Below, in pieces: positions 1-64,000 of a DNA stretch of 64,000 nucleotides. The notes under the pieces were generated by a model. The model was not told the DNA's origin. It saw only the letters and a list, made by a program, of their open reading frames with translations, and searched no databases. Location of the stretch: the NCBI GenBank assembly GCA_964016885.1, contig OZ024741.1:172794001-172858000 (forward strand), in the 5' to 3' direction. The DNA is from Eledone cirrhosa (lineage: Eukaryota). Both the position numbers and the translations under genes were made by a program. Position 1 is the first letter of the stretch; each line of letters opens with the position of its first letter.

Positions 1-277
1 TCAGGACTACATATCCAGTGCTTTTATCGAGAATGACACAGCTAGAGACTTATAGAATACTTAGCTGTGTACAGGAACTGGTTTGAAAGAGCGGTTGCCG
101 GTCCGGCAGAAATTAGAAATTGGAATAAATGCTCTGAAATAGCGATATATATGTGAATATAGACATAGAATATTCGAAAATATTCTGTATGTTTATAATA
201 AACATTTTGAAGACCTAATCGCTATAGAATAGAATACGTCACGTATTAAAATTAGATTCTCGATAAAAGCAAGGGAA

Positions 278-320
278 GTAATCTACGCGTTTCATTCTCG
301 TTAGAAATCATCAGGACTAC
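278..320 (-). ncRNA. Type I hammerhead ribozyme (also at 588-630, 898-940, 1208-1250)
   Basis: Reverse complement reads GUAGUC-CUGAUGA-U-UUCU-AACG-AGAA-U-GAAAC-GC-GUA^GAUUAC: canonical core, stem I GUAGUC/GAUUAC, stem II UUCU/AGAA, palindromic stem III ACGCGU. Confidence 0.88.
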
Positions 321-1568
321 ATATCCAGTGCTTTTATCGAGAATGACACAGCTAGAGACTTATAGAATACTTAGCTGTGTACAGGAACTGGTTTGAAAGA
401 GCGGTTGCCGGTCCGGCAGAAATTAGAAATTGGAATAAATGCTCTGAAATAGCGATATATATGTGAATATAGACATAGAATATTCGAAAATATTCTGTAT
501 GTTTATAATAAACATTTTGAAGACCTAATCGCTATAGAATAGAATACGTCACGTATTAAAATTAGATTCTCGATAAAAGCAAGGGAAGTAATCTACGCGT
601 TTCATTCTCGTTAGAAATCATCAGGACTACATATCCAGTGCTTTTATCGAGAATGACACAGCTAGAGACTTATAGAATACTTAGCTGTGTACAGGAACTG
701 GTTTGAAAGAGCGGTTGCCGGTCCGGCAGAAATTAGAAATTGGAATAAATGCTCTGAAATAGCGATATATATGTGAATATAGACATAGAATATTCGAAAA
801 TATTCTGTATGTTTATAATAAACATTTTGAAGACCTAATCGCTATAGAATAGAATACGTCACGTATTAAAATTAGATTCTCGATAAAAGCAAGGGAAGTA
901 ATCTACGCGTTTCATTCTCGTTAGAAATCATCAGGACTACATATCCAGTGCTTTTATCGAGAATGACACAGCTAGAGACTTATAGAATACTTAGCTGTGT
1001 ACAGGAACTGGTTTGAAAGAGCGGTTGCCGGTCCGGCAGAAATTAGAAATTGGAATAAATGCTCTGAAATAGCGATATATATGTGAATATAGACATAGAA
1101 TATTCGAAAATATTCTGTATGTTTATAATAAACATTTTGAAGACCTAATCGCTATAGAATAGAATACGTCACGTATTAAAATTAGATTCTCGATAAAAGC
1201 AAGGGAAGTAATCTACGCGTTTCATTCTCGTTAGAAATCATCAGGACTACATATCCAGTGCTTTTATCGAGAATGACACAGCTAGAGACTTATAGAATAC
1301 TTAGCTGTGTACAGGAACTGGTTTGAAAGAGCGGTTGCCGGTCCGTCTATTCTATAGCGATTAGGTCTTCAAAATGTTTATTATAAACATACAGAATATT
1401 TTCGAATATTCTATGTCTATATTCACATATATATCGCTATTTCAGAGCATTTATTCCAATTTCTAATTTCTGCCGGACCGGCAACCGCTCTTTCAAACCA
1501 GTTCCTGTACACAGCTAAGTATTCTATAAGTCTCTAGCTGTGTCATTCTCGATAAAAGCACTGGATAT

Positions 1569-1611
1569 GTAGTCCTGATGATTTCTAACGAGAATGAAAC
1601 GCGTAGATTAC
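1569..1611 (+). ncRNA. Type I hammerhead ribozyme (also at 1879-1921, 2189-2231, 2499-2541)
   Basis: gtagtc CTGATGA tttctaacgagaat GAAAC gc GTA^gattac, predicted cleavage after 1605. Stem I extends via GGA/UCC and a 16-bp helix attctcgataaaagca (1545-1560) / tgcttttatcgagaat (1618-1633). Confidence 0.9.
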
Positions 1612-2715
1612 TTCCCTTGCTTTTATCGAGAATCTAATTTTAATACGTGACGTATTCTATTCTATAGCGATTAGGTCTTCAAAATGTTTATTATAAACAT
1701 ACAGAATATTTTCGAATATTCTATGTCTATATTCACATATATATCGCTATTTCAGAGCATTTATTCCAATTTCTAATTTCTGCCGGACCGGCAACCGCTC
1801 TTTCAAACCAGTTCCTGTACACAGCTAAGTATTCTATAAGTCTCTAGCTGTGTCATTCTCGATAAAAGCACTGGATATGTAGTCCTGATGATTTCTAACG
1901 AGAATGAAACGCGTAGATTACTTCCCTTGCTTTTATCGAGAATCTAATTTTAATACGTGACGTATTCTATTCTATAGCGATTAGGTCTTCAAAATGTTTA
2001 TTATAAACATACAGAATATTTTCGAATATTCTATGTCTATATTCACATATATATCGCTATTTCAGAGCATTTATTCCAATTTCTAATTTCTGCCGGACCG
2101 GCAACCGCTCTTTCAAACCAGTTCCTGTACACAGCTAAGTATTCTATAAGTCTCTAGCTGTGTCATTCTCGATAAAAGCACTGGATATGTAGTCCTGATG
2201 ATTTCTAACGAGAATGAAACGCGTAGATTACTTCCCTTGCTTTTATCGAGAATCTAATTTTAATACGTGACGTATTCTATTCTATAGCGATTAGGTCTTC
2301 AAAATGTTTATTATAAACATACAGAATATTTTCGAATATTCTATGTCTATATTCACATATATATCGCTATTTCAGAGCATTTATTCCAATTTCTAATTTC
2401 TGCCGGACCGGCAACCGCTCTTTCAAACCAGTTCCTGTACACAGCTAAGTATTCTATAAGTCTCTAGCGGTGTCATTCTCGATAAAAGCACTGGATATGT
2501 AGTCCTGATGATTTCTAACGAGAATGAAACGCGTAGATTACTTCCCTTGCTTTTATCGAGAATCTAATTTTAATACGTGACGTATTCTATTCTATAGCGA
2601 TTAGGTCTTCAAAATGTTTATTATAAACATACAGAATATTTTCGAATATTCTATGTCTATATTCACATATATATCGCTATTTCAGAGCATTTATTCCAAT
2701 ATAAAAATATATATA

Positions 2716-3024
<309 letters not shown>

Positions 3025-3097
3025 GAGAGGTATAGAGATTGTTTTAGCAAGAAGCTAACGGCATTCTATAACATATAAATTTGGACGTATATGTACT

Positions 3098-3138
<41 letters not shown>

Positions 3139-3409
3139 TAATATATATCAACTAGAAATTGATTGACATATATATATATATATAAAATAAACACATGGCG
3201 CATGTCTCTCGGACATGACACCCTTAATTTAATTTTGGATATATATATATGCATATATATATACATATATATATGCATATATATATATATATATATAGTT
3301 TCAAGTATATCAATGTGTACATACACGCAGATATATTGCCCTTGGTATGACAGTGTGGTTTTAGCTCAATGTAGGATGACACGTATACTACCGAGCCGTT
3401 ATACGGTTA

Positions 3410-4290
3410 GCAATAACCAAAGTGCTTGGAAATACATTGTTTTATTAGCTAACAGTGTTTCATCCATACCATATGGCAGGAATCATCAGAGCCTATAAAC
3501 AAGAGTATATCAAAAGTTGCAGGCTCCATCAAGCTCAGTCACCAGAAAAAGTTAAGGGACCAGTAGGGGGGTCCCAAGGCCAGCGCTATATATGTTTATC
3601 ACAGACTGCGTAGGCAGATAAATCCCCTGGGTATATCTTTTGGAAACATAGCACTATATCGCCTAAGGTTTGGAACTGGAACCAATAGATATTGTTCGTA
3701 GGGTGCTGATATGATATGGAGACTCGACCTGTTACAAGGCGATATTACTGGAGTACACCATCCTTCCTATAGACAATCCTACATGTAAAGCTGCATCACA
3801 GCTAACCAACTTTTCTTCTCACGGACTCACGCTTGCAAGCTCCCTTAATCTTCCTGTTTGCACTGCTTGTGAATTGATGTATCCTTGCTTTGCTTTGTTT
3901 TGTGTTTTGTTTCTTTTGTCTTTTTTTTTTGTTTTTTTGTATTTTGATCATGCTGAGTAACACCCTCACTCATTTCTTGCTATCTCTCCCAACCTCCTTT
4001 TCAGCTATTGCGCCATTTATGTGAAAAAATATTTTATGTAAATTTTTTATGTAACTTTTTATGACATTTTATGACATTGTGTGCGTCATGTACTGCGGCT
4101 TTTTCTATATAGCGCTGGCCTTGGGACCCCCCTACTCTCCCTTAACCTTGTTCTGGTGACTGAGTTTGATGGAGCTTGCAACTTTTGATATACTCTTGTT
4201 TATAGACTCTGATGTTTCCTGCCATATGGTATGGATGAAACACTGTTAGCTAATAAAACAATGTATTTCTAATGACTCTTTGGTTATTCC
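3410..4290. mobile_element. Element with ~185-bp inverted arms (3410-3592 / 4106-4290), each carrying a hammerhead; pLTR-like
   Basis: Arms are near reverse complements, with (TA)n on both sides. The plus-arm hammerhead (4205-4251) has a mutated core, CTGATGT. Confidence 0.7.
3447..3493 (-). ncRNA. Minimal type I hammerhead ribozyme
   Basis: Reverse complement: ggct CTGATGA ttcctgccatatggtatggat GAAACA c TGTT^agct, followed by AATAAA. Confidence 0.75.
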
Positions 4291-4294
4291 TAAA

Positions 4295-4334
<40 letters not shown>

Positions 4335-4689
4335 TATATCGATGTACGTACTTATCTCTTTACATTCATATATTTCGTTGAAATGTTGCTTATAAACAAA
4401 TTAATTTATCTGAAATCGTATGTTGAATCAGAAACAATTATGTCATAAAAGTATCATTTTAGTCATTTACAAACACAAAAAAAAATTTATGTTCACATTC
4501 ATTTACTTCTTAATATCACTACGTATTATGAAGTATGAAACTTCAAGTTACATAGGATTACTGCTGACCACAATCACATTATATTGCAATAAATATTCCA
4601 TTCTATTGGCCTTGTCTCAAAATTAGAAACCATTATATCGTAATAAATATTTCATTCTATTATAAGTGTTTTGTTCGTGATTACTCTTG

Positions 4690-4780
<91 letters not shown>

Positions 4781-5943
4781 AGAAAGAAAGAAAGGAAGAA
4801 AGAAAGAGAGAAGAGGTGAAAGGTAGGGAGAGCAAGTAGAATCGGAGTCAGTGTTGCTGAATATGTACAAATTTTATTGGCAAATTACAAGAGTTCAAGG
4901 TACAATCAAAATGACGGAGCCCGACTCTTCTTCGACATCTCGTCAGATATGCGATTTTATATTTGCAAAGACACATCTAAACTGTAGTTTCACACCTGAC
5001 TACTATATATATATAACTTATATTAAGTTGCAGTCTCCTTCGTGACTACAATATAATTTAGAGCTGTAAGTTCAACACCTAGTAAATTCAAACAAACCAG
5101 TTATCTAGTACACAACACTAATCAAATGCACCCTTGTTATAAAATGGATCAATATATCAGAAAAAAAATCTCATAAAATAGAACACAACATATTACACCC
5201 AACCACAAACAAACAGTACGGCTATATTACAAATATAGCAGGATAAAAAAAAAGCTTATTAACAAGAAACCTGCAAGCCACAAAATGTACTTAGAGAACC
5301 AAATTGATAAGAAAAATATCTATGTAAACATGAACAGTATAAACTTCACAATTCAAGCTATTAAATCAGATACATAAGTACGACACTTTCTCGCCGGTGG
5401 ACAGTGCATTTACAAGAAGGAGCCATTGAAGCCTATTACAATATACAACTCGAATGAAAATTCGATACAACACACACACACTACAACACACAAGTTAATA
5501 ACCCTACCATCCTATATAGAATTCTAAGATTAGAAATGGATGTGCTATTCATAAAAAAGTACAAACCAAACGTTAGCATATAGCATTGAAGTAATAAAAT
5601 AAGAACAGCTACTTATTGCTAAAAGTAAGTTCGATTTAACGCTTAACACCTTAAATCCGGTAATGGCAATTTTATTAGTAACAGCTAACTTCCTTCTTAT
5701 GATTTCTTGCAGCCAACTGTAAAAAATATGGTAATAAAGGTGCCGGGATCACAACATAATCCAGAACATAGGACAAGGAAAATCGAAAAGCCTTAATAGA
5801 CTTAGGAATGTTATTGAAAAAAATCTTTGATTGTTTTATATTACAAGGCCAGAAATTTAATGGTTGGGATTAATCGATTAAACCGATGAAGTACGAACGA
5901 AATTAATGCATCTAACAAAATGCCTTATCGAATTTAGTTCTGG

Positions 5944-6148
5944 TTGAATTATAATTGTTTCTACATTTGGCACAAGGCCAGCAAATATCCAGTACATTAC
6001 TGGTATTTTATTTTATCGACCCCGTAAGGATGAAAGGCAAAGTTAACCTCGATGGGATTTGAACTCAGACCGTAAAGGGACGTAACTATGCTGGAAAGCA
6101 TGGCGTCCGACCCTCTACCTATACTGCCAATCCACTTGAATTATAATG
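5944..6148 (-). mobile_element. tRNA-derived SINE (Meta-domain-like core) with 12-bp target-site duplication
   Basis: Reverse complement has box A-like TGGCAGTATAGG, box B GAGTTCAAATC and core GCCTTTCATCCTTACGGGGTCGATAAAATAAAATACCAG. ttgaattataat is duplicated at 5944 and 6137. Confidence 0.85.
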
Positions 6149-6209
6149 ACGAGAATTATAGTGATTGGGGGTGTGTTGGTTCTAATGAAGAGATTGGTGG
6201 TTAGCAGAA

Positions 6210-6647
6210 TGATGATGCTACTGATAATGATGGTGACGATATTAATGATGATGGTGATTATGATGATGATGAGGCAGAGGAGGAGGAGGAGGAAGAGGGG
6301 GAGGAGAATAATTAAGAGAGGTTGAGGAGGAAGAGAAGGTTGACGATGTCTGTGACAAACAGGATAATGCTGATGGTGGTGGCTGGGGATAATCTTGGTA
6401 GGATACTGGCGTAGGTAATAAGTTGGGGATGTAGGATTAAGAAGACGAACGTGGTAAAGGGTGACTAATGGTGATGTTGATGACGACCGCCTTGATGACG
6501 ATCATGATGATGATGATGAGGGAGTTAATAATGGTTATGGTGATGGTGATGATAATGATGATGGAGACGATGATGATGATGAGGAGGAGGAGGAGAACGA
6601 CGACGACGACGACGACGATGACGACGACGACGACGACGACGACGATT

Positions 6648-6703
<56 letters not shown>

Positions 6704-7060
6704 AATGACGACGATGATGATGATTAGGAGGGGGAGAATGTTAATGGGGATGATGATGAGGAAAATGACGACGACGACGATACGATGATGAGGAGGAGAG
6801 GGGGGTGGGGAGTGGAGGGGGAGGGGAGGGGGAAGAGGAGGAGGAGGAGGAGGAGGAGGAGGAAAATGGTAATGATGATGATGATGATGATGGAGATGGT
6901 GACGATGATGAGGAAAATGACGACGACGACGACGACGATAACGATGATGATGATGATGATGAGGAGGAGGAGGAGGAGGAGGAAGAGGAGGAGGAGGAGG
7001 AGGGGTTTGATGTTAATAATGTTGATGATGTTAATAATGTTGATGATGGTGCTGTTATTG
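6210..7060. repeat. Compound trinucleotide microsatellite (GAT/GAC/GAG)n
   Basis: Direct inspection; open in several frames with homopolymer translations. Confidence 0.9.
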
Positions 7061-8136
7061 ACAGAATATTGCAAAAGTCTACGTTGTTGTCGTTATTTAT
7101 AAAATCGATAAAATAAGTAGAGGAAGGATGAAGTATTGAGGATCAATGTAATCGACTAAAAATACTTGAAGGTGGTGCATCAGCATGGCCACAGTCCAAT
7201 AACTGAGACTAGTAAAACAAATAAAACATGCAATAATATACGAACAAAAAAAAAATTAAGCAAAACACTTAATAAAATATTATCCTGAAATCCCCCCTTC
7301 CTTCCCCCTGAAAGTCAACAGATGCATAGATGAAAGCATATTTAATGATTGAAGTATTAGGCTTTTCTTCGTGTTCAAAGCATTAATTATGCCTCGTAAT
7401 TGTTAATTATCAGATTGGTGGTATCTCAGAAATGATGCAATTATTTAGTAATTCACTTACTCACCAGGTTTACTTATTAATTCAATCCCTAAAAAATATC
7501 GAGGATGACTTGGTAGCATGAAGCGTCTTATCGCTAAATGTTTTAGATGTCCGTGTATTTGCGAGTAGACAGAGTCACATTTCAACTTTCCCACCCTTGA
7601 TCCAGCTCGAATATTCACGATGTTCGAGCTAGAGACAGAGAGGGCTGCACAAGCATTGACCTAGTACTTTCTTTATCGACCATGACAGGACTATACACGA
7701 AGTGCATCTCGGTGGGATTTGCATTAAATTGCAGATAGAGAGAACAAATCGTACGACGCAGAGTTTCTGATACTGTAACGACACAGCCTTTGATGCTTAA
7801 GCACTTCAACATGTTACAATGAATCAAGAGATTCTACTAAAATGAAACATATTTAGAGTTGTTCCCCATGATTATTTTTGTGTCACGTTATATGGAAAGA
7901 AGTGTAACTGGTTACATGTTTCTAACAAGGTTGTTACTGGATCCGTACATGATGCGATGCTAAGATGCCAAAAGATTCTGTGCACAACACAAGCGGAACG
8001 GACAGAAAAATCACAAGAGGTTTTCATTGGATTGCACCGGTGTGTCGCCAAGGTCTACATATTTCGCACACACACAAATACAATCCCACACCCACACCCA
8101 CACACGTTCATGCACACACACACACACACTCACACC

Positions 8137-8197
<61 letters not shown>

Positions 8198-8224
8198 TGT
8201 ATGTAATCCGTATGTGGTTAACGG

Positions 8225-8292
<68 letters not shown>

Positions 8293-8329
8293 TGTATATA
8301 TATATATATATATCCGTATGTGGTTAACG

Positions 8330-8512
8330 GCTGAGAGAAAAGAGTACTCATTACCGGAGTAGAGTTTAATATTCGTTTTATTACCGCTAAATAGTGAGAC
8401 TTGTTACTCTGGAGTTTCGCCTGTTTATCATATTCTTGTTTCATAAATCTGTGATAGACAGGTGAAACTCCAGAGTAACAGGTCTCACTACCTAGCCTTA
8501 ATAAAATGAATA
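8330..8512. mobile_element. Fold-back element with hammerhead 3' half
   Basis: Inverted arms over ~8370-8512. Right arm reads GAAACTC-CA-GAGTA^ACAGG. Flanked by (TA)n. Confidence 0.55.
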
Positions 8513-9342
8513 TATATATTCATATATACGATATTAATAAATGGAAACTATATTTATAAAACCATATTTATTTCATTATACATATTTTAGGGATACCACA
8601 TTAAATTATGGTATGCCTTCATCAGACAAAATACAATATATAACAGTTTTACAAATAGGTTTGACGTACCCTTTAAAATACAACCATTACTTTTGGAGGC
8701 TGTCTAGATAGTGATTTGTTTATATAATAAGTCATAGTGTTAAGCACAATTAGAAAAATAGACGGAGAGAAAGAAAGAGAAAAGAACAAAGACAGAGAGA
8801 GAGAGAAAGAAAAGAGAAAGAAAACCTGGAGAAATATCGGAGAGAGAGAGAAATGTATGGAGAAAAGAAAGAGATAGATAAAGATAGGAGGAAATAAAAA
8901 AGAAAGAAAAGGAAGGAATAAGAAAAACAAAGGAAAGCAACAGAGAGATATCAAGTCATCATACAGAAAGAGAAACTCAAGAGAGAGAAATACTATATAG
9001 AGAGAGGGGGACAGTGACAACTTTACGTCATGTCATATTAAGTTGAGTTAACAATTTATATGAAAGAATAATATAATAATATAATATAAATATAAGTATC
9101 AATATTCATGAATGGGACATAGATATATAATATGAGAAATTAAACATTGTTCATATATATATATATATATATAAGTTTATCCCGGGTTCAATCGGGAGTA
9201 ACCACAGTAAATAAGGTACTCAATACATAGCAGAGTATAAATATTTAATATAAAAATGGCTTCTACAGGACTAGAACCCCCAATGATTTCTCCCGAATGA
9301 ACCAGTTCTAGTCCTGCAGAAGCCATTTCTATATTAAATATG

Positions 9343-9408
<66 letters not shown>

Positions 9409-9488
9409 CAAAGGAACTATGTTTGGAACGCGCCGAGTGAGGTTTAGAATTGAACTAGATATAGAAACTTCGCCATAACATTGACTAA

Positions 9489-10207
9489 ATAATTGTATCT
9501 ACTTTTGACACAAGGTCAGCAATTATCCCAATGTATTACTGGTGCCTTATTGTATCGACCCCGTAAGTTAACCGCGGCGGTATTTGAACTTAGAACGTAA
9601 AGGTTCATGAATCTATGCTAATTAATATAGTCTAATAATTGTTTCTACATTTGGCACAAGGCCAGCAATTACACAGTACATTACTGGTACTTCATTTTAT
9701 CGACCCCGTAAGGATGAAAGACAAAGTTAAGCTCGGCGGGATTTGAACTCAGATCGTAAAGGGACGTAACTATGCTGGAAAGCATGGCGTCCGACTCTCT
9801 ACCTATACTGCCAATAATAATGGGTGTATAAACACATTGGACGGAAAAACATGAATATCAGCACACAATGGCAGTCGAACTCACAGCTCTTGTTTGCCGA
9901 GTGGGTATGCTGCCAATGAACCAACTTAGCTTTTTCCGTTATTCTTAGAAGCTATAACTTTTTCCGTTCACTGGATTTATACTCTCCATTATTAGACTAT
10001 ATTATTTAACCAATTGGCGTTGGATATGCAGTATCGGTAAAGGGTCGGACGCCATGCTTTTCAGCAAAGAGTTACGGCCCTTTACGTTCTGAGTTCAAAT
10101 CCCGCCGAGGTTAACTTTGCCTTTCATCCTTACAGGGTCGATAAAATAAAGTACCAAGTAATGTACTGGTTAATTGCTGGCCTTGTGCCAAATGTAGAAA
10201 CAATTAT
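9489..10207. mobile_element. Cluster of three copies of the tRNA-derived SINE (9489-9605 -, 9634-9815 -, 10014-10207 +)
   Basis: Same box B and core sequence as 5944-6148. Confidence 0.85.
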
Positions 10208-10240
10208 TTAGCCAATGTTACAGCGAAGATTCTATTTTGA

Positions 10241-10312
<72 letters not shown>

Positions 10313-10352
10313 AAAGAACACAAGAGCGTCTACAACATCAAAAGATTTTTAT

Positions 10353-10402
10353 TGGCTTACAATGTTTCTTCCTTACGTAACCGTAGGATTCGTCAGAGCT
10401 AT
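10353..10402 (-). ncRNA. Minimal type I hammerhead ribozyme (related to the 3447 family)
   Basis: Reverse complement: tagct CTGACGA atcctacg-gtta-cgtaaggaa GAAAC att GTA^agcca, then ATAAA. Sits between two (TA)n tracts. Confidence 0.68.
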
Positions 10403-10433
10403 AAAAGGGGTTTGATTGGTGTTATGGACTCTA

Positions 10434-10477
<44 letters not shown>

Positions 10478-10479
<2 letters not shown>

Positions 10480-10757
10480 CAAGAAAGAAGATTGACATGG
10501 TTCGCTATACAATAAGGGCTTTATTCACATTGCTGACAATTGTTTCTTTGATCTGGCAGGTCTAGAGTTCGCTATACGCCTGATTTTGCGCCAATCGATC
10601 TCCAATACTTACGGTTATGAACCAAGTATTGGAGATCGATTGGCACAAATTCACGCCTATAGCGAACTCTAGACCTACCAGATCAAAGAAACAATTGTCA
10701 GCAATGCGAATAAAGTCCTTATTGTATAGCGAACCATGTCAATCTTCTTTCTTGAAT
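10478..10757. mobile_element. ~280-bp fold-back with hammerhead 3' half
   Basis: Arms are near-perfect reverse complements centred ~10617. Right arm reads GAAAC-AATT-GTC^AGCAATG then AATAAA. Confidence 0.6.
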
Positions 10758-10945
10758 TATTATTACTCCAAGTATAAACTACATGGAAATCACCGCGAAC
10801 TCGCAGCATCACTATGGAAACGTCTGGTTGAGTCAAACTAAACCACACGTTAATACTATCCACTACAAGAACTACTCCAACTGGACTACATCTAAGTGGA
10901 CTGCCATAACGATAACCTGTTATCCCGTATACATATATATATTTA

Positions 10946-11145
10946 GGAAAAAGTATGACCCCGATGGCAGAGCTCAAGCCGTTTCGACGGCTATTTCTGG
11001 ACTCCTAATGAGTCCAGAAATAGCCGTTGAAACGGCTTGAGCTCTGCCGTCGGGGTCATACTTTTACCTATTTCCCACTCTACTACCCTAAGTATTGAGT
11101 ACTCTGGTGCGTTATGGTCCATCTGGTTCCTTACCACAATTCTTT
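10946..11145. mobile_element. Fold-back element, same family as 2716-2921
   Basis: Inverted arms 10946-11070 centred on gactcctaatgagtc; shares the tail ctactaccctaagtattgagtactctggtgcgttatggtccatctggttcc. Confidence 0.65.
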
Positions 11146-11166
11146 TGTTATATATATATATATATG

Positions 11167-11249
<83 letters not shown>

Positions 11250-11258
11250 ATATATGGA

Positions 11259-11403
<145 letters not shown>

Positions 11404-12050
11404 ATGAGAAGAAAGAAGAATACTGCGTGGTTTGCACATGCGTTACATATGATAAAAATAGTCCTTCGTCAGTGATTTTCCAACCATCATTGGTATTTCA
11501 TCGCATTAAAAATCAGATACCTCAGGTTGGTGCGAGCAATAACTAAAAAAAGTTATTGGGACCAGAATTCGCGTGAGGCGAGGGGGACAAGTAAACAACA
11601 TAGAAGGATAAAAGCAAACCGAAGATAGGAAAATAAACAAGCAACATGGTTGTCCGGTCAGCATAAGCTGGGTGGATTTCATGAGCGAGGGAGGTACAGA
11701 CCGTGTTGATGTGTGTGAGATGTGAGCAAGAAGAGACCCACACAAGCCAAACGGGAGGAAGTGAGAAGGGGAGAAACAGAGAGTGAGTCAGTGGAAGTGT
11801 GAGGAAGAGGTCAGTCGAGAGAAAATGTAACTGACACATGTATGTATGTATATATATATATATATACGCAGAGACAAACAACAATAACAACACACACAAC
11901 AATAATAACAATCACGGAGACAACAACAACACACATCAACAACAGCACACATCAACAACAACAACACCAACACACACACATTCAATGCCTCTCACCACCA
12001 CCACAATCTTAACAAACACACAGACACACAAAATAGAGTAGATAATAACA

Positions 12051-14569
12051 ATGAGCCAGTGGAGAGAGACAGGAGTAATAATGAGAGACAGAAACAACCA
12101 TGAGGCTGTTGGTGGAAATAGAAATAGAAATAGAAACAACACAACTAACAATAACAATAGCACTAGTACACATAAAGCAGCAGCCTGGAACTCTACTTTT
12201 TATAACCCCTCCGATAAGTCATCCGACCTGCGACGAGTCCACGCCACGACTTTACCATTTAACAAACGCACGCAATTGTCGTCGCAGGTCGATGAACAAA
12301 CAGAAGCACAATTTAGTATAGCTAGATCCGAACTTAGAAATATTATAGAACAGTATAGCAAAAAGCATAATAGAATGGAGGCCCAGCAGCTGGGAGAAAA
12401 ATCTGCAAATGGCTTGCGTAAGCTCATGCAGGGCTCGCGTAATGGAGAAATAGCATGCTTTCCAACAGACAAGTCTGGCAGAATGTCGGTTGACAGCCTG
12501 CCAAACTGCATCCAGGCAATGCAACCCCACATCACTAACACAAGAGAAGTAACACCACAGGAGCATGAGGATAGAGAAAAAGCCCTCAATGCCCATATGG
12601 TGATGTGGACGAATATAATGCAGCCCAACAAAAGGACTGCCAACAACTTCCAGGTCTGGAACAATGACGTGCCGGCGTTGTATGGGCTTCGAAAAGACCA
12701 TAAAACGGGCAGTGACCCTGTCACGGGACCACCAACACTGCCAGTCTGTGGAGCTAACATTGCTAGTAACTACAGACTGTCCTACTTCCTCTCCCTGATC
12801 ATATGCCCCATCATTGAAATGTCCCCAGACGTATGTGACAGCACGGAAGACCTCCTCAGCGGAATCGGCGAGAGTAACCGATCTAGGGACCTAACAAACT
12901 GCATAATAGGTAGTATGGATGCTGTGTCCCTGTATCCATCTATTGACGTGGATTTTGCTGTGGAGAAATGCGTAGAAATGATAAGTGAGAGCAATGTTGA
13001 GTTCCGTGGGATTAATACCAGTGAGCTGGGACTCCTACTTAAACTTACCTATAGTAATAATTACCTAGACACATATGACCTTAGCAACCTGTGCCCTACA
13101 AGACCAGCAAGAGGCAGACCACCTACCATTACCTCAATGGCCAAGAAAACCCACACAGATAGATGGAACGGGTGGACCAGAGCCATACGGACACCCGAAA
13201 ACCACGATGAACTGAAGAAAATGATTGCACATGCGGTGGGAGCCAGCATAAAATTAACCCTTAAGGAACATATGTTCAAATTTAATGGAAAAACATATGC
13301 TCAAGAGGAAGGAGCAGCCATTGGTGTTAGCATTGCAGGGGACATAGCTAACTTATTCATGGCATGATGGGACAGTAGACTTAAACTTAAACTTAAAGAA
13401 CAATTAGAAGACCCCTTAACCCTGATAATGTACTCCCGCTACGTTGATGATATAAACATCGTAGTTAAAACACCCCCACTAGAGAACAGTCAGGAATTAG
13501 AGAAAAACACAATGGAAAGCATCCAGAAAATAGCTAACTCCATCCACCAGAGTATTAGAGTTACTATAGACGACCCAAGTAAACATCCCAACCATCGATT
13601 ACCTATACTAGATACAGAGCTCTGGTTAGATACCATTAATAACAAAAAACAAATCCTCCATTCCCATTATGCCAAACCCATGACTTCCAAATATCTGATC
13701 CACCGAAACTCAGCTGTTTCGGACCATAACAAAATCAACATACTGATTGCGGATTTGGTACGGGCGATGAGAAACGTGTCCCGCATGTGCAACCGCAAAG
13801 AACTAGAGATACACATACAACACTTCATCCACCGTATGCAGTTCTCTGGTTACAATCAGAGAGATAAAATCAGAGTGTATAGAGGAGACAGAACCAAATG
13901 GGAAAAAATGGTAAATAATGACACAAATAGGACCTGCCCCTAGTATAGGAGCAAATTTTGGAATAGAATAGAAAGAACTAGGAATAAGGCTAATAGAATA
14001 AACTCATGATATGATAGCAATAAATATCAGAGTGTAATGTTCATCGATACAACCCCTAAAGGTGAATTAGCTTACAAATTTAGATGGGCCCTAGATAAAC
14101 ATAAACTCAATATTAAGATAGTAGAAAGACCAGGTACCTCCGTAAAAACACTTATTAGCAAGACATACATTTTTCAAAGACCCCCTGTATAGATAAGAAA
14201 TGTATAACCTGTAAATTAAGCCCCCATATTAACTGTAAAACTAGAAATGTAGTATATAGCATAAGATGTACTGAAGGACAATGTATAGACAAAAATATAG
14301 TGTACATAGGTGAGACAGCTCGTAGTGTAGGGGAACGGATAAATGAACACTGGCGAGACCTTCAAGATAGTAAAGAATCATCTGTACTCTACCAACATGC
14401 TAAAATAGAACACAAGGGTAAATTAGAGAACATAGAAATAAAAATAGAATCTACACACAGAAAAGACGCAATGTTTAGACAAATCACAGAGGCAATAAAC
14501 ATAAAGGAATTACAACCAAAATTAAATAGAAAATATGAGTGGAACAGCAACATCACAACTTACAATTAA
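12051..14569 (+). pseudogene. Disrupted Penelope RT + GIY-YIG endonuclease polyprotein
   Basis: Motifs PTDKSG, LYGLRKDHK, STEDLL, GSMDAVSLYPS, QEEGAAIG, RYVDD, LPILD, YAKPM, SGY, then C-x4-C-x2-C-x7-C, VVYSIRC-x4-C, YIGETARS...RINEH, H-x4-H, RQITEA, LNRKYEW. Stops at 13365, 13941 and ~14007; frameshift at ~14170-14190. Confidence 0.9.
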
Positions 14570-14764
14570 GGACAAAATGAAAACACACACGCACATAGAA
14601 CAAACAACCAACCTGTAACATGTAAATAAACAAATAAATAAACGAATATAAACACACTCAGACACCCGGATGTGGCGCATGCGCAGACTGAGCACACAAC
14701 ACACACACAAAATGGCGTAGGACAGAACAAAGGAGAGTCACAAAAACAAAGAAAAGACTCCCCA

Positions 14765-14807
14765 GTCACTGAAGAGGTCACAGAATGTGTGACGAAAGAA
14801 CTTTGAC
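14765..14807 (+). ncRNA. Type I hammerhead in the Penelope pLTR (identical copy 16855-16897; decayed copy ~59840-59882)
   Basis: gtca CTGAAGA g gtcaca-gaatg-tgtgac GAAAG aa CTT^tgac. Confidence 0.8.
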
Positions 14808-15013
14808 AATATATAAACAACTATCTGGTTGTGGAACCAACCAACCAACCGGAAATTTATAAATTCCTAAATTTATAAATCTATTATAATAAATTGAAGT
14901 GAAAGCAACTGGTGCGTGTGTTTCTTATTGGCAACATGACCCTCCCAAAGTATAACAATATCGTTTTCAACACACGTTTTCAGATAAAGAATCTTGCTAA
15001 ACAAATTCAGAAA

Positions 15014-15041
<28 letters not shown>

Positions 15042-15049
<8 letters not shown>

Positions 15050-15810
15050 ATACTTGGGGAGGGTCATATTTGTGTAATATTGCCAGAATTAATAACAGAA
15101 CACACTCACTGTTTGGTTGGTTTTCGCTTTTCGTTTCTGTGTCTTTTATATCGGTTACTTTAATTTATTTGGTCCTCAATGTTGCCATTGACTGACCAAC
15201 GGTCAAAAATACAGATACAATATAGACACAAACACATATATATAGTCTATCAAAGTTCTTTCGTTGCATATCTGCAACATCGTCAGAGATGCTATTGTTT
15301 CCTCACGTTGCATTGTATGTCTACGCCATCTTTATTTAGTCTGTTTATATATATATTTTTTTTTGTCTTCTTTGCGCATGCGTTTGCGTGTGTGTATAGT
15401 GTTTTGTTTGATGTGTGTTCGTGTTTGAGTGACTGTGTATTGGTTAATGTATTCTATATTTACTAGTGTGTGTTTATATGTGTTTGTTGTTATTGTGCTT
15501 GTGCATGTACTTATTTATTTATCTATTTATTTATTTATTTATTTATTTATACTTCTCTTAGGTCAGTGTTGTTTGTTTGGGTGTTGTTGTTATTCCATTC
15601 ATTTTTTCTGTTTAGCCTTGGCCTTCTAAGTTCTATTTCGCTGGCCTCTTTGATTTGCCTATCTGCTGGGTCATTTCTATGTTTAGATATTATTCTAATT
15701 TCTATGTTTTCTATGTTACCGTCGTGTTGTTGTCTGGCATGTTCGTATAGTACTGAACATGCCAGGGATATTACCGTCCAGTGTTCTACCACTATATACG
15801 TCTCCAGCAA
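15042..15810 (-). mobile_element. 3' end (GIY-YIG tail + pLTR) of a second Naiad-like Penelope subfamily, tail-to-tail with the first
   Basis: ORF 15547-15810 SVLYEHARQQH...RQIKEA...LNRKNEWN aligns to 14300-14569. Reverse-complement hammerhead at ~15248-15291: atct CTGACGA tgttgca-gata-tgcaac GAAAGAACTT^tgat. Confidence 0.8.
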
Positions 15811-15947
15811 CGGTCAGAAGATTCTATTCACTACGTAGAAGTTTGGCTTTTAGCAGATTCTTCACCACGTGCGAGTTTGGCTCACTACCCTGAGACGCTC
15901 TCTATATCCTCGTGTTCTACACAATTTTGTGTCCCATCAACGTCAGT

Positions 15948-16548
15948 ATGGATTTATACGAACTGGATTACTCCCTGAAGAACATTCCCACTCCCTCCAA
16001 CCATGTTTACCAAAAGCTTCTCCTACAAAAAGCGGAAGATGTCGTCAGACGCTTAAGATGGCGAGCCCTAGCTTTTGACGGCAAAATTGCAGGCACCTTC
16101 AACCTGAAATTGAGAGCCTACCCTCCTAAGGTAACTGAACTTGGTCCTTTCTACGCGGACCTTCTTGACTTAGTCGCTAACATTTCCTTTCGCAAACACC
16201 CTAACACCTTTCAAACTAAATTTAGAAATGATATTAAGAAATTTAGGTCCTCTAATAACACTTTCGTTCTTTCCGACAAAACTAATAATATTTACGAAGT
16301 CGACAACACCACTTTCCGCCACCTGGCCCATAACGCTATTACTTCCAAATATAAGAAAGCTAACCCTATGGCCTACCACGACATTAATACAGAAGCCAAA
16401 GAACTTGCCGCCGCCCTTAAGGTAGATAAGAAGCTACAATCTCTAGCTAAGCGGGAGGCGTTCCTCACCCTGAAAGATCACAAGGTAGACTTTACTTCTA
16501 ACCCCACATGTAGACTAATAAACCCGGCACGCACATTTATGGGACTAG
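15948..16548 (+). pseudogene. N-terminal fragment of the RT ORF of a different Penelope-like family
   Basis: LDYSLKNIP...RRLRWRA...VLSDKTNNIY...AFLTLKDHK...PTCRLINP are PLE pre-RT and RT1-2 motifs. Truncated by an inverted pLTR piece. Confidence 0.72.
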
Positions 16549-16552
16549 TTAT

Positions 16553-17108
16553 ATATTGTTATACGTTGGGGGGGTGGGGTCATGTTGCCAATAAGAAACA
16601 CACGCACTAGTTGCTTTCACCCCAATTTAGGACAAAATGAAAACACTTACAATTAAGGACAAAATGAAAACACACACATACATAGAACAAACAACCAACC
16701 AGTAACATGTAAATAAACAAATAAATAATCAAATAAAAACACACACAGACACCCAGATGTAACACATGCGCAAACTATGCACATAACACACACAAAAACA
16801 AGATGGCGTAGGACAGAACAAAGGAGAGGCACAAAACAAAGAAAAGAATCCCCAGTCACTGAAGAGGTCACAGAATGTGTGACGAAAGAACTTTGACAAT
16901 ATATGAACAATCGTCTGGTTGTGGAACCAACCAACCAACCGGAAATTTATAAATTCTTAAATTTATAAATTTAATTTATAATAAATTGGAGTGAAAGTAG
17001 CTGGTGCGTGTGTTTCTTATTGGCAACATGACCCTCCCAAAGTATAACAATATCAGTTTCAACTCACGTTTTCAGATAAAGAATCTTGCTAAACAAATTC
17101 AGAAACGA
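16553..17108 (+). mobile_element. Solo pLTR of the 12-15 kb element with a short inverted 5' piece
   Basis: 16630-17108 closely matches 14570-15017. 16553-16629 is the reverse complement of ~14890-14962. Confidence 0.85.
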
Positions 17109-17264
17109 AATATATATATATATACACACATAAAGGAACAATCGACTTTCGTCAAATCGGACCGAGGTAACAATGTTTCCATTGGTCTTTCCAATTGCTA
17201 ATATTATCCATCGGTAGCAACTCCAGATAGCAGAAGCAACGTGAAATAAAGTGTCTTCATTTTT

Positions 17265-17350
<86 letters not shown>

Positions 17351-17400
17351 TGTGCGTGTGCGTGTGCGCGCGCGCGCGTGTGTGTGTGTGTGTGTGTGTA

Positions 17401-17500
17401 CACAGGGTGTTCCACAAAAATATATACGTACTTCATTCTAATAAGTATTGCCTGCTCAGATATTCAAAGTACGTAAACATTTTTGGGGGACACCCAGTAT
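17401..17500. mobile_element. ~100-bp Tc1/mariner-type MITE (second copy 26437-26540)
   Basis: Imperfect TIRs CAGGGTGT(T/C)CCA(C)AAAAA ... TTTTTGGGACACCCTG(TA). Confidence 0.6.
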
Positions 17501-17578
17501 ATATATATATATAATCACTGACGAAGGACTATTTACTATAACTGATTCAGAGAACTCGGCAAATTTTCTGGAGTATAA

Positions 17579-17991
17579 TATTCAATGATATTAAATAAAT
17601 GGAAACTATATTTATTAAACCATATTTATTCTATTATATATGTATTTCAAGGGTACCAAAACTTTGGTACGCTTTCATCAGATAAAATACAAAGTTTGTT
17701 TTATAAATTTTGACATAACCAAGAAAAGATACCTTAACGGTTCAAGTTTTTCTTGGATAGTGAATGTAAAAAAGAAGAAAAGTCAGATATTTCAAATTAT
17801 TAAGATGAGTATGGAAATGAGGTTGAGGTATAGGGCTGAAAAAACGTTATTTTCGACGCTATTGCAGAATTTAAATAATTAGGATATATGTATGGTACGA
17901 TGAAAGCGTACCAAAGTTTTGGTACCCTTGAAATATATATAATAGAATAAATATGGTTTTATAAATATAGTTTCAATTTATTTAATATCAT

Positions 17992-17993
<2 letters not shown>
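17579..17993. mobile_element. Inverted pLTR-like element with a hammerhead at 17627-17689 (-); decayed relative at ~8530-8650
   Basis: Reverse complement: tattttat CTGATGA aagcgtaccaaa-g-ttttggtaccctt GAAAT acat ATA^atagaata. An inverted partial copy at 17898-17993 begins inside the core (gatga). Confidence 0.7.
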
Positions 17994-18025
<32 letters not shown>

Positions 18026-18860
18026 CTAGCATTAAAGCCCGGCGTTGCTCGGGGTCATTAAGTTACCAAAGTTAGGTTGCACCACCCATTTTATGGCAGC
18101 ACTTTTTTGTCTGCCAGGCACTGGGTGAATGAATTGCAGACCTGGAAGCAGGAGCTGCGCCAGCAGTGACAATTGTAGTTTGCCTATGGATATTATCTCT
18201 GTGCAAAAAAGTGTTGAAATTTATTGTTTCACAGTACTTGCGCAACACGCGCGTAGACGATGCCAGCCGAACAACAGAGCTGCGATGGAGTTGTTCTGCA
18301 TGGTTGTCTGTGTGTTTTCTAAATTTAAGACAGTAGGGAGGGTTGTGATATGAGGGAGAGTTAGCTGTTGTTTCTAGCAGGTTTAGTGACCTCATAGAGG
18401 ATATGTATTTTCTAAATTTAAGACAGTAGGGAGTGGTGTGATATGGAGGAGAGTTAGCTGCTGTTTCTAGCAGGTTTAGTGACCTCATAGAATATGTTTT
18501 CTAAATTTAAGACAGTAGGGAGGGGTGTGGTATGGGGGAGAGTTAGCTGCTGTTTCTAGCAGGTTTAGTGACCTCATAGAAGATATGTTTTCTAAATTTA
18601 AGACAGTAGGGATGGGTGTGATATGGGGGAGAGTTAGCTGCTGTTTCTAGCAGGTTTAGTAACCTCATAGAGGATATGTGTTTTCTAAATTTAAGACAGT
18701 AGGGAGTGGTGTGATATGGGGGAGAGTTAGCTGCTGTTTCTAGCAGGTTTAGTGACCTCATAGAAGATATGTTTTCTAAATTTAAGACAGTAGGGAGGGG
18801 TGTGGTATGGGGGAGAGTTAGCTGCTGTTTCTAGTAGGTTTAGTGACCTCATAGAGGATA
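18026..18860 (-). mobile_element. Non-autonomous Helitron-like element with an internal ~91-bp minisatellite (6 copies, 18315-18860)
   Basis: Reverse-complement 3' end cccgagcaacgccggg hairpin + CTAG|T. Repeat unit ttttctaaatttaagacagtaggga...gacctcataga at spacings of 89-93 bp. Confidence 0.6.
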
Positions 18861-19289
18861 TTATTGTTTATCATTATCTATAAAAGGCAGATTGTTGTTG
18901 TTGTTGAAGTGAGTGTGTGTTTGTATGCGTTTGGAAAAGAGGTTTTAAAAAAGATTTATCGCTTCTTGTTGAATAAATGTATCTGTTGCTTTTGAAACGG
19001 ACAGTATCACCATCAAGCTTGGAAAGAGAAAGTAACAGAAAGTATGAAGTTCTATAGATTTTGAATGGTAATGGAAAGAGTTTAGCAGTTTAAATGACAG
19101 AGGAAAATCGTAAAATATTGAGTTTTATCTATTTTTTGCGTAATTGTGGGTGAAATTGAAAAAATGAGATGTGCCAAGACGCAATCGAAACTATTTCGAA
19201 TACTGAATTGTAAATTTCAATTGAAGAAATTCTATATCGTTGATTTCTATAAGAAAGGAGCATGAGCACACACTGAGCTTTATAGATTA

Positions 19290-19350
<61 letters not shown>

Positions 19351-19406
19351 CAAATTATAAACGTAAACATGTAAGTATGTTTTTGAAACGGTGCGCGAGT
19401 TTGAAA

Positions 19407-19626
19407 TTAGAAATTAGAAATTATAAGCTTTCACCATATTTTAGACTAAAGAAATTTCTAGCCTGATAGTGGGGTTTATAACCCTCGGAGAAATGAAAAA
19501 AGATGAGTGTTGCCGTACATTGTACGGCAACACTCATCTTTTTCCATTTCTCCGAGGGTTATAAACCCCACTATCAGGCTAGAAATTTCTTTAGTCTAAA
19601 ATATGGTGAAAGCTTATAATTTCTAA

Positions 19627-19634
<8 letters not shown>
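19407..19634. repeat. ~228-bp near-perfect palindrome
   Basis: Centred on gccgtacattgtacggc; arms end in ttctaatttctaat; right arm has GAAAG-CTT^ATAAT. Confidence 0.85.
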
Positions 19635-19658
<24 letters not shown>

Positions 19659-19664
<6 letters not shown>

Positions 19665-20009
19665 GTGAGGTTTTTTTACAAAATAAAAAATAACCGAGGT
19701 GTCCTACACGAGTGAAAGTATAAAGAAAAAGAGATGAAATCGTAAATGCAACTGGAGTCTTATTTTTTTTTTAAATATATATATTTATTTGGTTCCTTTA
19801 CCGGTTTCGCAGTTCTTGTGCTTTTCAAAAGGTGAGTTGAGATGGAGGGTCTGTGGTTTTTCTCACATGTGAGAAAAACCACAGACCCTCCATCTCAACT
19901 CACCTTTTGAAAAGCACAAGAACTGCGAAACCGGTAAAGGAACCAAATAAATATATATATTTTTAAAAGAAATAAGACTCCAGTTGCATTTTCGATTTCA
20001 TCTCTTTTT

Positions 20010-20012
<3 letters not shown>
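19659..20012. mobile_element. Fold-back element with two variant-core hammerheads (19795-19832 -, 19903-19940 +); family also at 53191-53492, 62029-62150, and diverged at 26683-27300
   Basis: cctt TTGAAAA gca-caagaac-tgc GAAAC cg GTA^aagg; spacer-less palindrome centred at 19867/19868. Confidence 0.75.
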
Positions 20013-20043
<31 letters not shown>

Positions 20044-20046
<3 letters not shown>

Positions 20047-20460
20047 ACCCCGACGGCAGAGCACAAGCCGTTTCGACGGCTATTTCTGGACTAAGTCCAT
20101 AAACAATATAGTCTAATAATTGTTTCTACTTTTGGCACAAGGCCAGCAATTATGCCAGTGTATTACTGGTACTTTATTTTATCGACTCCGTTAGGATGAA
20201 AGGCAAAGTTAACCTCGGCGGGATTTGAACTAAGATCGTAAAAGCCCGTAACTCCATGCTGCAAAGCATGGCGTCCAACCCTCTATCGTTACTGCCAATC
20301 CACCAATGTCGTTTCGACGGCTATTTCTTGACTTAGTCTAGAAATAGCCGTCCAAACGGCTTGAGCTCTACCGTCGGGGTTAATCATTTTCCTATTACCC
20401 ACTCTACTACCCTAAGTATTGAGTATTCTCGTGCGTTATGGTCCATCTGGTTCCTTCGTT
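20044..20460. mobile_element. Half-hammerhead fold-back family element with a SINE (20114-20305, -) nested inside
   Basis: Flanks match 2716-2921 and 10946-11145; the middle matches the SINE. Confidence 0.7.
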
Positions 20461-20538
20461 TATATATATATAATTTTACTGTAATGAGACTATTTTGAGT
20501 TTCTAACTCAATACATGCTTTTGATATATATATTTATA

Positions 20539-20608
<70 letters not shown>

Positions 20609-20614
20609 CACACA

Positions 20615-21701
20615 TCTCCTTATAATATATAACCAGCAATTTCTCTGTCTGTCTGTCCGACGCGTAGAGAGAGAGTGAGAGTGAAAGAAAGAGACAGACT
20701 ACAAGAGGGGGATAGCGGGAGGGAGAGAGAGAGACGCTGGAAGAGGGGAAGGAAAGCTATGTCTTGCTGTCTGCATTACGATACATATATATATACACAC
20801 ACACACTGAGCGCGTCATAATGACGTAATGCAGACAGATAGACATACAGACAGATATTATAAGGGCGCAACGTTATATCTATGTATCTATCTAAAAAGAA
20901 AGACTAAGAATTATATAGAGAGAACGCTAAATCGCCTAATGCGGTCCCTAGGGCATTGAAAATTTGAAATAATTTTGGCTCAAAAACACTCACATGACCA
21001 TAAGTATTACATGTCTAAAGTTTGAAAACAATCGGTTAGATGGTTCTCAAGTTTTAGTGAGCTGACAGACAGACAGACATTCTCTGTTTTAGATATATAG
21101 ACTAGCAGAAAACCGCCCACAGTTGGTTTTCTGCTAGTCTCTATATATAATAGCAAATCGGTTTGAGGAGTGCTACAGAAACATATATACATTTCTGTGT
21201 GTGTGTAATATATATATATATACACACACAGAAATATATATACATTTCTGTGTGTGTAATATATATATATATACACACAGAAATATATATACATTTCTGT
21301 GTGTGTAATATATATATATATATATACACACAGAAATATATATACATTTCTGTGTGTGTAATATATATACTAGCAGAAGACCACCCGGTGGGTGGTTTTC
21401 TGCTAGTATATATATATAATAGCAAATCGGTCTGTGTGTCTGTCTGTCTGTGTACAAATACTAGGCGCCTTTTAACTTTTGACGTACTAGGCCGATTTAA
21501 ACCAAATTTGGCACACATGTTGCTTATATGCCAGAGCAGGTTTTGGATGAAAACATTTGAAAAAAATCGATATTGGGGTCGAAAAATCGATTTTGTGTGT
21601 GTATCTGTCTGTGTACAAATACACAGTATACAAGTACTTTTTCCTAGAGCTAATTTTACTGTGATGAGACTATTTTGAGTTTCTAACTCAATACATGCTT
21701 T

Positions 21702-21794
<93 letters not shown>

Positions 21795-23764
21795 CATATA
21801 TATATATATACATATACATATATATATATATACATACATCTACTTATATATATAACCACCAATTTCTCTGTCTGTCCGACAGTGGAAACACGTGCGTAGA
21901 GAGAGAGTGAGAGTGAAAGAAAGAGACAGACTACGAGAGGGGGATAGCGGGAGGGAGAGAGGGAGAGAGAGAGAGAGTGATTAGACGCTAAAACACGTGC
22001 TATAGAAACATTACCTTCCCCTCTCCACTGACTTTGGTCACTGAGGCCGAGGGAATCGCTGGTTGCTATAGAGACACCTTGCACAAGCCAGAAGTAACCA
22101 GTTCGAGGCGGTTCTGACTTGACACCATGCGAAGAAGGTTGCCATTGAATTTGTGGTTGTTGTTGCTGATAATAAGGACCATTTGAAGAAGGTTGCTGCT
22201 GATGAGGTAATTTATTTATCAGATTGCGCAGTTCCATAACCTACGTTTGATTTGTTCAATTTTTTTCTTCAATTTTTTTTTTTTTTTTTTTTTCTTATTG
22301 AAAAAATATAAATAATAAAATAAGGTTAGAAATTTAAATACAATTAAATAAGATTTAATTTCCATTTCCAGCAGCCAATGTCCAGTGTTCAATTTCATGA
22401 AAAAATTGGAAATAATTCAAAAAATTGAAGTTTAACTTTTGAACATTTGTTTTGACAATAAAAAAAATATTTCCTTATTCACACCTAATGGTATGATTAA
22501 AATTTCATAGGAATATTTTTTCTAACCGCCAGTTATTTAAATATTATTAAAAATAAATTTTTTTTTTAAAAGATTGGAAGATTTTGTGGATTTTTTTTAC
22601 CACCTTCCAAGACTTAAACACTAAGTCTTGCGAATTTGTGTTTTGTAATGACCCTCAGGACGCTGCTATTATTGATTCCAATAGTGCCTGGTATTCGAAT
22701 ATGTTAGTATACAATTTTTTGAATAAAATTAAGGCACAATTAGAGGTGCCAAACAAAATTTTTTTCGGCTTCGGCCCATATTATATATATATATAATGGG
22801 GATGATGATGATGATATACATAGTTACATATGTATATGTAATCTCCTTATAATATATAACCAGCAATTTCTCTGTCTGTCTGTCCGACAGTGGAAAAACG
22901 TGCGCGCGTGCGAATGTTTTTTGCGCACGCGTAGAGAGAGAGTGAGAGTGAAAGAAAGAGACAGGCTACGAGAGGGGGATAGCGGGAGGGAGAGAGGGAG
23001 GGAGAGTGAATAGACGCTAAAACACGTGCGCGCGTGCGAATGTTTTTTGCGCAAGCGTAGGTAGAGAGTGAGAGTGAAAGAAAGAGACAGACTACAAGAG
23101 GGGGGTAGCGGGAGGGAGAGAGGGGGGAATTGAGGAGTGCTACAGAAACATATATACATTTCTGTGTGTGTGTAATATATATATATATACACACACAGAA
23201 ATATATATACATTTCTGTGTGTGTAATATATATATATATACACACAGAAATATATATACATTTCTGTGTGTGTAATATATATATATATATATACACACAG
23301 AAATATATATACATTTCTGTGTGTGTAATATATATACTAGCAGAAGACCACCCGGTGGGTGGTTTTCTGCTAGTATATATATATAATAGCAAATCGGTCT
23401 GTGTGTCTGTCTGTCTGTGTACAAATACTAGGCGCCTTTTAACTTTTGACGTACTAGGCCGATTTAAACCAAATTTGGCACACATGTTGCTTATATGCCA
23501 GAGCAGGTTTTGGATGAAAACATTTGAAAAAAATCGATATTGGGGTCGAAAAATCGATTTTGTGTGTGTATCTGTCTGTGTACAAATACACAGTATACAA
23601 GTACTAGGGCGATTTGGCACGTGCTATTGAGGCGATCTCTCATTGGCTAGCCAATTAGCTGATATAAGTTGACATGCACTCAGAAATTGCTAGATAAGCC
23701 ATAAACGACCTTGAACAATTCAGGCTGTCATCATTTCCCGAGCAACGCTGGGTACTTCTGCTAG
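20615..23764. mobile_element. Cluster of non-autonomous Helitron-like fragments, including a ~475-bp duplication (21163-21640 = 23130-23605)
   Basis: TC-initial 5' ends followed by (CTGT)n at 20615, 21140, 21839, 22842 and on the minus strand at 21100. 3' hairpin + CTAG at 23737-23764. Related pieces at 51530-52800 and 54680-54990. Confidence 0.55.
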
Positions 23765-24166
23765 TATATATATAAACAAATTGTTGGGTTGCTGTTGCTA
23801 CTGTATGTTCGGTAAAAAAAAAGCCGCTGCATTGTTGTTTCTTGACACAATAATTATTTAAATAGCTATTAAAAACAGCAATTACTGATAATTACGTTAT
23901 TGAAATCGTAGAAGGAGTATACGTACATTTTAACATCTAAGTTATGAAATCAGCTGCTCTTAATACGTATTCAATTAAACGCATAATTTCAAATCTGACG
24001 ATATACCACCTTATCGTATATAATGAGTTTAGTTGCATGATTTCATAATAGGCAGAATTCTATCTATTTTAATGTTTCAAGGAAAGTAAGTCTGACAGGA
24101 ACATTATTTTAAGCTGCAAGTTGTTTTTACAAACATGTATTATTCTTCATCCTACCTTTTTAACAG

Positions 24167-24167
<1 letters not shown>

Positions 24168-24224
<57 letters not shown>

Positions 24225-24344
24225 TACATATATATATATACATATATATATATACATATATATACATACATATATATACACATATATATATATATGTATA
24301 CATATATATACATATATATACACACATATATATACACACATATA

Positions 24345-24378
<34 letters not shown>

Positions 24379-24384
24379 CACATA

Positions 24385-24416
<32 letters not shown>

Positions 24417-24429
24417 CATATATATAAAC

Positions 24430-24464
<35 letters not shown>

Positions 24465-25315
24465 CACATATATATATACATATATATATATACATATATA
24501 TACACATATATATATATACATATATATATATACATATATATGCATATATATATATATATACATATATATATACATATATGCATACATATATAGATATATA
24601 TGTATATACATATATATATATATACATGGTGGCTGCCAACTCGTTTTCGAGTATGGCCACTACTTCATATCCATGTAGGAGAACCCCTACCGATGCGCTG
24701 AACGAGTGTGGCTTTTTAGTCCAGCCAGCGACTTGAAAACTCTGGTACAAACACTACACCTGTGACAATTATTGACACATAGTGCCGGGCCCATGGTACC
24801 ATGTGACGACAAGTGCAGAGAGATCTCCAGATATAAAGCAATGCCTGTGCCGTGAAGCTTTTATAGTGAGCAAAGGCACTGCACAAAGCCAGTCCCACTC
24901 TCTTAACGAAGATGATATTTACCAAAAAGAAGAACAAGTCAACATCATTGGATACCATCAGGGTTGCAGGTGTTATATCAGTTTTCCTTCTCCTAGAATT
25001 CTGCCTTGACAAAGGCTAAGGGGTCATCTCTCCCGGTGATTTTGGATGGCCATTGACTCTTAAGAGCTCCTTTGCCCTTTGACAGGTTTTGTTTTTAGTC
25101 GTGCAGGATGTCCAAAGTCACCCTCCTCACCAAGAAACCTTAGTGGGGTTGCCAGTTTAGTCGCCAACAACCCGACCATGGGACAGGTTGTACTGGGATA
25201 CATGTTACCAGTAGCACCAACTGGTGAACTGACATATATACATATATATATACATACATACATATATATATATATACATACATATATATATATACATACA
25301 TATACATACATATAT

Positions 25316-25365
<50 letters not shown>

Positions 25366-25704
25366 ATACATACATATACACATATACATACATATATATA
25401 TATATACATACATATACATATATACATACATATACATATATACATACATACATATATATACATACATATACACATATACATACATACATATACATACATA
25501 TATATATACATACATATATATATACATACATATATATATATACATATATATACATACATATATATATATACATACATATATCTATACATACATATATATA
25601 TACATACATATATATATATACACGTATATATATACACATATATACATATCCATACATATATATATACATACATATATATATACATACATATATATATACA
25701 TACA

Positions 25705-25787
<83 letters not shown>

Positions 25788-25796
25788 ATACATACA

Positions 25797-25890
<94 letters not shown>

Positions 25891-25913
25891 CATATATATA
25901 TACACATATATAT

Positions 25914-25946
<33 letters not shown>

Positions 25947-26400
25947 TACATATATGTATATACATACATATATATATACATACATACATACATATACATA
26001 TACATACATATACATACACATACATATACATACATATACATACACATACATATACATACATATACATACACATACATATACATACATATATATATATACA
26101 TACATACATACATACATATACATACATATATATATATATACATACATACATATACATACATATATATACATACATACATATACATACATATATATATACA
26201 TACATACATATACATACATATATATACATACATACATATACATACATATATACATATATATACATACATATATACATATATATGTATATACACACATATA
26301 TATATACATATATATATACATATATATATATACATATATATACATATATATATATACATATATATATATACATATATATATATATACATAAATATATATG
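24168..26400. repeat. Long compound (TA)/(TACA) microsatellite fields (similar fields at 44505-46230 and 46555-47075)
   Basis: Direct inspection. Confidence 0.95.
24625..25232 (-). mobile_element. Short internally deleted RTE-type element (5'-UTR-like part joined to the zinc-finger 3' end); partial second copy at 46229-46552
   Basis: Reverse complement encodes [20 protein letters not shown], matching the RTE C-terminus at 34013. The 3' end catggtggctgcc...cgagtatggcca matches 33749. Confidence 0.65.
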
Positions 26401-26543
26401 TGGGGGGGGCTGAGTGTGTATGTGTGGGTGTGTGTATTCAGTGTGTCTCAAAAAAGTGTATACACACTTTGATTACCTGTACAGGCAATATTTATTTAAA
26501 TTCTGTTAAAGTGTGTATGTATTTTTTGGGACACCCTGTATAC

Positions 26544-26655
<112 letters not shown>

Positions 26656-28339
26656 GTGTGTGTGTGTGTTATGTGTGTGTCAAACGAGTAAAAATATTAG
26701 AAAGTGAAGTTGAAAATGCTATCTACAATTATCTATAACTTTACCGGTTTCATAAGTTTCAAGATTTTCAAAAGTTAAGAGAGATGGTGAGATGTATTGG
26801 TATACCGACTTGTAACTCGCATCTAACTGATGTTGGGATTTTCTTTCAGTTTTATGCAAAGCATATGGCTCAGATTGCTATATGTTTGAAGTACGGTTTG
26901 ATAGGTTGAGGGAGAGCACCACCAAATTCGGTGCCTAATCACGTGCCTATACAATTATACATTGAGCCAGGTTTGTGCATAAAACTGAAAGAGCCATAGC
27001 ACTCCCAATTTTTGACGCGTAATTACCAAACAATTCAATGCCTAATCACGTGATCTTCCTCAACCTGTCAAATTGTACTTCAAACATAAAGCAATCTCAG
27101 TCGCATTTTTTGCATAAACCTAAAAGAAATTCCCAATATCAGTTAGATGCGAGTTACAAGCTGGCATAACTACACATTTCTCTAGCTCTCTTAAATTTTG
27201 AAGATTATGATAATTATAGATAAACCTTCTTAATTGTAGTCAAACTTCTTTTTCCCGTATTTTACTCGTGTGGAATGTATTAAAATATCCTTACTTTCGA
27301 ATATATATATATATAAATTTGAGTATGTGTTGGTTGGTTACCGACATTTCAGTATTCAACGAAGTGCGCAGGTGTGTCTGTTTACTCCGGAGTAATATAA
27401 AAAACAAGAAATGTAAGTCAACAGGTTAAAATTAACTCCGTTTAATCATTTTCGCTGTTATATATATTTCTGTGATAACCATTATTCAACAGCCATGACC
27501 ACATCAGACAGCTAGAACTTGAACAGGAAAAACAGGGAAACATAATGATGGCACAAAGTTTACCTCCGTTATTTCGGTCCTTTGATATGCCCTGTCGAAG
27601 TATGGTGTTATTTGAAAAAACAGCACGATTTGAAAAAGCAGCACGATGACGTGATTTCGGGCTCAGGAAAGGTGGTGGGGTTAGTTAAATCAGTGAAGTT
27701 AAATACAGTGATAAAGGATTAGCTAATCACCATTATTTGAGAGGTTAGTATAAGTATGAAATTATAAATTGATTGCAAAGTCAAAAGGAAGAGAAGAAAT
27801 GAAAAGTAATCTTAGTTTCTCCACATAGAAAACGATTTGTTAATATATACAGCCTGGATACAACTCGCTCTCTCTTCACTTAACACTAAAGCTGTCAATA
27901 TAGATGGTAATGGATGATGATGATGATGGTGGTGGTGGTGGTGGTGTTGATGGTGGCGGTGGTGGTCTTGGTGATGATAATACTCATTATGATAATACTC
28001 ATTATGATAACATCCTTTAAGACACTCATGCTTCCCGAAATACGCCAAAACTACACCTGATGTGCCCCTTCCATACACATGCACACATGTGTGCACTGTT
28101 CATTTTACTGATGTTTGTGCATTGCCCTATGTACTGTACATGCACTTTTTTGATGGGTTGTGGTGCACCTGGGCACTGTGCACAATATTTCATTATTGTT
28201 ATTGTTATTATATCATGACTCATACACTGTTTATTTTCCTGACATTTGTACATTATTCTATGTACTATACATGCACCTTTGATGAGTTGTAGTGCACCTG
28301 AGCACTGTACACAATAATTTCATTATTATAATACTCATT

Positions 28340-28960
28340 ATGATGATGGGCGATGATGATAATGAAGATGGTGAGGATGGTGGAGGTGGTGGTGGTGGTG
28401 GTGGTGGCGGCGGCGGCGTCGGTGGTGGTGATGATGATGATGATGATGATTATGATGGTAATGCTGACGACGATGTTGTTGATGATGATGATGGTGGTGA
28501 TGGTGGTGGTGGTGGTGATGATGACCGCGATATTTATGATGATGGTGGTGGTGATGATGATGATGATGACGATGTTAATGATGATTGTGGTGGTGGTCGT
28601 TGTCCTCGTCGTGATGGTGGTGGTGGTCGTGGTGTTGGTGATGGTGGGGGTGATGGTGGTGATGTTGAGTATGATGATGACGGAGGTGGTGGTGGTAGTG
28701 AGGATGATGATGATGATGAAGGGAGAGGGTGTTGAGGTGGGGATGATAATGTTTGTGGAGGTGGTGGTGGTGTTACAGATGATGAAGGTGATGATGATGA
28801 TGATGAAGGTGGTGGTGGCTGTGGTGGTGGTGGCTGCGGTGGTGGTGGTGGTGGTGGCGGCAGCTGTGGTGGTGGTGGTGGTGGTGGCGGTGGTGGTGGT
28901 GGCGGCAGCTGTGGTGGTGGTGGTGGTGACGGTGTTAATGATGATGAGGTGGAGGATTAA
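28340..28960. repeat. Compound (GGT/GAT)n microsatellite
   Basis: Direct inspection. Confidence 0.9.
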
Positions 28961-29222
28961 AAGATAGTTGAAATAAATAAGTGAAACAGATAAAAAGAAC
29001 AAGAAACGTCATTCTTAAAAGTTAATTCCAATTCGTTTCTATTACAGTTATTTCCTTCCCCTCAGGTCAGTGATGATTGAGTAGACCTATGATCAAATCT
29101 TCGTAGCCACCACCATGTCAGATATTTTTAAAACGTTAGGGAGTGATTTAAGAGAGATTTGACTGATATGTCTAGCAAGTCAGATATAGATGGTATTTAT
29201 CAGTTGATGATACTATAACTTC

Positions 29223-30079
29223 TAATAATTGTTCTACTTTTTCCACAAGGCCAGCAATCACCCCAGTGCATTACTGGTGCTTTATTTTATCGACCCCGTA
29301 AGGATGAAAAGCAAAGCTAACCTCGGCGGGATTTGAACTCAGAACATAAAGGGCCATAACTCTATGCTGAAAATAATAATTGTTTCTATTTTAGGCACAA
29401 GGCCAGCAATTAACCAGTACATTACAGGTACTTTATTTTATCGACCCCGTAAGGATGAAAGGCAAAGTTAACCTCGGCGGGATTTGAACTCAGATCATAA
29501 AGGGACGTAACTCTATGCTTCAAGCATGGTGTCCGACTCTCTACCGATACTGCCAACTAGGCTGCAAATAATAATGATTTCTAGTATAGGCACAAGGCCA
29601 GCAATTTGGGGGGAGGGGAAAGTCGATTAAATCGATCCTAGTACGTTACTGGTGCTTTATTTTATCGACCCCGTAAAGATGAACGGCAAAGCTAACCTCG
29701 GCGGGATTTGAACTCAATACATAAAGGGCCATAACTGTATGCTGCAAATAATAATAATTATTTATTTATTGGCCACTAGGACAAAAACATAAAGGACAAT
29801 ACAAAAGAACCTGGAGTGTAGGGATTTACTTAAACAACAAGTGAGAATTAATAAATCAATTCTTTCTACTTTAGGCACAAGGCCATTAATATGAAGGGCA
29901 GGAGAAAGTCGATTAAATCGACACCAGTGCTTTACGGTACTTTATTTTATCGACCCCGTAAGGATGACAAGCAAAGCTAACCTCAGCGGGATTGAACTCG
30001 GAGAACACAAAAGGGCGAAACTCTATGCTGCAAAGCATGGTGTCTAGCGCTCTACCGATACTGCCAATCCACCGCCCTA
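29223..30079 (-). mobile_element. Tandem cluster of four tRNA-derived SINE copies
   Basis: SINE core repeated at ~29290, 29440, 29665 and 29950. Further dispersed copies at 43055-43245 (+), 43421-43610, 49147-49335, 52213-52365, 56215-56388 (+), 58610-58718, 62287-62480. Confidence 0.85.
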
Positions 30080-31650
30080 GCAATTAATAAATTAATAATA
30101 AGAGAACTCTCCAATAGAATAGGGAATTTCCCAGGTGTAATCTAGGAACCTCATAGATCCGAAAGCACTGTAATCACAATGAGCACCATAGGAAGGTGAC
30201 CCTATCCTCTCAGAACTCTCCATGCTACAGGCGCAAGCTCAGAGTAGCCGGATTAATTTCTGCCATCCTCGCTACACTCACCCACTTTTTAACAAATGTA
30301 CTGGGTCAGTACTTCCCTCTCCACCAATATCTTGCGTTCCAAGTGAAACTTGAAAAAGTCTATGAAAATTGGCCGATAATGAAAGTGGCTGTTTTCAGTC
30401 CTTTCAGTCGTGTCCACCATACAAACTCTTTCGCCACAGCCAGCAGACAGTGTAAAATTGCCCGCTCTTCCTGACCAAAAGAAGGCTGTGGGGAAATCTT
30501 CACAATAGAGTCAGCGAATAGCCGGATCCATCCTACACACGACAGTAGCTGTTTGACAAAATTCCATAAGTCAGCAATGTTCGGACAATGGACGAGTGCG
30601 TGCAGAACGGCTTCAAGGCTTTACGCACATCTGACAGCACTTTCCTGCATGTAGAGTTTGTCTCGGACCAGCAGTGTCCCCACCACGCACTTGCGTATCA
30701 CCGCAAAGCCAGAGATTTCTGGAAATTGCCTATAGTCCAAGGACCGAAAGATCTTCGGAACAGATTGGCTAGTTCGTTCTCGTCGACGCCTAGAATTTCT
30801 CAGAGAACGTCTAGAGTATGCTAACGTGGGATTTCCACTGACTGCATTTCCCGATTGCTAGAGCCTGTGAGCGCCTGACAGCATTCCAGATGCCGACACC
30901 CAGTCTCGGTCTTCGTTTGACTTTGGATTGCAGCTCAGTCAAAAAGACGAACCGCGAAAGGACATACAACATAAAGAGTGACCACGCCTGTTCATCGTTT
31001 AGCAATATCTGTAAATCTCGTCATCAGCGCATTATTGCACATCCTCAGCCACGACATGCCGAGCCGTCAGTGCGAAGTATGCTGGCAGCAGATGGACCAC
31101 CTAACATGTCCCTTCCACAAGAAGTGAAAGAGTGGGCGCTGCAACCAGGTGTGGTGCAAATTGGTCAAGCCATGACGTTAATATATAACGGAAGCGATGT
31201 ACGCGTTCGCCCACTTTGCCCGATCTTCCGTGTATAGTTTCCACTAGACCCATTTCTGTGTGAGACTGACAACCCTGCTCGTTACCTAGTCCCTGTTCTT
31301 ATGCACTTAGACATTTGAACCAAATCATATCCTGAGCCCCAAGCTGTCCGTCCATCTAGACGTTGTTGAACGGCATGAATTTTCCTTTCTAAGTGCCGAG
31401 GTGCAAAGAAACCGACTTGTCCGAGTTCATTTTTACTCCAGTCAACTTTTCGTATTCCTCTAAAAAGATGCCGACCACCCCCATTTGTGGGGTATTTGAC
31501 ACCATGATGTTGACGTCGTCGCCAGTTGATTTTCATCAATGTCAAGATTCTCCCCGCGAACATAGTCGCTTTCGCTCACCACTAATCCTCTAGCGATCAC
31601 CAAGGCGTTTCCTCCAGTACCGGAAGGCTGTGAGCACTTGACGACATTCC
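29761..31650 (-). mobile_element. Decayed, internally deleted L1/Tx1-type LINE related to the 36.6-42.4 kb element
   Basis: 3' tail at 29761 resembles 36577. Reverse-complement remnants include AWSLF...LTELQSKVKRRP (cf. VWAPF...LTELQSWDKKRP) and endonuclease-region sequence at ~31280-31650. Confidence 0.7.
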
Positions 31651-31948
31651 AGTTGTCAAGCACCCACCTCTACATTCATACACGTACAAATTCACCCACA
31701 CACATACGTACACATACATACGTACACACATACTTCATACATACATATATATATATATACATACATACGTACATACATTCATACATACATACATATATGC
31801 ATACATATATACATACGTACACACATACATTCATACATACATATATACATACATACTTACATAAGTATATAAGTACACACATACATTCATACATACATAT
31901 ATACATACATACGTACATACGTACATACATTCATACATACATACATAC

Positions 31949-33611
31949 AGGAAACAAGGTCGACAAAGAAGTGGGACCAGAAGTATCTCCCATCTTTTCT
32001 TTGTTGATGACCTGAAGTTGTATGGGCCAAATATCAATGACATCAAGAAACAATTGGACCTCATTACACAATTTTCAACCGACATCAAAATGAAATTTGG
32101 TGAGTCCAAGTGTGCATATTTGGCAGTAAAACGTGGAAGAGCTGTGCCCTCCTCTAGAAATCTAGAGATGAACGGCCTGACAATACAACCTCTGCAGTCA
32201 GGTGACAACTACAGATATCTTGGACAGGATGAGAATGTCAGATATGATGGACCCATAAATAAGGAGAGAACCAGAACTGAATACCTCAGAAGAGTAAAGA
32301 AAATATGGTCATCAGAACTGTCAGCATACAACAAATACATTTCCCACAATACTTATGCTGTGCCAATTCTAACGCCAACATTTGGCCTACTGAACTGGTC
32401 ATTGCAAGAACTAAGTGAGATGGATGTTAGAACTCGAAAACTTCTCAGTGTTACTGGGAACTTTAACATCAATGGTGATGTGGATAGGCTATACTTCTCA
32501 CGCAAGGAAGGTGGTCGGGGTCTAAAATCAATATTAACAACATATGAGACCCGGATAGTGACACTGAAGCAACACCTTCAACAGAGGAAAAAGGTTGGCA
32601 ACCATCTTGCCCAGGTTTATGACCATGAAAAAAGAAATATCATTAGAATAGCGACTGATCTGGAGGAGAGATATGGAATAAAGCCCGATATAAATCTCTC
32701 ACCCAGAGAAATCGGAAGATCCTATTCAATGTTCAAACAAGAAAAAAAAATTGACCAATTTACAGAAAAAGTTGTGCATGGATACTTGAGGCGTAAAACA
32801 CAGACCATAGAGGGGATAAACCACTCAAAAAGCCTGGCATGGAGTTCCGACAAGTTTATGACATCACACCTTGAGGGATATCTCTATGCAATACAGGAAC
32901 AAGAACTCCCTACCAAATATCTGCTGCACAAAAGAGGAGGGCCAGCAGCTGACAATAAATGTAGGCTATGTAAAACAAAGATCGAGGATGTAAGCCACAT
33001 TGTTGCCAGCTGCGAAAGAATGTCATCTCGCTACTACCTCCCCATGAGACACGATGGGATAGCTAGAACCATCTGGAACGCACTTCGGAAAACAAAATCA
33101 ACAACAAACGAGGAAGAATATATTGAGACAGATGGCACTAAGGAATACTGGTGGAATCTGAAAATAAAAACTGCCACCAAATTAAAGCACAACCGGCCTG
33201 ATATTGTAGTTTGGGACCACACATTGAAAACGTGTTCTGTTGTGGAGATCAGCTGCCCACTTGATGTAAACGTTGTCAGAAAAATACAGGAGAAGGAGGA
33301 CATCTACGGACCATTGATGAGGAGTTTACAAATCCAGTATCCAAGATACACCTTTAGCTTCATACCCATCATCATTGGTGCTACGGGTTATATACCAACC
33401 CGCTTGGACCAAAGTATGACTGAACTTGGATTTGCGGACAAAAAGCGCAGCTCCCTAATTCATAGTCTACAAATGGCTGCGATAGCTGGCACCTTCAAAA
33501 TTTGCAAAACATTCTTGCGATTCAAGGGATGACAATTTCTTTTCTTTTACAACCTTGCCACCAGGAAGGTGGCCGGTCAAAAAATATACTCAAAATTAAG
33601 AGAAAGAGAAA
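31949..33611 (+). mobile_element. 5'-truncated R4/Dong-clade non-LTR retrotransposon (RT + restriction-like endonuclease) in (TACA)n
   Basis: Motifs ISHLFFVDDLKLY, KFGESKC, YRYLG, DVDRLY..RKEGGRGL, AIQEQ, CRLC-x8-HIVASC, RHD, NRPDIVVWD...VEISCP, PIIIGATG. (TACA)n on both sides. Confidence 0.9.
31951..33532 (+). CDS. Uninterrupted partial ORF: RT C-terminal half, CCHC knuckle, PD-(D/E)xK-type endonuclease
   Basis: ORF-track 504-aa frame, which extends upstream through FVDD with no stops. Confidence 0.8.
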
Positions 33612-33748
33612 ACATACATATAAGCATACGTACATATATACATTCATACATACATAGATACATACATACATTCCTACATACATACATAGATACATACATA
33701 TATGCATACATATATGCATACATACATTCATACATACATTCATACATA

Positions 33749-33884
33749 CATGATGGCTGCCCCCTCGTTATCGAGTATGGCCATTGCACGAGAAAAAAAA
33801 ATATATATATATACATATATATTAATAACAATAACAATAATAATAACAACAATAATAATAATAACGACAACAACAACAATAATA

Positions 33885-33929
<45 letters not shown>

Positions 33930-33939
33930 TAAACATATC

Positions 33940-34006
<67 letters not shown>

Positions 34007-36425
34007 TAGCAACTAACAGTGTTGCGATCGAATGTGGCTTTTTAGCCCAGCCAATGATCTAAAATGTCTTGCACAGAGTCGGCAACCAAAACATTCACTG
34101 GGAATAGCCGACTGTGGTTGGAGTTCATGTACTTTTGCATGTCGCTTGAGCCCTCCTGCTGATTTACATTCTCTACCACATGCTTGGCAAGCATGATGAG
34201 TAGCATCTCCAACAGCAGCCTGGTAGTCAACCACTGGTCTTACTTTATGACTGCGAAGATGACTTTCGAGTCCAGCTTTGCTTAGGCAGAGTCTCGCACA
34301 GACGCTGCATGTCAGCACCATAGGATGATCCTCGCCGTCTGGAAGTGCAACAGCAATGCCCTTCGTCACATCCCGCTTTACTTTCTCGTATGCGATTCGA
34401 GATGCCTCAAAGGCAACTTTTCCCTCATATACAGTCTTTCTCCATTTATTACGATCAACAGCAATATTTTCCCATGTATCAGCGGAGATGTTAGCGTCTT
34501 TCAAAGAGGCTTTCAAGGAATCCTTATACCTCTTTTTTGGTTTATGTGGCGGTCGTTTTCCTTTAACTAACTCTCCATAAAAGAGTTGTTTTGGTATTCT
34601 AGAATCCTTCATCCTGGCAAGGTGACCACTCCAACGGAGTCGTTTCTTAAGCACAAGAGCTTCTATACTGTCACACATAGAGCTTTCCAAAATCTCGACA
34701 TCACTGATGTGGTCCCTCCAGTGAACGCTATGGATCCGTCTGAGACACATCTGATGGAAACGCTCCAATTGCTTAAGGTGGTGCCGATATGTGACCCAGG
34801 TCTCGCAGGCATAAAGAAGAGAAGAGAGCACCACATGCCTTGTACACCTTTACCTTTGTCTTCTTGCATATGTCTCGCCGACCCCAGAGTCGCCTTTCTA
34901 GCTTTCCGAAAGCATCACTTGCTTTCCTAATCCTAAGTGAGATTTCACTATCAAGGTTGCTGTATCGATTGACAGTGCTTCCCAGGTAGACAAACTGATA
35001 AACCACTCCAAGTCGTTTACCATACACATAGATATTTGGTTCACTGTACTGCTTACCAGGGGCAGGTTGGTACATGTCGACAGTTTTCTTGAGACTGACA
35101 GTCAATCCTAGGGCAGTGCAAGCGTCAGAAAATGCATTCAAAATGTGCTGCATATCACTCTCTGTGTGCGCTACAAGATCGCAATCATCTGCATACAAGA
35201 GGTCTCTTATGATTGATGTAAATACTTTTGTCTTTGCAGCAAAGCGCCTGGTGTTAAATATGCTGCCTGAGGTTCGATATCGGATGTAAACACCATGCTC
35301 GCAATTCCTGAATGCAATACAGAAAACCATTGCAAAGTATATGGCAAACAGGGTCGGTGCTGGAATATCCCCCTGTTTCACTCCATTTTTACTGAGATAG
35401 GCTCCGACATGTTACCTCCGACATTAACCCAAGCCTTCATGTCGTCATGGAAAGACCTAACTAAAGCAAGGAACTTATCAGGGCAACCAAGTTTCTGGAG
35501 AACCTTCCATAATGCATTTCTGTTAACAGTATCGAAAGCTTTTGTCAGATCGACAAAAACCTGATACAGATACAAACTTTGTTCCATGCACTTCTCCTGG
35601 AGCTGTCTAGCTGAGAAGATCATATCAGTAGTGCCGCGTCCAGCACGAAAACCAGATTGACTTTCAGGAAAAACACAATCTGCAATGTATCAGCAGACGG
35701 TCCAGAAGCACCCTACATAAAACTTTCTCTATGACAGAAAGCAATGATATACCTCTGTAGTTCCCACAATCATTTCTGTTACCCTTTCCTTGAACAAGAC
35801 CACCATTACTGCATCTCTCCAGTCCTCATGTACAGATTCATTAGCCCATATCCTGCCAAACAAAGAGTGAAGATGTTGCAGGAGTCTCTCACTACCATAT
35901 TGTAGGAGCTCAGCATGTATGCCATCCATACCTGGAGATCTTCCACTGTTCAGCTTCGAGATAGCTACTGCAACCTCCACAAGCGTCGGAGGTTCTGCGA
36001 GAGCTACTTTCACAGGACATTCTGGAATGAGATTGAGGAAATCTTCATTGACGACAGACGGCTGATTCAAAAGATCATCAATGTGCTCTCGCCACCTTCG
36101 TAGAATTCCTTGTGAGTCACGAAGAAGTTCTTTGCCATCTTTGCTGCGAAGCTGTGTCACCAGAGAAGAAGACGGTCCATAAACTTCACGCAAGAGACTG
36201 TACAACAGCTTTGTGTTATTGGAATCTGACGCAGTTTGTATCTCATCAGCCTTCTCACTCCACCACTGATCCTTCATCTGAGAAAGACTCCGCCTAACAC
36301 GTGATTTTACATCCTTGAGTTCCTCATGCAACGTACTCCTCACCTGTGGTTTTGCCGTCAAGTAGCGTGACAGAGCACGCCTCTTATCAGCCAACAAGTC
36401 TTCTATATGCACATCATTCTCATGT
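33749..36425 (-). mobile_element. RTE-clade LINE, 5'-truncated and frameshifted, with three C-terminal C2H2 fingers
   Basis: Motifs [81 protein letters not shown]...H/CQAC...H/CRLC...H. 3' UTR is split by microsatellites. Confidence 0.92.
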
Positions 36426-36811
36426 AAGGGAGCTTATAGATAGGACAAGAACACGCTGTCTTTTCGTGGGGTAAGTTTTTAATTAATTTTTGTATTCTGA
36501 AACATCAAAATACAACATACATACATACATACATACATACATATGTACAGATAGATAGGTCGATAGATAGATATGTTTCTTTATTAGCCACAGGAGCACA
36601 AAAGAAGGGGACAAATACAAAGGGGTAAGTTTACATACAATAAAAACGTGTAAAATGTTATCACAAATGTAATTTTAAAATTAATCGATTATCCCCAATA
36701 GGAGGAGACATTTCATATGGGTAGCACATAGCCCCGAAAAAATGTGCAACCCTCATCTCCAGGAGTACGAAGAGTTTGTACCCCTTTCCTCTCTTCCTCT
36801 TTTTACTCAAC

Positions 36812-39800
36812 CTACAGGCTGATATAGAGAGAAGGCCCATTCACTCGGGCCATTCTCACCACTTTCACCCACCTTTCATAAAACTTGCTGGGGTACAGCA
36901 CCTCTCTCTCGATCCTGATTCTTCTTCCAAAGTGGTATTTGAAAAAAAGAATCAGTTGTTGGCCGGCTAGAAAGGTGTCTGACCTCAGCCCTTTTAACCT
37001 TGTCCACCATACAACCTCTTTCGCCATAGCTATCACACAAAGGAAAACCGATTCTCCTTCGTTTTTGAAGGAGGGTGGCGGTTTGATCATGACAATGGAC
37101 TCGGTGCTCAACCGGATTGGTCCCACCCGCGACAATAGCCGTTCTACATAGCCCCACAGATCGGTAAAGACCGGGCAGTGTATGAATGCGTACGCGACGG
37201 TTTATTCGTCTCGCACGCATCTCGGACAGATCTTTTTCGAAGGGTCCCTGCCCGGGCGCCCATGTCTGTAGAGCTTGTCTCGAACTGATAGAGCTCCTCA
37301 GTAGCAGTGCCAGGCCAAGGACTTTGGAAGTTGTCCATCGGTCCCGGGCGGAAGGTCCTACCGAACAGACTGCCCAGTTCGTCTTCCTCTACGCCTAGAG
37401 TTTCTCCGAGCGCGTCGTCGCACCTGCTGCGGATCAACCCTCTATAGAATGACGAAGTGGAGTCTCCACTGATCACCGGGTCCGCCTGCCAGAAGGCTGT
37501 GAGAGCCTGAGCACATTCGATGTGCCAGTCGCCCATTTTCTTCGGTCTTTTCTTGTCCCAGGACTGCAGCTCGGTCAGCGAGATGAGTCGTTGGAAGGCT
37601 CGCCTCACGAACGGGGCCCACACCGGTTGTCCGGTGAGGAATACGTAGAGATGCCGCAGCCTGAGCGCGTGTTTGCGCATCGTCAGCCACGGCATCCCCG
37701 GCCCTCCGTTCGAAGGGTGTTGGCAGCAGATGGATCTTCTCACCAAAGGAGCCCGCTTCTTCCAAAGGAATTGGAAGAGCGGACGCTCCATTTTGGTGAG
37801 CGTTTTGGCTGGACAAGGCACGACGGTCAAGCGGTAGTAGATGACGGACGCTATAAAAGTGTTCGCCACCTCCGCTCGACCTTTCATGGATAGTTTGCAC
37901 TCGGCCCACTTCTGCGTGAGTGCAAACACCTTGGCCGTAACCTCGTTCCAGTTCTTCTCCACCTGGAGATCCGGACCAAACCAGACCCCGAGCAGCTTCA
38001 CCGGTCCTTCCGTACAGCGTCCGACGACGACCCCATCGGAAGCATCGGTTTGCCTCTCCAGGATCCGAGTTGAAAACCGATGGACTTGTCCCGGTTCAGC
38101 TTCGCTCCTATGAACCGTTCATATTCCGTCAGTAAGGTGCCGACTTCATCGATTTGCGATGTGCTCGGCAACATTACTGTCACGTCATCGGCGTAGGCCG
38201 ACGCCGCTTTCCGCAATCCCGGTTCTAGAGGGATGCCCTGCAATAGCTCCAACTTCCGCAGTGGTGGATCGTGAGTCAGTACGTACAGAAGGGAGGAGAG
38301 AGGGCATCCCTGTCGGATGGATCGCGTGATATGGAACGGCTCCGAGAGGTAGCCGTTCACCTTGACCCTTGAGCAGATGTTGCTGTGTGCATTGCAACAA
38401 TCCAGCCTCTGAACACGGATCCGAAGCCTGCCGCCTCGAGCACTGCATCCAGGTAACGATGGTCAACCCTATCGAAAGCCTTAGACTGATCTAAGTTGAT
38501 CAGGGCTCCACCGAAGCCGGGTTTACACCCTACCCTCTCTACGATGTATCGCATGAGGTGGAGGTTGTCATGTATGGACCTAGTCGGGACTGCGTATGTC
38601 TGCGCTTCTCCCACCAGGTTTTCGACGACAAGCGCCAGCCTCTTTGCCAACACCTTGGCCAAAATCTGTAACTTTGTGTTTAGCAGAGTTATGGGCCGGA
38701 AGTTGCCTATGTCATCCCCCTTATTCTCGTCCTTCCTAACTAGTGTGACTACGCCCCTGGTCACAGAACTAGGCATTCTCCCGTTCTGCTGCCAGTTGCA
38801 GTAGACCGCTTCCAGGAGACCGGAGAACAAGTCCTACATTGTTACGTAAAATTCGTAGGTTAGACCGTCGAGACCTGGAGATTTGCGTTTGCCGCATTGG
38901 CTCAGCGCGTCCCCTATCTCAGCGGCTGAAATCGGCTTTTCGCAGAACTTCGCCTCGCTGTCCGAGAGTCGCGGTAGGCCGTCGAGGTATGGACAGAAAT
39001 CCATAGCCCTTCCCGGCGCGCCTCCCTGCCCGAACAGCTGAGCAAAGTGCCGCTGAAAGGCCACGCACATCTGCTTCGGCTCAAGTATCACGCGTCCGTC
39101 TTGGTCCTTCAAAGACCGAATCGTGGACTTTTTGCCACTTTTCGCCTCCGTCACCCGGGCCCAGCTAACAGCTTTGGCTCCCTCGTTACCCAGAGCATGT
39201 ATTTTGCTTCTGACAACGCAGCCCTCGTGTTTTGCGTCGAAGAACTGGTCCAAGGCCGTTCTCGTTGCTAGCACGCTGGCTACGTTGCCACTTCTAATTG
39301 CCTCTTCTACTTTATCTACCAGTTCCTTCTCGGTCCTATTTCTATCTAACGTTAATTCTTTACTAAAGACTAACGAGTCTAATCTAACTCTAATGTAATC
39401 TTGAGAGAGTACCATCATCTGTTGTTGACAATGACCCCTGTCAAGTACTGTTTAACTAAAGTGATAATCCGTCTACTGTAGGTTTTGCATGTCGGTAACG
39501 ACAAGTTCAGCTTCCAGTAGCCGGGTCCTTGTCTATGGATTCTATCAAGGTTGATCATGCAGGTCACTAGTTTGTGATCTGAATAGGCAACCATGAACAT
39601 GTATGGACAGCTTAACATGTCCCTATCCTTATTTCTAACTAGAACCCTATCTAGGTACGATCTAGATGTTCCGCTACGATTAGTCCACGTCCACAGTGGC
39701 ACAGTCGGAAAATCTAGTTGATATCTATCGGCCAGGTCAAATCGGCCGATCAACTGTTTGAGGCTGTTACACCCCCCTTTATCGGGACATGCTCCCACAT

Positions 39801-40268
39801 AGTCCCAACCTGCATCTAGGATTCCATTCCAGTCCCCCCCCCCCCCACCCCACTAAAAGCAAGGAGCGGGACGTTCCCAGAAAAGTCTCTAGACGTTTGA
39901 AGAAGTCTGGCCGCGGTGTCCCGGATGGGGCATATGCGTCCACCAGCCTGAAGGCTCCACCTGCACCACCGTCAACCTCTAGGACCACCAGTCGACTATC
40001 TGGGTCCAGATGTACCGTCTGTGTTACGAGGTCCAGGTGTTTCCGCAGCAAAACGGCAACCCCCGCCCCCACCTCCCGACTGACATAGAGATGCGTAAAT
40101 CTCACAGTCGTTGAAGATGGGGGCCAGCTGTCGCTCGCTGTGGATCCTGGACTCGCAAATGGCTACTACATCAAAACTGTGCGACCTGAGGTTGTTTAAG
40201 AGTTTGCCCTGTTTCCAGGGCATCCCCAGGCCGCGTACATTCACACATCCAACTCTTATATTGGCCAT
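36812..40268 (-). pseudogene. LINE ORF2 (APE endonuclease - RT - Cys domain), multiple frameshifts and stops
   Basis: Motifs CVNVRGL, ICESR, SYLDRVL, SDH, GPGYWKLN, KSPGLDGL, NFRPITLLN, LDQSKAFDRVDH, RQGCPLS, AYADD, KLLGVWFG. Confidence 0.92.
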
Positions 40269-40312
40269 GTTGGTGCTGAAAAGTTAAAAGAAGAGGAAAA
40301 TAAATCACTCAC

Positions 40313-41986
40313 CTATTCGTCTCTTAGGGAGCAGGCTGCACGATTTCCATGGGGGTGTTGGAGGGGTTGTCTGGGTTGGTGGTGGTTTCCGGTGGGGTAG
40401 GGCCGGAGATGTTTGGTGGGGAGGGGGTATCTGGAGCAGGGAGTCATTTGAGAAGGACGCGGTTAAGTGGTTTCACGCAGGAATTCCCCACATCCTTTTC
40501 AAATGTTTCTTTTAGGGACCTATAAGTTTGTATAGGTACCCTAATCAGTTTTAGGTTCGGTTTTTTATTATTTTTATTGGAGTGTGCGAAAGTTTTCCCT
40601 TCGGCTTTCACCGAAGGGTTGTTAATGATGGTCTCCATTAGTGTTTTGTTTTCAGTGTTTAAGTATGTGTAAGTGTAATTTTCTTGTGCTGTGTTTGTTT
40701 TCGTCTATAGTTCTTGTGTGTGTTTCGTATTGTTGTAGGTGTTTGTGTTTGGAGTGATGTCGTAGTTTTGTTTTCTGGACGGGGGGTTTTTGTTTGTAAT
40801 GTTTGTATTGTTTTTGTTGGTGGTTGTATGTTTGTAGTGATATTTGTTGCTTTTTTATTCTTGCGGTGTCTTTTCTTTTTTCTTTTCGAACGGAGAGGCT
40901 CTCCCTCATCGTCACTTGGTGATGATGAGGGGGTCTCGTCCGTTGTGGTGTCTGTGTTATTTGGAGGGGGTATGTGTTGGGGAGCTGTTGTGTTTGTGGG
41001 TGTTTTTGCAGTGGTTTTAGGTGGAGTGGGGTTGGGTGGGACTGTACTTGCAGTTTGGTTTGTTGTTCTTGTTTTGGTTATGTTTGCATGTTTTTGTTGT
41101 TGTTGTTGTGGTGGTGGTGGGGTGGTGGGGGGAGTATTGTTGTTGGTTTTGTGGTGTTGGTGGTGGTGGTGGTTGTGTTGTTGTTTTGGGTGTTGGCAGT
41201 AGTGCCTCCTTTTTTTTGCAGCTAGCTGAGGACAGTAAGCCTTCAGGTGACCACTGCTTAAACAGTGGTAACATGAAGGCCGCCTACCCGCAACAGAAAT
41301 GTTTATGTATGAAATCCCATCCGCGTTGGGGTATTTTAGATATCCGTTCTGGCCTCATTTGGACCAGAACTTCCAGGCTTGTGCCATTGAGTGTGCCTCT
41401 GGAGGACTTTACCACTGAAATGATGGTATCTTAATCGAAATCGATGAAGCCAGTCAAAATCCACCAGACTTTTACATTTGGTGTAATGTTCGAAATTTTA
41501 ATCTTCTGGGTTCTTTTTCCCATATATGTGGAGAAAAAGGTTTAAAGGGGGGACACAATCGGCGACACAGAATATTTTTGTGTCGTCAATTGGTCTTTCA
41601 TCAACACCGAAATGCTTCCAAAAAGTTTACCCTTTTGGATAAAGGCAATATCCTTCATTGAATTTTTCAGAACCAGTTCAATGTTGTTTTGGAATAATTG
41701 GACTGGTTTTTTTTTGACACATTTGAAACTGTCCTAAAAATTACTGTTTTTAGGATAGTTTCTCTACGTAACTGTTGAGGAGAAGTGATGCTGAAAGCAC
41801 CACTCTCACCAAAAGTTACACACTGCTTTGCATCACTTAACAGCTCCCTAGCATTGGAGATGTCAAGATATGTAAACAGTTCCGTCTTTTGAACGGTTTG
41901 AGCAAAGGAAATCTTTTCCTTGTTTGTGGAGTTGTTCGTGTTGCTGTTGTTGTTGGTGGTGTTGTTGTTATCATTGTTGCTGTTGC

Positions 41987-42056
<70 letters not shown>

Positions 42057-42245
42057 CTGGTTGGTGTTGTTCACATTTTTCATCTTATTGGTATTGTTTG
42101 TTGTTCCGTGTGTAGTTGTGTCAATTGTTTCAATTTCAACATTTTCTGTGTTTTTTGGTGTCTGTTGTGAGCTGTTATTTTCATCTTTTGTTATGTGAAT
42201 ATTCATTTCTTTACGAAACGAAGTTTTGTTGTTGTTTGTCTCCAT
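40313..42245 (-). pseudogene. LINE ORF1 with poly-Asn N-terminus and CCHC zinc knuckle, frameshifted
   Basis: Starts METNNNK...(N)n...ISFAQ. Reverse complement of ~41215-41290 translates GRRPSCYHCLSSGHLKAYCP (CX2CX4HX4C). Confidence 0.75.
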
Positions 42246-42532
42246 AGATACTTCTATGGAACTAGAGGGAGATATAACGCCTATATCTGTCTAGCGTTCG
42301 CTGTAAGTCACACATTGTTAAAGTTAGGAAAATGTTTAAAACTTGTCAATTTTTTTTTAATTAAATTTCCGTCCCTCTGGGGCGAAAACTGAGATTACAA
42401 CCCAGCTGACAATTCAGCCTGGGTGTTAATCTATCAAACAATATAAATTTTTACACAATTAATTCTGTTTTTGTATGGAAAATTTTACAAAAGCTTACCA
42501 GCGATCTACCGCACGTCCGATAGAGAAAGAGT

Positions 42533-42590
<58 letters not shown>

Positions 42591-43954
42591 TGCACATGTA
42601 TATCTATTATCCACATGTGCATGCATATATGTGCTTCTGTTTGTGTAAAAACAAATAGGGCGGGGGGTAAGAGTGAGGGGAGAAGTCATATATATGTAGA
42701 TGAGGATCTATTATCCACTTATGCATTCATACATATATACGTGTGTTTATGTGTATATGTGTGTGTGTATGTTTGTGACTGTGTATGCTCATATACAGTA
42801 TGTATGTAAATTTACGTATTTGTATGTACGCATGCATGCGTGAGTGCATATGTGTATGTGCACGTGGCTGTATGCGCGTGTGACTGTGTGTGCGATTGTG
42901 TATGCAAGTCTTTATGTTTGTATGTTGTGAACTGGTGTGTATGCACGTGGCTATACATGTGTTTTTCATACGTGTTTTTATGTGTCTCTGAGTCTCTTGC
43001 CTTGTGTGTTCCTTTATAAATCGACCCCAGAACTTATTTGCTATATTATTTTTAAGGGCGGTGGATTGGCAGTATCGGTAGCAGGTCGGATGCCTTGATT
43101 TGCAGCATAGAATTACGTCTCTTTATGGTCTGAGTTCAAATCCAGCCGATATTAACTTTGCCTTTCATCCTTACGGGATCGATAAAATAAAGTGCCAGTA
43201 ATGTACTGGAATAATTGCTGGTCTTGGGCCAAAAGTAGAAACAAATATTTTTATCGTCCCTTGAAGGATGCGAGGCATTGTTGACTTCGGCAGGATTCTA
43301 ATTGAGATTCCAAAAGGGCGCAACATCCTGTTATTCAATCTCGGACATTTTGGATTCTGGTAATTCGTAAATATATTTTGCAAAAGAGAGAAAGAAAGAG
43401 TTGGGGGTCTAGATGCACCATAATAGTTTCTTATATAGGCACAAGGCCAGCAATTAGCCAGTACATTATTGGTACTTTATTTTATCGACCCGGTAAGGAT
43501 GAAAGGCAAAGTTAACCTCGGCAGGATTTGAACTCAGAATGACAAGAGCCGTAACTCTATGCTTCAAAACATGGCGTCCGACCCACTACCGATACTGCCA
43601 ATCCATCCATCGAGACCTATAATAATGGTTTCTTATATAGGTACAAGGCCATCAATTTATTGGACATTGAACCCTAACAGAGCGCATCACCACTCCAGGT
43701 CTGTACACAACGGATTTCTTCCAAGGAAAGAGAGTGAATGAGAGAGAAAGTGGGTAAAAGCTAAGGAGCAAGAATCAACACTAGTAATGAATACATGTAC
43801 ATATACATACACATGTATAGATGTGTGTGTCTCTAATTTTCCATCCCGCTCACTTATGTATATATATATATATATATATATATACATACACATTTATATA
43901 TATATATACATACACATTTATATATATATATACATATATATATGTGTGTGTGTG

Positions 43955-44548
43955 TGAATGTATATATAGTGTATTTTTCAATAAACTGTATGCTTAATTA
44001 AAAGCATTTTGAAGACCATACGCTATTGTTTAAAAGTAGCGACAATGTCACTTACTTAAATTTTCAGCAAACAGGGGAGATAAGCTGACAGAGCTCTGTT
44101 TCGTACTTGTTGGTACTTATCAAAGTTCACTACTCTCCCTGTTTGCTGAAAATTATGTATGTTGGATTCTTATAGAATTCCATTAAGTACCAACAAGTAC
44201 GAAACAGAGTTCTGTCAGCATATCTCTCCTGCTTGCTGAAAATTTAAGTAAGTAACATTGTCTCTACTTTAAAACAATAGCGTAAGGTCTTCAAAATGCT
44301 TTTAATTAGGCATACAGTGTATTGCAAATTACACTATATATACATTCACATATATATATCGCTATTTCAGAGCACCAATTCTAATTTTTAATTTTTGTTG
44401 GACCTGCAACTGCTCTGAATAATCAGTTCCTGATTATCACTGGAATTCTATAAGAATCCAACACACATAATTTTCAGCAAACAGGGAGAATAGTGAGCTT
44501 TGATATATATATATATATCTCGCTATTTCAAAGCCGCAATTCTAATTT
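43955..44548. mobile_element. Second retrozyme-like family: one 320-bp monomer (44184-44505, +) with an inverted partial copy (43955-44182)
   Basis: Shares blocks with the 310-bp unit (atagcg..aggtcttcaaaatg, attcacatatatatcgctatttcagagca, cagttcctg, attctataag). The monomer starts and ends inside the ribozyme core, implying a 320-bp period. Confidence 0.8.
44081..44130 (-). ncRNA. Type I hammerhead with U3-A8 core
   Basis: Reverse complement: gaact TTGATAA gtac-caacaa-gtac GAAACAGAG-CTCTGTC^agctt. Stem I extends as aattttcagcaaacagggaga / tctcccctgtttgctgaaaatt. Confidence 0.78.
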
Positions 44549-44687
44549 ATATATATATATATATATAATTATACATATATACATATATATATATACATAC
44601 ATACATAAACCTATATATATATACATATATATACATACATATACATATACCTATATATATATACATATATATATATACATACATATA

Positions 44688-44753
<66 letters not shown>

Positions 44754-44754
44754 C

Positions 44755-44785
<31 letters not shown>

Positions 44786-44826
44786 CATATATAGATATAT
44801 ATATATATATATATATACATATATAC

Positions 44827-44873
<47 letters not shown>

Positions 44874-45008
44874 TATACATATATATATATATATACATAC
44901 ATATATATACATATATATATATATATACATATATATATACATATATATATACATATATATACATATATATATACATATATATATACATATATACATATAT
45001 ATATATAC

Positions 45009-45093
<85 letters not shown>

Positions 45094-45144
45094 CATATAT
45101 ATACATATACATATACATATATATACATATACATATATATACAT

Positions 45145-45179
<35 letters not shown>

Positions 45180-45180
45180 C

Positions 45181-45211
<31 letters not shown>

Positions 45212-45216
45212 CATAC

Positions 45217-45249
<33 letters not shown>

Positions 45250-45360
45250 CATATACATATATATATATATATACATATATATATACATATATATATACAT
45301 ATATTTATATATATATACATATATATATATATACATATATTTATATATATATACATATAT

Positions 45361-45413
<53 letters not shown>

Positions 45414-45487
45414 ATACATATACATATATATACATATATACATATATATATACATATCTACATATATATATATATATACACATATAC

Positions 45488-45518
<31 letters not shown>

Positions 45519-45547
45519 CATATATTTATAGATATATATATATATAC

Positions 45548-45591
<44 letters not shown>

Positions 45592-45624
45592 GTATACATA
45601 TATATATATATATGTATACATATG

Positions 45625-45656
<32 letters not shown>

Positions 45657-46006
45657 CACACCGAACTGCATTTAACCCTTTGTGTTTTCATTGGTCAATT
45701 TTTGTTCCCAAACGGACCTGAAATTTTGAATTGTTGTTATTATCAATAAATATACTTCATTATTTCTGAAGACGGCGTATATATGTGTTTGGTATGTATA
45801 TTTAATCTTGATAATTTGTATATTTTTGTATAATTTTGTACATAGATCTGTTGAATATGCATACCAATTCTAACACATATATATCCTAGAAACGATCGTT
45901 AAATAATGAACTTTTTTTGTTTAATATAAGGAATTGTTTATTCATTATTTGTTTAATATTTTATATATATATATATATACATATACTTATATATATATAC
46001 ATATAC

Positions 46007-46159
<153 letters not shown>

Positions 46160-46665
46160 CATACATATATATATATACATATACATATATATATATATAC
46201 ATACATATATATATATATATACATATATACATGGTGGCTGCCAACTCGTTTTCTAGTACGGCCACTACTTTATATCCATGTAGGAGAAACCCAACCGATG
46301 CGCTGAACGAGTGTGACTTTTTAGTCCAGCCAGCGACTTGAAAACTCTGGTACAAACACTACACTTGTGACAATTATTGACACATAGTGCTGGGCCCATG
46401 GTACCATGTGACGACAAGTGCAGAGAGATCTCCAGATATAAAGCAATGCCTGTGCCGTGAAGCTTTTATAGTGAGCAAAGGCACTGCACAAAGCCAGTCC
46501 CACTCTCTTAACCAAGCTGATATTTACCAAAACGAAGAACAAGTCAACATCATTATATACATCCATACATACATACATACACATATATATGTATATACAT
46601 ACATACATACACATATATATATATATATACATGTGTATGTATGTATGTATATACATATATATGTG

Positions 46666-46717
<52 letters not shown>

Positions 46718-47136
46718 GATATATATATATACATACATACATATATATATATTTATATATATTGTTATACTTGGGGAGGGTCATATTTGTGTAATATTGC
46801 CAGAATTAATAACAGAACACAATCACTGTTTGGTTGGTTTTATATATATTTATATATATATACACATATATATATATACATACATACATATATATATACA
46901 TACGTACATACATATATATATATACATATATATATATACATACATACATACATATATTTACACATATATATATATATATATATACATATATAAATATATA
47001 TATATACATATTTATATACATATATATATATACATATATATATATGTGTGTATACATATACATACATATACATATATGCCAATTTGCCTTGCACTTTCTC
47101 CCTCGTCCTTTTCGTTGTATATACCCATCTATATTT

Positions 47137-47225
<89 letters not shown>

Positions 47226-47767
47226 GTCTCTCACTCACACACCATAAACAATGCTTCCAGGGAAAATGTAGCTTCACGATTACGCACATGTTTATTGGAA
47301 GAAGAAGAAGAAGAAGAAGAAGAAGAAAAAGAAGAAGAAGAAGAAGAAGAAGAAGAAGAAGAAGAAGAAGAAGAAGAAGGTGGTGATAAAAAAGAAAGAA
47401 AGAAAGAAAGAAAGAAGGAAAGAAATAGAAGGAAAGAAAGAAAGGAAAAGAAAGAAAAAAGAAAGAAAGAAAAAGAAAGAAAAAGAAAGAAAATAAAAGA
47501 ATGATAGAAAGACAGAAAGAGAGGAAGAATGAAAGAAAGAATGACAAAAAGAAAGAAAAGAAAGAAGAAATGAGTTTCAAAAACAAAAACAAAAAAAAGA
47601 TTTACAAAGCGAAAGAAAGAAATTAGAAAGACAAAATGTGATTGAGTAAGGGATTAGGAAGACCTTGAGAAACGGAGAAAGAATGTTAATAAGAACGAGA
47701 GACGATAAGCAATATAGAAAGAAATAATTCAAGAACGAGATTAAGAAAAAGAAAGAAAAATTTTGCA

Positions 47768-48061
47768 AATATATAGAAAGAAAGAGTGAAACAGGAAAGA
47801 TTGTAAAAGAGAAAGAATATATAGAAAGAAAGAGTGAAACAGAGAAAGATTGTAAAAGAGAAAGAATATATAGAAAGAAAGAGTTAAACAGAGAAAGATT
47901 GTAAAAGAGAAAGAATATATAGAAAGAAAGAGTTAAACAGAGAAAGATTGTAAAAGAGAAAGAATATATAGAAAGAAAGAGTTAAACAGGAAAGATTGTA
48001 AAAGAGAAAGAATATATAGAAAGAAAGAGTTAAACAGGAAAGATTGTAAAAGAGAAAGAAG
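47768..48061. repeat. ~48-49-bp purine-rich minisatellite, ~6 copies
   Basis: aatatatagaaagaaagagt(g/t)aaacag(a)gaaagattgtaaaagagaaag repeated. Confidence 0.85.
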
Positions 48062-48098
48062 TTTCAGAAATGCTGGAAGACGAAGATCGAGAAGAAAG

Positions 48099-48129
<31 letters not shown>

Positions 48130-48766
48130 AGAAAGTGAGAAAGAAAAATAGAAAGAAAGAGACCGAGAAAGTTTCAAAGAAACAGTTTAAGAAAGTAAAA
48201 ACAACTAAAAATAGGAAAGAAGGAAAGCTAGAGAGAAAGATGTGGAAAAAGAAGAAAACGAGCAAAATAAAGAAGAAATTAAAGAGACTGTGTGAAAGAG
48301 AGAAAGAGTGACAGAGAGAAAGGGGGAAAAGTGGGAAAGAGAAAAGAGCAGAAGAAGGAGAAAAAGAAAAGGTGTGTATGGTATAGCTTATCGTTAGAGA
48401 CTATTTTAAATTTTGCCCGTTCGATATGTCGACAATCTTAATTACCGATTGACGTCATCAGAGTTGTGTTGAAACACGTGCAGTTAGGTGCAATACACGT
48501 GGTCAGGCTTACTTTCACTATCATAATATTGACAATAACAATGATGAGCATGATAATAATGATGACGTTGATTGCGATAAACTATATTGAGCAGATTTAT
48601 AGTATAATAGAAAGGATATTACCTACTGCCATGGGTTTATTATGAATTTAACTTTGTCTGCTCTGCGTATTTTATTGCTTTATTTATAGTTTACCACATA
48701 TATATACATGTGCATGTACGTATGCATACTTGTGCGTGTATTTGCAGCAATACATATGTCGTGTGA

Positions 48767-48814
<48 letters not shown>

Positions 48815-48815
<1 letters not shown>

Positions 48816-49060
48816 CATGACTTAGTGGTTAAGAAGTTCACCTCGCAACCATGAGAGTCCGGGTTCGATCCTAATTCGTGGTATCTTTACCATAGACTGC
48901 GTTTGAAAATTGAGTAAAAGTTTGTGGCAGCCCATTGTATGAATTCGACCTGTAATTCAAATGCTGTATTACTCTGATTCAGATTAGGGATTTCTAGACG
49001 AGTGTGTGTGTCTGTAGAATAATCAGCCACTTACGCGTTAATCCAATAATCTCCAAGCGA
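48815..49060 (+). mobile_element. Old tRNA-derived SINE of a different family
   Basis: Box A-like TGACTTAGTGG and box B GGTTCGATCC. Confidence 0.45.
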
Positions 49061-50039
49061 TAAACAAACCGTATTATCTCAAAGAAAAATACGCATATGA
49101 TATTGCCGGCTGTTGTAAGGAGTCTAGGTCATTGCATATAAATATTAATTGTTTCTATTTTGGGCACAAGGCCAGCAATTATCTCAGACCATTACTGGTA
49201 CTTTATCATATCTACCCCGTAAAGATGAAAGGCAAAGGTAACCTCGGCAGGATTTGGACTCAGACCGTAAAGTGACGTAATTCTATGCTGCAAAGCATGG
49301 CGTCCGACCCTCTACTGATACTGCGAATCCACCTCTCTTGCATATTAATATTAATAAGCGTCAGATATTTCCCTATATCATGTATAGAAAATATTTATGA
49401 ACTAAACCATAAAGAAAGAATACAAAATATAGGAAATAAAATTGGTAGACAAAATAGAAAACGTGATGTAGGGAAGTTGTAAAGGGTGTAGTGAATTCAA
49501 GAAGAGTAATTAAATGGTAAAATACAAAGATTTTCTTCTTGTCGTGTACACATCTCCCCTACCATCCTCCGGGGAAACGCCTTCTCCATCCTGTCCGCCG
49601 GGGCTGTGGGGAGGCCAGCACGTGGGACCCCATTTGCTCACCATACAGAGAGATGGGGAGGCCGAGAGAGATGGAGGGGATGACAGTGGGAGTTCGGCTC
49701 TTCCACGTTCGGACCATATCCATGTGGTTGTGTTTATTATCTATATAGAAAATTATAGATGATAATTATGTTTAGTGTGATGTATAGTGACAATTTACAA
49801 ATGGAATAAGCATTCATTGATTACATTGAATAAGCATTCATTGATTACATTGAATAAGCATTCATTGATTACATGGTTCCTGGTTGTTTTGAGTGCCTAT
49901 TATAAATGATATGTTGTTGTGTCATCAATTTTAACCCTTTCTTCTGAAGACTACTCCCACCTTACTCCTTCCCTAATATGTCATCCGCCACGTTGCTCCC
50001 GGCCGACATGATGGAGAATATTTATTAGAGTGTCTGTTA

Positions 50040-50280
50040 CAGAGCTTGGCTAGATGTGGTTCCACCACAGCCAAACACATTGCTGTCCTTTCTCGTTAAA
50101 CTATGCCAAGTCCAATGCTGTGCAGGGGTCTTCCTGCAGAGGGCATATCAGGAGGTGCTGCGTAGTCTGTGGTTCGATGCTGCAGTCACACAAAACGTCC
50201 CCATCCTTTAAATATCCCCATATTGCAAGACTGACTTTTGCAAGTCAAGATAGGAGCGTCCACGCCGCGGCCCTGGGAGT
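50040..50280 (-). mobile_element. 3' fragment of an Ingi/Vingi-like LINE
   Basis: Reverse complement translates LAIWGYLKDGDVLCDCSIEPQTTQHLLICPLQEDPCTALDL (WG...CxC...QT..H....CP knuckle). Confidence 0.5.
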
Positions 50281-51147
50281 ATTGATAGGATCGACAAGAT
50301 CAACTAGATCGACAAGATATTGCTAATCCTATCACCACCACGAGCAACAGTTATAAGCTACAAAAAAGCCAAAAGCGACACTGAAAGCTACAAGCCACAA
50401 AATACAAAGATGATCAGTATTGTTAGGTAGTAAAGTAATAGAATGTGTGAAATTAATAAAATAAGAGGGTATGTGATAGCAAAGTGTTGACCAATTTAAG
50501 TGGATGGTAATGTAACATTTCAATAATTTCGAACGTCCTTATCCAAATGGCGACATTGCATCAATATTTCTGATCAAGCATTTAGATAATTTGTAAAAAT
50601 GCCAAAGTTAACTTCGACAGGATTTGAACAAAGAACGAAAAGAACCAGAATAAATACTGCAATAATATTTTTTTTCAACGGTCGACCAATTCTGCCAATC
50701 CATCATGCGCCACATGATATTAAAATCAGCATGGTGTTCTTTGAAATGTCAAATGTACCTCAGTATTATAGTATTTCTGTTTTTTATATGTCTCAAAGAA
50801 GAAGTATGATTGAAATAACACTTTTCTCCTAATATTTTTGTACTTATATATTTTTATAAAGGACAAAGTTTTGTCTGTCATCAGAGGTTTACTTAGTTTT
50901 ATCTTGGTGAGGAAAATTGAAGCAACTGGTGCTATTATATTATACATTCCGTCATTGCACTAACAGAAGTCTGATGAGCTTTTGATTCCGGACTCGGGCC
51001 CGATCGAAGCAGATCGAACCTTGAGCTGATCAATCGGGAAATGCACGTCACATCTCAATAAACCTAATTAAAATTTGACACCTCGTCCATATTATGTATA
51101 TATATTTGTATTTATTGCACTATTTTTTTACTGTAAACACTTTTCAC

Positions 51148-51256
<109 letters not shown>

Positions 51257-51977
51257 GTGTTTGTGTGTGTGAGTTATGCGTTTGTATGTTCGCGTGTGTG
51301 TATGGTTAAGCAGTTTGCTCCATACGTGCTTTGTAGTCCAGTCCCACTTTATGTTACCTTGGACAGGTATCTTCTATTATAGACTCAGACTTACCAATGC
51401 CATGTAAGGGAAATTTAGTAGACGGAAGGCGAGCGGAAGCATTTGCATTTATATATATATATATATAGTAATAATAAATGTGAAACATAAAATCCGAAGA
51501 GGGCTTGATAAGGATTATATATATATATACTAGCAGAATGGCGCAGCGTTGCTCTGGATTCTAAACATAGATTGGCATGTTTATCCCTTCTTTCTGAAAC
51601 AGTTTCGCCGTATGTTCACCAATTGATGCAGAAGTCTTAATAAAAAGTGAAGTCGCCTTGGGTGAATAGGCAAATAATTTTCCATTAAGATTTTTCAAAA
51701 GCATGTAATTGTGTTCCCTCTCTTTTTCGTTGTTGTTTTTGCTGCTGTTGGTGTGATAGCAGCCGTTGGTCGCACTACTAACACAGTCTCGTCCTTCTTC
51801 AGCCACCCCAGTATATCCCCTTCTACCGCGTCTGCAATGAGAACAATATTTGCTCTAGGGTTCTTATATATTTGATATATATTTATCCTTACCGAGCCTC
51901 GTGAAATAAATACGTTTGTTTATATTTTGTTATTGTGTATGCAAAAATATCTGTGCACGAATATATAATTATATATC

Positions 51978-52056
<79 letters not shown>

Positions 52057-53008
52057 CAGATTAAAGTTTAAGCAAAGAATCGTTGCTTTCATCCTTAACG
52101 ATCTTCTGAAACTAAAAAAATCAATCTGTGAACGCAGAAGTAAATATTTCGAAAAACGTTACGCACACTATATATATATTTATACATACACACACACACA
52201 CAGATAGTGTCATAATTGTTTCTACTTTAGGCACAAGGCCAGCAATTAACCAGTGCATTACTGGTACTTTTTATTTTATCGACCCCGTAAGGATGAAAGG
52301 CAGAGTCAACCTCGGCGGGATTTAAACTCAGATCGTAAAGGGACGTAACTATGCTGGAAAGCAGATAGTGTCATAATGTCGTAATCCAGACAGCCAGACA
52401 TACAGACAGATATTATAAGGGTGCGACGTCATAGCTATGTATCTATCTAAAAAGACAGACTAAGGAAGACAGAGCGATCGCCAACCGGCGCCTAATGCGG
52501 TCCCTAGGACATGGAAAATTTGAAATACGTTTTGCTCAAAACACTCTCAAAACCATAAGTATTTCATGTGTAAAGTTTGAAAACAATCAGTTGGGTGGTT
52601 CTCGAGTTTTAGTGGTCGGAAAGACAGACAGACAGACAGACATTCTCTGTTTTAGATATATAGACTAGCAGAATGGCTCGGCGTTGCTCGGGATTTGCTC
52701 TAGGGTTCTTATATATTTGATATATATTTATCCTTATCGACCCTCGTGAAATAAATACGTTTGTTTATATTTTGTTATTGTGTATGCAAAAATATCTGTA
52801 CACGAATATATATATATATATATATATAACAGTACAGAGAAGTACGGAATACCTCGGACTCGGGATGGTGTCTACATTTTGCGCTTATAAAGAAAATTCG
52901 TCGTAGATTACCAGGGTTTTTTTCCGTGCGAAGAAAATCAATACTTTATCGCGAAATAAATACTTTTGTTTATATTTTGTTATTGTGTATGCAAAAATAT
53001 CTGTACAC

Positions 53009-53060
<52 letters not shown>

Positions 53061-53164
53061 AATAAATTAATAAATGTATTATACATTAAATTTAGCTCTG
53101 GTACTTACATAGAGCACTCTTCACTCCTATGACTTTTTCAATTTTCAACGGAAACTTCAATACT

Positions 53165-53197
<33 letters not shown>

Positions 53198-53485
53198 GTG
53201 AGGTTTTTTTACAAAATGAAAAATAACCGAGGGGTCCTACACGAATGAAAGTATAAAGAAAAAAAGATGAAATCGAAAATGCAACTGGTGTCTTATTTTT
53301 AAAAAAATATATATATTTATTTGGTTCCTTTACCGGTTTCGCAGTTCTTCTGCTTTTCAAAAGTAGAGTTGAGATGGAGGGTCTGTGGTTTTTGAAAAGC
53401 AGAAGAACTGCGAAACCGGTAAAGGAACCAAATAAATATATATATTTTTTTTAAAATAAGACTCCAGTTGCATTTGCGATTTCAT

Positions 53486-53547
<62 letters not shown>

Positions 53548-53558
53548 TAACAGATTAA

Positions 53559-53609
53559 AGTTTAAGCAAAGAATCGCTGCTTTCACCCTTAACGGGATCT
53601 TCTGAAACT
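53559..53609 (-). ncRNA. Hammerhead-like motif with U4A core (family also at 52065-52113 and fold-back 55030-55157)
   Basis: Reverse complement: agttt CAGAAGA tccc-gttaa-gggt GAAAGCA gcgattctt TGCTT^aaact. Confidence 0.55.
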
Positions 53610-53690
53610 AAAATTAAAAAATCAATCTGTGAACGCAGAAGTAAATATTTCGAACAACGTTACACACTATATGTATATATATATATATAT

Positions 53691-54642
53691 AAATTCTTTC
53701 CTTGCTCACATTTCTACCAGGTTCGATAGTCTTTCGTCTCTTGTTCACGATTTCACAGAGTTTATATTCATAGAGATCTGGGACTTGTCTATTTCTACTC
53801 ACTTTCCGTTGCTTAAACCCTTTTGTTGTTACTCTAGCGTCCCCCTTTATTTACGTGTCCCAACGACTTTTTTTAGCCGTTGTTCGCACCAACCTGAGGC
53901 ATATGGCCCTTAAAGCGATGAAATGCCGAGGACGGTTGGAGGGTCACTGATGAAGGACTCACTTTTTCATATGTATCCCATTTGCAACGCCGCAGCTCCA
54001 TTATTATCATCATATTTACACAGTTCCTTGTATCTTTACCACTTCTAGCAGTCTCCCTCTCTGTTACCCTCTCCTCAACTTTCACTCACTCATTCTCTGT
54101 CACTACCTCTCCTCCTCCTCTTTCCTCCTCCTCCTTCAAGTTTGACCTGTGTGTAATTCTTTTCTCGCGCAGTCTTGACCGAGCTGGTATGGAATTTTTT
54201 TCTCTCTCTCTTTCGTCTGCGACTTCACAAAACTTGCGTTTACCGAATCCGTAGACCAGACCACCTTATCCTCTTCTTCTTCTTCTTCTTCTTCTTCTTC
54301 CTCTTCTCTCCTTTTTCTTTCTCTCTCTCTCTCTTTTTTCCCCCCCGTCAAACTTGGGCGAAATTCTTTCCTTGCTCACATTTCTACCAGGTTCGATGGT
54401 CTTTCGTCTCTTGTTCACGATTTCACAGAGTTTATATTCATAGAGATCTGGGACTTGTCTATTTCTACTCACTTTCCGTTGCTTAAACCCTTTTGTTGTT
54501 ACTCTAGCGTCCCCCTTTATTTACGTGTCCCAACGACTTTTTTTAGCCGTTGTTCGCACCAACCTGAGGCATATGGCCCTTAAAGCGATGAAATGCCGAG
54601 GACGGTTGGAGGGTCACTGATGAAGGACTCACTTTTTCATAT
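53691..54642 (+). mobile_element. Element with ~280-bp near-identical direct repeats (53691-53972, 54361-54642), pLTR-like partial tandem
   Basis: Direct repeat with a 670-bp offset, ending gtcaCTGATGAaggact. Diverged relative on the minus strand at ~11402-11570. (TA)n flanks. Confidence 0.65.
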
Positions 54643-55178
54643 ATATATATATATATACACTATATACACACTATATATACATATACACACAACACACAGC
54701 TACGTCATGATGTCGTAATGCAGACAGCCAGGCATACAGACAGATATTATAAGGGCGCAACGTTATATCTATGTATCTATCTATAAAGAGAAAGTCGAAG
54801 AGAGAGAGAGATCGCTAAATCGCCTAATCGCTAAATCGCTTAGGGCATTGAAAATTTGAAATTTCTTTTGCTCGAAACACTCACACGACCATAAGTATTA
54901 CATGTGTAAAGTTTGAAAGTAATCGGTTGGGTGGTTCTCGAGTTTTAGTGATTGGACAGACAGACATTCTCTGTTTTAGATATATAGATAATATATATAT
55001 ATAAATCCGTAGAGCAAATATTTATTATAAGAACAGATTAAAGATTAAAGTTTAAGAAAAGAATCGCTGCTTTCACCCTTAACTGGATCTTCAGAAGATG
55101 CCGTTAAGCGTGAAAGCAGCGATTCTTTGCTTAAACATTAATCTGTTCTTATAATAAATATATGTGTGTGTGTGTGTG

Positions 55179-55269
<91 letters not shown>

Positions 55270-56519
55270 TGTGTGCTATAGATGAATAAATATAATAGGT
55301 ACTGTATATGATCGGTTAAATTCCTTGGAACTAATAAAAGGAAAGAATATATATATATATACAACGTGCCCTCCCATTGTTTCCATCTACCAAATTCTGT
55401 TCATATAGTAATGGCCAACCCGAGACTAAACTAAAACGCACGTACCAAAGTTGTCGCTCACTTACATCGAACCAAGAACTCTGAGACTGGGAAGCGAAAT
55501 TCTTAAGCAAACGCCTATCAAAACCATTGCCTATTTCTATACTATTGTATTTTTCTTATTGTTTATCGCATTTATCATCTTCCTTTATATGTTATTAACT
55601 TTTGAATAGTGATTATGTTTTTTTTTAATATACTACTGTTTATATTCTATTTATTATTTTCTGTTTTATATAATATTATTAATGTTTATCACTATCTCTT
55701 ATCATTTATAATGTATTATCTGTTTCTTTTTAATTATCATTATCTGCTTTTATTTATCAATTATTTTAATGCATTGTTATCATTTTGTAATCTTCTTTAT
55801 CTTTTTAGATTGTTTTTAATGTTTATTCTTTTTATATCTTTTTAATCTTAGTTATTATTACTTGATTTTTATTACCATTGCTCAGACGAGAGAAGAGGGT
55901 AGATATGTATAGACTATCCAGTAATTTCCGGTGAGGTGAATGCAATTAATGATTAACTTGGTCATCTGATATTAGTATATTGAGGCTTCCATGTAAAAGT
56001 GAGATTAGAGAGGTTACTTCTAGATGGCTACCATTCTGAGGAAAATATTGAGTTTAAAAGCGTTTTAGTTCCAGATTTAAAAGATGAAATAGTAAATATA
56101 TGAGAAGAATTTGAAAAATCGGAGAATATCGGTGATACACGTGAACTATTTTAAAGAAGCGGGAACTATTGTAGTAGCTGTAAAAAATAAATGCGAGGGA
56201 ACAAGACAGTAAATTAGCGGTTGAGGGTATAACGCCATGCTTTGCAGCACAGTTACGTCCCTTTACGGACTGAGTTTAACTCCCGCCGAGGTTAACTTTG
56301 TCTTTCATCCTTACGGGGTCGATAAAATAAAGTACCAGTAATGCACTGAGTAATTGCTGGCCTTGTGCCAAAAGTAGAAACAATTATTCGTTTATAAGTA
56401 AAGGTTTGCTGGTTTGTCAAATGGACCTTGATTCGGCTGGGATTTCGTACTCACTGACAATCCGCTGAGATAAAGGGATAGAAACATATTAACTACAAAT
56501 ATTAACTACAAATCGTGTC

Positions 56520-57890
56520 TCAGAAGTGGAGGTAGTAGAGTGGTAATGGTGGAGGTAGTAGTCGTGATGGAGGTAGTAGAGAGGTGGTGGAGGTAGTGGA
56601 GTGGTGATGGTGGAGGTAGTAGTCGTGGTGGAGGTAGTAGAGTGGTGGTGGAGGTAGTGGAGTGGTAATGGTGGAGGTAGTAGTCGTGGTGGACGTAGTA
56701 GAGTGGTGGTGGAGGTAGTAGAGTGGTAATGGTGGAGGTAGTAGTCGTGATGGAGGTAGTAGAGAGGTGGTGGAGATAGTGGAGTGGTGATGGTGGAGGT
56801 AGTAGTCGTGGTGGAGGTAGTAGAGTGGTGGTGGAGGTAGTAGAGTGGTAATGGTGGAGGTAGTAGAGTGGTGGTGGAGGTAGTGGAGTGGTAATGGTGG
56901 AGGTAGTAGTTGTGATGGAGGTAGTAGAGAGGTGGTGGAGGTAGTGGAGTGGTGATGGTGGAGGTAGTAGTCGTGGTGGAGGTAGTAGAGTGGTGGTGGA
57001 GGTAGTAGAGTGGTGGTGGAGGTAGTAGTCGTGATGGAGGTAGTAGAGAGGTGGTGGAGGTAGTGGAGTGGTGATGGTGGAGGTAGTAGTCGTGGTGGAG
57101 GTAGTAGAGTGGTGGTGGAGGTAGTAGAGTGGTGGTGGAGGTAGTAGAGTGGTGGTGGAGGTAGTGGAGAGGTGGTGGTGGTAGTAGAGTGGTAATGGTG
57201 GAGGTAGTAGTTGTGATGGAGGTAGTAGAGTGGTGGTGGAGGTAGTAGAGTGGTGGTGGAGGTAGTAGAGTGGTAATGGTGGAGGTAGTAGTTGTGATGG
57301 AGGTAGTAGAGTGGTGGTGGAGGTAGTAGAGTGGTGGTGGAGGTAGTAGAGTGGTAATGGTGGAGGTAGTAGTTGTGATGGAGGTAGTAGAGTGGTGGTG
57401 GAGGTAGTAGAGTGGTGGTGGAGGTAGTAGAGTGGTAATGGTGGAGGTAGTAGTTGTGATGGAGGTAGTAGAGTGGTGGTGGAGGTAGTAGAGTGGTGGT
57501 GGAGGTAGTAGAGTGGTAATGGTGGAGGTAGTGGAGAGGTGGTGGAGGTAGTGGATTGGTGGTGGTGGAGGTAGTAGTCGTGATGGAGATAGTAGAGAGG
57601 TGGTGGAGGTAGTAGAGGGGTGGTGGAGGTAGTGGAGAGGTGGTGGAGGTAGTGGATTGGTGGTGGTGGGGGTAGTGGAGAGGTGGTGGTGGTGGAGGTA
57701 GTAGAGTGGTGGTGGAGGTAGTGGAGAGGTGGTGGTGGTAGTGGAGAGGTGGTGGTGGTGGTGGAGGTAGTAGAGTAGTGGTGGTGGAGGTAGTAGAGTG
57801 GTGGTGGAGGTAGTGGAGAGGTGGTGGAGGTAGTGGAGGGGTGGTAGTGGTGGTGGAGGTAGTAGGTGGTGGTGGTTGAGGTAGTAGTGT
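56520..57890. repeat. Complex minisatellite built on ggtggaggtagtagagtggt / ggaggtagtagtcgt modules
   Basis: Direct inspection; ~21- and ~18-bp alternating units. Confidence 0.9.
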
Positions 57891-58424
57891 ATGTGTGTGT
57901 GTGTGTATACGTTGTAGTAAGCAGCCAAAATTCTGCTTGCTTCAACCGACGCAATTGATCAACTCAAGATTCTATAACGCATGCACTGCTGGCTAGCTAT
58001 AATTATATCAATAGTTAACCACGTCTCTTGCATTGTGGCTGGCAGGATCTGAATTAAGAATACAAAGGACCGAAACAAATATAACGAGGCAGATATCCTG
58101 TCCAACCCATTAATGCTTCCTCAAGTCCACCACCCTCGACTGGTACTTTATGTATCGATGTTCGAACTGATGAAGGCAAAGTTGACTTTGGCAGGAATCG
58201 AACTGAGAACACAAAGCGCAGATACAAATGCCGCAAGACTTAGTCCAACCTTCTAATGCTTCGTATATGTAAAATAATAGATTCAATGTGTTGCTTGCCA
58301 ACACTTTCATCAATTATATATATATGTGGGGGGGGGGGGGGTAAAGTAAACAGAAATAACAAAGCAAACGACACAGTATATTGAATAAATATATTAGTTT
58401 ATCACTTGGAATAACAGGAAAAGT

Positions 58425-58462
58425 GTCTTAACGTTTCGCACACTAGTCCTTCATCAGAAGAT
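58425..58462 (-). ncRNA. Minimal type I hammerhead (one stem II mismatch)
   Basis: Reverse complement: tctt CTGATGA a ggac-tagt-gtgc GAAAC GTT^aaga; palindromic AACGTT stem III. Confidence 0.55.
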
Positions 58463-58803
58463 AGAATTAGAAATAAAATATAAAATGGAAAGATAAAGAG
58501 TGAGAAGAGGATGAAACGGGGTATAAATATATATCAGATAGGGTGTGGTAAAATATCAGGTGGACTATAACCCACCAGAGTACTCGATACTTGGGGTAGT
58601 AGAGTGGGTAATAATTGTTTCTACTTTTGACACAAGGCCAGCATTTACCCAGTACATTACTGGTACTTTATTTGATCGACCCCGTAAGGATGAAAGGCAA
58701 AGTTAACCTCGGCGGGATGTAATAATGAAACGATTCAGGACCCCAACGGCTGAGCTGCGGCCGTTTCGACAGCTAGTTCGGATCTATCTGTCGAAATCAA
58801 TCA

Positions 58804-58859
<56 letters not shown>

Positions 58860-59368
58860 TGTCGGTTTGGTTTTCTTCTTACTTGACAGGCTAAATAGTC
58901 TAGAACTAAAATTGCAGGCCTTTTTTTTCAAACGATAATGCAGTAAGATATTGAATGAAATGCTATTGATCACTTAATATAAATAGTATAATTAATTCTT
59001 ATTGGTCTGCTGCCTTTCTTGATGATAAGTAATCTGACAAGAGCAAAAATGTATTATCTTCACTTTCAAGTATTGTTGTTTGCCCTCCTTTGAGATATAA
59101 CGAAAACCTAGTCTCCATTTTTTTTTTTTTCGTCTCAGTTTGGCTAGATACTGTTGTTGTTGATGTTGCCGTTGCTGTTAGGCGGAGGGGAGTAATCATG
59201 CAGTTTTTATTTCTTTGTGTTTGTGTTTGTGTTTCATACTTTATGTTTTGTATTTGATATTTTGTATTCATTTGCTCACGTTATTATCATTGTTATTTTT
59301 ATATTCATACCTTTTCATGTTTTGCTTCAAGTTGTATTATTTATTCTATGTGATGTGTATAATATACG

Positions 59369-59400
<32 letters not shown>

Positions 59401-59458
59401 CGCGTGTGTGTGCGTGTGTGTGCGTATATATATATATGTGTGTGTGTGTATGTGTGTG

Positions 59459-60063
59459 TTGTTATACTTTGGGAGGGTCATGTTGCCAATAAAAACACAC
59501 GCACCTGTCGGTTTTCACTTCAATTTATTATAAGTTTCCGAAAGATGCAATGCTCAGACAAATCACAGAGGCTACAAATATAAACGAACTCCAACCAAAA
59601 TTAAACAGAAAACATGAGTGGAATAGCAACATCACAACTAGTAATTAAGGACAAAATGAAGAGATACAGACACACACAAAAACCAAACAAATCAGACACA
59701 CACAGATAGAACAAGTAAATAAACACACACACACCCCCGGATGTTATGCATGCGCAATCTAAGCACACAACACTCAATACACAAGAACAAGATGGTGTAG
59801 GATAGAACAAAAGAGTCACACACAAAATAAAAAAACCTAGTCACTGAGGAGGTCACAGAATGTGTGACCAAAGACCTTTGACAATATATAAACAACCTTC
59901 CGGTTATCGAACCAACTAACCAACAGGAAACTTATAATAAATTGAAGTGAAAACCAACAGGTGCCTGTGTTTTAATTGGCAGCATGACCTTCTCAAAGTA
60001 TAACAATATATGATTCAACACACGTTTTCAGATAAGATATCTTGCAAAACAAATTCAAAAACG
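59459..60063 (+). mobile_element. Older 5'-truncated Naiad-like copy (GIY-YIG tail + pLTR) with an inverted 5' piece
   Basis: 59541 onward (KDAMLRQITEATNINELQPKLNRKHEWNS) matches 14462-15017. 59459-59540 is inverted pLTR. Confidence 0.85.
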
Positions 60064-60093
60064 CATCAGCTATATATATATATATGTGTATGT

Positions 60094-60225
<132 letters not shown>

Positions 60226-60439
60226 TGCAAATTTAAAAGATATATTTAAAGAGAGTTATTAGAGAAACGCATAGTATAATACATATAGTATTCAGGAAAA
60301 AATACAAAATGATGGTAGAAAAAGATAAATTTCCTGACAGTACTGATTCGTATTCCAAAAAACGTCAGCTGAATTATTGATGCTCTGAACTAAATTCCAA
60401 TGAACTTATTTAAAGAGCAACACGGTTATCATACTTATT

Positions 60440-61700
60440 AAATATGTTTTGGTACCTTAACATTTATATATAACAAGCTGAGACGATATTTTGTCCGATT
60501 TTTACGTATTTTGAAAATGAAGATAGTGGCATTTTTTTATAGGTTTAATCATTAATGTATTCGTCATGGATTTGGGTAATCTTATTCTATCTGTTCATAA
60601 GCTCGAAGGCGCAACATTTATTAAGTTTCTTCTGTAAAATAGAAGAGTTTACGGACAGTTTTCTTCATATATGTCTAAGTCCATCAAGATGTTATTTGTA
60701 AACATCTAATCAAATGGTAATCAGGATGAGTAAGGTCGAGTGAATATGATGAATCAAACAATTTTTCTTTGCCCAATACCACTAAGAGGTTCTTGAGTAC
60801 ACGTGCAGTATGTCAATGGGCATTATCGCAATGAAGGATGACTCCTTTTCTGTTCGCCAAGTATCTGCATCTTTTTTTTTACTTGTTTTATTTGTATGTG
60901 TGTGCTTTTGTTTTTTGTTTTTTTGTTTTTTTGTCAAGAATTGTTTTCAAATACCGAAATTTGTTAGCTAGTAGCCTCAGCTGTGATTGAAACATAGAGC
61001 TCTTCATAATAAATTATTCCTTGTATATACCTCCATACGCTAAATACAATATTCCTCGGATGTAGGTCTCTTCTCGGCAGCTGATGTTTATCACCACGAT
61101 TAAATTATTGATGACAGCACTTTTCTCATTCCCAATAACGTCTCTGTAAAAACAAAGCCAGTTGGAGTTGTTGTGTATGCCTCTGTAATTAACGCGTTGT
61201 TGGCGAACATCTACAGACATGTCAGGTTAGATGTATTTTCCTACTTTTAAAACGTTTCCAAACGTTTTTCAGTTAGTGCCCGTTTGTTGCATGACTAATA
61301 TTGAAAATACTGCAGGGTTTCCTAGCTGCAATGACAGGATTTGCTGCAACAAGCGCTTCTCGTGCGCCGGAATTGTGTCCGTGTAAATGACCTTCTCTTG
61401 GCTAACCTCTGAGATTGGAGCTCTCATTTTTAAAAGGAAAAAAATACCCTTTACCTGTTTATAGTATAGTGCATCAATACCATAAACTTCTTGGTGGATT
61501 TTACAGCTTCACTTGCATTGATCCATTTATGAAACTCCTAGAGCATGACATATCGAATGTATTCTTTTGTTGGATCAAACGTGGGATCAAGATGAAATTA
61601 AAAATGAGATGTATCATAGATAATGATATGGCTAAACGTCGTATAATGAGAGAATTTTGATCAATATTGTTCAATATTTTCAGCTCAAAATACCTTTCTC
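60440..61700 (-). mobile_element. Highly decayed mariner (D,D34D) transposase relic
   Basis: Reverse complement gives VIGNEK (cf. VTGDEK), KGVILHCDNAH*HTA (cf. HDNARPH) and SSYSLDLTHPDYHL (cf. YSPDLAPSDYHL). Confidence 0.7.
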
Positions 61701-61977
61701 CAACTCAATCCCACATATAAAATATGAAAACAAATCTCAATGTCTGCAATGTAAGAAAAGAGCGCAGTTTGGAAGAGCTGAAAATCTAAAAACTGCAAGC
61801 GAGGGAAATACCTGCAACGATATCAATTAATCCAATTTGGGAGAAAAAAAGGACAATACAGTAGCATTGTTTGATCACATCAGTGATGCATGTTCACTTT
61901 AGCGGTCTATTTAGATTGATTAAATAGATATAGGGAAAATACCACGGGGAAGTAATCTGCTTCAGGATTTTGCATAT

Positions 61978-62027
<50 letters not shown>

Positions 62028-62147
62028 ATAAAAACCACAAACTCTCCATCTCAATTCTACTTTTGAAAAGCATAAGAACTGTGAAACCGGTAACGGAAAC
62101 AAATTAATATTCTTAAAAAGACTCCAGTTGCATTTTCGATTTATTTT

Positions 62148-62189
<42 letters not shown>

Positions 62190-64000
62190 GGAAGAATCTG
62201 TGCTTATGTCTGTTAGATTGTATATATATATATATCGAAATACGCCCGCGAGAATGCATTTGCGGTTTTGTCCGCGGAGCGCAGCCCTAATAACTGTTTC
62301 TACTTTAGGCACAAGGCCAGCATTTACCCAGTACATTACTGGTACTTTATTTTATCGACCCCGTAAGGATGAAAGGCAAAGTTAACCTCGACGGGATTTG
62401 AACTCAAACCGTAAAGGGACGTAAGTATGCTAGAAAGCATGGCATCCAACCCTTTACCGATATTGCCAATTCACCGCCCTTAATAACGCTTAATAACGGG
62501 GCGCAGCCTTAATAACGCTGTGCCCTAAGCCCTGAGCCCATCCTTCCCCCCCCCCCCTCCTCATTCTTCTGGGACACTAGAGCCCTTGCCTTTCCCTTCC
62601 TTTTCCGTAACCACAAAAGACACTTGAATATTCAATGTAAATCTACATTGTGTATTGAGTACTGATTAATCTGCGACTACTTTTGACGTCATTAGACCTC
62701 TTAATAGCTGCCACTATTTTTGGTATTCTATAGATTTCATCTTATGGGATTTATTTGTCTATATTTACCTGAATTGTCGATGTTTCTGTGATCCTTAAGA
62801 GTCAAGAAAGCTGTTTTGGGGGCTTTTTTTTTCTCGTGGAAATTTAGTTTTTCTTGGATTTACTACCATTCAGTATGCAGTGCAATTCTGTGTTGATATT
62901 ATATATGTTAGGTGAAAAATAAATTCATGAGAATTAGATGTAGTAAACGTCATTAATAATTGTATAACAAGGTAGTGTACATGTATAATGTATTTATAAT
63001 ACGGCCTCTATACAATTATGTTGTTATTGTAACCCGAAGATATTTATATCCTATAATTTATTGATGATTATTATTATAATTATTTGCACATACTTATTAG
63101 AAACATTCACTACAATAATATATACGTATTGATTAAAGTGAACATAAATAGATTAATAGATTTATTCTAAAAGACGCTATCTATTTTAGTTTAGCATTTG
63201 TTAATTTAATAACACTCCATCACTTTCCTGAAATGTTAATAGCAATGTCAATACGGAACAACACATAAATTGATACCTAAAGATAAATTTGGAAGGGAAT
63301 TTAGAAAATTGATTATCATATCGGAAATTTTCTTATTTTATTTTCCAGTAAGTTTTATACGTGAATGACGTCATGATCAAGGTATATGTTGTTTCTTTTT
63401 TCCAAAAATAAAACATCAGCCAGAATTTGAAAGATACAGAGTTCGATTCTCTGTAAAGACTGCAGGTCACGTTTCCCATCTAAGAGGGATATTACTCGAT
63501 TTTCTAAGCTATTACTGGGAACAATCAACTGTACTCACAGTTATTTTCTGCGTTCGAGACTTTCTAGATTTACTAAAGCTTTATTAACGTTAGTATTTCC
63601 TCCTTTTTTCATGTATCTTACATGTCACCAAGTCATACTCGATTACGAATGATTGCCGAACTAGTTAGAGACATGTATATGATTATGTATGTAGGTATAT
63701 ATAATATGTGAATACGCAAATATGTAAGTATATTTGCGATGTATGCGTATGTATATGTTCCTCTGTGAGCGTGTGTGTGTATGTGTATGCGTATGTGTGT
63801 ATGTGTGTGTACATGTGCGTATTATTTTCCAGCACGTGCTTCTAAGGAAGATTAAGCTCAGAGAATATAAAACATAGCATCATTACAACACAGTCATCCA
63901 TAGTATAAGTTCCACTACTGGCCTTATTCTCGTCTGGTGCTCACCTAATCATACACAAAGGAATTAAGATGGATGCAACGACTGCCCTGCTTAAATCGTC

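What the first reader, a model, noticed from the sequence alone, without database searches (positions are those of the whole stretch)
43955..44548. Sister 320-bp family keeps the same RNA architecture by compensatory change
Seen: it is colinear with the 310-bp unit. Conserved blocks (aggtcttcaaaatg; attcacatatatatcgctatttcagagca; cagttcctg; attctataag) alternate with helices whose sequence is replaced but still pairs. Extended stem I is attctcgataaaagca/tgcttttatcgagaat versus aattttcagcaaacagggaga/tctcccctgtttgctgaaaatt; atgttt/aaacat becomes atgctt/aagcat; the UUCG-capped hairpin becomes GCAA-capped. The plus copy is exactly one circularly permuted monomer (44184-44505) opened within the ribozyme core. 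Inference: selection acts on the whole ~310-320-nt RNA fold, the template was circular or multimeric, and the conserved blocks may be RT or protein recognition sites.
Basis: partly seen in the sequence, partly recalled or inferred. Interest (0 to 1): 0.85.

Follow-up and report, generated by a model that had tools for sequence, protein, structure and literature searches.

The report
Penelope-driven hammerhead retrozyme lineage
This is a decayed copy of a roughly 320-base repeat, present in thousands of copies, that carries a hammerhead ribozyme motif whose base pairs are kept while its letters change between subfamilies; it likely spreads as a small RNA circle copied back into the genome by Penelope-like retrotransposons, a known kind of element.

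Summary
The locus is one insertion: a minus arm (43953-44187) with a complete type I hammerhead motif, a plus arm (44184-44505) and a short tail, flanked by AT-rich microsatellite. It is one of at least nine subfamilies of 310-321 nt; a shared 19-mer occurs 21,203 times in the genome. Compensatory change is strong in the ribozyme arm (24 of 31 pairs, about 10 expected), including the C3-G8/U3-A8 core pair. It is weak elsewhere (4 of 46), and two helices are refolded in the 310 family, so selection on the whole fold is only partly supported. The opening in the core is chance: 5' ends are scattered. Instead, 3' ends fall at two fixed sites about 26 nt apart, usually one on each arm of an inverted pair, running into (TA)n. 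Young, intact Hydra-type Penelope-like elements in this genome insert the same way. Each young 310 array is clonal, which fits copying of one RNA circle. Verdict: a new member of the non-LTR retrozymes (non-autonomous Penelope-like elements). Expression, cleavage and the helper element were not shown.

The parts
43953..44187 (-). Inverted, 5'-truncated arm (subfamily A1); its 3' end is at the AT block next to the (TA)n/(TG)n tract
   Evidence: 96% to the A1 consensus, unit positions 78>309
44059..44154 (-). Complete ribozyme arm: extended stem I, type I hammerhead with U3-A8 core (44123-44117), stems II and III; predicted cleavage between 44087 and 44086
   Evidence: Motif scan, coordinates; weak Rfam HH9 match, 18.9 bits, below the gathering score of 52
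44184..44505 (+). Plus arm: one 320-nt monomer plus 2 nt, starting at the inversion junction and ending in a jump or deletion to the TA tract; its hammerhead halves are in the wrong order (3' half from 44184, predicted cleavage after 44216; 5' half ending 44505)
   Evidence: 93% to the A1 consensus
44285..44298 (+). Conserved, largely single-stranded block aggtcttcaaaatg, shared with the 310 family
44316..44335 (+). Hairpin with 4-nt loop (GCAA here, UUCG in the 310 family); two compensatory pairs across subfamilies
   Evidence: helix 13
44344..44385 (+). AT block plus cgctatttcagagca plus about 26-nt tail region: the two fixed 3' termini of the family map here
   Evidence: 104 of 127 segment ends; 21,203 genomic matches of the 19-mer, control 0
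44424..44454 (+). Blocks cagttcctg and attctataag; helices here are conserved in the 320 group but refolded in the 310 family
44469..44489 (+). 5' strand of extended stem I (its partner is at 44223-44244, earlier in this permuted copy)
44511..44551 (+). Tail piece ending at the second fixed terminus, followed by (TA)n
   Evidence: 85-88% match
1..2700 (.). Sister 310-nt family (E1) array: minus arm 1-1345 (continues outside the window) and plus arm 1346-2700, each unit with a C3-G8 hammerhead

Best explanation
The locus is a decayed copy of a 310-321-nt repeat lineage whose units carry a type I hammerhead motif and end at two fixed sites in (TA)n, and it is likely a non-LTR retrozyme: a non-coding passenger predicted to self-cleave, circularise and be copied into the genome by a Penelope-like element's reverse transcriptase and endonuclease. 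SHOWN: the motif in every subfamily; covariation in the ribozyme arm; fixed paired 3' ends; scattered 5' ends; head-to-head inversions; clonal young arrays; the same end geometry in an intact Hydra-type element of this genome. INFERRED: (1) tandem transcripts cleave, as dimers where stem III is only 2-4 bp and self-complementary, and are ligated into circles; (2) the endonuclease nicks both strands of a (TA)n tract; (3) each 3' end primes on the RNA at one of two AU-rich sites about 26 nt apart; (4) the enzyme runs round the circle, making unit repeats, and the two truncated cDNAs join head to head, often at short inverted microhomologies; (5) selection acts on the replicating RNA of successive master lineages, while inserted copies such as this one decay.
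For: RNAalifold on an automatic alignment of 21 natural copies recovers stems I, II and III unprompted; 26 of 59 pairs have a both-sides change. On a named structure, 94.0% of cells pair versus 87.3% shuffled (0/500) and 34-43% when slid. Subfamily table: 28 of 77 pairs compensatory versus 8.1 +/- 2.3 in 5000 re-pairings that keep each column's history; without the 310 family 23 versus 5.0. Single-copy mutations break pairs in 222 of 302 cases and compensate in 8. 104 of 127 segments end at one of two sites and 85 of those 104 run into TA repeats; 32 of 42 inverted loci have one end of each type and 1 has the same type. In similarity-picked sets it is 27 of 49 and 14 of 18. A young Hydra-type element (150 of 150 scored hits at 99-100% identity, 717-aa ORF, 3,531-bp tandems) has inverted truncated arms and two fixed ends in (TA)n. 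Papers describe these hallmarks for Penelope-like elements (PMC8557442) and the circle-and-helper model for retrozymes (PMC7229834). Eleven 310 arrays carry 8 haplotypes, each fixed in all units examined, on both arms in the 9 arrays where both were sampled.
Against: No autonomous element sharing the unit's sequence was found among the Penelope-like families sampled; most 3' regions were read for only 520 nt. The tail is about 26 nt, shorter than the published 30-40 nt and the 83 nt of the active Hydra element. Rfam gathering scores are not reached. Subfamily A2 keeps only 2 of its 6 changed pairs relative to A1. F arrays are less clonal: one array has 3 partly shared and 7 single-unit variants. 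Private mutation rates in stems (0.0140) and core (0.0097, 10 events) are slightly below other sites (0.0165), not identical. In one preprint only 1 of 9 predicted Xenopus retrozymes cleaved in vitro.
Confidence: 0.85

Rival explanations
1. Same element class, but the template is a linear, uncleaved multimeric transcript of a clonal source array, not a circle. The ribozyme would only trim transcripts.
For: Clonal arrays would also result from copying a homogeneous source array; 3 of 11 arrays share one haplotype and 2 share another. Full 3.5-kb autonomous units also occur as near-identical tandems. Arms of the older subfamilies reach only about 2.3 units.
Against: Arms of 9 or more units would need many ribozymes to stay uncut. 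5' ends show no pile-up at the cleavage site (4 of 127, 2.8 expected), which a partly cleaved linear pool might give. Circles are the abundant form in coral, mussel and axolotl (PMC7229834).
Confidence: 0.3
2. A dispersed satellite whose apparent covariation is made at the DNA level by palindrome-correcting template switches, with no selection on RNA.
For: Extended stem I is a long inverted repeat, and 5' or inversion junctions are somewhat commoner near its 3' strand (21 of 127 in unit positions 177-208). Reverse strands fold about as well.
Against: G.U occurs at 13 pairs on the ribozyme strand versus A.C at 3; DNA copy-correction would give perfect complements. The non-helical 3-8 pair covaries in 21 of 21 copies. 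The catalytic core is kept in all nine consensuses.
Confidence: 0.05
3. A rolling-circle DNA (Helitron-like) or extrachromosomal-circle mechanism spreads the tandem units; the ribozyme is a relic.
For: Tandem units with clonal sequence fit any rolling-circle process.
Against: Scattered 5' truncation, head-to-head inversion and two staggered 3' ends match the Penelope-like element in the same genome. The ribozyme kept compensating through successive subfamilies. Helitron termini were not formally tested.
Confidence: 0.05
4. This particular locus is a host-co-opted structured RNA.
For: The minus arm retains a complete hammerhead motif.
Against: The copy differs 4-7% from its consensus, with pair-breaking changes in both arms, and the plus arm's ribozyme is split. 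It is one of thousands of similar copies.
Confidence: 0.02

Closest known systems
Non-LTR retrozymes of animals (Cervera and de la Pena 2020, PMC7229834; Li et al. preprint 10.64898/2026.07.22.740005)
   Same: Non-coding 150-450-bp AT-rich tandem units, each with a type I hammerhead; thousands of copies; proposed circular intermediate and Penelope-like helper.
   Different: Here a series of at least nine subfamilies gives direct covariation evidence, and the copies show helper-type end geometry (two fixed ends, inversions, (TA)n target). 'Inverted' and 'microsatellite' have 0 occurrences in the main text of PMC7229834. Expression and cleavage are not shown here, and no matching pLTR was found, whereas 24 of 57 Xenopus families matched Repbase elements, 21 of 22 of them Penelope-like.
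Penelope-like elements, Hydra clade (Craig et al. 2021, PMC8557442)
   Same: 5' truncation, partial tandems, inverted 5'-truncated copy, tail at one end, (TA)n insertion, hammerhead in the terminal repeat. Hydra-type elements with RWR, DKT and CxCX5C motifs are abundant and young in this genome.
   Different: No open reading frame; tail about 26 nt; no sequence identity with the sampled autonomous families.
Penelope-type hammerhead variants with U3-A8 core and palindromic helix III (Cervera and de la Pena 2014, PMC4209133)
   Same: U3-A8 in place of C3-G8; short self-complementary stem III suited to dimeric cleavage; consensus families rich in covariation.
   Different: Here both core states alternate within one lineage (U-A in A, D, F; C-G in B, C, E), and stem I is extended by a 13-16-bp helix that covaries strongly.
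Twin priming of L1 (recalled, no paper read)
   Same: Two target ends prime separately and give a head-to-head inversion.
   Different: Both arms here begin at almost the same template position and each can run several units, which a linear L1 RNA cannot supply.

Membership tests
Non-LTR retrozyme | Type I hammerhead motif in each repeat unit | tested here: met
   All nine subfamily consensuses; blind consensus fold
Non-LTR retrozyme | Tandem units of about 150-450 bp | tested here: met
   Units of 310-321 nt; arrays of many units in E and F, up to about 2.3 units per arm in A-D. This locus has less than two ordered units.
Non-LTR retrozyme | Low GC, non-coding, no LTR structure | tested here: met
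   GC 0.35-0.39 over the locus; no credible ORF of 150 aa or more over it; unit lengths change by non-multiples of three. PBS/PPT were not searched.
Non-LTR retrozyme | Expressed as linear and circular monomer RNA | not testable with these tools
   No RNA holder was listed; the runs laid are contigs of unknown kind
Non-LTR retrozyme | Self-cleavage | not testable with these tools
   Needs in vitro transcription
Non-LTR retrozyme | Long target-site duplications when present | tested here: inconclusive
   Ends lie in TA repeats, so duplications cannot be read
Penelope-like element (insertion type) | 5' truncation, partial tandems, inverted 5'-truncated copy | tested here: met
   42 of 68 pattern-picked loci have both orientations; 5' ends are scattered
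Penelope-like element (insertion type) | Tail extension at one end only | tested here: met
   32 of 42, 27 of 49 and 14 of 18 inverted loci have one end of each type; tail about 26 nt rather than 30-40
Penelope-like element (insertion type) | (TA)n target as in Hydra, Neptune and Naiad | tested here: met
   85 of 104, 101 of 127 and 30 of 37 fixed ends are followed by TA repeats
Penelope-like element (autonomous) | Own RT plus GIY-YIG ORF | tested here: not met
   No ORF in the unit; PLE ORFs near loci are mostly separate insertions. It can only be non-autonomous.
Penelope-like element (non-autonomous derivative) | Sequence shared with the pLTR of an autonomous partner | tested here: inconclusive
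   No match in the families sampled, but the first look found 57,834 candidates and only 150 were scored per search
Type I hammerhead ribozyme | Conserved core with 3-8 pair, GAAA, NUH site and three stems | tested here: met
   pair 10.1-11.1 is U.U or A.A in B2, D and E
Type I hammerhead ribozyme | Rfam family gathering score | tested here: not met
   Best 18.9 bits to HH9 (gathering 52) for the minus arm; no hammerhead listed for the 310 unit. This excludes those Rfam families, not the motif.
tRNA-derived SINE | tRNA-like head | tested here: not met
   ARAGORN finds no tRNA gene in 6 of 6 loci; a degenerate head is not excluded

The most novel reading that the evidence does not exclude
This lineage records the Penelope integration mechanism directly: one circular ribozyme RNA is primed twice, from both strands of a nicked (TA)n target, at two sites 26 nt apart, and copied round and round into a clonal inverted array. 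Its ribozyme arm is an exchangeable module: the 310 family took its core and stem II from an unrelated hammerhead element (family X) while keeping the priming scaffold. With about 18,000 near-identical young units and intact helper elements in the same genome, it would be a ready system for reconstituting Penelope and retrozyme transposition.
Probability: 0.35. Interest if true: 0.75.

Novelty: new member of a known kind. Interest (0 to 1): 0.5.

Why it matters
The class is known, but two of its steps are still hypotheses in the papers read: that Penelope-like enzymes mobilise animal retrozymes, and that a circle is the template (PMC7229834 discussion; preprint). PMC8557442 says the Penelope cycle has still undefined features and calls for an in vitro system. 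This lineage offers genomic evidence on both: helper-type paired ends and clonal two-armed arrays. It also gives a natural series of hammerhead variants, with the core 3-8 pair in both states, and separates an RNA into a covarying catalytic arm and a sequence-fixed scaffold that holds the termini. The 310 family alone is about 18,000 units, roughly 5.6 Mb.

Tried and rejected
Rfam scan of the whole window: only microsatellite-driven microRNA matches below gathering among the 150 of 250 rows shown. Expression: no RNA holder listed; 6 runs of unknown kind from 4 organisms and 4 studies hold 0.84-0.94 of the 310 unit's words. Pieces of the 320 unit are present in the 4 runs laid (9, 4, 2080 and 1 contigs), which cannot show strand, ends or level. 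Helper search: three own-genome protein searches, tblastn and ORF scans of fetched loci, 520 nt downstream of 22 endonuclease ends, the whole 3.5-kb young unit (best local score 19-23, null 23.2) and loci L318-L362 gave no pLTR match. Apparent PLE-retrozyme neighbours L149, L276 and L291 are separate insertions split by TA tracts. L015 and L024 join a Hydra ORF directly to a retrozyme, but two cases cannot separate template switching from deletion or insertion. Pfam did not recognise the three window PLE fragments. 'Opened in the core' and 'ends at the cleavage site' were rejected. Special-tetraloop swap was rejected. A Pol III A/B-box reading was considered by eye only (box consensus recalled) and dropped because the candidate B box is not conserved across subfamilies. 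Earlier scan findings: none returned. R-scape, CMfinder, Repbase and Dfam were not available.

Full report
Observation. The window lies in a 3.0-Gb assembly. The region 43953-44551 is one composite insertion: a minus arm (unit positions 78 to 309, 96% to its subfamily consensus), a plus arm of one monomer (93%) and a short tail (85-88%), flanked by AT-rich microsatellite. Its similarity to the 310-nt array at 1-2700 is far above chance (score 133 versus 20.0 +/- 2.5 in 300 shuffles). The quoted blocks are present. The quoted perfect helices come from the minus arm, and the plus arm carries pair-breaking changes. Both units fold better than shuffles (z -3.6 and -6.0).

Family size. A 19-mer shared by both families occurs 21,203 times, with a reversed control of 0. 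A 310-specific 20-mer occurs 18,031 times and a 320-group 22-mer 4,369 times; the latter undercounts diverged copies. From the fetched loci I extracted full units, kept the 172 of 300-330 nt, left two mosaic-looking units (L142, L155) out of the families and grouped the rest by reference and diagnostic motifs into nine subfamilies: A1 (this locus), A2, B1, B2, C, D, F, E1 and E2. Mean divergence from own consensus is 5.0, 2.6, 3.5, 3.7, 2.6, 5.3, 1.0, 0.7 and 1.3%. These values are biased low because many loci were top hits. Consensuses are 61-98% identical to each other.

Ribozyme. Every subfamily has a type I hammerhead motif. The core pair 3-8 is U-A in A, D and F and C-G in B, C and E, and is a standard pair in 21 of 21 natural copies. 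U3-A8 is a described Penelope variant (PMC4209133, passages). Stem III is short and self-complementary in all lineages (a perfect 6-nt palindrome in E), the arrangement that paper links to dimeric cleavage. Rfam gives only a weak HH9 match, below gathering, and none for the 310 unit.

Covariation. RNAalifold on a MAFFT alignment of 21 contiguous natural copies recovered stems I-III unprompted, with 26 of 59 pairs changed on both sides. A named 70-pair structure gave 94.0% paired cells against 87.3% in shuffles and 34-43% when slid; 20 pairs had both-sides changes against 14.5 (2/500). These shuffles ignore relatedness. I therefore hand-registered 77 pairs across the nine consensuses, leaving out one hairpin not alignable in E and the low-complexity AT hairpin, and re-paired whole columns at random. 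Observed 28 compensatory pairs, null 8.1 +/- 2.3, 0 of 5000; without E, 23 versus 5.0. The signal is in the ribozyme arm (24 of 31, null 10.2). The rest has 4 of 46 (null 1.9, 436 of 5000) and is conserved mainly by invariance. The helices were chosen from these same sequences, so the paired fraction is inflated by construction. Against a whole-fold reading: E breaks 5 of 8 and 2 of 7 pairs in two helices, F breaks 3 of 5 in another, and A2 keeps only 2 of 6 changed pairs. As a control, single-copy mutations in 155 copies (E2 and near-duplicates dropped) broke pairs in 222 of 302 cases and compensated in 8, whereas differences between A1 and C, F, B1, D and E1 kept pairing in 7 of 9, 15 of 22, 14 of 18, 15 of 18 and 21 of 31 cases (not independent of each other). 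G.U appears at 13 pairs on the ribozyme strand and A.C at 3. Selection therefore acts on the RNA of propagating lineages, and little if at all on inserted copies.

Ends. In 68 loci (this one plus 67 picked by position from a pattern list), 104 of 127 segments end either at the AT block (44) or about 26 nt further on (60); the picking pattern overlaps the tail and favours the second class. 85 of the 104 run into TA repeats. 42 loci have both orientations; 32 have one end of each type and 1 has the same type. In 96 similarity-picked A-D loci the figures are 27 and 4 of 49, and in 21 F loci 14 and 1 of 18. The 310 arrays show the same two ends. 5' ends are scattered: 6 of 127 in the core (4.4 expected) and 4 at the cleavage site (2.8 expected); 77 of 127 segments cross the cleavage site. 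The plus arm's opening in the core is thus an inversion junction on the left and a jump or deletion into the tail on the right, as also seen in L005 and L027. PMC8557442 (passages and section 11) lists 5' truncation, partial tandems, an inverted copy, a one-sided 30-40-bp tail and (TA)n targeting as Penelope-like traits.

Helper candidates. The window holds a Hydra-type fragment (RWR, DKT; 17,022 first-look candidates). A second family is very young: 150 of 150 scored hits at 99-100% identity, a 717-aa ORF in 3,531-bp tandems, a U3-A8 hammerhead motif, inverted truncated arms and two fixed ends 83 nt apart in (TA)n. A third lineage has frames of 713-715 aa. None shares sequence with the unit. 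The geometry argues for this enzyme class; the specific partner is unknown.

Template. In 11 distinct 310 arrays, each carries one haplotype in all units examined (8 haplotypes, 2 single-unit changes), including both arms in the 9 arrays where both were sampled. This fits repeated copying of one circle, but also a clonal linear multimer. F arrays are less uniform.

Module exchange. Another abundant hammerhead element (family X; 39 motif hits in the loci held, some loci overlapping) shares the core, the U.U-flanked stem II and the GUA site of the 310 family almost letter for letter, but has the ACAG/CUGU stem III of A-D and different termini. About ten shared positions are not dictated by the ribozyme, so common origin is likely (inference; no tree built). 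Part of the 310-versus-320 difference may thus be a swap. Covariation stands without E.

Literature. Non-LTR retrozymes are described in PMC7229834 (passages and sections 14 and 17) and linked to Penelope-like pLTRs in preprint 10.64898/2026.07.22.740005 (parts 1-3 of 5). Searches combining octopus or cephalopod with retrozyme, hammerhead or Penelope terms (listings only) and a general retrozyme search showed no paper on this family. Supplements were not read, and those of PMC4209133, PMC7229834 and PMC8557442 list species and ribozymes that could include it; repeat databases could not be searched. The host taxon was not established.

Verdict. Real, structurally selected, and of a known class: a non-LTR retrozyme lineage with unusually clear Penelope-type integration marks. 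Confidence 0.85 for the class and helper type, and about 0.6 that the template is a circle. Interest 0.5.

Noticed in passing
L308-L317 (for example G000:C1:437198500-437217500): Very young Hydra-type Penelope-like element: intact 717-aa ORF, 3.5-kb units in near-identical tandems, U3-A8 hammerhead motif with long stem II, two fixed 3' ends 83 nt apart in (TA)n.
   Followed up: partly
L355-L360: Second Hydra-type lineage with 713-715-aa frames and its own hammerhead motif in the pLTR; many copies give identical scores.
   Followed up: partly
L025:2545-2762, L095:3559-3771, L332, L341, L344: Family X: short abundant hammerhead element in (TA)n with two fixed ends; many copies begin 5-7 nt before the core, often at an inversion; upstream parts vary and some have a TATA-like motif about 35 nt upstream. 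Its core and stem II match the 310 family.
   Followed up: partly
window 12042-14570 and 14570-15015, second terminal repeat 16600-17110: Broken Penelope-like element with C-terminal GIY-YIG-type domain and hammerhead-like terminal repeats ending in (TA)n; clade not tested.
   Followed up: partly
window 15894-16610: Hydra-type PLE fragment (RWR and DKT motifs), member of an older family at about 90% amino-acid identity.
   Followed up: partly
window 2717-2921: Short inverted fragment resembling the terminal region of the young Hydra-type element, directly beside the 310 array.
   Followed up: no
window 3489 (-) and 17681 (-): Two further hammerhead-like motifs from other families.
   Followed up: no
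L015:1037-1996 and L024:869-1995: Hydra-type ORF fragments joined directly to A1-type copies without a TA tract; L015 looks like one chimeric insertion flanked by TA repeats.
   Followed up: partly
subfamilies A-D versus F and E: Arm length falls with age: at most about 720 nt in A-D, up to 1,947 nt in F, 9 or more units in E; either later loss of tandem units or a change in copying.
   Followed up: no
L011, L016, L021 (stem I) and L095, L029, L156 (stem II): Compensatory pairs also segregate inside subfamilies A1 and A2; the window's minus arm carries only one half of the stem I change.
   Followed up: no
window 29223-29519 and 43060-43620: Dispersed SINE-like repeat, partly in 151-bp tandems; resembles cephalopod tRNA-derived SINEs (recalled, not tested).
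   Followed up: no
window 31865-33532, 34013-36433, 37144-39451: Broken LINE-type reverse transcriptase frames.
   Followed up: no
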